Positions 1-64,000 of a stretch of 64,000 nucleotides of DNA are shown here, piece by piece. Every line of letters begins with the position of its first letter. The stretch's first letter is position 1. The position numbers and the translations under genes are program-made. The notes below the pieces were generated by a model. It saw only the letters and a list, made by a program, of their open reading frames with translations. It was not told the DNA's origin and did not search any database. The stretch is from an uncultured delta proteobacterium (GTDB taxonomy: Bacteria > Desulfobacterota > Binatia > UBA9968), in the NCBI GenBank assembly GCA_963804165.1, contig CAWDPO010000019.1, forward strand, positions 1 through 64,000, in the 5' to 3' direction.

Positions 1-13
1 ACCCTGCATGCGG

Positions 14-53
14 GCTTCGGAGAATCTACCTTCTACGAGGTTGGGTGAATAGG
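14..53 (+). repeat. Intergenic repeat copy 1 (CTTCGGAGAAT...GGGTGAATAG)
   Basis: Same motif recurs at 596-781, 1730-1795, 2283-2324 and 3148-3215 in the same orientation. Confidence 0.8.
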
Positions 54-55
54 GA

Positions 56-100
56 CAAGAAAAAGGGCCGGGGCCTCCTAGAAGAAAGGATCCCGGCCCC
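56..100 (-). terminator. Intrinsic terminator downstream of the SnoaL-like gene
   Basis: Minus strand GGGCCGGG...CCCGGCCC stem followed by TTTTTCTT. Confidence 0.6.
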
Positions 101-111
101 TGCTTAGCCGT

Positions 112-510
112 TTACCCGAGCGACTGTAAGAAGGTGGCCGTGTCCACGTAGTTGCGGTGGTGCACCACCTTTCCATCGCGCAACGTCCACACGTGGGCGT
201 AGGGAGCGTCGATCGTCCTGCCGGTCGCCTTGCCCCTGACTCTGAAGTGGCCCAACACGATCACGCGGTCGCCCGCGTCCAAGAACTCATCTGCCACGGC
301 TTGGAACTCGTCCCAATGCTCCGCCACAGCCCCGAAGACTTCGTTGGCGACAGCTTCGGAGCCATGGTGCGTACCCCGGTCCGGCAGCCCCTCCACATCG
401 GGCTCTTGCCATTCTATTTCTGGGTCCAAGAGGCCCATCACGGCCTCGATGTCGCCCCGGTTGAACGCCTCGTACCCCTGGCGCATGATGTTCACGTTCT
501 CTTCGGACAT
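112..510 (-). CDS. NTF2/SnoaL-like (ketosteroid isomerase-like) protein
   Basis: MSEENV..YEAFNRGD..DAGDRVIVLG..HVWTLRDGKV signature. Confidence 0.9.
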   Translation of the reverse strand: MSEENVNIMRQGYEAFNRGDIEAVMGLLDPEIEWQEPDVEGLPDRGTHHGSEAVANEVFGAVAEHWDEFQAVADEFLDAGDRVIVLGHFRVRGKATGRTIDAPYAHVWTLRDGKVVHHRNYVDTATFLQSLG

Positions 511-595
511 ACCCTCATCTCTTTTTCCGGCCTGCTTGCTCGGCGGGCCACCCTTTCCACCGCAAGCATGATGCCATCGCTACATTAACACGGAC

Positions 596-781
596 GCAAC
601 TTCGGAGAATTCACCAGCGTGTTGAAAAACCCCTTTGCGCTCACTTCGGCCCCCTAAACGGGGGCCGATTACGCTGTCTTGGTAGTGTTTCGGCCTTGTT
701 TTGGGGCTCTTTTGGACCGCCGACCGGGCCAACATCTACTTTTTCAACACGCTGTCCCCTTCCACGCACTCCTGTGAATAG
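596..781 (+). repeat. Intergenic repeat copy 2, interrupted by a MITE
   Basis: GCAACTTCGGAGAATTCAC [insert] TCCCCTTCCACGCACTCCTGTGAATAG. Confidence 0.8.
615..754. mobile_element. 140-bp MITE with perfect 15-bp terminal inverted repeats
   Basis: CAGCGTGTTGAAAAA (615-629) / TTTTTCAACACGCTG (740-754); flanks TCAC/TCCC look like a 4-bp TSD with one mismatch; no internal transposase. Confidence 0.8.
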
Positions 782-1631
782 GATCGGAGTACCTGCTCTG
801 CCTAAAGTGCCGCTGGTTGCATCGCATCCGCGATATCCCCGCTACCGAGATGGAGCGCGTGCAGCACTCCGAGTCGCACTCGCTTACGAGGTGCGGAAGC
901 CGGCGAGCGAGCAGGACCCCGGCGACGCCGCTGACCAGCAACCCCGAGAACCGCCCAGCCGGTATGAACCAGACCCCATGATCCGTCACGAAGTAAAGCG
1001 ACGATAGCAGGCCCGCTGTAGCCGAGACAAGCCCGGCTATCGCTAGCGGCCGGGGCAACTCGCCGGTACGCAGCCCAGCCAGCCCCAGGGCGCCAACCAA
1101 CACCCCGAAGCCGGCGCTGAACCGGACCCCCAGCGGCGAACATCAGCCGGTGCAGGGCGGCGGCGCTAACATCCTGCTCTCCCCGGCTACCAGTGAGCGC
1201 CGCCGCGCACAGCGCCGAAGTCGCCAGCGACGCGGCGGCTAGCACGCCACCACTGACTGCCGTCGCCCGCAGCCCTCGCGACCCCCGTTCCGACTGCTCG
1301 GCCAGCTTCGCCACCGACGCGGTGAACCATGCCAGAGAGGTCGCGGAGACTAACTGGCCAACCACGCTCACCCGAGCCGCGCCGGACTCCCTCTAAAGTA
1401 CCGGCGAACGTCCGCCGGTTGCGCGCCCCGACGGGGATAGGGAGAGTCCGACAGGGCTACAGCTCCGGCTACGCTGGCGATGAAGCTGGCGCCTGCCAAG
1501 GGACCGCTCAGTGCTCCGGGTACGCGCAACGAGGTAGCGACGTCTAACCCGACTTGTACCTTGCGACCGTCCGACGATAGTCCCGCCCTGAGGCGCTCTA
1601 TCAGCTCGTGTGTCGGAAGTGGTTGGTCCAT
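744..1631 (-). CDS. Multi-pass membrane protein, split over three frames (true 3' end uncertain)
   Basis: Hydrophobic segments continue across ORFs 1368-1631, 802-1371 and 744-1103; two frameshifts. Confidence 0.55.
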
Positions 1632-1729
1632 GCTCTATACCTCCGAAGATTGGGGGCCGGGGCTCCCCGCAGGATACCCCAGCCACTGCTTCTCCGCGGC
1701 CCGAAGTGCCCCGGACCTAGAAGATGCCA

Positions 1730-1795
1730 GCGAACTTCGTAGAACTCCGTACAGGCGAAGTTCGCGGATCTTCCTTCCCGACGTTGACTGAATAG
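1730..1795 (+). repeat. Intergenic repeat copy 3 (long form with an extra 25-bp unit)
   Basis: GCGAACTTCG at 1730, GCGAAGTTCG at 1755, ends TGAATAG. Confidence 0.75.
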
Positions 1796-1812
1796 ACGGG
1801 CTTTAAGCGCAG

Positions 1813-2204
1813 TCAGGTACGCGGCTTCTTGGCGATCGAGGGCGTTGCCATCCGGGTCCCTGAAGTAGGCGACCTCGGCTCCCCCCTCGAACCTGGCGAT
1901 GCCCTTCTCGTCCGTGATGATAGGTCCTACGTCGTAGTGCTCGAAGGCTACGCCCTTCGAGGTCAGCTCCTCGACGACCCCCTCAACGTCGTCTACGTAC
2001 CAGCTGGCCAGTGTCGCTATCGACTTGCCTGCGTGCTCCGGCGAGAGGTAGACGTGCAATAGCTCCCCTCCGCGCACCGGTACGCCACGTTGTCGCCCGA
2101 GTCGATGCCCACCGAGAGGCCCAGCTTGCTTTCGTAGAACTCTCTGGCACGGTCCATCTTGAGACCGCCAACCCTGCGACCACCTTGTACTCGCTCAAGC
2201 TCAT
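1813..2204 (-). CDS. VOC/glyoxalase family protein (frameshifted)
   Basis: MSLSEYKV..DRAREFYESKLGL..WYVDDVEGVVEELTSKGVAF..AYFRDPDGN spread over three frames. Confidence 0.8.
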
Positions 2205-2282
2205 GGGAAGACCCCCTCCAACCCAGTGTCCCGACCAACATTCGGCACGCTTAGTATCCTCAGGACGCACGTTTCTGCATCA

Positions 2283-2324
2283 GCGAACTCGGAGACTCCC
2301 CCTTCCACGCACTCCGGTGAATAG
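2283..2324 (+). repeat. Intergenic repeat copy 4
   Basis: GCGAACTCGGAGACTCCCCCTTCCACGCACTCCGGTGAATAG. Confidence 0.8.
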
Positions 2325-2393
2325 AGTGCTCTTGTATGGTTCTTGATAGCATGGCCCTTGCAAGCGGGTGGCCACTAAAAAGGAGGCAAGGGC

Positions 2394-2775
2394 ATGTCCA
2401 GCAGACCACACCCCGGGTCGGAGCGCCCTTTGCACGGCCCGCTGCAGAGGTTCGATCTGGGAGCCGAGGTAGGCCATCTGATGGAGGAGGGAGCTTGGCA
2501 GCGAGGGCAGCGCAACTCCATCACCCTGCGTAAGGGCGAGGGCATGAGCGTGGTGCTCCTGGTCATGAAAGCCGGAGATAGGCTCGGAACACGCCGCACC
2601 GGGCCCCTTGAGCCTGAGCGTCCGGGAGGGGCGCATCCGCTTCATGGTGGCTGAGGAGGTGGAGGAGAAGGTGGCAGAGGCGGGATCTGATACTCTGCTC
2701 ACCTGCGACGCTGGGGTAAGGCACACGGTGGAAGCCTTCAGCGACGCGGTGTGCCTGCTCACCATCGCCGGGTAG
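2394..2775 (+). CDS. Cupin-domain protein (one frameshift near 2590)
   Basis: TLRKGEGMSVVLLVMKAGDRL..H..PGPLSLSVREGRIRF..CDAGVRHTVEAFSDAVCLLTI. Confidence 0.75.
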
Positions 2776-2784
2776 CGAGAAGAG

Positions 2785-2991
2785 CTACCCTTCTAGCAGC
2801 TTCAGCGCCCGCCGAGTGAAGAAGTAGAGCGCGTAGCCGTGGGGGTGCTCCTCGCCGACGTCGAAGGCCGTGTGCTCATCCCCCACCAACGCGCCCTCCT
2901 CAAGGAGGTAGCTCAAGGCGTGGTGGTAACGCTCGGAGCCGACATCGCCTACGTCCAGCCCGGCCTCGTGGGCTGCCCTGGTTGGGTCCAC
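2785..2991 (-). CDS. Hypothetical protein; the frame extends upstream to ~3075
   Basis: Open frame with plausible codon usage; AGGAG upstream near 3083. Confidence 0.5.
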   Translation of the reverse strand: MDPTRAAHEAGLDVGDVGSERYHHALSYLLEEGALVGDEHTAFDVGEEHPHGYALYFFTRRALKLLEG

Positions 2992-3147
2992 CCTGGCTCC
3001 CGCTCGGCCGTGGGCTTGGGTTGCGTTGATGGCCCGAAGCAGCTGCAGCCCGTCGCTCTTTGCCTGCTCATCGATGGTGGTTCTCCTTTAGAGCTCATAC
3101 GAAGCTGCGAACATCTTACGCTACCAAGAGGGGCTCCGGGCAGTGAC

Positions 3148-3215
3148 GCTAACTTTCGAGAACGCCGTCTAGGCGAGGTTCACAGAATTTGCCTTTCACG
3201 CACTCTGGTGAATAA
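3148..3215 (+). repeat. Intergenic repeat copy 5 (long form)
   Basis: GCTAACTTTCGAGAAC at 3148, GCGAGGTTCACAGAAT at 3173, ends CACGCACTCTGGTGAATA. Confidence 0.75.
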
Positions 3216-3230
3216 GGCGCCAACCTCCTA

Positions 3231-3632
3231 CTATGAGGGTGCGTCTTGGGCTTCTCCACCGATCAGGTCGCAGTCATCCAGCCGCAGGCACTCGCAGCGC
3301 AGCCCCTTCTCCAGGAGGACCTTCATGCCCAGGGCCCGCTTCACCAAACCCTCGACCTCAGGGAGCTTCGCTGGGCAAGAACCCGCCAGCGCTCGGAGGG
3401 TGGGGTGCCCTCGGAGAACCCGTCCAAGAGCGTTCCGATCTCGGAGATGGTGAACCCGGCTTGTTGGGCGACCCGAACGACGGCCATGCGGTCGAGCACC
3501 TCGCGCAGCACCTCTTCGTCGTAGCGTCTGCGACCGTTCTCCCGCTGGGAGCAGGCAACAGCCCCACGCCCTCGTAGTAGCGCAGCGCCGATGGCCTGAC
3601 GCCCGCCCTCCGAGCCACCTCTCCGATCTCAT
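3231..3632 (-). CDS. MerR-family (SoxR-like) regulator, frameshifted
   Basis: IGEVARRAGVRPSALRYYE HTH; AQQAGFTISEI; C-terminal CECLRLDDC cysteine cluster. Confidence 0.85.
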   Translation of the reverse strand: MRSERWLGGRASGHRRCATTRAWGCCLLPAGERSQTLRRRGAARGARPHGRRSGRPTSRVHHLRDRNALGRVLRGHPTLRALAGSCPAKLPEVEGLVKRALGMKVLLEKGLRCECLRLDDCDLIGGEAQDAPS

Positions 3633-3654
3633 GCTATCCACCGCGGCTTCCTCC

Positions 3655-3685
3655 TTGACTTAAAGCGTGCTTTAACAGGTATAGT
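3655..3685 (+). promoter_or_regulatory. MerR-type promoter/operator
   Basis: TTGACT-19 bp-TATAGT with the dyad TTAAAGC-gt-GCTTTAA in the spacer, between merR and the divergent gene. Confidence 0.85.
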
Positions 3686-3723
3686 CGAGGCCGCCATGCA
3701 CGAACCGTGAGCGAGGAGACCCT

Positions 3724-4065
3724 ATGAACGGTGAAGCAGCACACGAGAGGATCGAGGTTCCCCTCGCCTGTAGGTGGTCGGCTCTCAGCACCGTGCAGCA
3801 GGAGCGCCAGCGAGCCTTGTACCGACAACTGCGTGCGGACGTGGAAGAGGTAGTGGAGTTGGAAGACGGCTACGCCTTCAGGCACTCCCCCGACAGAGTG
3901 GTGCTGCTGGCCGTAGCGGAGTTCGTCTCCAACGAGCGCCTGTGCTGCCCCTTCTTCGAGTTCGGGATCACCGTCGAGCGCGACGGCGGGCCGGTGTGGT
4001 TACGCATGAGGGGCGAGGGCGAGGCCAAGCGTCTCCTGGAGGCCGAGGCGGGCATCGGCGCCTGA
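3724..4065 (+). CDS. Conserved hypothetical protein (ERxCCPFF motif), likely MerR target
   Basis: GAGGAG RBS; LAC..ELEDGYAF..ERLCCPFFEF. Confidence 0.75.
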   Translation: MNGEAAHERIEVPLACRWSALSTVQQERQRALYRQLRADVEEVVELEDGYAFRHSPDRVVLLAVAEFVSNERLCCPFFEFGITVERDGGPVWLRMRGEGEAKRLLEAEAGIGA

Positions 4066-4102
4066 AGATCCGGCTACCCCGCATCGGGCTGGTACCAAGT
4101 AG

Positions 4103-4625
4103 TTACATACGTGCTAGCCGCTCCAGCCGTTGGCAAACAAGGTAGGGTCGACCTCGGAAGGTCCGGTAACTTGAGTTGCTTGATCAATGCGATGTCGTAC
4201 GACTTCTCGTAGATGATGCTGTTCACGTCGGCTATTGTGATGCGCTCGGGGTGGGCTCGTATGAGATCGAAGCCGTCGCCCGCAGCCACCAACCCCTCTG
4301 ACAACACGCGCATATAAAAGCCCGTGTAGCCGACGTTCGCCATCAGCTTGGGCAGCATCGTCGAACCATTCTTTCCCGCCACCTTGGCGCACGGCATGCG
4401 CGGCTGGCTGACCTGCACCCTCGCCTCCCCGATCCGGAACACATCGCCCACGCACACCTCGGTTTCTATAGCCCCCGAGACGGTGAGGTTCTCGCTGAAG
4501 GCGCCGGGCTGAAGGTCGCGTGATACCTTTCTACTCCAGTATGGGTAATGGTCGAATGGGTAGACGCACACCGCCTTCTCAAGCCCCCGTGGTTGACCTG
4601 ATCGGCCTGCAGGTCCCCGTCGACA
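4103..4625 (-). CDS. MOSC-domain (YiiM-like) protein, 5'-truncated at the sequence junction and frameshifted
   Basis: DGDLQAD..HGG..KAVCVYPFDHYPYW..GAFSENLT..QVSQPRMPC..TGFYMRVLSEG. Confidence 0.85.
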
Positions 4626-4686
4626 CGCCTTGTCTTCGGTTCTTCAATCGAAAATCGGCAATCTAAAATCTAAAATTAGTTTTCAG

Positions 4687-5871
4687 TCATCCTTGCTCGG
4701 TGACCAATGCAAGAACTCCCGTGTACGCGAACAAATGATTGGCGCGCCCCAGCGGCGCCAGTTCGTAGCCACCGAACATACCGATTAGCGGCACATCGCC
4801 GAGCGCCTGCCGAATATAAGCGGAATCGATACCGGGAATACCGTAGAGAGAATTGCCGCGGGCGCAACAGTTGAAATATAAGCCGAAAGCCGGGCTTCTC
4901 CCTCCGAGCGCCTGAACTTGCCGGCGCAGCATTTGACTCAGATCCTCACGCGCGCGCTGGCCGTCGCGCATGGTAAAGATCATCGCCTCGCCTTCGCTGA
5001 CTTCGTCGGTGACAGCCAAGACGCCTTTGTCCGGATCCAAGCCATAAATATTGCGGACCAGATACTTACCCGGCGCCACGCTATTTTCCTGCCGATCCGC
5101 GGGTAGACCCACGAACAAGACCAACAAGGCGCGGCGGACATCTTCGGCGAGGGGTCCCTTGAGCAACTTGGCAAAGGCTTCGATCGCCGGACGGCCGTTG
5201 ATTTCGTAAATCAGATTACCGTCGGCCTTGGTAATCACCATGGGTTCGGATATCGGTTGGCACCCTTGAGTGATGTCAACATGAACGTTGAATTCACCGG
5301 AGAGATATACGCCGGCTACGGAATTGCTCGCAACTTTATCGCCGCAAAGCTGAAACGTCGCTCCTGCCGCGCCGTTTTCCGTCGCGCCTGCGCCGATCAC
5401 GGGATGAAAGCCGGCTTTGCCCGTCATGCTTTGAAGCAGTGGCTGCGGGTTCCCGTTATAGGAATCCGGAAGCAAGATCATGAGCGATTTTTCATCCTGC
5501 GTCTTGGCGACGAATTCGCCGAAACTCGCCCCCAGGTGGGTTTCGTTGCCTTTGAGGGGTTCGAAAATAAATGGCCGGCCGATCATTGCGTCCGAGGCGA
5601 CGGCAAGCACTGCGACGCCGCTGCTGCCCTCGATCTCGCCCTCGCCCGTCAGAATACCCGCGCCGCTGCAGCCGACCACGCAATCAGTGCCCGTTGAGCG
5701 AATTAGCGATGCGACAACTTCCCGCGGGCGAGCGCCATGATCCGCCGTGAAAAAGATCATCGCTAAATCGGCCCGCGATATCCCGGCGCGCGTCATCGAC
5801 TGGCTTGCAGCCTCTTCGACGGCCTGCTTAGTCGCTTGTTTCTGCGATTGACCGACTCCAGCTCGAATCAT
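4687..5871 (-). CDS. FIST N/C-domain protein
   Basis: VGCSGAGI..TQGCQPI..YFNCCARG..GMFGGYE motifs. Confidence 0.88.
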   Translation of the reverse strand: MIRAGVGQSQKQATKQAVEEAASQSMTRAGISRADLAMIFFTADHGARPREVVASLIRSTGTDCVVGCSGAGILTGEGEIEGSSGVAVLAVASDAMIGRPFIFEPLKGNETHLGASFGEFVAKTQDEKSLMILLPDSYNGNPQPLLQSMTGKAGFHPVIGAGATENGAAGATFQLCGDKVASNSVAGVYLSGEFNVHVDITQGCQPISEPMVITKADGNLIYEINGRPAIEAFAKLLKGPLAEDVRRALLVLFVGLPADRQENSVAPGKYLVRNIYGLDPDKGVLAVTDEVSEGEAMIFTMRDGQRAREDLSQMLRRQVQALGGRSPAFGLYFNCCARGNSLYGIPGIDSAYIRQALGDVPLIGMFGGYELAPLGRANHLFAYTGVLALVTEQG

Positions 5872-6006
5872 GATATCGATACTATAGGAATGTCCGTCGT
5901 CGAGGGTCAAGGGCAATAAGCCGTCGCATGGCGATTTGAAAATGTTCCCTGTTGGGACTAATATTCACGATAACTTAAACCTCATCAATCAGGTCGACTA
6001 CCAAAT

Positions 6007-6774
6007 ATGAAAATTGTTCAGATTCCGTTGCTGCGTGACAACTACGGCTACCTGCTTGTTTGCGAAAAAACCAAGAATGCCGCCATCGTCGACCCCTCCG
6101 AAGCGGATCCGGTGCTCGCCCGGATCGCCAAGGAACAGGTCCCGCTCGTGGCGATTCTCAACACCCATCATCACCGCGATCACACCGGCGGAAATGAAGG
6201 GATCCTCGCGGTGCACAAAGCCGAAGTCTACGGCCACAAGAGTGACAGCGCCAGGATTGCCGGATTGAGCCGCGGCGTCGATGAGGGCGATGAAATACAG
6301 GTCGGCGAGATGAAAGGCAGAGTTCTTTTCATTCCCGGCCATACCACCGGCCACGTCGCTTATCTTTTCGAGAATAACCTGTTCTGCGGCGACACGTTGT
6401 TTACGGCGGGCTGCGGCCGCCTCTTCGAAGGCACGCCGGAACAGATGCAGTCTTCACTCAAGAAACTAATGGACCTATCGGATAACACTAAAGTTTACTG
6501 CGGGCATGAATACACCGAGAGCAATCTGCGTTTCGCCGTTTCAGTGGAGCCGAAAAATCCCAAGCTAGTGTCGCGCTTCGAGCGCATCCAAGGCTTGCGC
6601 GCGCGCGGTACGTCGACGGTGCCATCGACGTTGGAAGAAGAGAAGCAAACCAACCCGTTTTTGCGCTGGGACAGCAAGGAAATTCAAGCGCACGTGAAGT
6701 CGGCGAACCCGTCTGCCCGCCTCGATCCGGTCTCAGTTTTCGCCGCAGTGAGAAAAATGAAAGACGCCTTCTAG
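6007..6774 (+). CDS. gloB: Hydroxyacylglutathione hydrolase (glyoxalase II)
   Basis: THHHRDHTGG, PGHT, GDTLF..GCGR, CGHEYT, EKQTNPF. Confidence 0.95.
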   Translation: MKIVQIPLLRDNYGYLLVCEKTKNAAIVDPSEADPVLARIAKEQVPLVAILNTHHHRDHTGGNEGILAVHKAEVYGHKSDSARIAGLSRGVDEGDEIQVGEMKGRVLFIPGHTTGHVAYLFENNLFCGDTLFTAGCGRLFEGTPEQMQSSLKKLMDLSDNTKVYCGHEYTESNLRFAVSVEPKNPKLVSRFERIQGLRARGTSTVPSTLEEEKQTNPFLRWDSKEIQAHVKSANPSARLDPVSVFAAVRKMKDAF

Positions 6775-6806
6775 CTCTGACCCCTTTGCACTCCGCGCCT
6801 CCTTGT

Positions 6807-8873
6807 CTACTTTTCAGCTCGTCTCCTTGTCACCCGTTCTTGCTTTGCTACTCCCGTCCTTTGCGATGCATCTTGTCGACGGCGAATTCCCGGCCCGCTG
6901 CCGTGGCAAACAGCGCAGCTCTCGCGCCCGACGGATGCAATCTGCGCTTCCATGTGCGCTTTGGCGGGCTCGCCCGTGTGACACCCGACGCACGCGCTCA
7001 TAATCGGCGTTAACTGCCTGACAGACCCATCGGCCTGCTGTATCCGCGTCGGCAACGAGCCGTCCGGCAACGGCAGTTCATTGGCGCCTTTCTCATGGCA
7101 TTTGAGACAGTTGCGCCTGTCTCCGGGAAATCTGACTTCGCCTAGGTTGTTCGGCACCGGCGCTGCTTGCGGGCCGCCGTAGACGATGAAAGGCTCACCG
7201 AGATTCCGGCCCGTATGAATTCGGTGGATGAGCCGTTTAAAGTGCACGTTCTCCGGCGGCATCGGCCCCTTGGCGGTTTTTCGTTTATCCGCATCGGTGT
7301 GATTCGCGTTGTGGCACATGACGCAGAACTCGGTGTTGTTGCGCTGCTCGCCATGCAACTGCAGCTTTAAGTGACAGGCGTTGCAATTCTCCGTCTTCAC
7401 CGCCTTGCGTCTCGGTATCGCTTCCCTGTCCGTAATCGCAAAATACTTCACCACGTTGAGTCCGGCATTTCTTTGCCCTTTTTCGACGGCCGTGCCGTTG
7501 GGCCGCTTCACGGCGAATACCCGGTAGCCTTGTATGCCGACTGCGCCGGATCCGGTAGCGTCGGCGGGAATCGTGTAGTTAAACTTATACGTGTGAACGC
7601 CGTTACCCAGCGGCTGGGCTTTGCGCGCGTCCTCGATAATCTCCAATTTGTAGTCGCTCGTCGGCCACGCCAGCACCAAACCCAAGTTATTCATCTGCGC
7701 TGCATTCACCGGCTCGCCTTTATTATTCCTCAGGCTAAACGTCACGACGGGATTGGTTCCCGGTTTGCCGCCGTCGATTTTTAGTATCTCGAAAACAATT
7801 CCCGGCAGTTGCGCCGAGTTGCCCGGAAATACATGGGCGCCGGCAACGGAGGAGCCGAACTCCGGGCCATCGGACTGATGGCAATTGACACAGCTACCGT
7901 CAGCTGCGGGCCCTGGACCGTGCTTTTTGCCGGTCCTTAAATCGACGTCGTCATGACACGACACGCAGCCGGCGATCGAGGGAATCGACTTCCAGGACGT
8001 CGCCTTCGGATTGGCGTGGCAAGCGGTACAGTTGCGGTACTCTTTGGGAATCGTCTCCGTCACCACGGACTGCGGCGACACCACCGTGGAATAATCATAA
8101 ACGGTCTGGCGCGTGCCGACGACGAGATAGGGGTTCCCTGCTTTCACGCTGGCCAGATACTTACCCCGGTGCAGTTTGTGGACGAAGTATTTGAAATCTA
8201 AGTTTTCGCCGCTCTCCGGATCGACGAGCTGGGAAGTGTGGCAAAGCGCGCAATAGCCCGTCTCGCGTGCCGCACCGCCATGTGCGCGCAGGGGATCGTG
8301 GCAGGTATTACACGTGGCGGTTTCCGGCAAATCAAAACGTTCTCTAACTTTACCTCCGGCGGGGACGAATTCAAATAGAGGATTGGCGGCGTAGAGTCGA
8401 TTCCCGCGCGTAAGCTCGCCGCCGATCATGTGGATAGCACGCGCATTAAAGCCGGCCGGAAGCGCACTCTTGAAGGTGTAGCTGAACACTCCCGGCCGGA
8501 CGCGCGCCAACTTGCCGCCTTGGTCGGAGTCGGGTTGCAGCGTCTCGGTAACCACGGGTTTGCGCGTCTCGCCCTTGAAGAGGTAGTCTTTGCCGGCGAC
8601 TTTCCTAAGGAGGTAATTGTGATAGTCACGTTCGCCGTTCTTGCCCACGCGCAGCGTGGCGATGGTAAATTTCACGCTGTCGCGGTCGAGATCGTCGAGG
8701 TCGAGCGGCTTATCTTTCGCGTCGGTTATTTTAAAGGTTACTACCGGCCGTCGGTCGGTGGGAATTGCGACGGCGGTGATTTCCGCCTTGAGTCCGCCCC
8801 GCGCTGAAACCTGGCCGTAAACCGGCGCGGCCATTAACGCGAAAAACAGCCCTAGTGCCTCACGGAGTCGCAT
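6807..8873 (-). CDS. OmcA/MtrC-family decaheme c-type cytochrome (true stop probably 6848 after a 3' frameshift)
   Basis: Ten CxxCH motifs in two groups of five, each preceded by a beta-rich domain; HKLHRG / HRIHTG motifs; N-terminal signal peptide. Confidence 0.9.
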   Translation of the reverse strand: MRLREALGLFFALMAAPVYGQVSARGGLKAEITAVAIPTDRRPVVTFKITDAKDKPLDLDDLDRDSVKFTIATLRVGKNGERDYHNYLLRKVAGKDYLFKGETRKPVVTETLQPDSDQGGKLARVRPGVFSYTFKSALPAGFNARAIHMIGGELTRGNRLYAANPLFEFVPAGGKVRERFDLPETATCNTCHDPLRAHGGAARETGYCALCHTSQLVDPESGENLDFKYFVHKLHRGKYLASVKAGNPYLVVGTRQTVYDYSTVVSPQSVVTETIPKEYRNCTACHANPKATSWKSIPSIAGCVSCHDDVDLRTGKKHGPGPAADGSCVNCHQSDGPEFGSSVAGAHVFPGNSAQLPGIVFEILKIDGGKPGTNPVVTFSLRNNKGEPVNAAQMNNLGLVLAWPTSDYKLEIIEDARKAQPLGNGVHTYKFNYTIPADATGSGAVGIQGYRVFAVKRPNGTAVEKGQRNAGLNVVKYFAITDREAIPRRKAVKTENCNACHLKLQLHGEQRNNTEFCVMCHNANHTDADKRKTAKGPMPPENVHFKRLIHRIHTGRNLGEPFIVYGGPQAAPVPNNLGEVRFPGDRRNCLKCHEKGANELPLPDGSLPTRIQQADGSVRQLTPIMSACVGCHTGEPAKAHMEAQIASVGRESCAVCHGSGPGIRRRQDASQRTGVAKQERVTRRRAEK

Positions 8874-9158
8874 CTCGTTTTGCCTCCAATCGCAACTGCT
8901 GCCCTCACCGCAATACTCGCATAGAGTCAGCGACGAGCAGCATCGCTTGGCGCTCGAATCGGGGATTTTTAATCTCGAGGAGATAAGTTGTCAAACGAAA
9001 ATTCACGCCGGAGCGCAATTTCGGGATGTTATTGCTTGATCGCCCGTCGCATCAGGGATATTTTAACTGACAGATTTCAATAAGCATGGAGTCCGCCGCG
9101 CTATTGAGTAACTGGAAAAATGTGCTAAAGCGTCCATCCCGCTGCATGGAGGCGACGG

Positions 9159-9635
9159 TTGAATCTTAGGGAGCGCACCTATCTTTGGTATCTCGCGGTT
9201 CTGCGGATCTATGTCGGATACTATATGCTTCATCAAGGGGTTCGAAAGTTTCAACGAGATTTTCCCAAAGGCGATTGGATTGGCCGTCAAATCGGCGATC
9301 TGAGCACGTTGGAGCTTTACCCCTGGTACAAAAAGTTTTTGCTCGACTACGTCGTGCCGCACCAAGAGCTTTTCGGTTATCTCGTCATGGTCGGGGAAAT
9401 TGCCGTAGGAGCGTGTCTATTGCTGGGCTTGCTAACGCGCTGGAGCGCGTTGATCGGTCTTTTCATGATGGTCAACTACTATCTGGGTCCCGGCACTGCG
9501 CGCGGCGGCGCAACTTTGGCGCAACAACAAACTTTCATCGTCGCGCTCGCCATATTTGCGCTGGCCAATCCCGGCCGAACTTTAGGTCTGGACGGCCTCC
9601 TCTTCGGCGGCGGGACAGGAAAGGGGTCGCGATGA
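9159..9635 (+). CDS. DoxX/DoxD-family membrane protein
   Basis: LRIYVG..GEIAVGACLLLGLLTR..GRTLGLD. Confidence 0.85.
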   Translation: MNLRERTYLWYLAVLRIYVGYYMLHQGVRKFQRDFPKGDWIGRQIGDLSTLELYPWYKKFLLDYVVPHQELFGYLVMVGEIAVGACLLLGLLTRWSALIGLFMMVNYYLGPGTARGGATLAQQQTFIVALAIFALANPGRTLGLDGLLFGGGTGKGSR

Positions 9636-10741
9636 AACTTCCAGGATCCGCTACACCTGAAGGCACGGACCGTTATCGGCAACGCTTCGATGGCAAGATC
9701 CCGCGGGAACACTTTCGCAGCATGAACGGCGTATGGATATCGTCGATCGGCATCGGTACTTATTTGGGTAATCATGACGACGCCACCGACCAACAATATC
9801 GCGAAGCCATCGTGCGCGCCGTCCAATCCGGCTGCAACGCGATTGACAGCGCGATTAACTACCGCTGCCAAAGAAGCGAGCGCTCCATCGGTACCGCGTT
9901 AAAGGAACTGGCGACCCAGGGATACGGCCGCGACGAAGTGATCGTCGCGACCAAGGGCGGGTTTCTTCCCTTTGACGGAACGCCGCCGAGTGATACCCGA
10001 AGCTATTTTACTAAGACTTTTATCGATACGGGCTTGGCAGCCGCGCCGGATGTCGTCGGCGGTTACCATTGCATGACACCGCGCTATTTATCGAATCAGC
10101 TCGATTGCAGTCTTCGGAATCTTGATCTCGAGTGCATTGATATCTACTACCTGCACAATCCCGAAAGTCAGCTGGCAAAAGTCGCGCGCGAAGAATTCGA
10201 CGTCCGGCTCTTAAGGGCATTCGAAGCGTTGGAGCAAGCAGTGGCCGGCGGCAAAGTCCGTCTCTACGGCACCGCGACATGGAATGCCTATCGCAATCCC
10301 GTCGACGCCAAAGACTATCTCTCCCTGGCGCAAGTCGTCGCCTTGGCGGAACAAGCGGGCGGCAAAAATCATCATTTCAAAGTCATTCAGCTGCCGCTCA
10401 ATCTCGGCATGAGTGAAGCGTTATCGAGCACCAATCAAAAAGTCGGCGGTAAAGAGTCAACGCTGCTCGAAGCCGCCCAAGCCCTCGGCGTCACTGTCAT
10501 GTCCAGCGCTTCCGTGCTCCAAGGACAGTTGACCCGCAATCTTCCGGAGTTAATTCGCGACACTTTTGAAGGACTGGAGACCGACGGTCAACGCGCGCTT
10601 CAGTTTGTGCGCTCGACACCCGGAGTGACCACGGCTCTGGTGGGCATGAAGCAAGTCGCTCACGTTGACGAAAATCTCCAAACCGCGCGCGTCGCTCCCG
10701 CGTCTTGGGAGCAATACTCGAAGTTGTTCCAGGCGAGCTAG
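9632..10741 (+). CDS. Aldo/keto reductase
   Basis: SSIGIGTY, DSAINY, ATKGG, IDIYYLHNPE; start overlaps the doxX stop (ATGA). Confidence 0.9.
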   Translation: MKLPGSATPEGTDRYRQRFDGKIPREHFRSMNGVWISSIGIGTYLGNHDDATDQQYREAIVRAVQSGCNAIDSAINYRCQRSERSIGTALKELATQGYGRDEVIVATKGGFLPFDGTPPSDTRSYFTKTFIDTGLAAAPDVVGGYHCMTPRYLSNQLDCSLRNLDLECIDIYYLHNPESQLAKVAREEFDVRLLRAFEALEQAVAGGKVRLYGTATWNAYRNPVDAKDYLSLAQVVALAEQAGGKNHHFKVIQLPLNLGMSEALSSTNQKVGGKESTLLEAAQALGVTVMSSASVLQGQLTRNLPELIRDTFEGLETDGQRALQFVRSTPGVTTALVGMKQVAHVDENLQTARVAPASWEQYSKLFQAS

Positions 10742-10842
10742 CGGCGACTGTCTGGTCGTGATCTCGCGACGGGCGAGGTTCCCCTCGCCTGCGAATACGG
10801 GAGAGCCCTACGGTGAGGACGAACAAAGCGAACGGCTGGAAG

Positions 10843-11787
10843 TCAATTCCCTGTCAAATAATCCAAGCCGCCGAATAATTTTTCGAGCTTGTCGAGAGTC
10901 GCTTTCGCCAGCGGCGGTTTTAGAATCGCGCTGACGTTTTCTCTTAAGTGAGTCGGATTGCCGGTACCGGTGAGCACGACGTCGACGCCTCGTTCATGCC
11001 GGCAAAAGCGATAGGCCGCTTCCGGCAGCGACGTCGCGTCCGACTCTTGCAGCAAAAACCCCATCGGCTCGTTCGTGTCCAATAAATTTCTAGCGATCGC
11101 GCCTTTTTGAACCAGTTCGGCGCATATCTCTTTCAATCGCCCAGGCTGGCTCAGCGCGCGCCGCACGGCGAACATATCGAGCACGCCGACGCCTTGCTTT
11201 TGAGTCAGAGGCCATACCGTTTTACGCGCGGAAGGATTCAGCAGATTGAAACCGACCATCACGACGTCCCAGAGGTTTTCTTTCAAACTCTCTTGAAGCA
11301 TCGTGTGCGCTGCGTCGGTCACAAAGCCTTCGGTTACTCCGATGAAGCGAATTTTTCCTTGCTCCTTCAGACGGCGCATCGCCGGCATCAACCGGTTCTT
11401 GGCAAACTCGTAATCTTTGGGCTCCACGCCGTGCAGATGATAGACGTCGATATAGTCCGTATTGAGCAGCTTGAGACTCTCTTCCAGGCCTTTGATCACT
11501 TCAAATTCGGGGTTTGCGTGATCGACGGGCGGCAGAGTCTTCTTCGTCGAAATCACCACCTGTTCTCTGGGTAATCCCGCAATCGCTTTGCCGACGATCG
11601 CCTCTGTCCCGTAGTTTTGCGCGGTATCGAGAAAGTTGACGCCGAGATCGAGCGCTTGCTTGACCATCCCAATCGCATGGTTCGCCGATAGTGGATCATT
11701 GCGCATGCCGAGCCGGCTGGGCCCGCCGCAGCCGAGGCCTGCCACGCTGACTTTTAATCCAGTTTTTCCGAGGGTCGTGTATTCCAT
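10843..11787 (-). CDS. Aldo/keto reductase
   Basis: LGKTGLKVSVAGLGC, DTAQNYGTE, DYIDVYHLH. Confidence 0.9.
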   Translation of the reverse strand: MEYTTLGKTGLKVSVAGLGCGGPSRLGMRNDPLSANHAIGMVKQALDLGVNFLDTAQNYGTEAIVGKAIAGLPREQVVISTKKTLPPVDHANPEFEVIKGLEESLKLLNTDYIDVYHLHGVEPKDYEFAKNRLMPAMRRLKEQGKIRFIGVTEGFVTDAAHTMLQESLKENLWDVVMVGFNLLNPSARKTVWPLTQKQGVGVLDMFAVRRALSQPGRLKEICAELVQKGAIARNLLDTNEPMGFLLQESDATSLPEAAYRFCRHERGVDVVLTGTGNPTHLRENVSAILKPPLAKATLDKLEKLFGGLDYLTGN

Positions 11788-11904
11788 GGTCTTCAAGATC
11801 GTTTCAATGGTTCAAATCGTTTCAGAGTTCCAATCGTATCAGAATACTCCGAGAACGTCTTGAACCATTTGAACGATTGGAACCTGTGGAACCGCTCCCG
11901 ATTT

Positions 11905-12360
11905 TTATTCCCATTCCACCCGCACGCCGAGCACTTCCCCTGTTGCCCGCACTTCTCCGCCCGCGCTCAAAGTGCAACTGACCCAAGCTTTTCGTCCTTC
12001 CACCTTGTCGATGCGCGCACGTAGCTCGATCGTTTCATGAAGCGGCGTCGGCTTGATATAGGACACATTCAAGTTCGCGGTCACGTAGCCGATGCGCGGC
12101 GGGCTGCCGATGGGGCGCTGCTCCGCGCGATACGCGTGGGCAATCGCCAGATTAAGACTGTGACAATCGATCAGCGACGCGATAATCCCGCCGTTTAGAT
12201 TTTCCTTCGTGCCGCCGCAGTGGTGCGGCTCGGCCTGCCACTTCGCTACCGCCTCGTCGCCATGCCAGTAGCTTTTGAGCCTCAGTCCTTTTTCGTTCGC
12301 TGCGCCGCAGCCGTGGCAATGATGAACCGAGCCTTGATCCTGAATGGCGAGCTCGCTCAT
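11905..12360 (-). CDS. PaaI-family hotdog thioesterase
   Basis: CHGCGAANEKGL, NGGIIASLIDCH, VTANLNVSYIKPTP. Confidence 0.85.
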   Translation of the reverse strand: MSELAIQDQGSVHHCHGCGAANEKGLRLKSYWHGDEAVAKWQAEPHHCGGTKENLNGGIIASLIDCHSLNLAIAHAYRAEQRPIGSPPRIGYVTANLNVSYIKPTPLHETIELRARIDKVEGRKAWVSCTLSAGGEVRATGEVLGVRVEWE

Positions 12361-12369
12361 GCGCGAAAG

Positions 12370-12765
12370 TTATTTGTCCTTGTCGAATTTCAACGATGCC
12401 GAGTTGATACAATAGCGCAGGTTCGTCGGCTTCGGACCGTCGTCGAACACATGTCCCAAGTGGGCGCCGCATTTGCCACACATCACTTCGGTCCGACGCA
12501 TCAAAAAGCTGTTGTCCACTTCGGTCTCGACGTTTTCTTGCGAAACCGGCGCCCAAAAGCTCGGCCAGCCGGTGCCGGAATCGAACTTGGTGTCTGCGGC
12601 AAACAGCTCATTGCCGCAGCAGACGCAGCGGTACATGCCTTTCTCGTGGTTATCCCAGTATTTGCCGGTGAACGCACGCTCCGTGCCTTTCTGTCGGCAG
12701 ACATTGTACTGTTCGTCGGTCAGTTCCTTTTTCCATTCTTCATCGTTTTTTTTGATTTTTTCCAT
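12370..12765 (-). CDS. msrB: Peptide-methionine (R)-S-oxide reductase
   Basis: [35 protein letters not shown]. Confidence 0.97.
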
Positions 12766-12801
12766 CGCTTCCTCTCCGGTCAATGACTACGCAGGCAAAA
12801 A

Positions 12802-13293
12802 TCACTGCTGCATATTGATGAACTGCAGCGGGATCGGCATCTGGCCGGCGCGCAGCATTTGGATCACTTCCTGTAGATCATCGATCTTCTTTCCCGTGAC
12901 GCGTACTTGGTTTTCCTGGATCGCCGCCTGCACTTTGAGCTTTTTGTCCTTGATCATTTTAACAATATTGCGCGCGGTGTCGGAGTCGACCCCTTCCTTA
13001 ATCACAATCTCGCGCTGAATCATGCCATGCGCCGCCGCCTCACTCGGCTTGAGTTCCAGGCATTTCCGGTCCACTTTCCGTTTCACCAGGTTTTCGATTA
13101 ATGTATCCTGCACGGCGCGCAGCTTCATATCGTCTTCGGTGGTCACGCTGATCTTCTTATCCTTCTTGTCGATGGTGATCTCGGTCTTCGAATTGCGGAA
13201 ATCGTAGCGCGACAAAATCGCCTTCTTGGTGATATTGACCGCGTTGTCAACTTCTTGCAGATTGACCCGGCTGACAATATCGAAAGACGGCAT
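12802..13293 (-). CDS. yajQ: YajQ-family nucleotide-binding protein
   Basis: MPSFDIVS..RYDF..VRVTGKKIDDLQ. Confidence 0.95.
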   Translation of the reverse strand: MPSFDIVSRVNLQEVDNAVNITKKAILSRYDFRNSKTEITIDKKDKKISVTTEDDMKLRAVQDTLIENLVKRKVDRKCLELKPSEAAAHGMIQREIVIKEGVDSDTARNIVKMIKDKKLKVQAAIQENQVRVTGKKIDDLQEVIQMLRAGQMPIPLQFINMQQ

Positions 13294-13311
13294 GGTTCAA
13301 GAGTTTCCCGT

Positions 13312-13839
13312 TTAGACGTTTGCTTTGGCGATTTGGATGCGTTTGTTTTTGCCGCCTGATTTCCCCGACACGGCCGGCAACTTCAGGGGTCCACGCTTCC
13401 GCTTGGCGCCGCCCTGCAGCACATAGTCGAGAATATCGCTCCGGGTGACGATACCGACGAGTTTTTGGTTTTTGATCACCGGCAACGCACCGATACGGTG
13501 GCGTCGCAATAACCCGACGGCGGTCGCCAGAGCGGTTTCCGGTCGCACGATGAAGACATCGTGAGTCATGACCTCTTCCACCGTGATTTTTTCGGCAAAG
13601 CGGTCGATCTCTTCGGTCCGGTTAATCATCATACTGGTCGGATACGCGTCGCGAATGTCGCGGTCAGTGACGATTCCAACCAGGTTATTCTTGTCGAGCA
13701 CCGGCAATTGATTCACGCGGTGCTTTGCCATCAGTTGCCGGGCGATTGCGATGCTATCGAAGGTCTCAACCGCGAGCACCGTTTCAGTCATCCAATCGGC
13801 AACTCGAATAGTCTTAATATTGTTCTTTTTGGCCGCCAT
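13312..13839 (-). CDS. CBS-domain protein (AcuB-like)
   Basis: Two CBS repeats (LVGIVTDRD, LVGIVTRSD). Confidence 0.9.
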   Translation of the reverse strand: MAAKKNNIKTIRVADWMTETVLAVETFDSIAIARQLMAKHRVNQLPVLDKNNLVGIVTDRDIRDAYPTSMMINRTEEIDRFAEKITVEEVMTHDVFIVRPETALATAVGLLRRHRIGALPVIKNQKLVGIVTRSDILDYVLQGGAKRKRGPLKLPAVSGKSGGKNKRIQIAKANV

Positions 13840-14774
13840 TACTTTTGCTCCACGCTATAGCCTTTCGCCCTTAACATCTCAACAACGCCATCTTTCCCGA
13901 CCAAATGCGCTGCCCCGACCGCCACCATCGCGCCGCTTGACTGTTGAATCAATTTCTCGATCTCCGGCAGCCAACGCCGATTGCGATCGACGATGATCTT
14001 TTGATGAAGATCAGGGTACTCCATCATGCCTGCCAGGAGAAGTTTTGCCAACAGATCGCCGTCCCCTTTGAGCCACGATTGCACGATCTCGTTGATGTTC
14101 TTATCCAACAATTCCAACTCAGTCACGGTCTCACGCAGCATTGACTCTTGGTCTTTTTTTGACAATTGGTCCAATAAACCGATCTGGAATTCCAAGGTCT
14201 CTAAACCGCTGGTTGGTTTGCCGCTACGCTTGGCCTCATTCGCCAAGTAGCGGTCGACTCCGAGATTGGAATCTAAGCCGATGGCTTGCAGTTTGATCGC
14301 GACCAGCGTCAACGCCGCGAACCAGGGCTTCATGGGGTTTAGGATTCTTATGTCGATGCCCTGTTCGGCCGCGCGCTTGGCTGCCAGCTGGTAAGTCTCC
14401 TCGCTGACATTTCGCACCAAGCTCGTACCGTCCCGATAAACCGCTCTTTCCATCGTGACACGCTGGGCCGTCTCCGCTGTCGTGCTGTCGAGATTGATTT
14501 CCAGCACCAGCCTTTTACTCGCGTCGAATGCGCCAAGGATCGCCTTGTTAAGAGGATAATTTTCCTTGCGCAGATAATGAATCGATCCCAACAGAAAAAT
14601 GCTGTTCTTGTCGTTGCTCACTTTCCACAGGAGACTTTTCTCCTGGGCGTGGAGCATCTCGGCACAACCAAACCAGACGAGCGCAAGCACCAAAGTAAAA
14701 AACAGACGCGTGGCGCGGCTTGGAATAGTATGGGCGCTCGGATGCTTGGAAGTCTTCGTATTTACATCATACAT
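13839..14774 (-). CDS. TraB/GumN-family protein
   Basis: LLWKV..LLGSIH, GLET, RNRRW, VAVGAAHLVG. Confidence 0.9.
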   Translation of the reverse strand: MYDVNTKTSKHPSAHTIPSRATRLFFTLVLALVWFGCAEMLHAQEKSLLWKVSNDKNSIFLLGSIHYLRKENYPLNKAILGAFDASKRLVLEINLDSTTAETAQRVTMERAVYRDGTSLVRNVSEETYQLAAKRAAEQGIDIRILNPMKPWFAALTLVAIKLQAIGLDSNLGVDRYLANEAKRSGKPTSGLETLEFQIGLLDQLSKKDQESMLRETVTELELLDKNINEIVQSWLKGDGDLLAKLLLAGMMEYPDLHQKIIVDRNRRWLPEIEKLIQQSSGAMVAVGAAHLVGKDGVVEMLRAKGYSVEQK

Positions 14775-14971
14775 TGTGTAAATCAGAGCGTATTATTGCC
14801 CCGGCCGCGGCAGGCGTAACCAGCAAAATTTTATTCTCTCCTAAGCGGGTTGGCCAGAGCTATGACGAAAATCGCCGAATGCGCACGCCGCAAAGGCTCT
14901 GGGCAGCGCGCGCTGCCCGGCATATCGTGGAAGCGGGAGCGCGAGTTCGTCGCTGACAAAGAAACAGAGAT

Positions 14972-15295
14972 TTACCACTCCAGTCGAATGCAGATCTCTT
15001 CGCCTCGTTCCTCGGCGGGTAAAACCGTCAGCGGCGCCGCGCCCTTGGGCAATGTGCATTCGCCGGACTTGAGATCGTAGCAATAACTGTGGTTGTTGCA
15101 GCGAATCGTCGTGCCGTCGAGCAGCTGGCCGGCGCTTTTCAGATCGGCTTCTTCGTGCGGACAGTGCCTGGAAAAGGCGAAATATTTTCCCTCGACGAAC
15201 GCCAAGAGCACCTGGCGCCCGCCGAGGTCGATCTCCTTCATTGCGCCCGGTGTTAATTCACCCGCTCGGGCAACGGGGATATAGCTTACTCCCAT
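14972..15295 (-). CDS. Rieske [2Fe-2S] ferredoxin
   Basis: CPH...CNNH ligand motifs. Confidence 0.85.
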   Translation of the reverse strand: MGVSYIPVARAGELTPGAMKEIDLGGRQVLLAFVEGKYFAFSRHCPHEEADLKSAGQLLDGTTIRCNNHSYCYDLKSGECTLPKGAAPLTVLPAEERGEEICIRLEW

Positions 15296-15298
15296 GGG

Positions 15299-16996
15299 TT
15301 ACGCCGCGGCCTTGTGTTCGCGATAAAGCGCGCCGCGAATCACGTGGCCCGGCAAATCGCCCGTCATGTGGCCGTCTTCGTTAATCACGCGGCCGTTCAC
15401 GATCGTATAGAGCATACCGGTCGAACGCTGAATCAGCCGTTTGCTGTTAGCCGGATAATCGTTGGCCCATTCGGGTTCGTGAGCGGCAACCGTCTTCGGA
15501 TCGAAGATCGCAAAGTCAGCGGCGTAACCAGGCCGCAGCAAGCCGCGATTTTCCAGGCCAAAAATCGAGGCAACATGAAATGTCAGCTTGTGAATCGCCT
15601 GTTCGAGGCTCATGACTTGCCGTTCGCGCACCCAGAGCCCGAGAAGAATTGTGCCGTAACCGAAGTCGGCGCCGAACTGCACGTGCGCCCCGGCGTCCGA
15701 AGTACCGACCAGAACATAGGGGCTACGGAGAATTTCACCCATCGCCTCCCAGTCGCCGCCGTTGTTGGCGTTCCAGAAAATGGTTCCGAGATCTTCTTCC
15801 AAAGACAGATCCAGAAGCGCATCCAACGGATCTTGATTGCGCATGGCGGCCAATTCCGCGATGTTTTTGCCGACATATTTCTGATTCTCGGGATTCATCA
15901 CTTTTTCCACTCGCGGAATATCCCAGCGCTTATGAAAATTCGTCGGGCGCGGGTCGGCGAAATCGGCGCGCATTTTGCGCCGCGTATCCGGGTCGGCGAA
16001 AGCCTGCTTACGCACTTCCACCGGTAAAAACATCAAATTCTTCCAGGTTGGAAACTCATCGAAGACCTGACAGTCCTTTAAAGTAAAATGGCGCACCAGC
16101 GGCACCGTGTGCGACAACCCGTATGCCTGATAGCCCGCTTTGAAAATCGGCTCTACTGCATTGAGCTGTTCGCGCCAAAGATTGGGCTCCGCCCATCGGT
16201 GTTGCAGGCTTTGCCATAGAACCGGTCGCTGCGTGCGTTTGGCGAGCTCGTGGTAAAACTCGAAATGTTCGATCTTGTTGCGCCCGAGAATCGTTTCGAT
16301 CACGCCCGCGTTGCGTTCTGCGAGCACGTCGCACAAGGCAAACAATTCTTCGTCGTCGGCCAAGCGGCTTGCCACCGGCTTGCCGTCCTCGCGCATATGG
16401 CGTTCGTTGCGATTGGTCGACATTCCCAACGCGCCCCCCTCCATCGCGTCGAGGATCAAGCCGCGCATTTTTTGCACTTCCGCACCGGTCGCTTTGCGCT
16501 CCACGGCTTCTTCGCCCATGACGTTGTGGCGCACGGCGATATGGCCAACCAGTCCACCGACGTTGATGCCGACTTTGCCTTCGAAATTATCGAGGTACTC
16601 GCCGTAGCTATGCCAATTCCATTTTACGCCCTGTTCCAAAGCATGGCGCGGTATCGCTTCGACACGGACAAAGCTTTTTACGATCGCATCCTCGTCGCCT
16701 TTCTTTATCGGCGCTAGGGTGAGACCGCAGTTGCCCATGACCACGGTCGTCACGCCATGCTGCGGCTCGCACGTGCCGTAAGGGTCCCAAAGCATTTGCG
16801 CGTCCAGATGCGTGTGGTGATCGATAAAACCCGGTGATACGGCCAAGCCCGCCGCATCGATCGTCCGTGCCGCTCCGTCCTTTAAGCGACCGACTTCGGC
16901 AATCTTACCATCCTTGACACCCACGTCGGCGACGTACGACGGCAACCCGGAACCATCGACAACGCGCCCACCGCGAATAATCAGATCGTATGCCAT
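15299..16996 (-). CDS. N-acyl-D-amino-acid deacylase-like amidohydrolase
   Basis: PGFIDHHTHLD, GVTTVVMGNCG, SDAGAH. Confidence 0.9.
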   Translation of the reverse strand: MAYDLIIRGGRVVDGSGLPSYVADVGVKDGKIAEVGRLKDGAARTIDAAGLAVSPGFIDHHTHLDAQMLWDPYGTCEPQHGVTTVVMGNCGLTLAPIKKGDEDAIVKSFVRVEAIPRHALEQGVKWNWHSYGEYLDNFEGKVGINVGGLVGHIAVRHNVMGEEAVERKATGAEVQKMRGLILDAMEGGALGMSTNRNERHMREDGKPVASRLADDEELFALCDVLAERNAGVIETILGRNKIEHFEFYHELAKRTQRPVLWQSLQHRWAEPNLWREQLNAVEPIFKAGYQAYGLSHTVPLVRHFTLKDCQVFDEFPTWKNLMFLPVEVRKQAFADPDTRRKMRADFADPRPTNFHKRWDIPRVEKVMNPENQKYVGKNIAELAAMRNQDPLDALLDLSLEEDLGTIFWNANNGGDWEAMGEILRSPYVLVGTSDAGAHVQFGADFGYGTILLGLWVRERQVMSLEQAIHKLTFHVASIFGLENRGLLRPGYAADFAIFDPKTVAAHEPEWANDYPANSKRLIQRSTGMLYTIVNGRVINEDGHMTGDLPGHVIRGALYREHKAAA

Positions 16997-17160
16997 GAGT
17001 GTTTTCCTCCGTTGCAGTTAAGCGCCTCTTACTTCAATGATTATTGCTCGCACCATACGCAATGACAAGATGGTCGTCAACCGCTCTACCGCCCTCAGCG
17101 ACGAGGCGTTAGCCGTCAATGTCGCCGTTGCCGTCGCCGCATTGCTTCAACAGAGTTGTG

Positions 17161-17189
17161 TTGACTCGCCGCGTCGACCACCTTAGTAT
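17161..17189 (+). promoter_or_regulatory. Putative sigma70 promoter of the UbiD-family gene
   Basis: TTGACT-17 bp-TAGTAT, ~23 bp before the start codon. Confidence 0.55.
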
Positions 17190-17212
17190 GACGATCAAAT
17201 TAGGGGGTAGAA

Positions 17213-18643
17213 ATGGCTGACGTCACCGACATGAGAGGCTACATCGAGCTGCTCGAACAGATGGGCGAATTGCGCCGAATCGAGGGCGCCGACCTAAATA
17301 CAGAAGTCGGGGCGCTGACCGAGCTCGCTGCCGACAAAGAAGGCCCGGCGTTGCTGTTCAGCAACTTCAAAAATTATCCGGCGGGTTTTCGCGTGATCTC
17401 CAACGTCTTTCGCACTTGCAAGCGCACCGGCCCGGCAATGGGCATCGACGCACAGAACGGCATCGACTATCTCTACGCCTGGAGAAAGAAACTCGCGGCC
17501 TACAAGGCCGTGCCCGTGCAACAGGTGGAAGGCGGCCCGGTGATGGAAAACCAGATGGCCGATGACGCGGTCGATCTTTACAAATTTCCTACGCCGAAAT
17601 GGCACGATCTCGACGGCGGGCCGTTTATCGGCACGGGCTGCGGCGTGATCACCAAAGATTTGGACACGGGTAAAATCAACGTCGGCACCTACCGCGTCAT
17701 GGTGCAGGACAAAAATCATGTCTCGGTGAAAATGAACATGGGCAAACATGGCCGTCTCGCCTTCGAGCGCGCCCGCGACGCCGGCAAGCCGCTGCCGATC
17801 GCCATTACTTTAGGCCAAGGTCCCGCGGTTTTCCTCGCGGCGCAAATGCCGCTGCCGCCCGATGTGAACGAATTGGAATTCGCCGGCTACTTGCAGGGTG
17901 CCCCCGTGCCCGTCGCGCGCGGCGCGGTAACCGGTCTGCCGATTCCGGCCAACGCCGAAATCGTGCTCGAGGGCGAGCTGCCGCCGATGAAAGACGAAGA
18001 CATGCCGAAGGAAGGACCGTTCGGCGAATGGCCGGGTTATTTCACCGACGAAAATGTCGGTGAGACGCCGGTGATGACCGTGAAGCGCATCTATTATCGA
18101 AATGATCCAATTCTTCTCGGCGCGCCGCCGCTCAAACCGCCGTCAAGTTATTTGCCGATGCCGCTCGGCGCCGCGACACTCTGGGAGCAGTTGGAGAAAG
18201 CCGGTATCCCGGAAGTGAAAGGGGTCTGGGGTTTTGTCTACGGTGGCCAGCCTGGGCCGTTCACCGTGATCTCGATCAAGCAGCGCTACGCCGGCCACTC
18301 CAAGCAAGCCCTGCTGGTCGCCGCGGGCGCACGCGCTGGAGCCTACGGCGGCAAGTTCGTCGTGGTTGTCGACGACGACATCGACATCACCAATCCCGGC
18401 GAAGTGATCTGGGCAATCGCCACGCGTTGCTACGTCCGTGGCGGCATCGACATCATCAAAGATGTCTGGGCATCGGTTTGCGAGCCGGCCATGCCGCCCG
18501 AAGAGCGCTCGCCGCGCGGCTACACTTCCGATCGCGTGTTGATTGACGCCTGTCGGCCGTACAAATGGATGGATCAGTTTCCGGCGGTTAACGCCTTTAG
18601 CAAGGAATACAAAGATCAGATCGCCGGCAAGTTTAAAATCTAG
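17213..18643 (+). CDS. UbiD-family (prFMN) decarboxylase
   Basis: DGGPFI, NVGTYR, EGPFGEWPGY, VVVDDDID. Confidence 0.93.
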   Translation: MADVTDMRGYIELLEQMGELRRIEGADLNTEVGALTELAADKEGPALLFSNFKNYPAGFRVISNVFRTCKRTGPAMGIDAQNGIDYLYAWRKKLAAYKAVPVQQVEGGPVMENQMADDAVDLYKFPTPKWHDLDGGPFIGTGCGVITKDLDTGKINVGTYRVMVQDKNHVSVKMNMGKHGRLAFERARDAGKPLPIAITLGQGPAVFLAAQMPLPPDVNELEFAGYLQGAPVPVARGAVTGLPIPANAEIVLEGELPPMKDEDMPKEGPFGEWPGYFTDENVGETPVMTVKRIYYRNDPILLGAPPLKPPSSYLPMPLGAATLWEQLEKAGIPEVKGVWGFVYGGQPGPFTVISIKQRYAGHSKQALLVAAGARAGAYGGKFVVVVDDDIDITNPGEVIWAIATRCYVRGGIDIIKDVWASVCEPAMPPEERSPRGYTSDRVLIDACRPYKWMDQFPAVNAFSKEYKDQIAGKFKI

Positions 18644-18745
18644 TAGGAATTTTCGATAATTCCCGGCGACTGATATAGTTTTAGCCAAGCCAACGTCAAA
18701 TCTGTATTACGATGGCCTGCAAACGGCCGGAATGGGAGTGGTCCT

Positions 18746-19387
18746 ATGGGTACGATTGAAGCGTTGAGTTTGGCGATGGGCACCGCGTGGACCTCAGGCA
18801 TCAATCTGTATGCCACGGTGGCGGCCTTGGGCATCGCCAATCGGATGGATTTGATACAGCTGCCGCAAAACCTCGAAGTGCTGTCTCATCCCGGCGTCAT
18901 TGCCATCGCCTGCATCATGTACCTGATCGAATTCTTTGCCGACAAAGTACCGTATCTTGATACCGGCTGGGACGCTTTGCACACTTTCATTCGCGTCCCC
19001 GCCGGTGCGATCTTGGCGGCGCGCGCGTTGGGCGACATGAATCCGGCGCTGGAATTAATGGCGCTGCTCGGCGGCGGTTCGATCGCGCTCGTCGCGCACG
19101 GCACCAAAGCGACGGCGCGTTTGGCGATCAACGCGAGCCCGGAGCCGTTTAGCAATTGGGCGGCTAGCGTCACCGAAGATCTCACCGTCTTCGGCAGCGT
19201 CTGGCTCATGTTCAATCATCCGATCGTCATGATGATCTTGGTCCTGGTTTTTCTCGCCCTCGTGGTATGGCTGGTGCCGAAGATCTATAGATTCGCCAAA
19301 CGCGGCTTTCAGGCGCTCCGCGATAAAATGCGCGGAGTGAAGCCCGATCAGCCGACGCCTGACGGATCGTCGCCGCAGCCGACATAA
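18746..19387 (+). CDS. DUF4126-type membrane protein
   Basis: SGINLY, EFFADKVP..D..HTFIR, SPEPFSN..EDL. Confidence 0.85.
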   Translation: MGTIEALSLAMGTAWTSGINLYATVAALGIANRMDLIQLPQNLEVLSHPGVIAIACIMYLIEFFADKVPYLDTGWDALHTFIRVPAGAILAARALGDMNPALELMALLGGGSIALVAHGTKATARLAINASPEPFSNWAASVTEDLTVFGSVWLMFNHPIVMMILVLVFLALVVWLVPKIYRFAKRGFQALRDKMRGVKPDQPTPDGSSPQPT

Positions 19388-19404
19388 TTTTTACGTGGAA
19401 TACC

Positions 19405-20265
19405 ATGGAGCAGCCAAGGACAACCGCACAGACCGCGGAGATTCCCGCCACCCCGCTGACTCTCGACGGATCATTCGTTCTGCATCAAATGTTTCGCGTG
19501 CGCTGGACCGCTTGGCGTGCGCTCGGGAGCTCGGATAGAAAGCATGTGCTGACCCAAGCCGGCGCGATGTTTGCCGCCATGGAAGGCAACAAGCAGGAGC
19601 CCAGCGGACTGTTCTCCTTGTTGGGACACAAAGGCGACTTGATGCTCGTGCATTTTCGCAAGACCCTTGACGAGCTAAATCACGTCGAGCTGACGGTTGC
19701 GCGATCCGAACTCAACGAGTACCTCGAACCGACGACTTCTTATCTTTCCGTCGTCGAGCTCGGCCTCTATGAAGCCTCGGTGAACCTCTACGCCGAGCTG
19801 ACAGCAAAAGGACTTCAACACGGCACGGCGGAATGGAACCGGGAAGTCGAAGCGGAATTGGCGAGGCAGCGGCAAGCGGCGGCGCCCCGGCTCTGGCCGG
19901 AAATCCCGCAACGCCGCTATCTTTGCTTTTATCCGATGAACAAATTTCGCGGCGAAGCCAAGAACTGGTACAGCGAGCCGATCCGCGAGCGCCATCGGAT
20001 GATGCGCGAGCACGGCATGATCGGCCGCCACTACGCCGGGCGCGTCACGCAAATCATTTCTGGATCCATCGGTTTCGACGATTGGGAATGGGGCGTCGAT
20101 CTTTTCGCCGACGACCCGCTGGTTTTCAAGAAACTAGTTTACGAAATGCGCTTTGACGAAGCGAGCGCGGTTTACGCTCTGTTCGGCGCGTTTTTCGTCG
20201 GGCTGCGATTTCCCTCATCGCGTCTTGAAAGTTTGTTCGACGGCATGACGCCGAACTTTACCTAA
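19405..20265 (+). CDS. chdC: Coproheme decarboxylase (HemQ/ChdC, chlorite-dismutase superfamily)
   Basis: GHKGDL, FYPMNK, EHGMIGR, GFDDWEWGV, VYEMRFDE. Confidence 0.85.
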   Translation: MEQPRTTAQTAEIPATPLTLDGSFVLHQMFRVRWTAWRALGSSDRKHVLTQAGAMFAAMEGNKQEPSGLFSLLGHKGDLMLVHFRKTLDELNHVELTVARSELNEYLEPTTSYLSVVELGLYEASVNLYAELTAKGLQHGTAEWNREVEAELARQRQAAAPRLWPEIPQRRYLCFYPMNKFRGEAKNWYSEPIRERHRMMREHGMIGRHYAGRVTQIISGSIGFDDWEWGVDLFADDPLVFKKLVYEMRFDEASAVYALFGAFFVGLRFPSSRLESLFDGMTPNFT

Positions 20266-20322
20266 GTCTCGCAAGATTCCGCTCGCAAAATCATCGCTTC
20301 CGCAATTCGAAGTGGAGGAACG

Positions 20323-21084
20323 ATGCGCTTAAAAGACAAAGTGACCATCATCACGGGTGCGGCCCACGGCATCGGCAAAGCCTACGCGCGGCGCTTCGCC
20401 GAGGAAGGCGCTCACGTCGTCATCGCCGATATCGACGCCGACGGTGGCGAAGCGACAGCTAAAGCGATCATCGACAGCGGCGGATCGGCTTGGGCGCGCA
20501 CAACCGATGTCCGAAACTTCCCCAATGTTCAGGGGTTGATACAGGAGACCGTAAAAAAATATGGCCGCATCGACGTATTACTCAACAACGCAGCGATTTA
20601 CGTCACGCAGAAATTATGGAAAGGCGCGGTGGAAGATCTCGCGCTGGAGGAATGGGATCGGGTGATCGAAGTCAACTTGAAAGGCGTGTTTCTGTGCAGC
20701 AAAGCGGTGATCCCGATCATGAAGCAACAGAGGAGCGGCAAGATCATCAATATCGCCTCGGGCACGTTCTTCAGCGGCTCGGGCAATATGCCCCACTACA
20801 CCACAGCCAAAGGCGGCGTGGTCGCGCTGACACGCGTGATGGCCCGACAATTGGGCGAGTGGGGCATCAACGTGAACTGCATGACACCCGGTTCCACCAT
20901 GAGCGAAGAGGCGGTGTCGGACGAAGTGGTCAAGCGGCGCGAAGGCAGCATGGACAAGCGCGCCTTTCGCCGCATCGAAACTCCCGCCGACATCGTCGGC
21001 ACGGCTTTGTTCTTGGCCAGCGCCGACAGCGACTTTGTCACCGGCCAGTTACTCGTGGTCGAGGGCGGCGGAATCATGTACTGA
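20323..21084 (+). CDS. Short-chain dehydrogenase/reductase
   Basis: TGAAHGIG, NNAA, YTTAK. Confidence 0.93.
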   Translation: MRLKDKVTIITGAAHGIGKAYARRFAEEGAHVVIADIDADGGEATAKAIIDSGGSAWARTTDVRNFPNVQGLIQETVKKYGRIDVLLNNAAIYVTQKLWKGAVEDLALEEWDRVIEVNLKGVFLCSKAVIPIMKQQRSGKIINIASGTFFSGSGNMPHYTTAKGGVVALTRVMARQLGEWGINVNCMTPGSTMSEEAVSDEVVKRREGSMDKRAFRRIETPADIVGTALFLASADSDFVTGQLLVVEGGGIMY

Positions 21085-21153
21085 CTCGACCCGGCCCACA
21101 TAGGCGCGATAGAGCAGGTTCATTGCGACGTTATTTAATCGTCCCTCGTCAAA

Positions 21154-21354
21154 TAAACTACCCCGCGGCAAGCTGCGGGGTATCGAAGACCCATCATGTG
21201 AACGATTCCCATTCCGTCACCCCGGAATGTTTTGGTCCGGGGTCCAGATCCGGATTGGCCTGGATTCCCGCTTAAAACATGCGGGAATGACGGACTTCGG
21301 ATTGGCCGTTGCGAAAACGCAGCAGCTGCGGGGAATGAACCCCAAGCGATTCAA
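21154..21354 (+). mobile_element. Non-autonomous hairpin element (IS200/IS605-like ends) containing a REP-like double hairpin
   Basis: Terminal hairpin TACCCCGCGGC-aa-GCTGCGGGGTA; end GCGGGGAATGAACCCCAAGCGATTCAA; related copy at 50082-50239. Confidence 0.55.
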
Positions 21355-21486
21355 CACATAGGGCCCAAATCATTCGAAGTCGGTTTGGAGGTCTGTGAAG
21401 AGCTGCTAAGGAGATCTGTCGGGGGAGTCGGCGGATTTTGAGCAGGTCACTCCGGGTGGAATCTCAGCGGACAAGCCTACAGTGAA

Positions 21487-21987
21487 TCAAGTCGAGCTCG
21501 GTGTAACCCCGTAAACATGGCCGCACGCGTTGCAGAAAACAATATTGAACGGCGCCAGGATGAATTGTTTGCCACGCGATGACCCTCCGCCCCCCTTACG
21601 GGACACAATATGATCAACCCCCGCCGCTGAACAGGACGGACACTTGGGTTCAGGCTCGACTTTGGCCTTAAAGTCCTGGGTAAAGTGAAAACCTTGACCT
21701 AGGCCATCGCCGAACTTCGGCTCTTCCCGCTCGACTTGCTCTTCTTCAGCCTCATCCTCCGCTTCTGCGGGCCGCGTAACATCATCGTAGTTTGCGCGCT
21801 TACTACTGTCCGACAAGGTCTCATAAGCGTCCAACACCTGCTTGAATTTGCCGGCTGCTTCATCGTCGCCCGGATTTCGGTCGGGATGATACCGGAACAC
21901 CGCCTTGCGGTATGCGCGTTTGATTTCCTCGGCGCTGGCGCTGCGCTTCAGGCCAAGTAGAGAATAATAATCGAAGGATGTATCCAA
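21487..21987 (-). CDS. J-domain protein with a C-terminal CxxC...CxxC zinc ribbon
   Basis: [15 protein letters not shown]; CPSC and CNAC motifs. Confidence 0.85.
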
Positions 21988-22061
21988 CGTCTAAAGCCTC
22001 CCGGTGGTCGATGAAAGTGCCGAGGCTGAGGTAGCGCTCGCTCGCAACTTACTTTGATAGA

Positions 22062-22559
22062 TCACCCGCGCCCACGTGACCGCCGCCCACCGGTACCGGT
22101 CAATTTTCCTCTTTGCTTGTACATGACAACACACATGTCGTAGAGGGCCGACCCTGCGCGGTCATCGACCATATGCTCACCGTCTCGGGTCACGTACTCG
22201 ACCTTGAATATCGAATCCTTTCCTGGAGCGCCATTATTGGTGATCCGAACTAGCCGAGCTTCGTTTTTGTCCAGGTATCCGCCGATCGTTCGAAAAATTT
22301 GGACTTGGTTGAGAAAGTCTTTGCCAGGTGGATGCTCGCCGCGTTTGCCCTCGCCCATGCGATCCAACTCGTCGATATCCTTGAGCGTGTAATGTATGGT
22401 AACCGGAGTCGGCGATGGCGGCTCCTGGTAGCCGCAGTCTACGATATACTCATTCCGTAGCAGCCGGATATCGAATGTCTTTAGCCCTCGCCGCTCTAGA
22501 TCTTGAGCTATACAACGGAGAGTGATGGCATATTTCCTAGGCATTATGGAGACTTCCAA
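22062..22559 (-). CDS. Hypothetical protein with an internal two-fold repeat
   Basis: LRCIAQDLE and FRTIGGYLD half-repeats. Confidence 0.65.
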   Translation of the reverse strand: MEVSIMPRKYAITLRCIAQDLERRGLKTFDIRLLRNEYIVDCGYQEPPSPTPVTIHYTLKDIDELDRMGEGKRGEHPPGKDFLNQVQIFRTIGGYLDKNEARLVRITNNGAPGKDSIFKVEYVTRDGEHMVDDRAGSALYDMCVVMYKQRGKLTGTGGRRSRGRG

Positions 22560-22745
22560 AAAATCGAAAGGCGAGGTATTTGAAGTTGCTTTTATCGCTT
22601 TTTAGCCAATCTATATCGTAAATGGTACGAACAGTAGCCGCAAAAATCAACTTAAAAAAAAGGCTCATCGAGAGCGCTGATGTATGTGAACGCCGCTTGA
22701 TGATGTTCGCGGAGTTAAGAGGGTATTTGGAGGAAATTGTCGGAG

Positions 22746-23375
22746 CTATTCAGGAATCGAGTCGAGGGCGTCCATCACGCCGATCATGCTGTCGCGCGTC
22801 ACCAGCTTGGCGAGATCGGCCTCACTCCAATCTTCCGTGCCCTTCGGGCGGAGCGGCAAAACCAGATAGCGAATATCGGCCGTGCTGTCATGGACGCGAA
22901 CTTCGACCTCGTCCGGCAGATGCAGGCCAAATTCGCGCATCACTCCCCGCGGATCAACCACCGAACGCTGCCGATAGTTGAAGCTCTTGTACCAATCTGG
23001 CGGTCTACCCAATATCGGTCGCGGATAACAGGAGCAGAGCGTGCAAACCACCATGTGGCGCAGCTTCTCCTTGTTCTCGAGAACAACAAACTCGTTGATC
23101 GCCGTCGCATCGATCCCCATTTCCGCGCAGGCCGCTTTCGGATCGGCGATGAAGCGCGCCTTGAAACCCGGATCGACCCAAGCGCGGGCAACGAGTTTTG
23201 CACCGTTCGCCGGCGAGCGCGCTTCCTGATAATCGATCTGGCATTGAATATCTTTCTCGTTGATGACGCCCTTTTCGATGAGCAGATCACGGATCGCGTA
23301 AATCCGTTTGGCGTAATGACTCAATTCGTGCTTTGGATGCTCATGAACATGTTCGTCGCTCGACGAATGACTCAT
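22746..23375 (-). CDS. Co-type nitrile hydratase alpha / thiocyanate hydrolase gamma-like subunit
   Basis: VCTLCSCY metal-binding motif; GAKLVARAWVDP; His-rich N-terminus. Confidence 0.93.
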   Translation of the reverse strand: MSHSSSDEHVHEHPKHELSHYAKRIYAIRDLLIEKGVINEKDIQCQIDYQEARSPANGAKLVARAWVDPGFKARFIADPKAACAEMGIDATAINEFVVLENKEKLRHMVVCTLCSCYPRPILGRPPDWYKSFNYRQRSVVDPRGVMREFGLHLPDEVEVRVHDSTADIRYLVLPLRPKGTEDWSEADLAKLVTRDSMIGVMDALDSIPE

Positions 23376-23387
23376 GTTTGCTTCTCC

Positions 23388-23693
23388 TCACGCAATCGGC
23401 TCTAGCCAATGGTCGTAGATATCGACGAGAACCTTGTCGGTCCGCCCTGCGGGCTGGTCCCACACATCGCTTTGATCAAAGGCAACGAGATAGAGCGTTT
23501 TTTTTGGCAACCCGTCACGACCAAACGCCAAGGATTCCGGATTGAGAAAATCACCGTAGATGCGCTCGATCCAGCCGGTCTTGCCGCGAATATACCATGG
23601 CGTTCGGATGTGGCCAGGTCGGTCTTCGAATTTTACTTTGACACGGTCGCCGGGCTTAAACCTGCCGACATCTGCATTCATGGCTCGCCCCAT
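23388..23693 (-). CDS. NHase beta C-terminal SH3-like subunit (SCNase alpha-like)
   Basis: FKPGDRV, GHIRTPWYIRGKTG, PESLA, VDIYDHWLE. Confidence 0.88.
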   Translation of the reverse strand: MGRAMNADVGRFKPGDRVKVKFEDRPGHIRTPWYIRGKTGWIERIYGDFLNPESLAFGRDGLPKKTLYLVAFDQSDVWDQPAGRTDKVLVDIYDHWLEPIA

Positions 23694-23989
23694 TTGGAAT
23701 CGAATTCCGCGAGCTTACGATCAATCTCTTGCCGCGTGAGAATTTTTTTTTCGATGAGTATCGTTTCGATACTGGCAATCCACCGTTCGTAGTAAGTCAT
23801 GTCCCGGTAGGCGGCGGAGTCCATTTCTTCCCGCGCGCGGCGCATTTCGTCGGTGCGCTTGATTCCTCTGGCGCCGAGCGCTTGATTGACCGCATCGGCG
23901 AGAATCTCCCAGTCGGAAAGCTCGTGCTGGCTTTGATCGATCGGCCCGGCACCCGGAAGACCGCCAACATCGTGATGTCCGCGCGCCAT
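23678..23989 (-). CDS. NHase beta N-terminal subunit (SCNase beta-like)
   Basis: HDVGG, DEMRRARE, YYERW, LIEK. Confidence 0.88.
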   Translation of the reverse strand: MARGHHDVGGLPGAGPIDQSQHELSDWEILADAVNQALGARGIKRTDEMRRAREEMDSAAYRDMTYYERWIASIETILIEKKILTRQEIDRKLAEFDSKWGEP

Positions 23990-24004
23990 AATTACCCCCT
24001 TGAT

Positions 24005-25778
24005 TCAACCCTTAAGACGATTCGCCAGCGAACTGTGCTCTTCCCTTAGGCCCGCCGGCAAATGATCGCCGAATGTATCGAAAAAATCACTCTGGCTCTT
24101 GAGATTATTTTTCCAGGCCTGGCGGTCGACACTAAGGAGCTGATCGACATCGGACTTGGATACGTCGAGACCTTCGCCGGTCAAGCTCGTTGCCTGCGGT
24201 ACGTATCCGATCGGCGTTTCATTGGCCTTGCCGCCGCCCTTCGAACGTTCGATGACCCAGCGCAGCACGCGCAGGTTCTCGCCAAATCCCGGCCAGAGAA
24301 ATCGGCCGCGCTCGTTACGCTGGAACCAATTGATGCGGAAAACTTTCGGCGGATTGGTCACTTGCTTGCCCATCGATAGCCAATGGCCCCAGTAGTCGCC
24401 CATGTTGTAGCCGCAGAACGGCAGCATCGCCATCGGATCGCGCCGCACGACACCCACCGCACCGGTAGCTGCCGCGGTGGTTTCGGAGGCCAGTGTAGCG
24501 CCCAGAAAGGTGCCATGTTGCCAATTGAACGATTGGTAGACCAGCGGAACCAGCTTCTGCCGGCGCGCGCCAAAGAGCATGGCGCTGATCGGCACGCCTT
24601 CGGGTTTTTCCCATTCTGGTGAATACGTTGGGCTCTGTTTAATCGAGACCGTGAAGCGCGCGTTGGGGTGCGCGGCAGGGTGGCCGCCTTCCGGATCCCA
24701 TGGCTTGCCGCGCCAATCTTGCGCGTTGTCGGGCACCGGGATCATCATGGCCTTCCCACCAGACCGTGCCGTCATCGCGCAGCGCGACGTTGGTGAAAAT
24801 CGTATCTCTTTTCACCATTTTAAAGCCGTTAGAGTTGGTGTTCGATCCGGTTCCCGGCGCCACACCAAAAAAGCCCGCTTCCGGATTAATCGCCCAGAGC
24901 CGGCCATCCGCGCCAACGCGCAGCCAGGAGATATCGTCGCCGATCGTGTGGATCTTCCAACCCTTCATGCTCGCAGGCGGCACCAGCATGGCCATATTGG
25001 TCTTGCCGCAGGCGCTCGGAAAGGCGCCGCAGATGTAAGTGATTTCGCCGTCCGGACTTTCGACGCCGACGATGAGCATATGCTCGGCGAGCCAGCCTTC
25101 TTTTTGACCGAGCTTGCTGGCGATGCGGAGCGCGAGACATTTTTTCGCTAGCAACGCATTCCCGCCATAGCCTGAACCAACGCTCCAGATCGTGTTGTCT
25201 TGCGGGTAGTGACAAATGAAGCGCCGTTCGATATCGAGGTCGGCTTTGGAATGAAGGCAGCGGGTAAAGTCGTCGGAGTTGCCGAGGTGATCGAGAGCAA
25301 TCTTGCCCATGCGCGTCATTAAGCGCATGTTGAGCACGACATAGACGCTGTCCGTGACTTGGACACCCACCTTGCTGAAGCGCGAACCCGCAGGCCCCAT
25401 GAGAAACGGAATCACATAGAGCGTCCGTCCGCGCATCGAGCCGGCATAAATTTTCGAAAGCTTATCGTAAGACTCGGCTGGCGCCATCCAATTATTGTTG
25501 GGGCCCGCTTCCTCCTGTTGATCGGTGCAAACGAAAGTGAGATTTTCGGTCCGCGCCACGTCGTTGAGCGCGCTGCGATGCAGATAACAACCCGGGAGTT
25601 CCTTTTGATTGAGCGGGATGAGATCGCCACCGTGCACCGCGATCTTGGTGAGACGTTCTTTTTCATCCTCCGAGCCGTCGCACCAAAAAACTTCATCCGG
25701 CTGGCACATGGCCGCAACGTCTTTGACCCATTTTTGAATATGCGCATTTATGGGAATTGTCCCTGTCGACTGGCTCAT
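24005..25778 (-). CDS. pckG: GTP-dependent phosphoenolpyruvate carboxykinase (frameshift near 24740)
   Basis: FPSACGKTN, GDDI, AHPNARF, RDPMAMLPFCGYN. Confidence 0.95.
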
Positions 25779-25952
25779 GGTTTAACGATCTTTCCTTTCC
25801 GATCGCTTAATGTTTTGAATTTTCTTATATGGAGTCGATGAAGATTCGTGACGTGGCCCTCACAAAAAGCGCAGCGTTGATGTAGCGAATCAGGAGCGCG
25901 CGTGCATTCGACAAACCCTAACCGATGATGCGCAGCCATGTCAATAATTGCA

Positions 25953-26852
25953 CTATTCGCGGAATACCCGGGAGAGTCGCCACCGCCCGCCGGGAATGTC
26001 CTCGACCCATCTAGCCAAAGCCGCCAGCTCGCCGCGCGGATCGAGGATGCCGACGTAATTTTCGCCATTTTGCCGCGCGCCAATTTGGCCGAGCAGTTCC
26101 TGCTGCCCTAGGCGCAACCGGGCAATAACACGGCTTTGCCACGTCACGGCTCTTAAATGCGCGAGCGCTGACCGTAGCGAAACAAGCGGGATAACGCCGT
26201 GCGAATGGCGATCTTTCAGTTCTTCGATGCCGATGGACTGCGCGACATCGAGATGATCGCAAGCGAGACGTCGCAGATTTTTCAGGTGGGCGCCGCAACC
26301 CAGTTCCTTTCCCATATCCGCCGCCAACGTCCGGACATAGGTTCCGCGCGAGCAGGTAACTTCGAATTCAAGCTCGTGATCGCTCAATTTCATCACGCGA
26401 AGCGCGTCGATACGGATCGGGCGCGGCTCTCGAGGAATCTCTTTTCCCTGGCGTGCCAGGCGATACAGTCGCACGCCGTCCTTTTTCAAAGCTGAAAACA
26501 TCGGCGGTACCTGTAGGAGGTCACCGGAGAATTTTTGCTCCAAGGCGCGAAGCTGGGTCTTCCCGACTGCCGGCACCGGCTGTTCTTTCAACACTTTTCC
26601 CGTCGCGTCCTGCGTATCGGTTTCGACGCCAAGGGTCATCACTGCCTGATATCGCTTCACCCCGCCGAGAAAAATATCGGCGATCTTCGTTCCTTCATTG
26701 ACACCCACCAAGAGCAAGCCCGAGGCAAAAGGATCGAGTGTGCCGAGGTGGCCGACTTTCTTGGCGCATAAGAGTTTCTTGACCTGATGGACCACGTGAG
26801 CGGAAGAAGGGCCTTCTGATTTGTCGATCAGTAGAATACCGCTTTGCGTCAT
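25953..26852 (-). CDS. truB: tRNA pseudouridine(55) synthase
   Basis: GHLGTLDP, QVPPMFSA, CSRGTYVR. Confidence 0.96.
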   Translation of the reverse strand: MTQSGILLIDKSEGPSSAHVVHQVKKLLCAKKVGHLGTLDPFASGLLLVGVNEGTKIADIFLGGVKRYQAVMTLGVETDTQDATGKVLKEQPVPAVGKTQLRALEQKFSGDLLQVPPMFSALKKDGVRLYRLARQGKEIPREPRPIRIDALRVMKLSDHELEFEVTCSRGTYVRTLAADMGKELGCGAHLKNLRRLACDHLDVAQSIGIEELKDRHSHGVIPLVSLRSALAHLRAVTWQSRVIARLRLGQQELLGQIGARQNGENYVGILDPRGELAALARWVEDIPGGRWRLSRVFRE

Positions 26853-26919
26853 CAGCGTAAAAGGAAAAAACGAAGAGTTAAGAAAACAACCTAGAACGAA
26901 AGCCAAAAGCAAACCGACC

Positions 26920-27261
26920 TCATGATTTCGCGACTCTTAGCAAGGACTCGATACGCTGGGCTTCCTCCTCGGTTTCGTCGTAGATAAATTCGATCGACGG
27001 CACGAAACGGAGGTTGAGTTGCTTGCCAACTTTTGAACGAATAAATCCCGAGGCGCTCTTCAGTCCCGCCAAAGCCTCGCCCTTGCCGACGCTGTCGCCG
27101 AGCACGCTGAAAAAGATCTTGGCGAGCCTGAGATCCTTGGTGACATTGACCGCGGTCAAATTTACCGTTTGGACGCGTGGGTCACGAATTTCTCGCCGCA
27201 AGAGCTCCGCGAGTATTTCGCGCAATAAGTCTGCCACGCGATCCGATCGTTGAAAGTCCAT
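26920..27261 (-). CDS. rbfA: Ribosome-binding factor A
   Basis: RSDRVAD, IRDPR, LRFVP; position in the infB operon. Confidence 0.95.
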   Translation of the reverse strand: MDFQRSDRVADLLREILAELLRREIRDPRVQTVNLTAVNVTKDLRLAKIFFSVLGDSVGKGEALAGLKSASGFIRSKVGKQLNLRFVPSIEFIYDETEEEAQRIESLLRVAKS

Positions 27262-27282
27262 AGTCAAACAGAAACGCCGATC

Positions 27283-27570
27283 CTAACAATGAAAACATTC
27301 CACTTCGGCGTGGCCCAGCTGGACCAGCCCGAGGGCCTCGACGAAATCGACCACCTTATTCAACGTCGCTTCCACCACCGGTTGGCTCGTGCCGGCGGCG
27401 GCAAAACCTAAAACCGAGCTTTGCCAGAGCTCTTGATCGCCGCACTCCGTGACCGATACGTTGAATTGATTGGCAACCCGCGCCTGGATACTTTTCAAAA
27501 CCCCGCGTTTGCCTTTTAGAGAGTGATTCTCAGGAATCGTCAGCTTGAGCTTAAGGACGCCCACGACCAT
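27283..27570 (-). CDS. DUF503 (YlxP) protein
   Basis: HSLKGKR, FNVSVTE; position between infB and rbfA. Confidence 0.9.
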   Translation of the reverse strand: MVVGVLKLKLTIPENHSLKGKRGVLKSIQARVANQFNVSVTECGDQELWQSSVLGFAAAGTSQPVVEATLNKVVDFVEALGLVQLGHAEVECFHC

Positions 27571-27607
27571 GGCGATAAGAGACTCGCGAGCGGCTTCGAT
27601 CGGTTCA

Positions 27608-30367
27608 CTAGACGCCGCTAAGCCGGTGCGCCTCGCGCCCCGGCGGCGGCGGGTTAATCCGCCGATTCACCGAAATGCGCTCGAAAGCTTCGATGACATC
27701 GCCCTGTTTGATGTCCTGAAATCCTTCCAAGGAAAGGCCGCACTCATAGCCCGCGGCCACTTCGCGCACGTCGTCTTTAAATCGCTTGAGGCTCGCCAGC
27801 TTGCCCTCGTGAACCACGACTTGGTCGCGCAACAAACGCACGATGTTGCCGCGCGATATTTTCCCCTCGTTAACATAGCAGCCGGCGATGGTGCCGACAC
27901 CGGCGATATTAAAGATCTGGCGAATCTCGACGCGAGCTTGCGTTTGCTCGCGGTACGTCGGCTCCAGCATGCCTTCCATCGCTGCGCGAACGTCCGCGAC
28001 GGCTTCGTAAATGATTGTGTAGAGTCTTACGTCGACGCCTTCCTTTGCTGCCAGCGTCGCGCCCTTAGACTCCGGCCGGACATTGAACCCGATAACGATG
28101 GCGTTCGACGCCGCTGCTAACAAGATATCACTCTCGGTAATCCCGCCGACCGATCCGTGAATGACTCTCAGCTTCACCTCGTTCGTCGACATGCGGCTCA
28201 ATGCGTCACTGAGCGCTTCGACGGAACCCTGCACGTCCGCCTTGAGCACGACGCGAAGCTCTTTGACATCGCCGGTTTTGATCTGATCGTAGAGCTCTTC
28301 CAAAGAAACTTTGCTCGACTTCACCAATTCCGTTTCTCTTTGCTTGCTCTGACGATACTCGGCGACCTGCCGCGCCTTGGCCTCATCGGCGACGGCTACG
28401 AATGAATCGCCTGCTTGGGGCACGCCCTGGAGTCCAATAATTTCAACTGGGAATGACGGCGGCGCCGACTCCAACTTGCGGCCGTGGTCGTCGATCATGG
28501 CGCGCACCTTGCCGTAATAAACGCCGCAGACAAATGCGTCGCCGCCGTGCAGCGTACCCTCTTGGACCAAGACGGTCGCCACCGGACCTCGGCCACGATC
28601 CAACTTGGCCTCGACGATCGTCCCGCGCGCAAGTTTGTTCGGGTTTGCTTTAAGATCTAAGATATCGGCTTGAAGCAGGATCATTTCCAAAAGATGCGGG
28701 ATGCCGTCGTGGGACTTCGCCGATACGGGGGCGAATACCGCGTCGCCGCCCCAGTCCTCGGCAAGTAGACCGTGCTCGGAGAGACCTCTTTTGACTTTTT
28801 CTATGTTGGCATCGGGCCGATCCATCTTGTTTACGGCAACGATGATCGGCACCTCGGCCGCGCGGGCGTGGTTTATCGCCTCCACCGTTTGCGGCATGAC
28901 GCCGTCATCGGCGGCAACGACTAAGACGACAAGATCCGTGACCTTCGCGCCGCGTGCGCGCATGGCCGTGAAAGCTTCATGGCCCGGAGTATCCAGAAAG
29001 GTTACACTTCGGCCATCCACCTCGACATGGTAGGCGCCGATATGCTGCGTGATACCGCCATGTTCCTGCGCCGTAACATGGGTGCTGCGAATCGCATCGA
29101 GCAAAGAAGTCTTGCCGTGATCGACATGCCCCATGATCGTCACCACAGGGGAGCGTGGCACCAGCGCCGTCTCTTCCTCCTCCACTTGATGCTCGAGTTC
29201 CAAGGCGCTGTCGGCATTGAAGGCGACATTTTCCACCTGGTGATCGAACTCCGACGCGATCAACGTCGCGGTATCGGCATCGAGCACTTGATTGATGGTC
29301 GCCATCATGCCCATGCTCATCAATTTTTTTATGACCTCGCCAGCCTTAACGCCCATTTCTCTCGACAGATCTCCCACGGTCACGACTTCGGATATCTTAA
29401 TGACCCGCTTGCTCGCTTTGGGAACGGTAATCTCGGTTTTTCTGACCTCTTTGCCGGGTAGCACCCGTTTTTTCTTTGGAATTCGACCGCCGCGCAGTTC
29501 CTTTTCTCGCAACTCCAAGACATCCTGTTTTTTGACGACGCGCCGTTTGTGACGTCCTGGTTTCGGCTTGTCCGCACCCGCTGCCGTTTCACCCTCGCCG
29601 GTTGGCGGCTTCTCCACTTCCGGCACACGCGCGCCCGGCTGGACTGGAGCCGTACCCGGCGACCGGCGCAACACCGGCGTCGGCGCCGGCTCGATCCGCA
29701 TGGTTTGCTTCAAATCTATGCGTCCGAGAATACGCGCGCCGCGCTGCACCTCTTGCGGCGCCGACTCTTGGGTTTGAACTGCCGCTTCCCGCCGAGGCTC
29801 GGGCTGGGCCGGTGCCGATATTGAGGCCCGTGCTGTGGCTTCGGTCTCACTGGGTGGTGCCGGCTCGGGTTCCGCTGGCGTCTCCGCAGCTCTGGCAGAT
29901 TCGTCAAAAACTTCGACTTCAGATTCGGCTTCCGATGGGCTTGCCTCGGCCGGAGACACAGGACGGGCGGTCTCGATGACGACTGGCGGAGGCTCCGACA
30001 CCGGTGATTTTGCCGGTTCGACCGGGCCTGCCGTCGGTTCGGCTGCTGCAACCTCCGTTCGGCTGGTGCGCCTGCGAATAACATTGGCACGCACCCGACG
30101 CTCGACGATCGTTTCATGCGCTTCGGACCCGCTGTCCCCCTCGTCGTCGCTTTTGACCCATCGATCTGCAACGATTTTCTCTTCACCGACGTGAACTTGG
30201 GGTTTCTCCAGCGCAGTCAGAGCGGCGCGCACACGCGCCACCTCGTCATCTTCGAGCGCGCTCTGGGCTTTGCGCCCTCTCATTCCCAGCTTATCGAGCT
30301 GGGCAATGAGATCCTTCGTTTCAATGCCTAATTCTTTGGCTAACAGATGGACTCTCGTCTTACCCAT
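27608..30367 (-). CDS. infB: Translation initiation factor IF-2
   Basis: [18 protein letters not shown]-motifs. Confidence 0.98.
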
Positions 30368-30373
30368 CTCCCC

Positions 30374-30643
30374 TTACTCCCGCTCTCGATCTTTAAGTGC
30401 CTCGACCAATCGTTCTTTCGCTGCCCGGTCGATCTCTACACGAAACGCGCGGTACTGGCCTTTACGCCCGAGGAACGCTCGCCAGCAGTCTTTGTTTTGG
30501 TGTAAATAGCCACCACGCCCCTGTGTTCGATCGACAATCAATTCACTCTGCTCCGTCGTCGTCAGGCGGATCAACCGATCCTGGTTGTCTCGTTTGCCGC
30601 ATCCTAAACAAGTTCGTTGCGGACAGGATCTCCTTTTTGGCAC
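30374..30643 (-). CDS. ylxR: YlxR/DUF448 RNA-binding protein
   Basis: PQRTCLGC, GRGGY. Confidence 0.88.
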   Translation of the reverse strand: MPKRRSCPQRTCLGCGKRDNQDRLIRLTTTEQSELIVDRTQGRGGYLHQNKDCWRAFLGRKGQYRAFRVEIDRAAKERLVEALKDRERE

Positions 30644-30645
30644 GA

Positions 30646-32010
30646 TTACTCTGGTTGCGACTCTTGTTCCGGCGCGGGCGCCGCAGCCGTCGCTGCTGCA
30701 GCTGCTGCCGCTGCCGCGCTTGCGGCCGCTTCGCCTGCTGCGTTTGCGGCCGCCTCGGCTTCTCGCGCGCGTTTCTCGACGACGTATTGCCGAGCCGAAC
30801 TATGCAAAGCCTCGGCTTTTTCCTTGCTGATGCCCTCGACTTCGAGAATCTCGGCCAGATCACTATCCGCGACATCTTCCGCCGACTTAAATCCCTCTTG
30901 ATAGAGCAACTCCGAAGCAAAATCACCGATGCCCGGGATCGCGCCGATCGATTGCCGCGCCCGACGCGTTTCTTCCTCGGCCTCGGCTTCGCTGCGCACG
31001 TCGATGCGCCACCCGGTCAGACGAGAAGCTAATCTCACGTTCTGTCCCTTCTTGCCGATGGCGAGCGAAAGCTGATCGTCGGGCACGATGACTTCCATCG
31101 TGTGATCCTCGTCATCAATGAGAATCTTGGAGACTTTAGCCGGCGCGAGCGCCCGACAAACAAATTCCGCCTGATCCGGAATCCAGTGCACAATGTCAAT
31201 TTTCTCACCACGCAACTCTTGAACCACCGCCTGAACCCGAGTGCCCTTCATGCCGACGCAGGCGCCGACCGGATCGACATCGGGGTCGTGGGAAACTACG
31301 GCGATCTTCGCGCGCCCACCAGGCTCTCGCGCTGCTCCTTTGACTTCGACGATGGCTTCATAAATCTCGGGAACTTCCTGGGCAAAGAGCTGAATGAGCA
31401 TGCCAGGATGCGTGCGTGACAAAACGATCTGCGGACCCCGGCTAGTAATTTCTACGCTTACGATATACGCCCGGATACGGTCGCCCTGGCGGTAGCGTTC
31501 TCGCGGCACCTGTTCTTTCTCCGGGAGAATCGCATCCGTGCGGCCGAGATTGACGATGATGTTGCGCTTTTCAAAGCGCTGGACGATACCGTTGACGAGT
31601 TGCCCCTCACGTCCTTTGAATTCATTGTAGATAATCTCACGCTCCGCATCGCGCAATCGCTGGACGATATTCTGTTTCGCCGCCTGTGCGGCAATGCGTC
31701 CGAAGAGGCTCGAATCGAGCTTGCACAGCAGCTCGTCGCCGATTTCGGCATCGGGATCGAGGTTATCCTTCGCGTCCTGCAAGGTGATCTCGGTGGCCTC
31801 GTCCTGTATGTCTTGCACCACGGTTTTCGCTTCGAACAGTTCGACTTCGCCGATCTCCGGGTTAAATTGCGCTTCGATTTTGCGCAGGTGGCCGAACTTT
31901 TTCTTCGCCGCCGAGACCATGGCGTTCTCCAAAGCGCTGATGAGAATCGTTTTGTCGATTCCCTTCTCCTTGCTGACCTGTTCGATGACTCTATTTAGAT
32001 CCTGCTGCAT
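30646..32010 (-). CDS. nusA: Transcription termination factor NusA
   Basis: FGRIAAQAAKQ, AREPGGRAK, SLAIGKKGQNVRLA. Confidence 0.98.
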   Translation of the reverse strand: MQQDLNRVIEQVSKEKGIDKTILISALENAMVSAAKKKFGHLRKIEAQFNPEIGEVELFEAKTVVQDIQDEATEITLQDAKDNLDPDAEIGDELLCKLDSSLFGRIAAQAAKQNIVQRLRDAEREIIYNEFKGREGQLVNGIVQRFEKRNIIVNLGRTDAILPEKEQVPRERYRQGDRIRAYIVSVEITSRGPQIVLSRTHPGMLIQLFAQEVPEIYEAIVEVKGAAREPGGRAKIAVVSHDPDVDPVGACVGMKGTRVQAVVQELRGEKIDIVHWIPDQAEFVCRALAPAKVSKILIDDEDHTMEVIVPDDQLSLAIGKKGQNVRLASRLTGWRIDVRSEAEAEEETRRARQSIGAIPGIGDFASELLYQEGFKSAEDVADSDLAEILEVEGISKEKAEALHSSARQYVVEKRAREAEAAANAAGEAAASAAAAAAAAATAAAPAPEQESQPE

Positions 32011-32479
32011 ATTCGGCACTCCAGTCGTGCTCGTAATTCGACTTTTCGATCAGTGTAAACGGAATTTCGCATCGCGTTCCGTCTTGATTCAAGGCAATCT
32101 TATCTGCGGAAACCTCCAACAACGGCCCCATAAACGATCTTCGCCCCTTGATCATCTCGCGGGTGCGAACGCGAACGTTCTTACCCACAAAGGGGAGGAA
32201 GTGCTCCGGCCGCTTGAGCGGACGGTTCACCCCTGGCGAGGAGACTTCCAACGTATAGGCGCCGTCCACGACTTCGTCGCCGTCTAGAAGCTCGCTCAGT
32301 TCCCGGCTCACGCGGCTCAGATCGTCCATGTTCGGACCGCCCTGCTTATCGAGATACAAGCGCAATACGCGACCGCCGCGGCTGCCCTCGTGCCTGAACT
32401 CGATGTCGATAATCTCCATTCCCTGAGTTTCCGCCAAAGGCGCCGCGAGCTGCCAAATTCGGGAAATGGTCGCATCCAT
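31991..32479 (-). CDS. rimP: Ribosome maturation factor RimP
   Basis: LRLYLDK, YTLEVSSPGVNRPL. Confidence 0.95.
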   Translation of the reverse strand: MDATISRIWQLAAPLAETQGMEIIDIEFRHEGSRGGRVLRLYLDKQGGPNMDDLSRVSRELSELLDGDEVVDGAYTLEVSSPGVNRPLKRPEHFLPFVGKNVRVRTREMIKGRRSFMGPLLEVSADKIALNQDGTRCEIPFTLIEKSNYEHDWSAEYAAGSK

Positions 32480-32496
32480 GGTTGCGGCCCAGAAAC

Positions 32497-32522
32497 AAAA
32501 AAAGCGGGCAAAGCCCACTTCA
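32497..32522 (-). promoter_or_regulatory. rimP leader hairpin / attenuator-like element
   Basis: Minus strand AAGTGGGC-ttt-GCCCGCTTTTTTT just upstream of rimP, a recurring motif in rimP leaders. Confidence 0.7.
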
Positions 32523-32653
32523 GTACTAACTCCTAAAGTGTAAGAAAATTACTACCATGTGCAACCTCGTCAATGCAAGGCCCGGGACGGTTCGCGCGAT
32601 TGCACCGCTGTCGGTATTTGCTATGATTCGGTCTTTAAATTCTCTTGCCTCCC

Positions 32654-33763
32654 ATGAACGCATTGACTTCACGTAAACGGCGCTCGCCCAGGCAGATATC
32701 GTGGGAACAAATCCTTGCAAACCTCGACGACGGTGTGATCGCACTCGACGTCGACGACAAAGTTATTTTCTTCAACGAAGCCTCGGAAGTGCTTACCGAT
32801 ATCTCATCGGGATCGGCAACGGGGCAGGCCTTGGAGCAAATTTTCAAACGCGAGCCGTGGCTGGTCGACCTCGTGAAAACAACCCATCCGCCGCGCCAAA
32901 GGCGGGCTCGCGGCGAGGGCGATTTCATCAACCGCTGGGGGCGAAAGATTCCCGTGGGCGTCACCGTTTCGTCCCTGCAAGATCGGCACGGTCATTTTGT
33001 CGGCACGATTTTGCTTTTGCGCGACATCAAACGACGCAAAGAGTTAGAAGAAGATCTCAAGCGCGCCGATCGCCTGGTCTTGATGGGCACTCTCGCCGCG
33101 GGTCTCGCCCATGAGATTCGCAATCCCCTCGGCGGCATTAAAGGCGCCGCGCAGTTGCTGCGCCGCTCCGCGGACGGTAATCCTTCGGTACGAGAGTTTA
33201 CCAGCATCATGATCCGTGAGGTGGATCGGGTCGATCAACTCATTGAACAACTGCTCGATCTGTCGCGCCCAGCGCAACTGACGCTGGGCCCTGTCAATAT
33301 TCACGAGGTATTGGAAGACGTCTTGCTGCTCGAACGCCAAACTGTCGGGGCTAAAGAGATTCATGTAAGAAAGTGGTTCGATCCGAGCCTGCCGCCGATC
33401 CGTGGCGACCGCGGCCGGCTCACGCAAGTCTTTCTCAATCTGGTGAAGAACGCCTTTCAGGCGATGGTTGGCGGCGGCGTGCTGACGGTGACAACTCGGG
33501 TGGAAACGGATTATCATATACGCGAGCATGGCACCGGGCCCAATCGCTTTATCTGGGTGGACCTCGCCGACGAAGGACGCGGCATCACCGAAGAGGATCT
33601 ACCGCATATCTTCTCGCCGTTTTTCACGACCAAAACCAACGGCACCGGACTCGGCTTGGCAACCTGCTATCGCATCATAAAGGAACACGGCGGCATGATC
33701 CGCGTTGAAAGCACCGAAGGAAAGGGAAGCATCTTTAGAGTCTCATTGGTGGTAGCCGACTAA
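32654..33763 (+). CDS. PAS-domain sensor histidine kinase (NtrB-like)
   Basis: AHEIRNPLGGIKGAAQLL H-box; NLVKNA; GTGLGL. Confidence 0.9.
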   Translation: MNALTSRKRRSPRQISWEQILANLDDGVIALDVDDKVIFFNEASEVLTDISSGSATGQALEQIFKREPWLVDLVKTTHPPRQRRARGEGDFINRWGRKIPVGVTVSSLQDRHGHFVGTILLLRDIKRRKELEEDLKRADRLVLMGTLAAGLAHEIRNPLGGIKGAAQLLRRSADGNPSVREFTSIMIREVDRVDQLIEQLLDLSRPAQLTLGPVNIHEVLEDVLLLERQTVGAKEIHVRKWFDPSLPPIRGDRGRLTQVFLNLVKNAFQAMVGGGVLTVTTRVETDYHIREHGTGPNRFIWVDLADEGRGITEEDLPHIFSPFFTTKTNGTGLGLATCYRIIKEHGGMIRVESTEGKGSIFRVSLVVAD

Positions 33764-33764
33764 A

Positions 33765-35210
33765 ATGGATCAAGGAAAAATACTCATTACAGAAGACGAA
33801 GAGTCGCTCAGATTTGTCTTACAGAAAGCTCTCGAGACCGAAGGATATTGGGTTCAGATCGCGGCCAACGGCGCGAGCGCGCGACGGCTTTTGACCGAAA
33901 GCCACTTCGACGTTTCCCTAATGGACATCAAGTTACCCGACATCGACGGCTTGGAGCTGCTCAAGGAAATCAAGGAAAATGGCATCGACACCGCGATGAT
34001 CCTGATGACCGCGCAGAATACCATGCGCAACGCCATCGGCGCCATGAAGAACGGCGCCTTCGACTACATCACGAAACCTTTCGATCTGGATGAAGTCCTG
34101 GTGTTGGTCAAGCGCGCCATGGATAGCCGCAAGCTCACGCGCGACTTTCGCGAGCTCAAAGAGGAAGTCAAAAAGCGCTTCGAGCCCGGCGTCAACATCA
34201 TCGGCACCAGTCCGAGCATGCAGGTCGTCTACAAGACGATCGGCCAAGTGGTTGACACTCAGGCGACCATTCTGATTCTTGGCGAGAGCGGCACGGGCAA
34301 GGAACTGGTGGCGAAAACCATCCATTATAACTCGCCGCGCTGGAACCAACCCTTCGTCGCGATCAATTGCGCCGCGATACCGCGCGATTTACTCGAAAGC
34401 GAGCTGTTCGGCCATGAAAAAGGTGCCTTCACCGGCGCTCTCGACCGCCGGCTTGGTAAGTTCGAGCTGGCCGACAGCGGCACGCTGTTCTTGGATGAAG
34501 TAGGCGACATTCCCTTGGATCTGCAGACCAAATTATTGCGTGTCTTGCAGGATCATGAATACAGCCGGGTCGGCGGCCGGGACGTGATGAAAGCCGACGT
34601 GCGCATATTAGCCGCCACCAATCAGGACTTGGATAAGGCCGTTAAGGAAAAACGTTTTCGTGAAGATCTTTATTTCCGGCTCAAAGTAATTCCGATCTAC
34701 CTGCCCCCATTGCGCGAGCGGCGCGGCGACATTCCGCTTTTGATCGGCTATTTCGTCGATAAGATCAACCGCGAAATGGGTATTCAAATCTCCGGAGTTT
34801 CGCCGGAGGCGCAAAAACTCTTGGAAGAGCATACCTGGCCCGGTAACGTGCGGGAACTGGAAAATACATTGATCCGCGCCGCGGTGTTGTCCTCGGGGCC
34901 GATCATGTTCCCCAAGGATTTTACGTTACAAAACAAACCGGCGACGACTACGCTGGAAGTCGACCAGCTCTCCTTGGAAGAAATCATCCGGCACAAGCTC
35001 GAGGATTATTTTCGTCGGACTGAAGGCGTCGATGTGGATAATCTCTACTCGCTCGTCATCGAGCGGGTCGAGCGCCCGCTGATCGAGCTCACGCTCAAGA
35101 AGACCAAGGGCAATCAAATCCGCGCCGCGCAGATCCTCGGGATCAACCGAAATACCCTGCGCAAAAAGATCACCGATCTGCGCATCGAGCTCAAAAAAGA
35201 ACCCTCGTAG
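33765..35210 (+). CDS. Sigma54-dependent response regulator (NtrC-like)
   Basis: Receiver domain, GESGTGKE, GAFTGA, WPGNVRELEN, Fis-type HTH. Confidence 0.93.
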   Translation: MDQGKILITEDEESLRFVLQKALETEGYWVQIAANGASARRLLTESHFDVSLMDIKLPDIDGLELLKEIKENGIDTAMILMTAQNTMRNAIGAMKNGAFDYITKPFDLDEVLVLVKRAMDSRKLTRDFRELKEEVKKRFEPGVNIIGTSPSMQVVYKTIGQVVDTQATILILGESGTGKELVAKTIHYNSPRWNQPFVAINCAAIPRDLLESELFGHEKGAFTGALDRRLGKFELADSGTLFLDEVGDIPLDLQTKLLRVLQDHEYSRVGGRDVMKADVRILAATNQDLDKAVKEKRFREDLYFRLKVIPIYLPPLRERRGDIPLLIGYFVDKINREMGIQISGVSPEAQKLLEEHTWPGNVRELENTLIRAAVLSSGPIMFPKDFTLQNKPATTTLEVDQLSLEEIIRHKLEDYFRRTEGVDVDNLYSLVIERVERPLIELTLKKTKGNQIRAAQILGINRNTLRKKITDLRIELKKEPS

Positions 35211-35216
35211 AACTTC

Positions 35217-35846
35217 ATGCCGTCGCTCGTGCTGCCGCCGCTCTACGCCATCCTCGATCCGGAACAAACCAAGGGCCGCGCTGCCGAAAAAGTGCTCCAT
35301 GATCTCCTAGAAGGCGGCGCCAAGTTCCTCCAACTGCGGGTCAAATCACTTCCAGCCAGTGATTTTTTTGAGCTGGCGCGACGCGCTCGAGCAGCGACCC
35401 GATCTCACGGATGCAAACTGATCGTCAACGATCGAGTCGACATCGCTCTAGCTTGTGACGCCGACGGTGTGCATCTAGGTCAGGACGACCTTCCTCTCGC
35501 CGTCGGCAAAAAACTCATGGGGCAAAAAATCGTCGGCATTTCGACGCATGATCTCGAGCAAGCACAGGAGGCCGAACAAAACGGCGCCGATTATATCGGC
35601 TTCGGTCCGATGTTCGGCACGACCACGAAAAATACGAGCGTCACGCCTCGCGGTGTTGCAATGCTCCGGCAAATTCGCGCTGCAGTAAGACTGCCCATCG
35701 TCGCCATCGGCGGCATCACGGAACAGAGCGCCACGCAAGTTTGGCAAGCCGGAGCCGATTCCGTGGCGATCATTAGCGACCTCGCTGGGGCGGATGACAT
35801 CGTTTCGAAAGCCCGGCGGATCATCTCAGCTCACCCCAGCGCTTGA
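35217..35846 (+). CDS. thiE: Thiamine-phosphate synthase
   Basis: QLRVK, IVNDRVD, GVHLGQDD, STH, VAIGGI. Confidence 0.93.
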   Translation: MPSLVLPPLYAILDPEQTKGRAAEKVLHDLLEGGAKFLQLRVKSLPASDFFELARRARAATRSHGCKLIVNDRVDIALACDADGVHLGQDDLPLAVGKKLMGQKIVGISTHDLEQAQEAEQNGADYIGFGPMFGTTTKNTSVTPRGVAMLRQIRAAVRLPIVAIGGITEQSATQVWQAGADSVAIISDLAGADDIVSKARRIISAHPSA

Positions 35847-35872
35847 CGCTTTAAAACAACGGAAATCACCGT

Positions 35873-36352
35873 ATGACAAGCAACTTCAAAACAGCGCCCG
35901 ATAACCGCTATTTTGAAGACTACATCCCCGGGGCCGTGCATGAATTCGGCTCTATCAGCGTCGACGAGCAAGAAGTTCTCGAATTCGGCAAGCGTTTCGT
36001 GCCGCTCTCCTACCACATCGACAAAGAAGCCGCGAAGAACAGCATCTACGGCGGCGTGATCGCCAGCGGCTGGCACACCGCGGCACTCATGATGCGGGTC
36101 TATACGGAAAACTATCTTTCCAAAGTAGCCAATCTCGGCTCGCCGGGCGGTGACGAGCTGCGTTGGGACAAGCCCGTCTTTCCCGGCGACGTCTTGTCTG
36201 TGCGCGCAACAGTTCTCGAGGCGCGGCGTTCCGAATCCCGGCCCGATCGCGGCATTGTCCGCACATTTATCGAAGTGCTAAATCAGCAGCGCGACGTGGT
36301 GATGAGCATGAAGATGGTGAACTTTGTACGTTTCCGCGAAAATTCTCGCTAA
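35873..36352 (+). CDS. MaoC-family dehydratase
   Basis: YFED, HIDKEAA, IASGWHT, PVFPGD. Confidence 0.9.
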   Translation: MTSNFKTAPDNRYFEDYIPGAVHEFGSISVDEQEVLEFGKRFVPLSYHIDKEAAKNSIYGGVIASGWHTAALMMRVYTENYLSKVANLGSPGGDELRWDKPVFPGDVLSVRATVLEARRSESRPDRGIVRTFIEVLNQQRDVVMSMKMVNFVRFRENSR

Positions 36353-36506
36353 CCCCCTGCCGCCCACGTCAACGGGAAGATACTTTGGAGCGTTCACGGG
36401 CCAGAAACGTCCCAAACGGACGTTACCCATCCCGGCCCATGATTCACGTCGAGCCGATGGCAAGACAAATGGGAAGCCACTTGAAAGTTTCTTCGGAGAT
36501 TCGTGA

Positions 36507-38108
36507 ATGGCAGAATCACTTGTTGCGTATCGACCACTGCGCCAGATCGCGTGCCGCGCAACTGATTTCTTTCATGCCAAGGCGCCGCCGCTGAACCTGG
36601 CAGTCTTTCGCATTTTCGTCTGCGCCGCCCTGCTTTTTCACACGCCGCGCTCCTCTGACTTCCTGACGCTCCCGGAGACTTTGCTGCAAGTGCCCTTTGG
36701 CAGCAAAATCTTTTATATACTGACCCCGAAGACCCAATTGTGGAGCGATGTCCTCTCAAGTGTTTTCGCTCTCTCATGCCTTTGCGGAATCGTCGGCCTG
36801 TATACGCGCTTTGCCGTGGCAATCGCTGGTGCGACAGGCCTATTCGTCTATGGGCTGCCGCAGTTTTTCGGCAAGGTAGATCACAGCCATCATCTCGTTT
36901 GGTTCGCTGTCCTCCTCGCGTGCAGTCCCTGCGGTGACGCCGTTTCGGTGGACGGGTGGCGGGCCAAGCTCTCGGGCCGCGCCAAGTATATGGAACTGAT
37001 GCCGGCACGGAAGTACGCGTTACCGCTGCGCCTTGCGTGGGTGATCATGGGGCTGATCTATTTTTTTCCAGGAGTATGGAAACTGCTTGCCGTTGGTTGG
37101 GACTGGGCGCTCAGCGACAACATCAAGTACACCATATATCACAAGTGGTTCGATCTCGGTGTGTATCGGCCGCCTTTTTCGGTCGATGCTTACCCGCTCG
37201 TCTACCGAAGCCTTGGACTTGCCGCGTTACTGTTCGAGCTTGGCTTCATCGTCGCCATCTTCCTGGTGCCCCTGCGCCGGCTGTGCGTGGTCGCCGGCCT
37301 TGCCTTCCACACCTGGATCTATTTTTTCCTCGACATAAAGCTTTACGGACTGCCCTGGTGCTACGTCGCGCTCATCGACTGGGCCGCGCTACGGCATCGC
37401 CTGAGCGGTTCGAACGAGTCTCCTCGTTTTGCCCGCAATCCCGGCCCCGAAAGTGGGCAGGATACCGGCGATACGCTGCCAATCCGCGTCGCCGGAGCCA
37501 CGCTGATAGCCGGAGTGATCCTGTCCGGAGCGACGCACCTCAACTCCTGGCCATTCGCCGTGTATCCAACTTTCGCGGCCCACTATGGCCCGACCATCGC
37601 AACCCTCCGCGTCGATGCGATCTCACCGGGCGGGCGGGCGACGATCGACACCACGACCCTTTACTCGCTCTTCGTCACCCCGATGCGCTGGCGCGTCGTG
37701 CAATATCGAGCGCTCCTCGCCGAAGATCACGAGACGCGGCGGCGCTACTGCGAAGCGCTGCGAGCGCTGTTCACAACTCGGCTAAACGAGCTACAGGCTG
37801 CCGATCGGGTGGAGCTCCGACAAGTTGTTCAGTGGGTCGATCCAGCGCGCCGCCATGACCCGCCGCTCGCGGACGAGCTCTACTGCTCCTGGCAAACGGC
37901 CGCTAGCAAAGAGCCTCTGGCGCAGATCTCCGACAAAACTGTAGATGTGAGGGATGCGATCCCTGTTCTGCATCGCATTTATATGCGCGATGCTCCCCTC
38001 GCCGAACGCATGGGTGCCGCCCTGAGAATAATTCTCGGCATCGACGATTCGACTTCATCGCGGAACGACTCACCACGACATCTTCCGGCGCGTACGAAAG
38101 TGGAATGA
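36507..38108 (+). CDS. HTTM-like membrane protein
   Basis: LAVFRI, GLYTR, GDAVSVD, YFFPGVWKL, FH, WPFAVYPTF pattern. Confidence 0.7.
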   Translation: MAESLVAYRPLRQIACRATDFFHAKAPPLNLAVFRIFVCAALLFHTPRSSDFLTLPETLLQVPFGSKIFYILTPKTQLWSDVLSSVFALSCLCGIVGLYTRFAVAIAGATGLFVYGLPQFFGKVDHSHHLVWFAVLLACSPCGDAVSVDGWRAKLSGRAKYMELMPARKYALPLRLAWVIMGLIYFFPGVWKLLAVGWDWALSDNIKYTIYHKWFDLGVYRPPFSVDAYPLVYRSLGLAALLFELGFIVAIFLVPLRRLCVVAGLAFHTWIYFFLDIKLYGLPWCYVALIDWAALRHRLSGSNESPRFARNPGPESGQDTGDTLPIRVAGATLIAGVILSGATHLNSWPFAVYPTFAAHYGPTIATLRVDAISPGGRATIDTTTLYSLFVTPMRWRVVQYRALLAEDHETRRRYCEALRALFTTRLNELQAADRVELRQVVQWVDPARRHDPPLADELYCSWQTAASKEPLAQISDKTVDVRDAIPVLHRIYMRDAPLAERMGAALRIILGIDDSTSSRNDSPRHLPARTKVE

Positions 38109-39673
38109 GAAAAATAACAAGCATCGCGCCGGTACGGATCTCGTATCTGCTTCTGCTCCTCATCTGCGGTATCACCCTCGCCGATCATTCTATCGAGCTC
38201 TTCGATATGGCGCTGGCCCGGATACGCTATCCCTATGAGCTCAATTACACTGAAGGATCCATTCTCTGCCAGATTCAAGACTTGGTCGGCGAAGCTTCGC
38301 TCTACGGGAAAGTCGGCGCGCGTCCCTATACGTTCACCGTCTACCCGCCGCTCTATCATGCGGTCACCGCAGCTCTCTCCACGCAAATTGGAGATGCCGT
38401 ACTGGCAGGACGGACGCTTTCTTTTGCGTGCGCGCTGGTTCTCGCACTCGTCCTCGCTGCCCTCATTTTTCGCCTTGGCGCTAGCGCCCCCGCTCTTATC
38501 CGGTGGGCTGCCGCAATGATTACCGCAGTGTCGTTTTTGGCAACCGGCCCCGTCGTCGATGCAGCGACTTCCATGCGAGTGGATATGCTGGCGCTGACCC
38601 TGGCCGTGTGCGGTCTCTACCTGTTCCTCAGCTCCTCCAGCACCGGTGGCAAGGCGGTGGCTCTGGTTTTCTTTATTCTCGCCCTGCTGGCCAAACACAC
38701 GGCAATCGCCGCGCCCGCCGCATGCATTTTCGGCAGCGCAATGATCAGGCCACGACTAGCGTTGAAGCTCGGCCTCGCGTTTGCGCTTTTGCTGGGAATC
38801 GCGTTCGGCGCGCTGGGTCTGATCTTTGGCGACGCGGTTTACTTCCACATCTTCCGCGCGAACGCCCTCTCGTACCGTCTACTTCAGGCGGTCAAAGTGG
38901 TCTGGCGGTTCAATATCCAGTATTCCGTTCTCGCAGTCACCGGAATTGGCGCTTTAATTTATTTCGTGTGGAACATGCTGATGGCACAACGCACGCAAGC
39001 CGTTTGCGCCAAAAAATGGACGCTGCTTGTCTATTGTGTCATCGCAGGAGCTTCCCTGCTCGGTACCGGTCGGGTTGGCACCGCCGCCAATCATCTGCTC
39101 GAAGTCACTGTCGCTCTTTGCCTGCTCAGCGGGCTTGCCGTACTTTGGACCGGTAGCTATCTGTGGACCCGAGCGCCGCAATCGACATGGCTGCTGCCGA
39201 CGGCTTTCGCGATGGTGCTGCCGACCGCACTGGTCTGGCAGGCCACACAAAACACGCCTCCGCAGCGATTCTCCATGCCCGACTATAGTCCAACCTCGCT
39301 GTGGGTGCGCGAGACCCTTCTCGATCGTATCCGGGCAACGCCGGGACCGGTATTCGGCGTCACACAGTTTCTCGTTTGCAGGGCGGGAAAGCCGGCGCAG
39401 ATCAATACCTTCATGGTGGCGCAGCTTGCCCGGATCGGCGTTTGGGACGCCCGTCTGTTTCGAGACGACATCCGTCGCAAGGAATTCGCGCTCGTGTTTC
39501 TCGATTTCGATCTGATGGGGGAACGCTACAAAGGGCAGCGATTCACGCCGGAGATCCTTGACGCTCTTCGCGAGAACTATCGACCAGACGAGCGGCTCGG
39601 CCCATACCATCTTTATCGTCCCGTTGCCGTGAGCGCTCTCTCTACAGCAGCGCACGCCCTAGGGGAGCCTTAG
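38105..39673 (+). CDS. GT-C-fold (ArnT/PMT-like) membrane glycosyltransferase-like protein
   Basis: YPYELNYTEG, YPPLY, GR, RVDML, K motifs; about 11 TM segments; start overlaps the upstream stop. Confidence 0.65.
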   Translation: MRKITSIAPVRISYLLLLLICGITLADHSIELFDMALARIRYPYELNYTEGSILCQIQDLVGEASLYGKVGARPYTFTVYPPLYHAVTAALSTQIGDAVLAGRTLSFACALVLALVLAALIFRLGASAPALIRWAAAMITAVSFLATGPVVDAATSMRVDMLALTLAVCGLYLFLSSSSTGGKAVALVFFILALLAKHTAIAAPAACIFGSAMIRPRLALKLGLAFALLLGIAFGALGLIFGDAVYFHIFRANALSYRLLQAVKVVWRFNIQYSVLAVTGIGALIYFVWNMLMAQRTQAVCAKKWTLLVYCVIAGASLLGTGRVGTAANHLLEVTVALCLLSGLAVLWTGSYLWTRAPQSTWLLPTAFAMVLPTALVWQATQNTPPQRFSMPDYSPTSLWVRETLLDRIRATPGPVFGVTQFLVCRAGKPAQINTFMVAQLARIGVWDARLFRDDIRRKEFALVFLDFDLMGERYKGQRFTPEILDALRENYRPDERLGPYHLYRPVAVSALSTAAHALGEP

Positions 39674-39801
39674 GTCACTTCAGACGCGAAGTCGCGATGA
39701 GTGAGAATTTCGTGAAACGTCGCAATGCCGGATGGCCATTTTTGTTGGAACGAGGGCAACGTCTTTGTGATACACGTGCGATCTATCAACAGGTCAATTA
39801 A

Positions 39802-40988
39802 GGAATCTCTGAACAAGCCCTTGAGTAATGTCGTCTAATATCGAAAAGCAGCAAGACCGACAATGGTAGAGGAGGAAACAGATTGAAGGAGCAGACAACG
39901 TTTGCGAGTTTAGCGTGGGCGGGAAAGAAAAAGCAGACCAAGCGAGAGAAGTTTTTGTCTGAGATGGATCAAGTGGTGCCGTGGGAGAAATTGCTGGCGT
40001 TGATCGAAGCGCACTATCCCAAAGCCGGCAGTGGACGGCGACCGATGCCGTTGGAACGGATGCTACGGATATACTTTGTGCAGCAGTGGTACGGGTTGTC
40101 CGATCCCGGGATGGAAGAAGCGTTGTACGACATCGAGTCGGTGCGGCGATTTGCCGGGATAGAGTTGGGGGAAGAAGAAATTCCCGATGAGACCACGATT
40201 TTAAACTTTCGCCACTTACTGGAAAAGCACCAGTTAACCGAGAAGCTGTTGGAAGAGGTCAACGGGTATTTGAGCGAGAAAAGGCTTTTGCTCAGACAAG
40301 GCACGATCGTAGACGCCACGCTGATCGGTGCGCCGTCCTCGACCAAGAACAAGGACAAGAAACGCGACGGGGAGATGAGTTCGACCAAGAAGGGCAACAA
40401 CTACCACTTCGGCATGAAGGTGCACACGGGAACGGACAGTCAGAGCGGTTTGGTGCACACGGTCAAAGTGACCACGGCCAGTGTGCATGACAAGCAGGAG
40501 ATGGAAGCGCTCCTTCATGGAGAAGAGCAAGCGGTGTTTGCCGACAAGGGTTACTTCAGCGACCAGGATAAGCGCTCAGCGAGAAAGACGGGACTATTCT
40601 GGGGCGTGTTGGACAAGGCCAAGAGCAAAAAGAGCTTGAGCCATAAGCAGCGGCGCAGAAACAGAAAACTGTCCAGTATACGGGCCAAGGTGGAGCATCC
40701 GTTTCGGGTGGTCAAGCGCCAGTTCGGCTACATCAAGACCCGGTATCGGGGATTGAAGAAAAACGCGGCACAGATCTACACGCTGTTTGCGCTGGCCAAT
40801 CTGTATCGAGTGCGCCGTGCTTTGTTGGCGTAGTCCGATGGGGAGGAGCTTGGGCCGTCCACAAACGCATTGAGTGGCCAAGAAATCGAGGCAAACCCCA
40901 TCCGATGTAATCACCGAGCCGCTTAGTCAACATGAAACAGTTTTAAATAATCGCCCCCTTCCAAATAACGTAGTTATTCAGAGGTTCC
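39802..40988 (+). mobile_element. Complete IS5-family insertion sequence (1187 bp)
   Basis: TIRs GGAATCTCTGAACAA / GGAACCTCTGAATAA (13/15 identical); TTAA duplicated at 39798-39801 and 40989-40992. Confidence 0.95.
39883..40833 (+). CDS. IS5-family DDE transposase
   Basis: PDETTILNFR, VDAT, FGMKVH, ADKGY, RAKVEHPF. Confidence 0.97.
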   Translation: MKEQTTFASLAWAGKKKQTKREKFLSEMDQVVPWEKLLALIEAHYPKAGSGRRPMPLERMLRIYFVQQWYGLSDPGMEEALYDIESVRRFAGIELGEEEIPDETTILNFRHLLEKHQLTEKLLEEVNGYLSEKRLLLRQGTIVDATLIGAPSSTKNKDKKRDGEMSSTKKGNNYHFGMKVHTGTDSQSGLVHTVKVTTASVHDKQEMEALLHGEEQAVFADKGYFSDQDKRSARKTGLFWGVLDKAKSKKSLSHKQRRRNRKLSSIRAKVEHPFRVVKRQFGYIKTRYRGLKKNAAQIYTLFALANLYRVRRALLA

Positions 40989-41102
40989 TTAAGACTTCGG
41001 CCACCGAAAGTGGCTGTTACGTCGCTATCCCGGTGCGGTACTCCGATGAAACGTTAGTCGGTCCAGATAGCATTTGATCATGCCACCACACATTGTGCTG
41101 AA

Positions 41103-41969
41103 TCAGAAATTCTCGCGGACCCGTAAATAACTGGCAAACCGCGGCAAGCCCGATTGAGTCAGGCCGCGGTAAGTGTAAGTGACGGTCATGCCCAACCGCG
41201 GGGGATTCTTGCGCACTTCATCGCTGAATCCTGTGCCGATCAGAAATTTCTTGCCGTCCGGCATTTGCACGCGCAGGGCGCCGAGCATGCCCTGGTATTT
41301 GCCCTTGCCGGATACATGTTCAATCACCACCGCCTCGGTGTCTTGCAACGGCTTGAGCTTGAGCAAAACATCGCTGCGGCCGGTCACATAATCCGCGTCT
41401 GCCAGATGCAACATGAGCCCTTCGCCGCCGCCACGCACAACGTCGTCCAGTTTGCGTTTGAGCGCCGCGCGGTCAGCCACACGAAATTGCTCCACCGCAA
41501 GTAACTGTGGCCAGTGCGTGCCGGCGACAATTTCTTTAATGCGCTGTGCTCGCTCGGTGAAAGTTCCGGGTGCATTCGGTAGCTCGAAGATCATGTACTT
41601 GAGCTGCCGCCATTCCTCGTCCTGGGGCTCGCTCTTGCGTACGATGCCCGAGAGCGCCTCAAATCGTCCCCGCGCCAGCCATAGCTCACCGTCGAGAGCC
41701 TGCGCGGGCAGTTTAGCGATAAACCACGGCGGCGCGTTGACCACGCGACCGCTGCGAAAACGCAGCACCTCGCCGTCCCAAATAGCGCGCACGCCGTCGT
41801 ATTTTTCGCTGATGAGATATTTGGCCGGGTCAATCTGCGGCCCAAGCTCGTTGGCCAACAACAAAGCCGGCGTTCCACTCGATGCTCCGGCGCTGACAGC
41901 GCTGTGCATGGGTGTGATCAGCGCCAACATCAACAGAATAATGGAGAAGCCGTTAGAAACGGTCTGCAT
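41103..41969 (-). CDS. Minimal ATP-dependent DNA ligase with signal peptide (Lig E type)
   Basis: SEKYDGVRA, LDGELW, GEGLML, LKLK, GTGF, PRFA; hydrophobic N-terminus ending in AVSA. Confidence 0.9.
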   Translation of the reverse strand: MQTVSNGFSIILLMLALITPMHSAVSAGASSGTPALLLANELGPQIDPAKYLISEKYDGVRAIWDGEVLRFRSGRVVNAPPWFIAKLPAQALDGELWLARGRFEALSGIVRKSEPQDEEWRQLKYMIFELPNAPGTFTERAQRIKEIVAGTHWPQLLAVEQFRVADRAALKRKLDDVVRGGGEGLMLHLADADYVTGRSDVLLKLKPLQDTEAVVIEHVSGKGKYQGMLGALRVQMPDGKKFLIGTGFSDEVRKNPPRLGMTVTYTYRGLTQSGLPRFASYLRVRENF

Positions 41970-42099
41970 AGGATAGCTGTGGATCAGGCCGTCCAGCCAA
42001 GGCGCAGTTTTACGCCAAGGTCTGCGCGATCGGCAAGCTCGACTTTCGCTGATCTAAAGTATGGGATGTGAAATGGGTAATCTAAAATGCCCGCAACGC

Positions 42100-43476
42100 C
42101 TAAGCTTCGTCCGCTTCATCGAAACGAACATCATCCCGTTCCGTGTAGTTCTCGAAGCGCGTGTACTCGGCAAGAAACGCGAGGGTTATCGTTCCGGTGG
42201 GGCCGTTACGCTGTTTCTCGACGATGACTTCCGCTTTACCCTTCACATCGTCGTTGTTTTTGTCATAGAGCTCTTCTCGGTAAATGAACATGATCACATC
42301 CGCATCTTGCTCGATGGCTCCGGATTCACGAAGGTCCGACATCTGCGGCTTTCTCCCGGTCCGATCTTCGACCTTGCGATTGAGCTGCGACAACGCGATC
42401 ACGGGAACATTCAACTCTTTCGCCAGCGCTTTTAGGGATCGTGAGATTTCAGAGATTTCCTGCTCGCGGTTGTTCGCGTTGCCCATGCCGCGCATGAGCT
42501 GCAAATAATCGACGACGATCAAGCCGACTTTCTTGGATCTGTCGCGCAGTAGACGACGTGCCTTGGCGCGCAATTCCAAAACGGAAATTGCCGGCGTATC
42601 GTCGATATAAATCGGCGCCTCGTGGAGCCGTCCCGCCGCCTTGGCGAGCTGCGGAAAGTCGCGCTCGCCCAGATATCCGGACCGTACCTTCGAGCTGTTG
42701 ACCCGCGCTTCCGAACAGAGCATGCGCAAAACCAATTGCTCCTTGGCCATCTCCAGAGAAAAGATTGCTGCACCGACGCCGGAATAGGCGGCGTTTGCCG
42801 CAATATTGAGAGCGAATGCGGTTTTGCCCATACCGGGACGGCCGGCGACGATGATCAATTCCGCGGGCTGAAGTCCGGCCGTGATCTTATCGAGATCCTC
42901 GTAACCGGTGGGCACGCCGGTGACCATCTCCTTGCGCTGGTAGAGTTTGTCGATGGTCTTGAGCGTGTCCGTGATCATGTCGCCGACGGCGACAAAAGAG
43001 GCTTTGATTTTCTTCTCGGAAATATCGAAGATGACTTTTTCCGCGCTGTCGAGAAATTCTTCGACGCTGCCCTGCTCCTCGTAGCCCCGCGTCGCAATTT
43101 CGGTTGCGGTGCTGATCAGGCTGCGAAGAATGGCCTTTTCGCGCACGATGCGGGCGTAATACGAAATATTCGCGGCCGTCGGCACGAAATCAGCCAGCGC
43201 CGCCAGATAGGCGCTGCCGCCCACCGCTTCCAACTCGTTTTTGCTCTTTAAGAAATCGCTTAGAGTGATCAGGTCCACCGGCTCGTTCCGGTCCGTGATC
43301 TCGATCATGGCGCGAAAGATTTTGCGGTGCGACTCGCGGTAAAAATCTTCGGGGCGTAAAAGTTCCAAGACCGAATTGATCGCTTCGTTGTCGAGCAAGA
43401 TGCCGCCTAGGACCGAGGACTCGGCTTCCAGGTTTTGCGGCGGGACTTTGCGCAGGTTATCTTCTAACGCGGCCAT
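42100..43476 (-). CDS. dnaB: Replicative DNA helicase
   Basis: GRPGMGKT, VDYLQL, LRESGAIEQDAD, KQRNGPTG. Confidence 0.98.
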   Translation of the reverse strand: MAALEDNLRKVPPQNLEAESSVLGGILLDNEAINSVLELLRPEDFYRESHRKIFRAMIEITDRNEPVDLITLSDFLKSKNELEAVGGSAYLAALADFVPTAANISYYARIVREKAILRSLISTATEIATRGYEEQGSVEEFLDSAEKVIFDISEKKIKASFVAVGDMITDTLKTIDKLYQRKEMVTGVPTGYEDLDKITAGLQPAELIIVAGRPGMGKTAFALNIAANAAYSGVGAAIFSLEMAKEQLVLRMLCSEARVNSSKVRSGYLGERDFPQLAKAAGRLHEAPIYIDDTPAISVLELRAKARRLLRDRSKKVGLIVVDYLQLMRGMGNANNREQEISEISRSLKALAKELNVPVIALSQLNRKVEDRTGRKPQMSDLRESGAIEQDADVIMFIYREELYDKNNDDVKGKAEVIVEKQRNGPTGTITLAFLAEYTRFENYTERDDVRFDEADEA

Positions 43477-43701
43477 GGCTTCGATGCTAGTTTTTCAATT
43501 ACGAGATCGACGATACGGGGATGACTAGTTCAGACATGCTGTGAGTGACGGAAATGTAACTGAACGAAATTAAAATGCAAGATAATTTTCTACCAAAAGC
43601 AAAAAAACTTTTTGCGAGACGCCAAGAAAAAGTTTTTTTCGGCAAAGGTCGGTCAGGAATATCGCCGTAAGCGCTGGCGCGTCAACACGGGAAGCAACAG
43701 C

Positions 43702-43721
43702 TTTTGCACAGCTTATTCACA
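43702..43721 (+). promoter_or_regulatory. Tandem DnaA boxes upstream of dnaB
   Basis: TTTTGCACA (43702-43710) and TTATTCACA (43713-43721) both fit TTWTNCACA. Confidence 0.55.
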
Positions 43722-43786
43722 TGCCGTCTGAAATTCCGCAGATCATAAAACTGTGGCGAAACCCACCGTCCTTCACGTGATAAAAA

Positions 43787-44143
43787 TCAGGACTCCGTGT
43801 AGGTCGCCGTCACTGTGGTATGGATCCCTCCGCGCACGTTGAAGTCGCCGACCACGGTCATCTTGCGCGGCTGGCAGGCTTGAACGAGATCGTCGAGAAT
43901 CTTGTTCACCACGGCTTCGTGAAAAGCGCCTTCGTTACGATAGGACCAGAGATAAAGCTTCAGGGCCTTGAGCTCCACGCAGAGTTTGTCGGGGATGTAG
44001 GTCACTCGGATCGTGGCAAAATCCGGCTGTCCCGTGCGCGGACAGACGCAAGTGAATTCCGGGCATTCCATGTTGATCTCGTAATCGCGCTCGGGCCTCG
44101 GATTGGCGAAGGTTTCCAGCGCGGTGCTTGGAGTCGACGGCAT
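43787..44143 (-). CDS. queF: NADPH-dependent preQ0 reductase (type I)
   Basis: [31 protein letters not shown]. Confidence 0.95.
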
Positions 44144-44245
44144 GCATCTATCTTAGCTTGCGGCAAAACCATTTCCAAATCGCCGAGTTAACTTGACTTG
44201 GCCGGAGGCCGATGATAACCGCTAAAAGCAGGATATTTTTGGAGG

Positions 44246-45049
44246 ATGATTACGGTGAGCAAGCCCAAGGAGCCGCAGGCGGGAGAAAAGCTCAGCGAAG
44301 CCGAAGCCAAAGCCTACGTCGATTATCTCTACTCAACGCTTTACAAATACGCCCATGAAAAAATCTTCAAGGGCGCTTTCATGACCCAATTGCGTGAAGG
44401 CAAATTGCCGCTGCCGGTGATGCGTCAGTTTTTCAAAAACTGGGGCCATTTTTCTTTGGAAGTGAACGCGCTCAATGCGGTGTCCTATTACACGCATCTG
44501 CCTTTCTTCGTGCGCAATTTCGATTTACTCGGTCCCTTCTGTGCGAAAATCGCCGATGAATTGATTTCCCCCAGAGCGCCGGGGCATGTTTTGGTGCTGC
44601 TCCAGACGGCGGAAAAAATGGGCCTCAACAAAAAAGAAGTGTTGGAAGATCCGTATCTCCCTGCCGCCCGCGCGATCAACGATTTCTGTCACAAGATTTT
44701 CATCGACGGGTCGATTATCGAGCTCTGGGGATTGCATGTTTTCGAAGAGTCCCTCTCCATGTGGTCGGGTCAATGGTTCACCGCGCTCACGACGTATTAC
44801 GGTTTCACCAAGCAGGACGCCGTTTATTTCTCCACTCACGAAGAAGCCGACATGGACACGCACAAGCTCGGCGAGGACGGCGAGGAGGCGATGGGGCACG
44901 GCGCATTTAACCGCACGGTGCTGACCCGCGCGCTTCAGGAAAGCGTAGAGTTCCGCACGGGTTATTCGATGGAGTATTGCGCGCTGACGATGGTCGACCT
45001 GCACGCCCAGATGAAACAAGCAGCCCTGGACAACCCTTACAATCCCTGA
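44246..45049 (+). CDS. Heme-oxygenase-like diiron enzyme (PqqC/CADD/TenA superfamily)
   Basis: DE..PGH, FEE and YFSTHEEAD..H ligand pattern. Confidence 0.7.
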   Translation: MITVSKPKEPQAGEKLSEAEAKAYVDYLYSTLYKYAHEKIFKGAFMTQLREGKLPLPVMRQFFKNWGHFSLEVNALNAVSYYTHLPFFVRNFDLLGPFCAKIADELISPRAPGHVLVLLQTAEKMGLNKKEVLEDPYLPAARAINDFCHKIFIDGSIIELWGLHVFEESLSMWSGQWFTALTTYYGFTKQDAVYFSTHEEADMDTHKLGEDGEEAMGHGAFNRTVLTRALQESVEFRTGYSMEYCALTMVDLHAQMKQAALDNPYNP

Positions 45050-45289
45050 AATCGAACTGATCCACGCCGTGCTCATGAGCCGATCCGTTCGGCGCCGGGT
45101 GATGCAGCTCGACAACTTTGGATGGCGCGGTCGAACAGTATCCCTTCACATCTATTCACTTTAGACGATGGCTTGCAGACTGCTTTCAGGTAGGGCACGA
45201 TTGCCATCGATCCGCAATCAATCACGGTCGCGGCCTTAATAAATCAGGCAACGATAAAAATGAACCGGCACCGATGCCTGGAACACTAG

Positions 45290-47005
45290 ATGAGTGATAG
45301 CGAACTCGATCCCCTGCGCTCGATCCTCGCCGAGTTGGCGCCGCAAGGCCGCGCTGCGCTTTTGCCAGCCTTGCACGCCGCACAGCAATTTCACGGCTGG
45401 ATTCCCGAAGCCGTTGCGACTGAGGTGGGCCGCGCCTTGGGCGTACCCCTCGCTGATGTGTACGGCGTCATCGATTTCTACGAGATGCTCTCCCGCGAGC
45501 CGCTCGGCCGAACCGTGGCGCGTGTGTGCGACTCGCCCGCCTGCGCCCTGGCGGGTAGCGATGAATTGGCGAACGCCCTCTGCCGCCATCTGAAAGTTGC
45601 GCCGGGCGAAGTCAGCTCGGACGGTGCGTTCACCGTCGAGCATGCTCCCTGTTTGGGTTTGTGCGATCATGCGCCGGCGCTTCTTGTCGGCGAAACCGCT
45701 CTGGGACAAGGCGATCCCCGCCAAGCAGCGGAGATCTGCGCGCGTAGCGCCGATAAACCGATCAGCTTCGTCGGCGGCGATATCCGCATCCTTACCGGCA
45801 ACTGCGGTCAAGGTCATCCCACCTCTTTTGCCGATTACAGCAGCGGCGGCGGTTACGCCGGACTGAAAAAAGGCGTGACGATGACGTCGCAAGATGTGGT
45901 CGCGGAGCTGAAAACTGCGGGGTTGGTCGGCCGCGGCGGCGCGGCATTTCCCACCGGCATCAAGTGGGAGGGAGCGGCAAAGGCGGCGGGCCAGCCCAAG
46001 TACATCGTGTGCAACGCCGACGAATCCGAGCCCGGGACCTTCAAAGATCGCATTCTCATGGAGGAAGACCCACACCGCACCATCGAAGGGATGATCATCG
46101 CGGCCCATGCCGTGGGCGCCAGTCAGGGTTACATTTACGTGCGCGGAGAATATCCTTACGCCTTCAAAGTCATGAGCGAAGCGGTGGCCGAGGCGCGGCA
46201 GGCCGGCGCCATTGGCAAAAATATTTTGGGTTCCGGATTGGACTTCGATATTGAAATGCGGCTGGGCGCAGGCGCGTATATTTGCGGCGAAGAAACTGCG
46301 CTGTTGGAATCCATCGAAGGCAAGCGCGGTTTCCCGCGCATCAAGCCTCCCTTCCCCACCACTCACGGATTATTCGGCAAGCCCACCGTGATCAACAACG
46401 TGGAAACATTCTGCAACGTCCCGCTGATCATCGAACGCGGCGCCGCAGAGTATCGAAAAATCGGCACGGAACGCTCGCCCGGTCCGAAGCTGTTCTGCGT
46501 GTCAGGCCAGATCCAGAGGCCCGGGCTCTACGAGGTGCCGTTTGGCGTCAGCTTGCGCCATTTGTTGTTCGATCTCGCAGGCGGACTGAAACAGGGGCGC
46601 AAGTTTCAAGCGGTGCTCATGGGTGGCGCCGCGGGCGCATTCGCCGCCGAGAAAGACCTGGATATAATTCTGTCCTTTGAAAACCTGAGCGCCGCCGGCT
46701 TGCCACTCGGATCCGGATCAGTCATGGTCTTCGACGATAGCGCGGACATGCGCGACGTGCTGAAGCGGCTGACGCACTTCTTTGCCGACGAAAGCTGCGG
46801 CAAATGCTATCCCTGCCAGCTTGGCGCGCGCCGGCAGTATGAAATTCTCGACCGGGCCGCAGCCGGGCATTCGCTCGCCGGCGACCGCGAACGCTTATCG
46901 GATGTGGGCGGCACGATGATCGACGCCTCCCTGTGCGGCCTCGGCCAGACGGCGGCGACGGCGGTCCTGAGCGCGATCAAGCTATGGCCGGAGATGTTCA
47001 AATGA
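45290..47005 (+). CDS. Fused NuoE-NuoF-like diaphorase subunit of an NAD-linked formate dehydrogenase
   Basis: CDSPAC..CLGLC [2Fe-2S]; [23 protein letters not shown]; CGKCYPC..C [4Fe-4S]. Confidence 0.92.
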
Positions 47006-47020
47006 TACGAGTCGCACAAA

Positions 47021-47100
47021 TTGGAGTGATGGGGTACTGGAGTAATGGAGTGATGCATCCGGACCCAACACTCCATTACTCCACCACTCCAATACTCCAA
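47021..47100. repeat. Inverted cluster of degenerate 8-mer repeats (GGAGTRAT / AYTACTCC)
   Basis: ggagtgatgg..ggagtaatggagtgatg, then actccattactccaccactccaatactcc; also at 63481-63505. Confidence 0.7.
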
Positions 47101-47112
47101 GGGTGATTTTTC

Positions 47113-47817
47113 ATGCCTGATGTAACACTCACCATCGATGCCGAAGCCGTCACCGTGCCCGCGGGGACGACGATCCTCAAGGCCGCGGAGCACCTCGGCC
47201 GGCATGTTCCGACCATTTGCTATCATGACCACTGCACGGCGAACGGGCTCTGCCGCATCTGCGTGGTCGAAGTCGACGGCGTAAAGCCGCTTCTGCCAGC
47301 GTGCTTGAGCCCGGTGAGCGAAGGCATGAAAGTCTCCACCTCGAGCGCGCGCGCCGAGCGCAGCCGCCGCACGATTCTCGAAATGCTCGCTTCCGCCGTA
47401 GATCTTTCTCAGGCGCCGGAAATTAATAAGTTCATCGAAGATTATCGCGCCGACCGCGCGCGCTTTCCCGACGCCGAGCGGCGCGAGGTTCCGGTGCTCG
47501 ATGATAATCCGATGTACATCCGCGACTATTCCAAGTGCATCTTGTGCTGGCGCTGCGTGCAGGTGTGCGCGGACGACGCGCAGTTTACCTTCGCGATCAA
47601 CTTCAAAGGGCGTGGTTTCGACACTGGTATCGGGACTTTCTTCGACAAGCCCATGCCTGAGACGACGTGCGTATTCTGCGGCCAATGCGTCGGCGTCTGT
47701 CCCACCGGCGCGCTGAAGCCCAAGCGCGAGTCGCTGCTCGAGCAGGGAGTTTCCTTGGACGAAATCTTGCAGGCGACTCGCAGCGGCGGGAAGAAGCGTC
47801 GGAGGAAATCGCCATGA
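47113..47817 (+). CDS. Fe-S subunit (NuoG N-terminal-like: [2Fe-2S] + 2x[4Fe-4S])
   Basis: PTIC..CRICVVE..C; CILCWRC..C; [12 protein letters not shown]. Confidence 0.9.
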
Positions 47818-49976
47818 TCAGCGCCGATCGCATCGTACCGACCACCTGCCCGTACTGCGGTGTGGGTTGCGGCCTTGAGCTGCACATTAAAGACGACTAC
47901 GTCTTCAAAGTGACCTCGTCCTTTGACTCAGTGGTGAACCACGGCAACCTGTGCGTCAAGGGACGCTTTGGCTACGACTTCATTTACAACAAGGACCGGG
48001 TGACGACGCCGCTGATTCGTAAGAAACCTCAGGCACCCGGCGCGCGCACCCAGGCATTCGAACGCGATCAATGGCGCGAGGTCTCGTGGGACGAAGCCCT
48101 CGAATATGCCACCGATCGAATGGTGGAGATTTACCAGCGCGATGGCGCCGACGCCATGGCGGTTTACTGCTGCGCCAAGGCGACCAACGAGGATAACTAC
48201 CTCCTGCAAAAACTTTTCCGCGCGCTGTTCCGCAGCAATAACATCGATCACTGCACGCGCCTGTGCCATGCGGGCTCGGTGGTCGCGCTGCAGATGGCGC
48301 TCGGCTCCTCAGCGATGAGCAACACCGCCGCCGAAGTCATTCACAGCGACGTCTTTCTCGTAACCGGCTCCAACACAGCCGAAACGCATCCGATCATCGC
48401 GCTGCAAATGAAGGCAGCGGTTGCCAATCACGGCGCCAAGCTCATCGTCGTGGATCCCCGGCGAGTGGAGATGGTCAACTGGTCCGCGCTCTGGCTCCCT
48501 GAGAAACCGGGCACCGATGTTCCGCTCTTTTCCGCCATGGCGCATGTCATCATTAAGGAGAAGCTTTATAACCAGGATTTCATCGATCGCCGAACCGAAG
48601 GTTTCGCAGGCTTCGCAAAATCCACGGAGAAATTCACGCCCGAATATGCCGAAGCGATTTCCGGCGTCGACCGCAACCTGATCGTCCAGGCGGCGCGGAT
48701 GTATGCGACGGCGAAAAACGCAGCGATTTATTGGGCGCTGGGCATTCCCGAACACTCGCACGGCACCGACAACGCGATGTCGCTCATCCATCTGGCGCTG
48801 CTCACCGGCCATATCGGCCGCAAAGGCACGGGTTTGAATCCATTGCGCGGGCAGAACAACGTCCAAGGCGCATCGGATTCGGGCGCCATGCCATGGCACT
48901 ATCCGGGTTATCAAAGAGTCGACGACGAAGCGGCAGCGCGCAAATTCGAGCAGGCGTGGAATATCGAGCCAGGCGGCCTTAATCGTAGACTGGGGCTGAC
49001 GACGACCGAAATCATGAGTGAGGTCCGGCCGGGTGGAGTGCGCGCGCTGCACATCATGGGCGAGAATCCCATGATGTCCGAGCCCAACCTGAATCACACG
49101 CGCCACATGATGGAACAGCTGGAGTTCCTGGTGGCGCAGGACTTGTTTATCAATGAGTCCGGCGCCTATGCCGACGTCTTTTTGCCCGCGACTTCCTGGG
49201 CGGAGAAAGAAGGCACATTCACCAACACCGACCGCCGCGTCCAGCGCGTGCGCAAAGCGTTGGACCCGCGCGGCCAATCCCGACCTGACTTGGAGATCAT
49301 TTGTGATCTTGCCGGGCGCATCGAAAAGAAGCTCGGCCGCCCGCGGACAGCTTTCTGGGCGTACGCGAGCCCCGCCGAAGTGCTCGAAGAAATGGGTCGC
49401 GTCGTGCCTGAATACGCTGGAGTGAAATATCGGCGCATCGAAAAAGAAGGCTTACAGACGCCGGTGTGGGATGACAATCATCCCGGCACTCCTTATCTCT
49501 TCACCGAGACTTTTCCCAGCGGCAAGGGCAAGTTCCACCCTCTTGAGTACATACCTTCCGTGGAGATGCCCGACGAGGAATATCCGTTCATCCTCACCAC
49601 CGGACGCCTGCTCGAACACTGGCACGGCGGCACGATGACGCGCCATTCAAAGCTCGACGAGCTCTATCCGGAGGCGCGCATCGAAATCAATCCTGCCGAC
49701 GCGGCCCGCCTCAAGATCGAAGACGGCGACACTGTGCGCGCCTCGTCGCGCCGCGGCACCGTCGTCCTGCGCGCCTGGGTGACCCAGCGCACCACGGTCG
49801 GCGTGGTTTTCATCCCCATGCATTTTGTCGAAGCCGCCGCGAACCTGCTCACGATCGATGCCCTAGACCCACTCGCCAAGATCCCCGAATACAAAGCCTG
49901 CGCCGTGAGCATCGTACCCGCGGCTGAAAAAGAGCTGGCGCGACCCGAGGCAAAAGTGGAAAGGGGCCGGTACTGA
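47814..49976 (+). CDS. fdhF: Mo/W-bis-PGD formate dehydrogenase catalytic subunit (Cys type)
   Basis: CPYCGVGC..C; [10 protein letters not shown]; [10 protein letters not shown]; PEYK. Confidence 0.93.
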
Positions 49977-50081
49977 GTCAGCACGCATCCAATTCCTTCT
50001 CCACTGCTCGCGGTTAAATTCTAAATTTCTGCACGGCCGATTCATGAATCGCCCCTGCTTCACCTGCCATGCTAATAATTT

Positions 50082-50239
50082 CGCCACCCCCGAATGTTTT
50101 TATCGGGGGTCCAGCTCCGGATTCGCCTGTGGTGAGCTCAGTCGAACCACCGCTTAAAGCATGCGGGAATGACGGACGTTAAGTGCTCTGAATAGTTTTC
50201 TACGCACCAAGCTGGGGGAATAAACCCGCAGTGATTCAA
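50082..50239 (+). repeat. Second copy of the composite REP-like/hairpin element, with a nested insert
   Basis: Similar to 21215-21354; extra TGGTGAGCTCAGTCGAACCA inside; ends GATTCAA. Confidence 0.65.
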
Positions 50240-50314
50240 GGAGCAAACGTCTCGGCGCCTTGACTATGCCGTTCCCGCGACCCTAGTATTTCACCAAGGG
50301 TCCCGCACGGGATT

Positions 50315-51226
50315 ATGGACAATCATCAGAGGATTACCGATGCGACTGCTGTTGTCTTGACGGGTGGCAAGAGTTCGCGCATGGGCCGGCCCAAGGCGCT
50401 GCTGCCCTTCGATGACGAGCCGCTCATCGCGCATGTCGTTCGGAGGCTCGGGCGCATCTTCGCGGAAACCGTCGTGGTGGCCGCACCTGATCAAGAGCTG
50501 CCGCCTCTTCCGGTCGCGCTGGTGCGCGACGAGGTAGCCTATCAAGGTCCGGTGAGCGGCATTTACCATGGCCTGAGAGCCGCCACCAAGGAAGTTTGTT
50601 TCGTGACCTCCTGCGATGCGCCCTTTCTCAATCTCATGCTAATTTCGCATCTCCTGTCGCAGATCGCGGACTGGGACGTGGTCGTGCCGTTCTGGCAGGA
50701 GCGCTTTCAACCTTTGCATGCTGTTTACCGGCGCAGCGTCGCGCCGCTCTTGCGCGAGCAGCTCGAGCGCAGCGAGCTGCGGCCGATTTCGCTCTACCCA
50801 AAAGTTCGCACCCGGGAAATCCATGAGGTCGAAGTGCGCCGGTTCGATCCCGAGGGCCTGAGCTTTCTCAACATGAATACGCCCGAAGACTACCAGGCCG
50901 CCGTCGACCGCTGGCACAGCATGAACAAAAACGGTTTAGAAACCGCCGATGCGATCTCCGTGTCCGTTGAGCTGTTCGGTGTGGCTCGTTTGATCGCAAA
51001 GACCAGATCAGTATCCTTATCGCTGCCGCAAGATGCGACTCTCGCGAACGTTTTTTCGGCGCTCACTGAGCGGCTGCCGGTTTTGCTCGGCAGGATCATC
51101 AGCTCCGACGGTCTGGTTAGCGGCTATACCTGCAACATCAATGGTTTGAACTTTATTCGTGCTCCCGGCGCCAAGGTCAATTCGGGAGATAAAATTTTTA
51201 TTCTTTCTGCTGACGCGGGAGGCTGA
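50315..51226 (+). CDS. MobA (Mo-cofactor guanylyltransferase) fused to a MoaD/ThiS-like domain
   Basis: LTGGKSSRMG..K, GP, CDAPF, NMNTPED; C-terminal beta-grasp ending in ADAGG. Confidence 0.88.
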   Translation: MDNHQRITDATAVVLTGGKSSRMGRPKALLPFDDEPLIAHVVRRLGRIFAETVVVAAPDQELPPLPVALVRDEVAYQGPVSGIYHGLRAATKEVCFVTSCDAPFLNLMLISHLLSQIADWDVVVPFWQERFQPLHAVYRRSVAPLLREQLERSELRPISLYPKVRTREIHEVEVRRFDPEGLSFLNMNTPEDYQAAVDRWHSMNKNGLETADAISVSVELFGVARLIAKTRSVSLSLPQDATLANVFSALTERLPVLLGRIISSDGLVSGYTCNINGLNFIRAPGAKVNSGDKIFILSADAGG

Positions 51227-51230
51227 GCCA

Positions 51231-53061
51231 ATGTACGGTTTTCACGGCCGCATGCTCCACGTCGACTTGAGCACCGGGCAAAGTCTCTGGCATGAGATCG
51301 ATGAATCACGCCTGCGCGCATTCCTCGGCGGCATCGGGCTGGGCACAAGCCTGCTCTACGACTATGCGCCGCCGGGAGTCGATCCCTTTTCTCCCGCCAA
51401 TCCTTTGATCTTTGCCAGCGCGCCATTAGTCGGTACGGGCCTTACCACGACCGCAAAGTTTGCCGTTGTGACGAAATCTCCTCTCACCGGATTTATCGCC
51501 GATTCACTCTCTTCAAGTTACTTTGCGCTCGAGCTCAAACGGATCGGCCTCGATGCGTTTGATTATCACCGGCCGGGCCGCCGCTATGGCGTATATCTTC
51601 ATCCGAGATCAAACCGTCGAGATTCGCGCGGCCGAACATCTGCGCGGCAAGAGTCCCCTTGATACTGAATCTGCAATCCGCTCTGAGCTCAACTCGCCCA
51701 TGGCGCGCGTTGCCGCCATCGGCAAAGCCGGCGAAAACAAGGTGCGCTTCGCCACCATCAGTAACGAAGGGCGCCACGCCGGACGCGGCGGAGTCGGCGC
51801 GGTTATGGGATCGAAGAATCTCAAGGCCATCGCCCTATGCGGCGATCATGCGATCGCTGTCGCCGATCCGGCCGGCGTCGACAAGATCGCCGGCGCGCTG
51901 CGTGAGCGCAGTCTAAGTTCACTCACCGACAAGTATCGAAAGATCGGCACGGTGGCCAATCTGGCGGTCTTTAACCGCCTCGGCACTTTGCCCACGCGCA
52001 ATTTTCAGCAATCAACTTTTGACGACGCCGACGCCTTGAGCGGAGAGTCTCTGACGGAAAATAACTTCAGCCGCAGGCATGGCTGCGCCGCCTGCACGAT
52101 CCGCTGCGAGCGCCTATTCAAAGCTCTCAACGGTGAGGAACAGCGTCTGGAATATGAAACCCTTTTTGCCTTGGGACCGCTCTGCGGCATCGACAATCCT
52201 GCTGTGGTGCTTCAGGCCGCCCAGCTCTGTGACCTGTACGGAATTGACACAATCAGTGCCGGCGGCACCCTAGCCTGGGCGATGGAGTGCAGCGAGAGGG
52301 GATTGTTGCCTGGAGCAGAGGAGCTTGGCTTGAAGTTCGGCCAAGCAGACGCACTTCTCGCCGCTATTCCAGCCATCGGAGAGGGACGGGGCCTGGGCGC
52401 GCTGTTGGCTCAAGGCTCGCGTCGCGCCGCGATCGAGATCGGCGGAGAGAGCATGCATTGGGCGATGCACGTCAAAGGCTTGGAGCTCCCCGGCTATGAA
52501 CCGCGTAGCTTAAAGACCATGGCGCTGGGCTTGGCGGTCAGCCCGCGCGGCGCCTGCCACAATCGTTCCGGCGCTTACGAAGCCGACTTCTCGGGTGAAG
52601 TCGACCGCTTGCACGCCGACTCTGGCCGAGGTGTCTTGGTCGCCGCCTCAGAGGATTTCGCCGCGGTACTCGACTCGCTGATCGTCTGTAAGTTCCTGCG
52701 CAAATGCTTCACTGACTTTTACTGCGAGGGCGCAGACCTGCTGAGCAAGGTTACCGGGTGGGATTATTCAAGCGCTGAGCTGAAGCGCACCGGCGAGCGC
52801 ATTCACAACCTAAAAAAACTTTTCAACATGCGCGAGGGCTGGCAGATCGAGCATGATTGGCTGCCGCCGCGACTGTTAACCGAAACGCTTCCCACCGGCG
52901 TGGCTCAGGGCATCGGCCTGGCGGCCGAAGAACTGCGAGAAATGATTCAGAGCTATTACCACGCAAGAGGATGGGATGAATTCGGATTGATTACCGAGGA
53001 CAAGTTGCGGCAGCTGGGCCTTTCCGGAGTGTCGGGTTCGGAGTTCCAAGTTCCGAATTGA
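51231..53061 (+). CDS. Aldehyde:ferredoxin oxidoreductase family (tungsten-type) enzyme; frameshift near 51560
   Basis: KSPLTG, AGRGGVGAVMGSKNLKA, CAACTIRC, EYET, DTIS, GACH. Confidence 0.92.
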
Positions 53062-53117
53062 TCCGGAAACCGCAACTTCGTGGACGCAGGAGGAGCCGGA
53101 GGCAACTTAGCGAGTTA

Positions 53118-54197
53118 CTAGCGCAGCTGCCCGCTGCCGGGAATATGCACGAACGCGCTCATCTCGTGAGCGAACGTGACCGGCGCGGCCTTGCAGACGT
53201 AGCTCGAGGTAATCTGATCGACGCGAGTGACTCCCATGAGCGCCATGTCGATAGTGATCTCTTCTTCGAGCAGCTCGAGAACCTTCACCAGTCCAGCTTG
53301 ACCGCCCGCACCCAAACCCCAGCCTTGCAACTTGCCGATGGTGACGGCGTTTGCGCCAAGTGCCAAAGCCTTCACGACGTCGGTGCCGCGCGTCACTCCG
53401 CCATCGAGAACGATTGGAACTTTGCCGTTCACCGCCGCAGCGATTTCTGGCAGCGTGTCGATGGTGCCGAGGCCATGGTCGAGCTGGCGGCCGCCGTGGT
53501 TGGAAATGTAGATCACGTCGACACCATGATCGACGGCGAGCTTAGCGTCCTCCACGGTAGCGATGCCTTTGATGATCAGCGGCATGCCTGCGATTTTTTT
53601 GATCTCCTTTGCCATTTCCCAGGTGAGCATCGCTTGATAGATGCGCCCGGATTCCCGGTGCCGGCTTGGCGGCTGCCAGCGGTTGAGCAGCGGCCGCTCG
53701 CGCCGGCTGTAGTGCGCCGTGTCGACGGTGAGGCAGAGCGCGATGTATCCGGCCTTCTTCACCCGACCGACGATCTCGGCACACCAGTCGAGACCGCCGC
53801 GAATGTAGAGTTGAAAAATTTTCGGATGGTCGGTGGAAGCGGCGACCTCTTCGAGGGCCGGCTGAGTGACCGAGCTGAGGAAGTTCATGGTGCCGAACTC
53901 GGCGGCGGCTTTCGCCACGGCGACGCCTCCCTCCGGTGTAATCGTTTGCAGAGAACCAATGGGCGCCATCATCACTGGGATACGCAGTTTCTGTCCGAGG
54001 AAGGTTGTCGACGTGTCAACCTTGGAAACGTCCACTAGCACTCGCGGCCGCAACCCGAGGCAATCGAACCCCAGGCGGTTGCGCCGCATAGTCGTTTCCG
54101 ACTCCGCACCACCGGTAAGATAATCCCACACATCCTGCGGCAGATTGCGCCGCGCCGCCTGAATGATTTCTTGATTGCTGACATAATCGAGGCTCAT
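53118..54197 (-). CDS. FMN-dependent alpha-hydroxy-acid oxidase/dehydrogenase
   Basis: LTVD, IKGI, SNHGGRQLD, DGGV. Confidence 0.93.
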   Translation of the reverse strand: MSLDYVSNQEIIQAARRNLPQDVWDYLTGGAESETTMRRNRLGFDCLGLRPRVLVDVSKVDTSTTFLGQKLRIPVMMAPIGSLQTITPEGGVAVAKAAAEFGTMNFLSSVTQPALEEVAASTDHPKIFQLYIRGGLDWCAEIVGRVKKAGYIALCLTVDTAHYSRRERPLLNRWQPPSRHRESGRIYQAMLTWEMAKEIKKIAGMPLIIKGIATVEDAKLAVDHGVDVIYISNHGGRQLDHGLGTIDTLPEIAAAVNGKVPIVLDGGVTRGTDVVKALALGANAVTIGKLQGWGLGAGGQAGLVKVLELLEEEITIDMALMGVTRVDQITSSYVCKAAPVTFAHEMSAFVHIPGSGQLR

Positions 54198-54281
54198 GGA
54201 TTCTTCTCCTTCAATAAATCTTGATTGCATTGCACACTATCGAACCGCGCAACAAACTGTCAAACAAATCGGCCTCAACAG

Positions 54282-54312
54282 AAAAGGGGGAGGCAGTGTG
54301 CCTCCCCCTTTT
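54282..54312. terminator. Intrinsic terminator downstream of ilvD (symmetric, potentially bidirectional)
   Basis: Perfect AAAAGGGGGAGGCA-gtg-TGCCTCCCCCTTTT. Confidence 0.85.
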
Positions 54313-54355
54313 CCGACCTTGAACTTTGAACCCTTGAACCTTGAACGAGCTATGC

Positions 54356-56029
54356 CTACCGCGTCACCGCGCCCTCGGACGCAGACGACACGAGTTTGGC
54401 GTACTTGGCCATGACACCGGTTTTGTAGCGCGGTACGGGCGCCGTCCACTGGCTGAGCCGTGACTTCATCTCTTGATCGGAAATTTCGACATCCAAGCGC
54501 CGCGCTTTGATGTCAAAAACAATCGTGTCGCCGTCGCGCAACGCGGCGATCGGTCCGCCGTGAGCTGCTTCGGGTGCCACATGACCGGCCATCAAACCAT
54601 GGGTTGCACCTGAGAAACGTCCGTCAGTAAGAAGGGCAACGGAATCGCCTAACCCCGCGCCAACCAGCGCGGCGGTAACACCGAGCATCTCACGCATTCC
54701 TGGTCCGCCCTTCGGTCCTTCGTAGCGAATTACGACGACATCATTGTCTTTGATCTGACCTGCCTGCACCGCTTTGAAAGCATCTTCTTCGCGCTCGAAA
54801 ACCCGCGCCGGACCTTTGTGAATCATGCGCTCATGCCCGGCGACTTTGACGACGCAGCCTTCCGGCGCCAGATTACCTTTGAGAATAACCAAGCCGCCGG
54901 TTGATTTTAGCGGGTTCGTCATCGCCCGCACCACTTCTTGCCCGGGAGTTTCCTTGGTCATTTGCGCTGCTTCAGCGATCGTCTTACCCAACACCGTGAT
55001 CGTATCGCCGTGAATCAGTCCGGCCTCGATCAAGCGCTTGGCAACGAGCTGAATGCCGCCGGCTTGGTATAAATCATTGGCGACAAACCGCCCGCCCGGT
55101 TTGAGATCGGCGATCAGCGGCGTGCGCTCGCTGATCCGGTCGAAATCGTCGATCGTCAATTCGACACCCGTTTCGCGCGCAATCGCGAGCAAATGCAACA
55201 CTGCGTTGGTCGAGCCGCCGGTAGCGGCCACCGATGCAATGGCGTTTTCAATCGCTTTACGCGTAAGGATCTGCGACGGCCGCAAATCGGCATTGAGTAA
55301 ATCCATGACCAACTTGCCGGCGTTGAACGCAGCTTCGTCTTTTTCCCCGATGGTCGCGGGAATGCCGTTGCTGCCCATCGGCGAGATGCCGAGAAATTCC
55401 ATTACCGTCGACATGGTGTTGGCGGTAAATTGCCCGCCGCAAGCGCCGGCGCCGGGGCACGCGGCATTTTCCACAGCGAGAAATTGTTCGGCGTCGATCC
55501 GTTTGCTGGCATAAGCGCCCACGGCTTCGAACACGTCTTGAATGGTCAAATCTTTGTCACCCAAGTGGCCCGGAGCGATCGAACCGCCGTAGAGCGCAAG
55601 TCCCGGAATATCAAGGCGAGCTAAAGCCATCACCACGCCGGGGTTGGTCTTGTCGCAACCGGACAGACAAACGAGCGCGTCGAAATGATTGCCGCGCGCC
55701 ACGAGTTCGATCGAATCGGCGATCACCTCGCGGCTGATCAGGGAGCATTTCATGCCTTCCGCGCCCATGCTGATGCCGTCTGAGATCGACACCGTGTTGA
55801 ACTCCATCGGCGTTCCGCCGGCGGCGCGAATACCCTCTTTCACTTTCGCCGCCAGCCGCCGTAAATGATAATTGCACGGCCCGATCTCGATCCAGGTGTT
55901 GGCCACGCCGACGATCGGCCGGCGCAAGTCTTCATCGCTAAAACCCACCGCTTTGAACATCGCCCGCGTCGGCGCGCGATCCGGTCCATCCGTGATCACC
56001 CCGCTACGGGGTTTCATATTTTCGGCCAT
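54356..56029 (-). CDS. ilvD: Dihydroxy-acid dehydratase
   Basis: [32 protein letters not shown]. Confidence 0.96.
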
Positions 56030-56187
56030 ATGTCGCTCCTGGTTAAACTGATGACGAGGCTTTCAATTAACTATGCCGTCCGCGGATTTGCAAGCCACAG
56101 ATTCTCTCAATCAACATCTCTACCAGGCCGATCTCCGACACAAAGTTCGCAGGTACTCTTGAAGCCCCCGGCGCCAAACCCTATCGT

Positions 56188-56805
56188 ATGAATAGTATGA
56201 ATCTTAAGAGGCTTCGATTTAGGATGTATCCGGCGGCGGTGATCGTAAGCTTGGCGATTTCAAGCGCGCTCGCGGTGCAAGTATCCAGAGAGCAAGGCGA
56301 TAGTCTTCAACGGAAGTTTGACGAAATTGCCAAGAATGCTTCCAGCGATCCCGTCCGGCCGAAACGAACGCCGATGTCAGAGCTCGAAGTAGCGTCGTAC
56401 CTCGCATTCAATGCCAAAGATAAAATTCCTCGAGGCCTGACCAATCCCCAGATCTCGATGCTCGGCAACGGTAATCTCGCTGGCCGGGTCTATGTCGATA
56501 TGGATGAATTCAAACGCCAGCGCGGCTCCGGTGGACTCATGGACCCGTTAAGTTACGTCTCAGGTCGAGTGCCGCTAACGGCGCGTGGCGTCCTGCGCAC
56601 GCGCGACGGCAAAGGACAGTTTCAGCTGGCCTCCGCCGAGATTCTCGGCGTGCCCTTGCCAAAGCCGATATTGCAGGAGCTTGTGAGTTTCTTCTCGCGC
56701 ACTCCTGACCGTCCGCGCGGATTTAACATGGACGAGCCGTTTGACCTCCCGGCGAAGATTCGTGAGGTCGCGGTCAATCAGGGAGAGGCGGTCATCGCGC
56801 AGTAG
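56188..56805 (+). CDS. Exported hypothetical protein
   Basis: Signal-peptide-like N-terminus; coherent 205-aa ORF. Confidence 0.65.
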   Translation: MNSMNLKRLRFRMYPAAVIVSLAISSALAVQVSREQGDSLQRKFDEIAKNASSDPVRPKRTPMSELEVASYLAFNAKDKIPRGLTNPQISMLGNGNLAGRVYVDMDEFKRQRGSGGLMDPLSYVSGRVPLTARGVLRTRDGKGQFQLASAEILGVPLPKPILQELVSFFSRTPDRPRGFNMDEPFDLPAKIREVAVNQGEAVIAQ

Positions 56806-56910
56806 CACCGCTGGCGGCGTCCGGGCGGTCTAATCGGAAGAAAGCCGCGGCATGATCGATGGTTTTACTTTTGCACACGCGCTGGCAAGGCGAGCCAGGG
56901 ACGCAGCAGA

Positions 56911-57003
56911 TTATTTTTTGTAGAGCCTATCGATAAAAGCCGCTTTGATCGAGCTCTTTCAATAACGCCAGGTTCACGAATTCTTCGGCTTTGGCGCCCT
57001 TTT
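56911..57003 (-). pseudogene. Orphan 3' fragment of an ABC substrate-binding protein gene
   Basis: Translates as KGAKAEEFVNLALLKELDQSGF(fs)IDRLYKK*, resembling the C-terminus of 57843-58844. Confidence 0.55.
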
Positions 57004-57257
57004 AGTTCAATGATTTTTTCCTCGCGATTCGTTATTAGGCTATTCCTATATTTGTCGAAGCCTATGCGAGCGTGTCAACGCAATCACTGCGCCAGTCCGC
57101 GGTTAATCGCAACCAGTGGAAACCCCGATTCTTTCAAACCGAGGGAATCATTTTGCCGCGCGCCGCTGCTCATCCATTAGACAGAGCTGCTATAATTCAG
57201 GCATCTTAAAATTTGCGCCCTAGTGAGAGAATCGCGAGGCGGCGCGGGAGAAAGAGA

Positions 57258-57686
57258 ATGCGGGAAATTGACTATCAGTACGGCAATGACTTAAATCTCG
57301 ATCAAGTGATCGAGTTATACAACGCATCCACTCTAGGCGAGCGGCGGCCCGTCGACGATCGACGCATCATGACGGACATGCTGCGCCACGCCAATCTCGT
57401 GGTCACGGCGTGGGATGGAGATTTATTAGTCGGCCTCGCGCGCACGCTGAGCGACTTTTCCTACGTCGGCTATCTAGCCGATCTTGCCGTGCGCTTGTCG
57501 CATCAACGCCAAGGCATCGGCGTCGAACTCATCCGGCAGACCCGTGAAAAGATGGGCCCGCGTTCCATGCTGGTGCTGCTGTCCGCGCCGAAAGCCGTCG
57601 AGTACTATCCCAAGATTGGCTTTACCCGGCATGATAGTGCCTGGACCTTGCGCGCCGCTGAGCCTTTGCCGACTTCCCGCCGCTGA
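57258..57686 (+). CDS. GNAT-family N-acetyltransferase
   Basis: LVGLAR, DLAV..HQRQGIG, YYPKIGF. Confidence 0.9.
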   Translation: MREIDYQYGNDLNLDQVIELYNASTLGERRPVDDRRIMTDMLRHANLVVTAWDGDLLVGLARTLSDFSYVGYLADLAVRLSHQRQGIGVELIRQTREKMGPRSMLVLLSAPKAVEYYPKIGFTRHDSAWTLRAAEPLPTSRR

Positions 57687-57842
57687 CAGTCCCATCAACT
57701 TTTTAGCCGATTTTAAGGAGCATGTTATGTGCGCACGAATAGCGACCCTCTGAGCCGGTTGCGACCAACGGCCTTGAGCTGGCATCTAAAGCGTGGCATT
57801 GCTGGTCCGGCGGGCGAATCAAAAACAAGAATTGGAGACAAC

Positions 57843-58844
57843 GTGGTTAAACCTCATCACCTTTTCTTTCGTTCTCTAACACTGCTCTTGCTGGCGCTCA
57901 CTTACCCGTTCGCCGCCTATGCCAATGCCCCGATCATGGCAGGAGTCGCCGGACCGGGCGTCAACTTGATCTATGCGTACCTCGCTCAGGACGCGGGAAT
58001 GTGGAAAAAACACGGGCTTGACGCGCGCGTGGTTCTGTTTGAATCCGGTTCGACGCTTGCCCAGGTTGCGCGAACAGGCGAGGTCAAGTTTGCCATCAAT
58101 TCCGGGCCGGCGACGATCGCCGCACGCACCCAGGGCGCGGACGCCGTGATTGTCGCTGCCGTCGTCAATACCCTTCCTTACAGTTTGGTCGCCGCGAAGG
58201 GAATCACCAAATGGTCCGATCTGAAGGGAAAGAAAATCGGCATCAGCCGCTTTGGGTCAGGAACCGACACCGCCATTCGTCTGGTGTGCAAAAAATTCGG
58301 CCTCGACCCCACTAAAGACATCATCATCTTGCAAGGTGGCACTCAGCCGAGCCGCTTGCAGGCTTTGGCAGCGGGCGCCCTGGACGCCACGTTGGTATCC
58401 CCGCCCTTGGATTTGACCGCGAAGAAGCAGGGCTTCTCCGTATTGGTAAACGTCGCGGAGCTGGGTATTCCCTATCCCCAGCTCGTGATCGAAACCACCG
58501 ACCGTTTCAACCGGGAAAATCCGCAAACCGTCAAGAGCTTCTTGAAAGGATTCATCGAAGGCGTGCACTACGCCGCCACACACAAAGAGGAGACCAAAAA
58601 GATCATCACCAAGTATCTGAAGACCGCCGACCCCGAGATTCTTGAAGCGACTTATCAGAGTTTTCTCCAGGTGACCGATTACAGCGCCAACCCAAATCTC
58701 GAAGGCATTCGCAACGCCATCGACGAAGTGGCGCAACGGGTCCCGGCGGCGAAGAACAAGAAATCCGAGGACTTCATCGATATGCGGTTTCTCAAGGAGC
58801 TCGACAACGAGGGTTTCTTCAAACAATTTCAAAAAAAGATCTAA
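57843..58844 (+). CDS. ABC transporter substrate-binding protein (NMT1/SsuA-like)
   Basis: Signal peptide; DLKGKKIGISRFGSGTD; RLQAL..G.LDA. Confidence 0.88.
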   Translation: MVKPHHLFFRSLTLLLLALTYPFAAYANAPIMAGVAGPGVNLIYAYLAQDAGMWKKHGLDARVVLFESGSTLAQVARTGEVKFAINSGPATIAARTQGADAVIVAAVVNTLPYSLVAAKGITKWSDLKGKKIGISRFGSGTDTAIRLVCKKFGLDPTKDIIILQGGTQPSRLQALAAGALDATLVSPPLDLTAKKQGFSVLVNVAELGIPYPQLVIETTDRFNRENPQTVKSFLKGFIEGVHYAATHKEETKKIITKYLKTADPEILEATYQSFLQVTDYSANPNLEGIRNAIDEVAQRVPAAKNKKSEDFIDMRFLKELDNEGFFKQFQKKI

Positions 58845-58856
58845 AAGCGGAGCGCT

Positions 58857-59738
58857 ATGAATACGCTGCGCTTTAAGCAGGTCGACGTCTTCACGCGAAA
58901 GCCTTTCTCAGGAAATCCAGTCGCAGTCGTCTTGGACGCGGATAAGCTTGACGCCGACGAAATGCAGCGAATTGCTGCATGGACAAATCTTTCCGAGACG
59001 ACCTTTGTTCTACCGCCTTCCTCGGCCGTTGCGGATTACAGGTTAAGAATTTTCACTCCGAAACAGGAGTTGCCCTTCGCCGGACATCCGACCATTGGCA
59101 GCGCACACGCCGTGCTCGAATGTGGTGTCGTCGCTGCGCCCAACGGAAGGCTTCGCCAAGAATGCCTCGCCGGCGTCATCGAAATTCAAATTGAAAAAGA
59201 CTCCGGTTGGTGACCGGCACCTTTATCCGAACGCGCCGAAAGCTAAAATCAGCGCTCTTGAGCCAAGGTCAAATGCACCGGCTAACTGGCAGCATTGGGC
59301 GTGTCAGGAGACGCTTCGCGCCCGCCGCTGCGTGTCGATGTCGGCGTGGTCTGGCTGATCACGGACCTCGGCAATGCGGGTATCGTCGACGGGCTGAATC
59401 CCGATTTACAAAGCGTGTTAGACATGAGCGGCGAGACTCGCGCCGCCGGCGTTACGGTTTTCGGTTTGGCGGATGATGATCGAGCGCGCTTGCATGTGCG
59501 CTCATTCGCGCCCGCCCTCGGAGTTCCCGAAGATCCTGTTTGCGGCAGCGGCAACGCCAGCGTCGCCGCATATCTAATTCACAACGGATTGATAAGCGAA
59601 ATTGGCACCGACTACACGGCCCGGCAAGGCATGAACGTCGGTCGTGACGGTTTGGTGACGGTAAAGGTCGATGGCGGCGAGATCAGCATCGGCGGCTATG
59701 CGGTGACCTGTATCGACGGCTCGTTATGCATCGCGTGA
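58857..59738 (+). CDS. PhzF-family isomerase (frameshifted around 59210-59290)
   Basis: QVDVF..GNPVAV, NLSETTF, ELPFAGHPT, EDPVCGSGN. Confidence 0.9.
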
Positions 59739-59882
59739 TGTCGGCCTGGAGTTGGATTTGATCCTCTTCCACGATGGCAGGGGAAATTCCTTGACCTTGT
59801 TCGGTTTCTCGACGAACATCCGAAGGCCGGTTACGACAAAGAGACTAGCCAACAGCCCATACGAAATTAAATCCGATACCAT
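59724..59882 (-). CDS. Unannotated 52-aa single-pass membrane peptide
   Basis: GGGAGGA RBS then MVSDLISYGLLASLFVVTGLRMFVEKPNKVKEFPLPSWKRIKSNSRPTSRDA*. Confidence 0.55.
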   Translation of the reverse strand: MVSDLISYGLLASLFVVTGLRMFVEKPNKVKEFPLPSWKRIKSNSRPTSRDA

Positions 59883-59944
59883 CGTTCCTCCCATTTATTC
59901 AAGCGGGTCTAGTGAACCGGTGTGTTTTCAAAGATAATCTAAAC

Positions 59945-59959
59945 GCAAAACGCGAGCCA
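59945..59959 (-). promoter_or_regulatory. Sigma54 (-24/-12) promoter
   Basis: Minus strand TGGCTCG-CGTT-TTGC; exact GG-N10-GC spacing. Confidence 0.6.
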
Positions 59960-60152
59960 TAAGCAGTTTTTCCGGCGACACAGCTAAGTAGTTGAATCTA
60001 GAATAATCTTGTTATTCTATTCGAATCCTCACAGAATACTTTTGCAATCATTTTAGACATTTGTGCTCAATCGCGTAAGCGACGGCGCGAACATTCAGCA
60101 GCAGGACAAAGGATCGCGGGTGTCGTTCCTCATTATCATGCGCAGCTTTTTC

Positions 60153-60271
60153 CGCTGACACTACCCGTCATCCCTACGCCGTAAGGCTGAGTGACATTGG
60201 GAGGCATTGGCGCGAGCTTCTTCGGGGAAGAGAAGGTGCTGCCGGCACCGAACTGAGAGCAAGTGTCGGCG
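60153..60271 (+). ncRNA. Candidate structured non-coding RNA of unknown family
   Basis: 10-bp closing stem, gcc-GTAA-ggc GNRA loop, cTTCGg loop; G-U pairs favour the + strand. Confidence 0.45.
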
Positions 60272-60393
60272 CGCACAAAAAAACGGGCTATCGTGAAGTT
60301 TGCTGCGCGGTACTGCGCAGCGTATTTGCGGTTAGAGGCTTTCGCCGGGTCGTTATCTCGGGCGCAAAGCGAGGATCCGACCGAAAACAATTT

Positions 60394-62363
60394 TCACGTC
60401 AGCGGCGCTTTGATCGTTTCTCTCGCGGCCATCGCTGCGCCGTTGGCGCGCGCCAACCACTCGATGCTGACTACGATAATCGCCAGCACAAGCCCAACGG
60501 CATTGACGGCCCAGGTTAACGCCGCGAAGTTGCCGCTGTGAACGATCGGTATCAGCAAGCCTGCAGCCGCGGCGAAAATAGCACGCGCTTGCCCGCGCCG
60601 ACCGGTCGGAACAAATAGCCCACGACGCCGACCCCAAGCAAGATTGCGCCGATGATCGCCGTAAAAACCGACAGCACGACTTCATACCAATGACCGATGA
60701 GCAAGAGCGACGGCGAGAAAACGAACAGAAACGGCACGACATAGGCGATCATACACAGACGCATCGCGGCCCAGCCGGTCTTGATGGGATCGGTTTTGCC
60801 GATCGAAGCCGCGGCGTAACTCGCCATGCACACCGGCGGCGTCACCATACTGAGCATACCGAAGTAAAAAATAAACAGGTGCGCCGCGATGGGTAAGATG
60901 CCGAGCTTTGCCAGTCCGGGCGCGACCAATACCGCGAGCAGGACGTATACCGCCGTCGTCGGCATCCCCATGCCGAGAATAATACTGACGATCGCGGTGA
61001 GGACCAAAAGCAGCAACGCACTGCTCTGCCCGATGTTGAGCAGCGTCAGCGTGAGCGTGAAACCGAGTCCCGTGAGCTGCAGCACGCCGATCACGACGCC
61101 GGCGAGCCCGGTTATCGCCGCGATCTCCAACATGCCTCGGCCGGAGTTAGTGAGAATTTTCAGCATCTCCGGCTAAGCCTAATTTCACCCCAGGCGTAAG
61201 AAAGCCGACGATCAACGCCGCCAGAGCGGCCAAGAGCCCGGCTTCTTCAGGACGCCGATTTAGAAAAAACATCCATACGATTAACACGGTCAGCGGCACC
61301 ACGAAGCTCGCCGAACGCTTGAGCACCGGCAGCAAACTTGGCACTTCGTTGCGCGGCAAACCGCGGATGCCGTTGCGCGCCGCGAGTAAATCCACCTGAA
61401 TAAACAGCGCGACGTAGTAGAGCACCGCAGGCACAGCCGCCGCCAGCGCCACTTGGGCATACGGCATCTGCAAATACTCCGCGATCAAAAACGCCGCCGC
61501 GCCCATCACCGGCGGCATGATTTGTCCGCCGGTCGATGCCACCGCCTCCACCGCGGCGGCAACGGGCGGCGGATAGCCGGCCTTTTTCATCATGGGAATA
61601 GTAAAAGCGCCGTCGACCACCACGTTAGCGACCGCGCTGCCGCTGATGTTTCCGAACAAGCTCGATGAAACGATGGCGATCTTCGCCTGGCCGCCGCGGA
61701 AACGCCCCATCAAAGCAAGCGAAAAATCGCTCAGAAACTCCGCACCACCGACGACGTAGAGCACTTCCCCGAAAATGACAAAGACCACCACGATGCTCGC
61801 GCCCACTTGCAGCGCCTGGCCGAAGATACCGTTGGCGTCGAGATATAAGTATGTGGCGAGCCGATTGATGGACCAGCCGCGACCGTAAAAATCGCCGGGG
61901 AATAAGTAGGCGAACAAGGCGTAAAAAAGAAAACATGCCGCGATGATGACCAACGGCCAGCCGACCAAGTCGGCGCGAGGCTTCGGCAAGCAGGATAATT
62001 GTTATGCAACCCAGCGCGACCCGTTCCGTCGCGATATCGCCCAGTGAGTTAACGATCGATGGGTAGTAGATAAAAACGTAAAGCCCGATCGCCAAACCGG
62101 CTAGAGCTGCGATCGCGTCGTACCACGGAACGCTATGATCGACCATGACCGGCTTTCGCCGGAATCAGTAAATACGTAGCGCACAGCGCGAGACCGAGAA
62201 ATAGTCCCATGTATTGCTCGTTGAAAACGAGCCAGCCGATATACTGCGGCACGTTGAGCAAAAAAAACATGCCGCTCACGGGAATCGCCATCAGCAGACA
62301 TTGGCCGAGCGTGTTTAGACCCTTGCCGAGATCTCTGGTACGGACGCTCTCTTCGATTTCCAT
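60394..62363 (-). CDS. TRAP transporter fused 4TM/12TM permease (several frameshifts)
   Basis: GGQAK, SGSAVANV, STGGQIMPPVMGAAAF, LGMGMPT, VTPPV. Confidence 0.9.
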
Positions 62364-62441
62364 GAAAGCTAATCCCTCTTTAAATCCCACGTGGCGACTG
62401 CGACGCGCTTGTCGTTCTCCATCTAGCCGCTTGGTCTCACC

Positions 62442-63483
62442 TTAGCTGCAAATCTCCTTGGTTCGAGCGTCGTGTTTCGCGGTCCAGATGCCAACCTGCT
62501 TATAAAATCCCACCGCGCCCGAGTGGTAGGGAACGGTAAAATTCGACAATGGCTTGCGTATCTTTGGTCCAGCGCTTGAACAGCGGGTGAATGGTCTGAA
62601 GCTCCGCCAAGTTGTCCCACCAGGCTTTCAGCAACGTCATGATCGCCTTGTCGCTCACCTTCGCCGAGCTGACCAATTGGAGCGGATAGCCAATCACATA
62701 GGTATCGCCTTTGATGCCGGTGGCCGCGTCGGACTTCACCACCGAAGCGCCATAGCGCCCGAGAATCTTGTTGGCGGCATCGGTGTGCGGCATGCTGAGG
62801 AAACGTATCGGTTCCATCGCATTGGCTTCTTCGACCACGCCGATGCCGACCGCGGTAAACGCAGCGTCGACTTTTCCTTCGGGCACGTTTCTGACGCCGT
62901 CGTTGAGGTTCGACACCCTAACTTGCGACACATCCGCTGGTTTCAAGCCACCCGCTTCCATGACAGCGTTTTGCCACGTCTGGTTGATGGCGTGTCCGCC
63001 GTAATCCCAAGCGACTCTTTTACCTTTGAGATCGCTGATTTGCTTGATGTCCGACCTGTCACGAACGATGAGCCCGGCCGTAAACGGAAAAACGCCGCCC
63101 GAAATCACGCGCACGCTGGGATAGGCGGTTTTGTAGTTGCCCGTTCCGGTCGCCGCCATATGCGAATCGAGAATATTGATGATCCCCATCTCGATCTCGC
63201 CGCCTTCCAGCAGCGGTATCCAGGCGTTGGGACCGTTATAAGGCTGCACTTTCGCCGAGATCGGCGTTGCTTTGCTGGCCACCGCGGCAAGACCTGACGC
63301 GATGGCGTGGGCGCCGGTGCCTGCCGGATTCGTGCCGATCGCCGCGGTGCGCGGCAGTGCGTCGCTTTTATTGGTCGCCGGCCCGCAGTCGAGCTTGGCT
63401 TGTGCGAATGGCGCCTGCGCCGCGAAGAACAATGCGACCGCGGTAAGCGCACTAATTTTCTGGGACGGTTTTTTCTGAACCAT
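62442..63483 (-). CDS. TAXI-family TRAP substrate-binding protein (3' frameshift)
   Basis: IGTNPAGT, DLKGKRV, PYHSGAV..YK; signal peptide. Confidence 0.88.
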
Positions 63484-63516
63484 TACTCCATCACTCCTTC
63501 ACTCCATATTTCTTCT

Positions 63517-64000
63517 TCAGCTACAGATCTCCTTCGCGCGCGCGTCATGCTTCGCGGTCCAGACTCCCGCCTCTTTATAAAATTTGACCGCGCCCGAATG
63601 ATACGGCACGGTGAAGTTGGTGAGCGCCTGCACGTCCTTCGTCCATTTCTTAAATTGCGGGTGGATCGTGTGCAGTTCGGCGAGATTGTCCCACCAGGCT
63701 TTGAGCAAAGTCGAAACCGTCCGATCGTTGACCTTGGTCGACGACGCCACGTGGAGAGCATAACCGATCACGTCCGTATCTCCTCTGATGCCCGCGGCCG
63801 GATCTTGACGCACGATCGATGCGCCGTATTTAGCGAGAATTTTATTCGATGCCTCGCCGACCGGCAGGCTCAAGAACCGAATCGGCTCCATGGCGTTGGC
63901 TTCCTCATTGATGCCGATCCCGATGGCGGCGAACGTCGCGTCGACTCTGCCCTCGGGCACGGCGCGGATCGCGTCGTTGAGATTGGAAAAACGCACCTGC
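63517..64000 (-). CDS. Second TAXI-family substrate-binding protein (5'-partial at the window edge)
   Basis: Close paralog of 62442-63483 (EEANAMEPIRFLS, LLKAWWDNLAEL). Confidence 0.88.
   Translation of the reverse strand, partial: QVRFSNLNDAIRAVPEGRVDATFAAIGIGINEEANAMEPIRFLSLPVGEASNKILAKYGASIVRQDPAAGIRGDTDVIGYALHVASSTKVNDRTVSTLLKAWWDNLAELHTIHPQFKKWTKDVQALTNFTVPYHSGAVKFYKEAGVWTAKHDARAKEICS

Follow-up and report, generated by a model that had tools for sequence, protein, structure and literature searches.

The repeats near the start of the window (the whole stretch of 64,000 nucleotides analysed here) sit where shuffled gene modules are joined in a high-GC actinobacterial lineage, a result in which comparisons of module pairs, twin modules and one indel agreed with the sequence-only reading. 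With moderate confidence, we interpret the repeat as a bipartite junction site of one clade of soil Rubrobacterales, which lies between self-contained gene modules and within which these modules are recombined. The arrays represent a real, integron-like cassette system, apparently undescribed so far, whose mechanism is only partly resolved; the literature searched, with supplements outside its reach, contained no description of such arrays in Rubrobacter. Integrons are the textbook route by which bacteria stockpile and reshuffle single genes and, to our knowledge, surveys have found essentially none in Actinomycetota. If the arrays form a separate gene-capture platform, as tentatively proposed below, the system would fill the integron niche in an integron-less phylum, with modules spreading among soil Rubrobacterales. 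Since it provides a sequence-defined site with hundreds of copies, a clade with presence and absence, and one natural gain or loss of a single module, an analogous system and its enzyme become testable in desiccation- and radiation-tolerant soil bacteria, and new site-specific recombination tools might be drawn from it.

The array in the window and the origin of its DNA

Alignment and profile search placed five co-oriented copies (plus strand) where they had been mapped from sequence alone (Table 1), the profile having been built from 612 repeat copies. Their forms were revised: the supposedly long copy c2 (596-781) is a normal copy interrupted by a 140-nt hairpin element, and c3 and c5 carry a second Box B. 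As had been observed before, four copies lie just 3' of a minus-strand gene, with gaps of about 59, 21, a few and 16 nt. A 19-mer with up to three mismatches matched three times in the window against 0.01 expected, and three matches were reached in 0 of 100 shuffles. When all 46 contigs (7.5 Mb) of the metagenome-assembled genome carrying the window (G000) were searched with nhmmer, the five window copies were recovered (E <= 7e-4), and nothing else scored under E 0.9. A candidate sixth, degenerate copy at 2766-2800, between convergent genes, gave no profile match.

Table 1 Features of the window, with the repeat copies (c1 to c5), the array genes and the join to host-type DNA
Feature	Position	Strand	Evidence	DNA match elsewhere
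c1, short form: Box B, centre, Box A (variant CTTCTACGAGGTTGGGTGAATAG)	8..54	+	profile 40.3 bits, alignment	
GC-rich hairpin with T-run, terminator-like, after SnoaL gene	61..105	-	by-eye reading of sequence	
Module gene, SnoaL_2-domain protein, intact	112..510	-	PF12680 E 9.3e-19	81% in L083, with different neighbours
c2, Box B half	596..614	+	profile positions 6-23 at 598-615; alignment	
MITE-like hairpin element within c2 centre, 140 nt	615..754	.	15-nt perfect inverted ends 615-629, 740-754	
c2, Box A half	755..783	+	profile positions 19-47, 25.0 bits	
Module gene, membrane-protein-like, frame broken	802..1631	-	ORFs 802-1371, 1368-1631; no Pfam family	75% at G127:C7:194212-194833
c3, medium form: extra Box B 1730-1747 and full site 1753-1797	1730..1797	+	14.2 bits (1753-1796), alignment	
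Module gene, VOC/glyoxalase-like, frame broken	1800..2204	-	two sub-threshold Glyoxalase fragments, E 0.02-0.04	81% at G125:C3:167748-168152
c4, short form, nearest consensus	2283..2328	+	profile 41.7 bits	
Possible cupin-like gene, frame broken	2394..2775	+ (opposite strand)	ORFs; no Pfam match	70% in G125-G127
Module gene, 109-aa highly conserved family, no Pfam family	2785..3114	-	in-frame TAA at codon 9 here	
c5, medium form, last copy of the array: extra Box B 3147-3164 and full site 3171-3218	3147..3218	+	43.8 bits, alignment	
MerR-family regulator, outside array, split over frames	3231..3641	-	PF00376 E 3e-9, PF09278 E 2.2e-8, different frames	73% at G127:C2:244150-244564
MOSC-domain gene, last Rubrobacterales-like gene	4074..4571	-	PF03473 E 1.3e-27	73% in G124, G126 and G127, reaching window 4626
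Join to host-type DNA	4624..4678	.	GC step; short repeat dispersed in the host lineage at 4640-4678	

Pfam searches bore out the earlier cargo calls for SnoaL (as SnoaL_2) and for MerR, the latter in a gene split over frames, returned only two sub-threshold Glyoxalase fragments for the VOC call and gave nothing for the cupin call. The 109-aa family comprises 679 protein clusters at E <= 0.001, with several copies per Rubrobacterales genome. It was considered as an array factor and rejected: of 104 genomes, 23 have it, 21 of which carry the repeat, but many repeat-rich genomes lack it, so it is cargo rather than machinery. A consensus terminator scan returned 0 terminator-like sites, the loop of the 61-105 hairpin being beyond the limit of the scan. 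No recombinase is encoded within window 1-4600, as had been noted.

The attribution to a high-GC actinobacterium is right for positions 1-4623, which are Rubrobacterales-like with 60-66% GC, and wrong for the host genome of the window, which is not actinobacterial. This segment sits at the contig end of an unrelated MAG, whose relatives align to the contig from about 4640 onward, with a GC step at the join; the join is therefore probably an assembly chimera. The 35-40-nt repeat at 4640-4678 recurs across the MAG and its relatives. Contigs of other public runs track the foreign part up to 4623 and thereafter diverge, and at most 0.36 of the sampled words were found in any run. Bridging of 4623-4640 was seen in 0 of the contigs listed in the four public runs compared, and contig matching left host-type DNA past 4736 almost uncovered in the same four runs; the join is thus neither confirmed nor excluded by them. 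Most likely, the array is a 4.6-kb fragment from a Rubrobacterales organism that was misassembled to the end of a MAG contig, horizontal transfer of the fragment into the MAG being less likely. Among 122 other genomes of the MAG's order, the only two matches were chance ones inside an aldo/keto-reductase-like coding region. As a practical caution, a striking feature at a contig end may come from an organism other than the rest of the MAG.

Architecture and distribution of the site

The site spans about 45 nt and is bipartite: Box B (AACTTCGGAGAAT type) is separated from Box A (CTTCCACGCACTCCGGTGAATAG type) by a variable centre of 4-6 nt. More than 20 positions of the site are over 85% conserved among 695 distinct copies from many species. 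Within Box B there are words resembling GAA/TTC half-sites, and positions 8 and 13 form a local covarying pair. The centre differs in length between copies and accommodates an insertion of 140-160 nt, which counts against the junction-site reading. Read along its gene, a module would open with Box B, followed by some 60-200 nt of upstream region, then by one or more genes, often with a terminator-like hairpin behind them, and would close with Box A; the 45-nt repeat would thus arise at the contact of two modules, from the Box A that ends the first and the Box B that begins the second.

With the Box A 23-mer of c4 (2302-2324) as the search pattern, 56 of 104 genomes of G127's order had at least one match with up to three mismatches, reaching 135 per genome, while the reversed-pattern control gave 0 in all 104. 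The pattern was also present in more than 114 genome-contig stretches (59 of 80 among the matches listed were titled Rubrobacter, Rubrobacteraceae or Rubrobacterales) and in more than 120 metagenome contigs; no match was found in plasmid and phage collections searched in distant mode. Mapping of the copies bore out the expected clustering, co-orientation and cassette-sized spacing. Of the 612 profile copies, 574 are intergenic, and neighbours within 5 kb are co-oriented in 329 of 363 pairs (binomial p 9e-62) at a median spacing of 971 nt. There are about a dozen arrays per genome, and co-oriented arrays reach 14-16 copies, for example at G127:C7:594616-612409.

An ordinary REP- or MITE-type dispersed repeat of accessory islands, with modules shuffled only by general homologous recombination, is a rather unlikely explanation of the repeat. 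It would fit the 57 strict copies of G127, which lie on many contigs and both strands genome-wide (29 forward, 28 reverse), six of them with no other copy within 10 kb; against it, 51 of the 57 are clustered, compared with about 22% expected at random, and the co-orientation and the conservation across species are both strong. REP/BIME elements are imperfect palindromes, short and scattered through the whole genome, that go together with a cognate RAYT gene of the IS200-like kind. The Rubrobacterales repeat resembles these and MIRU-type elements in being short, numerous, intergenic and lineage-specific with an orientation bias toward gene ends, but it lacks a palindrome, forms co-oriented clusters and delimits moving modules. 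It has neither terminal inverted repeats nor a target-site duplication.

On the Box A side, the neighbouring gene has its 3' end toward the site in 301 of 475 cases and starts at the site in 174, and on the Box B side the gene is directed away from the site in 219 of 486, all by gene calls from a rough home-made codon-bias caller. With 301 of 475 by so crude a caller, gene orientation is only a bias, which counts against the cassette reading. The same counts bear on another explanation, a protein-binding operator or insulator between the transcription units of a large accessory regulon, with incidental shuffling, which we consider improbable. The site does follow the terminator-like end of one gene and precede the upstream region of its neighbour, the words and covarying pair in Box B would suit a bound protein, and no family is commoner within or near the examined arrays than receiver-domain proteins, with 7 members in 5 regions. 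Nevertheless, the 219 of 486 and 174 of 475 genes mean that the site has no fixed relation to a promoter, the cargo of the examined arrays is functionally unrelated, and module limits match the site to within a few bases.

Module exchange and its breakpoints

Homologous modules of at least 80% identity (23 pairs, 15 families) recur in different surroundings: both flanks were unrelated in 17 pairs and the one assessable flank in 5, one pair was unassessable, and a related flank was found in 0 of the 22 assessable pairs. In the G127:C13 array, neighbouring units have twins of 98% and 97% identity in the C10 and C7 arrays. Random orientation with conserved neighbours, which the sequence-only reading had named as the mark of an ordinary repeat, was not what we saw, given the predominant co-orientation and no conserved assessable flank. 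G127:C1 and G127:C2 are 95-98% identical over about 8 kb and differ by exactly one 0.96-kb module between two sites; this is the only precise single-module gain or loss found, and the two copies may be strain variants binned into one MAG. Neither circular intermediates nor junction reads were observed, which counts against the junction-site reading. In G126:C20, a 1.86-kb module occurs at two places with 99% identity, the homology ending at the centre and Box A. The comparison suggested earlier for precise gain, loss and shuffling has so far yielded shuffled modules and the one precise indel of G127:C1/C2 with breakpoints inside the repeat. The comparisons show that modules enter arrays, drop out of them and pass from one to another through recombination within the site.

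Segment-wise identity indicated where the modules end. Box B follows its neighbouring unit on one side, with an identity of 0.76 where the background is 0.63, whereas the right arm of Box A follows the unit on the other (0.84 against 0.66). The module boundary had been placed at the GTT end of the repeat; the identity segments and the indel join put it instead where Box B meets the centre and within the Box A spacer. Because this boundary is inside the site, a gene takes along the Box B in front of it and the Box A behind it. Breakpoints fall after GAGAAY, where Box B ends, and inside the Box A spacer, and they scatter across some 25 nt of the repeat; a simple one-core site would not predict several positions, a point against the junction-site reading. 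Shuffling of a dispersed repeat by general homologous recombination would accommodate this spread, as it would the failure of array flanks, IntI model and integrase phyletics to reveal a dedicated enzyme. Against that explanation, the join of the G127:C1/C2 indel falls in a 6-nt microhomology, GAGAAY, next to the variable centre and not in the longer stretch of Box A identity, though 22 of 25 Box A bases are identical 10-40 nt off.

Candidate enzymes and comparison with known systems

The flanks of three complete arrays contained no recombinase. One family of tyrosine integrases was found in 8 of 13 array regions, never inside modules and mostly as fragments, but it is an ordinary tRNA-adjacent island integrase, several members of which adjoin tRNA genes, and it is present in 99 of 104 genomes, repeat-free ones included. 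The search for a co-occurring recombinase, advised from sequence alone, found island integrases near many arrays but no phyletic link. Given its inconsistent position and strand, mostly fragmentary state and universal distribution, this integrase was rejected as the array enzyme.

That the arrays are scars of repeated tandem integration by such tRNA-island integrases, with the repeat as their att site, is distinctly improbable. In its favour, besides the integrases in array regions, 6 of 9 PF00589 matches in G127 have a copy within 10 kb, a half site consisting of Box A only adjoins a truncated integrase in G127:C5, and Box A resembles the integrase codons for FHDLRH in 13 of 15 bases; this last likeness is evident by eye but scores only 2-7 bits by profile. 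However, the same repeat stands beside five different tRNAs and is not tRNA-derived, and the three full arrays have no integrase nearby. Compared with tRNA-island accretion of the tycheposon type, the arrays likewise occupy flexible regions, several of them by a tRNA gene with an integrase or its remnant, whereas the repeat is not a tRNA fragment and is identical beside different tRNAs, the modules lack an integrase, and many arrays are distant from any tRNA.

Integron attC sites are imperfect palindromes (R''-L''...L'-R') of 57-141 nt that fold as single-stranded hairpins, the whole site travels with the upstream gene, and the crossover falls at G|TT of R'. True attC sites of unusual sequence, forming a CALIN, would account for the layout and cargo typical of cassette arrays and for an AAC...GTT pair in the medium form c3, yet we find this explanation hardly credible. 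As stated earlier from sequence alone, attC is not what these repeats are: c1 and c4, the short copies, do not fold (z 0.19 to 0.31 on the minus strand, -0.08 to -0.51 on the plus strand), and no long-range complementary covariation, including pairing of Box A with Box B, was detected in the 695 distinct copies. Only the medium c3 and the MITE-bearing c2 fold, owing to their extra parts; in c3 a hairpin can form by pairing of its two Box B units (z -2.3 and -2.8). The covariance models of Rfam 15 gave 0 matches at E <= 1 in window 1-4600 on both strands. The site is also only about 45 nt long, module limits fall inside it rather than at the GTT end, and none of the five repeat-rich genomes searched (G123-G127) had a protein above the IntI cut-off (TIGR02249; best 52.9 against 265 bits). 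In G127, four tyrosine recombinases scored 36-75 bits. Two papers report the host phylum as being without complete integrons (PMC4889954, PMC9024848).

The Rubrobacterales arrays are like integrons and CALINs in their co-oriented modules of one or two genes with unrelated accessory functions, in having one repeat per joint, and in modules that recur across arrays and can be gained or lost one at a time; like CALINs, most have no adjacent recombinase. They differ from integrons, beyond fold and IntI, in that two adjoining modules share the site, which in integrons is part of the upstream gene's cassette as a whole, the modules look like complete transcription units and there are about a dozen arrays per genome. 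The pdif sites of Acinetobacter plasmids are 28-bp XerC-spacer-XerD sites (11-6-11) in alternating orientation, on which the host XerC/XerD act in trans. Small gene modules with short double-stranded recombinase-type sites in varied contexts, and an enzyme in trans, which we infer here, are common to both, whereas the Rubrobacterales sites are all direct, about 45 nt long and made of two unlike boxes. An 11-6-11 dif-like core is absent from the repeat consensus, and no G127 protein reached the XerC or XerD cut-offs. A preprint states that Xer was not found in Rubrobacteria (10.1101/542381).

For the bipartite junction site that we favour, a sequence-specific recombinase encoded away from the arrays would act in trans on double-stranded sites. 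We tentatively propose, as possible rather than probable, a separate gene-capture platform of Actinomycetota, in which modules bearing their own promoter and terminator are recombined at a bipartite double-stranded site by a trans-acting recombinase and spread among soil Rubrobacterales. Of the undescribed gene-capture system suggested for this DNA, only the shuffling and one precise gain or loss are borne out.

The hairpin element within c2 (fold z -2.98) occurs once in G000. It has the features of a MITE, with 15-nt inverted ends and flanking duplications of about 4 bp in most aligned copies, and no full-length IS sharing these ends was found in the Rubrobacterales loci examined. Fourteen more copies of the element were found in Rubrobacterales loci, mostly at the same position inside the repeat.

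Repeat family and array organization

Alignment bore out the five repeats of the sequence-only reading at their positions, all on the plus strand and in three forms: short, medium and MITE-split (table below). A core 19-mer matched the window three times with at most 3 mismatches, versus 0.01 matches expected from shuffles, and a profile of the five copies found no sixth in the 46 contigs of the 7.5-Mb host assembly G000 (next match, E 0.9). An iterated profile search of 1.25 Mb of fetched loci gave 612 copies with a conserved span of ~45 nt, consisting of Box B, a variable centre and Box A. Searched as an IUPAC pattern, Box A was found in more than 114 genome_contigs stretches and more than 120 soil-type metagenome contigs. 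Among 80 listed matches, 59 were titled Rubrobacter, Rubrobacteraceae or Rubrobacterales, 15 belonged to other Actinomycetota and 6 were short contigs binned to other phyla. Strict matches occurred in 56 of the 104 genomes of the order of G127, a Rubrobacterales genome (four unpublished genomes among the positives; maximum 135 per genome), and a reversed control pattern gave 0 in all 104. The top covariation among 695 distinct copies lay inside Box B, between profile columns 8 and 13 (e.g. window 600/605), as a complementary C..G / G..C switch around TTCs (304 C-G, 157 G-C, 109 other); the two columns are too close together for a stem.

Coordinates of repeat copies and associated features (L, locus of the comparison set; G and C, genome and contig)
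Feature	Location	Remark
c1, c4	window 8-54, 2283-2328	short form, ~45 nt
c3, c5	window 1730-1797, 3147-3218	medium form, second Box B ~25 nt upstream
c2	window 596-783	split by 140-nt element (615-754) with perfect 15-nt inverted ends
MITE-like element	window 615-754; L085:5929-6068; L278-L289	140-160 nt
IS110-family and IS4/5-family transposase genes	L263:3761-4744 (G124:C19); L261:16020-16904; others	inside arrays
Gene of 109-aa family	window 2785-3114 (-)	
Box A-like integrase codons	L263:9716-9740; L249:6366-6392; other integrase genes	
Array end at integrase gene	L261:19658-19690 (G127:C5)	Box A-only half site
AT-rich host-lineage repeat	window 4640-4678	AATCGAAAATCGGCAATCTAAAATC type, 35-40 nt

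The cassette-like layout extended to the whole collection: 574 of 612 copies were intergenic, neighbours within 5 kb pointed the same way in 329 of 363 cases, and the median spacing was 971 nt (interquartile range 644-1554), with several arrays of 14-16 copies per genome. The gene on the Box A side ended at the site in 301 of 475 cases (median gap 70 nt). Median protein length was 157 aa inside arrays versus 191 aa outside, and the cargo was functionally mixed, including SnoaL, cupin, SDR, hydrolase, USP, receiver-domain, RibD_C and CAAX protease genes as well as IS transposases. IS110-type elements target REP and attC sites elsewhere, and by analogy those in the arrays may use the junction repeat as a target too. 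One window gene belongs to a very conserved 109-aa family without a Pfam family, comprising 679 clusters, the best 120 of which are 78-91% identical to the query, and present in 23 of 104 Rubrobacterales genomes, each with 1-4 copies. The window copy carries TAA in place of the invariant Gln9, and several genomic copies have one in-frame TAA each.

Module movement and breakpoints

We compared 23 homologous pairs of inter-repeat units (≥80% identity, 15 families), after removal of duplicate loci of one record and of pairs from locus L049. None had a related flank: both flanks were unrelated in 17 pairs, the single assessable flank was unrelated in 5, and 1 was not assessable. For two adjacent units of the G127:C13 array, near-identical counterparts (98% and 97%) were located in two further arrays of that genome. 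Precise gain or loss, which the sequence-only reading had proposed to look for, was seen between G127:C1 and G127:C2, which align over ~8 kb at 95-98% and differ by one 0.96-kb module encoding a 225-aa protein, with two sites in C1 versus one in C2. The join falls within the 6-nt GAGAAY that closes Box B, although the two nearby Box A copies agree at 22 of 25 bases; a second difference of 2.6 kb is an ordinary deletion with no repeats at its bounds. In G126:C20, a 1.86-kb module stands at two places (99% identical), its homology running from the centre beside Box B to the outer arm of Box A. In the mean of 26 pairs, inheritance linked Box B to one neighbouring unit and the right arm of Box A to the other, while the centre was at background; there are therefore two breakpoint places, at the Box B/centre border and in the Box A spacer.

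The MITE-like element has 15-nt inverted ends (CAGCsTGTTGAAAAA) with a compensatory G/C change between them, and ~4-bp flanking duplications. Of 15 aligned copies, 11 occupied precisely the centre of the junction repeat, which marks this position as a target. A full-length parent IS was not present among the loci examined.

Comparison with integrons and candidate recombinases

The array system works like integrons and pdif modules, yet fails the defining tests of both. That the repeat is not attC held up: short copies folded no better than shuffles, mutual information over the 695 distinct copies revealed no complementary long-range pair, and the integron-integrase model gave nothing over cut-off in the five Rubrobacterales genomes G123-G127, so attC identity was rejected. 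Rfam gave no match to the repeat. Actinobacteria are without complete integrons according to the IntegronFinder papers (PMC4889954, PMC9024848), and a preprint (10.1101/542381) reports Xer as not found in Rubrobacteria. We did not find these arrays described in the literature; supplementary files, which lay outside our coverage, could include lists of repeats.

Tyrosine integrases of one family occurred in 8 of 13 array regions. These are island integrases beside tRNA genes, and we rejected them as the array enzyme because their layout is not fixed, C-terminal remnants are common and the family is present in 99 of 104 genomes (unpublished ones included) with or without the repeat. No recombinase was found in the flanks of three complete arrays. 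The integrase codons for FHDLRH (TTCCACGACCTCCGG) look like Box A (TTCCACGCACTCCGG), and those just upstream like Box B, with weak co-linear profile matches of 2-7 bits at 6 of 11 such sites; the likeness may be fortuitous or a vestige of origin. On G127:C5, an integrase gene cut off near residue 225 lies immediately beside the half site at the array end and is followed by a tRNA-Ile gene; the missing 5' part of the integrase gene has apparently been displaced by the array.

Origin of the array segment and its join

The assignment to a high-GC actinobacterium stood for window 1-4626, pieces of which matched G123-G127 at 66-94% identity, and fell past ~4640, where the genes are common to all 30 G000 relatives searched (including the unpublished G005). 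None of G123-G127 matched past 4626, and window 1-3300 gave only short chance DNA matches among 40 G000 relatives. Along the window, which represents the first 64 kb of contig C19, GC content was 60-66% up to ~4500 and 52-58% thereafter.

A 1643-nt contig from a public run tracks window 3628-4623 and then continues into unlike sequence, and a contig of a second study departs at the same position. Reading frames are disrupted in four or more of the eight genes in 1-4623, while long ORFs just past the join look intact; an extra C follows position 4583 in contigs from three public runs. The dense frame breaks and the extra C would fit sequencing error at low coverage in this stretch of the contig. 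The join at 4623/4624 is probably an assembly chimera and less probably a recent transfer. Within the foreign segment, frame breaks are dense in the MerR, VOC-like, cupin-like and membrane genes. The AT-rich host-lineage repeat, 16 nt from the join, has copies of 88-97% identity across many contigs of G000 and same-genus relatives; numerous contigs from public soil runs carry it as well.
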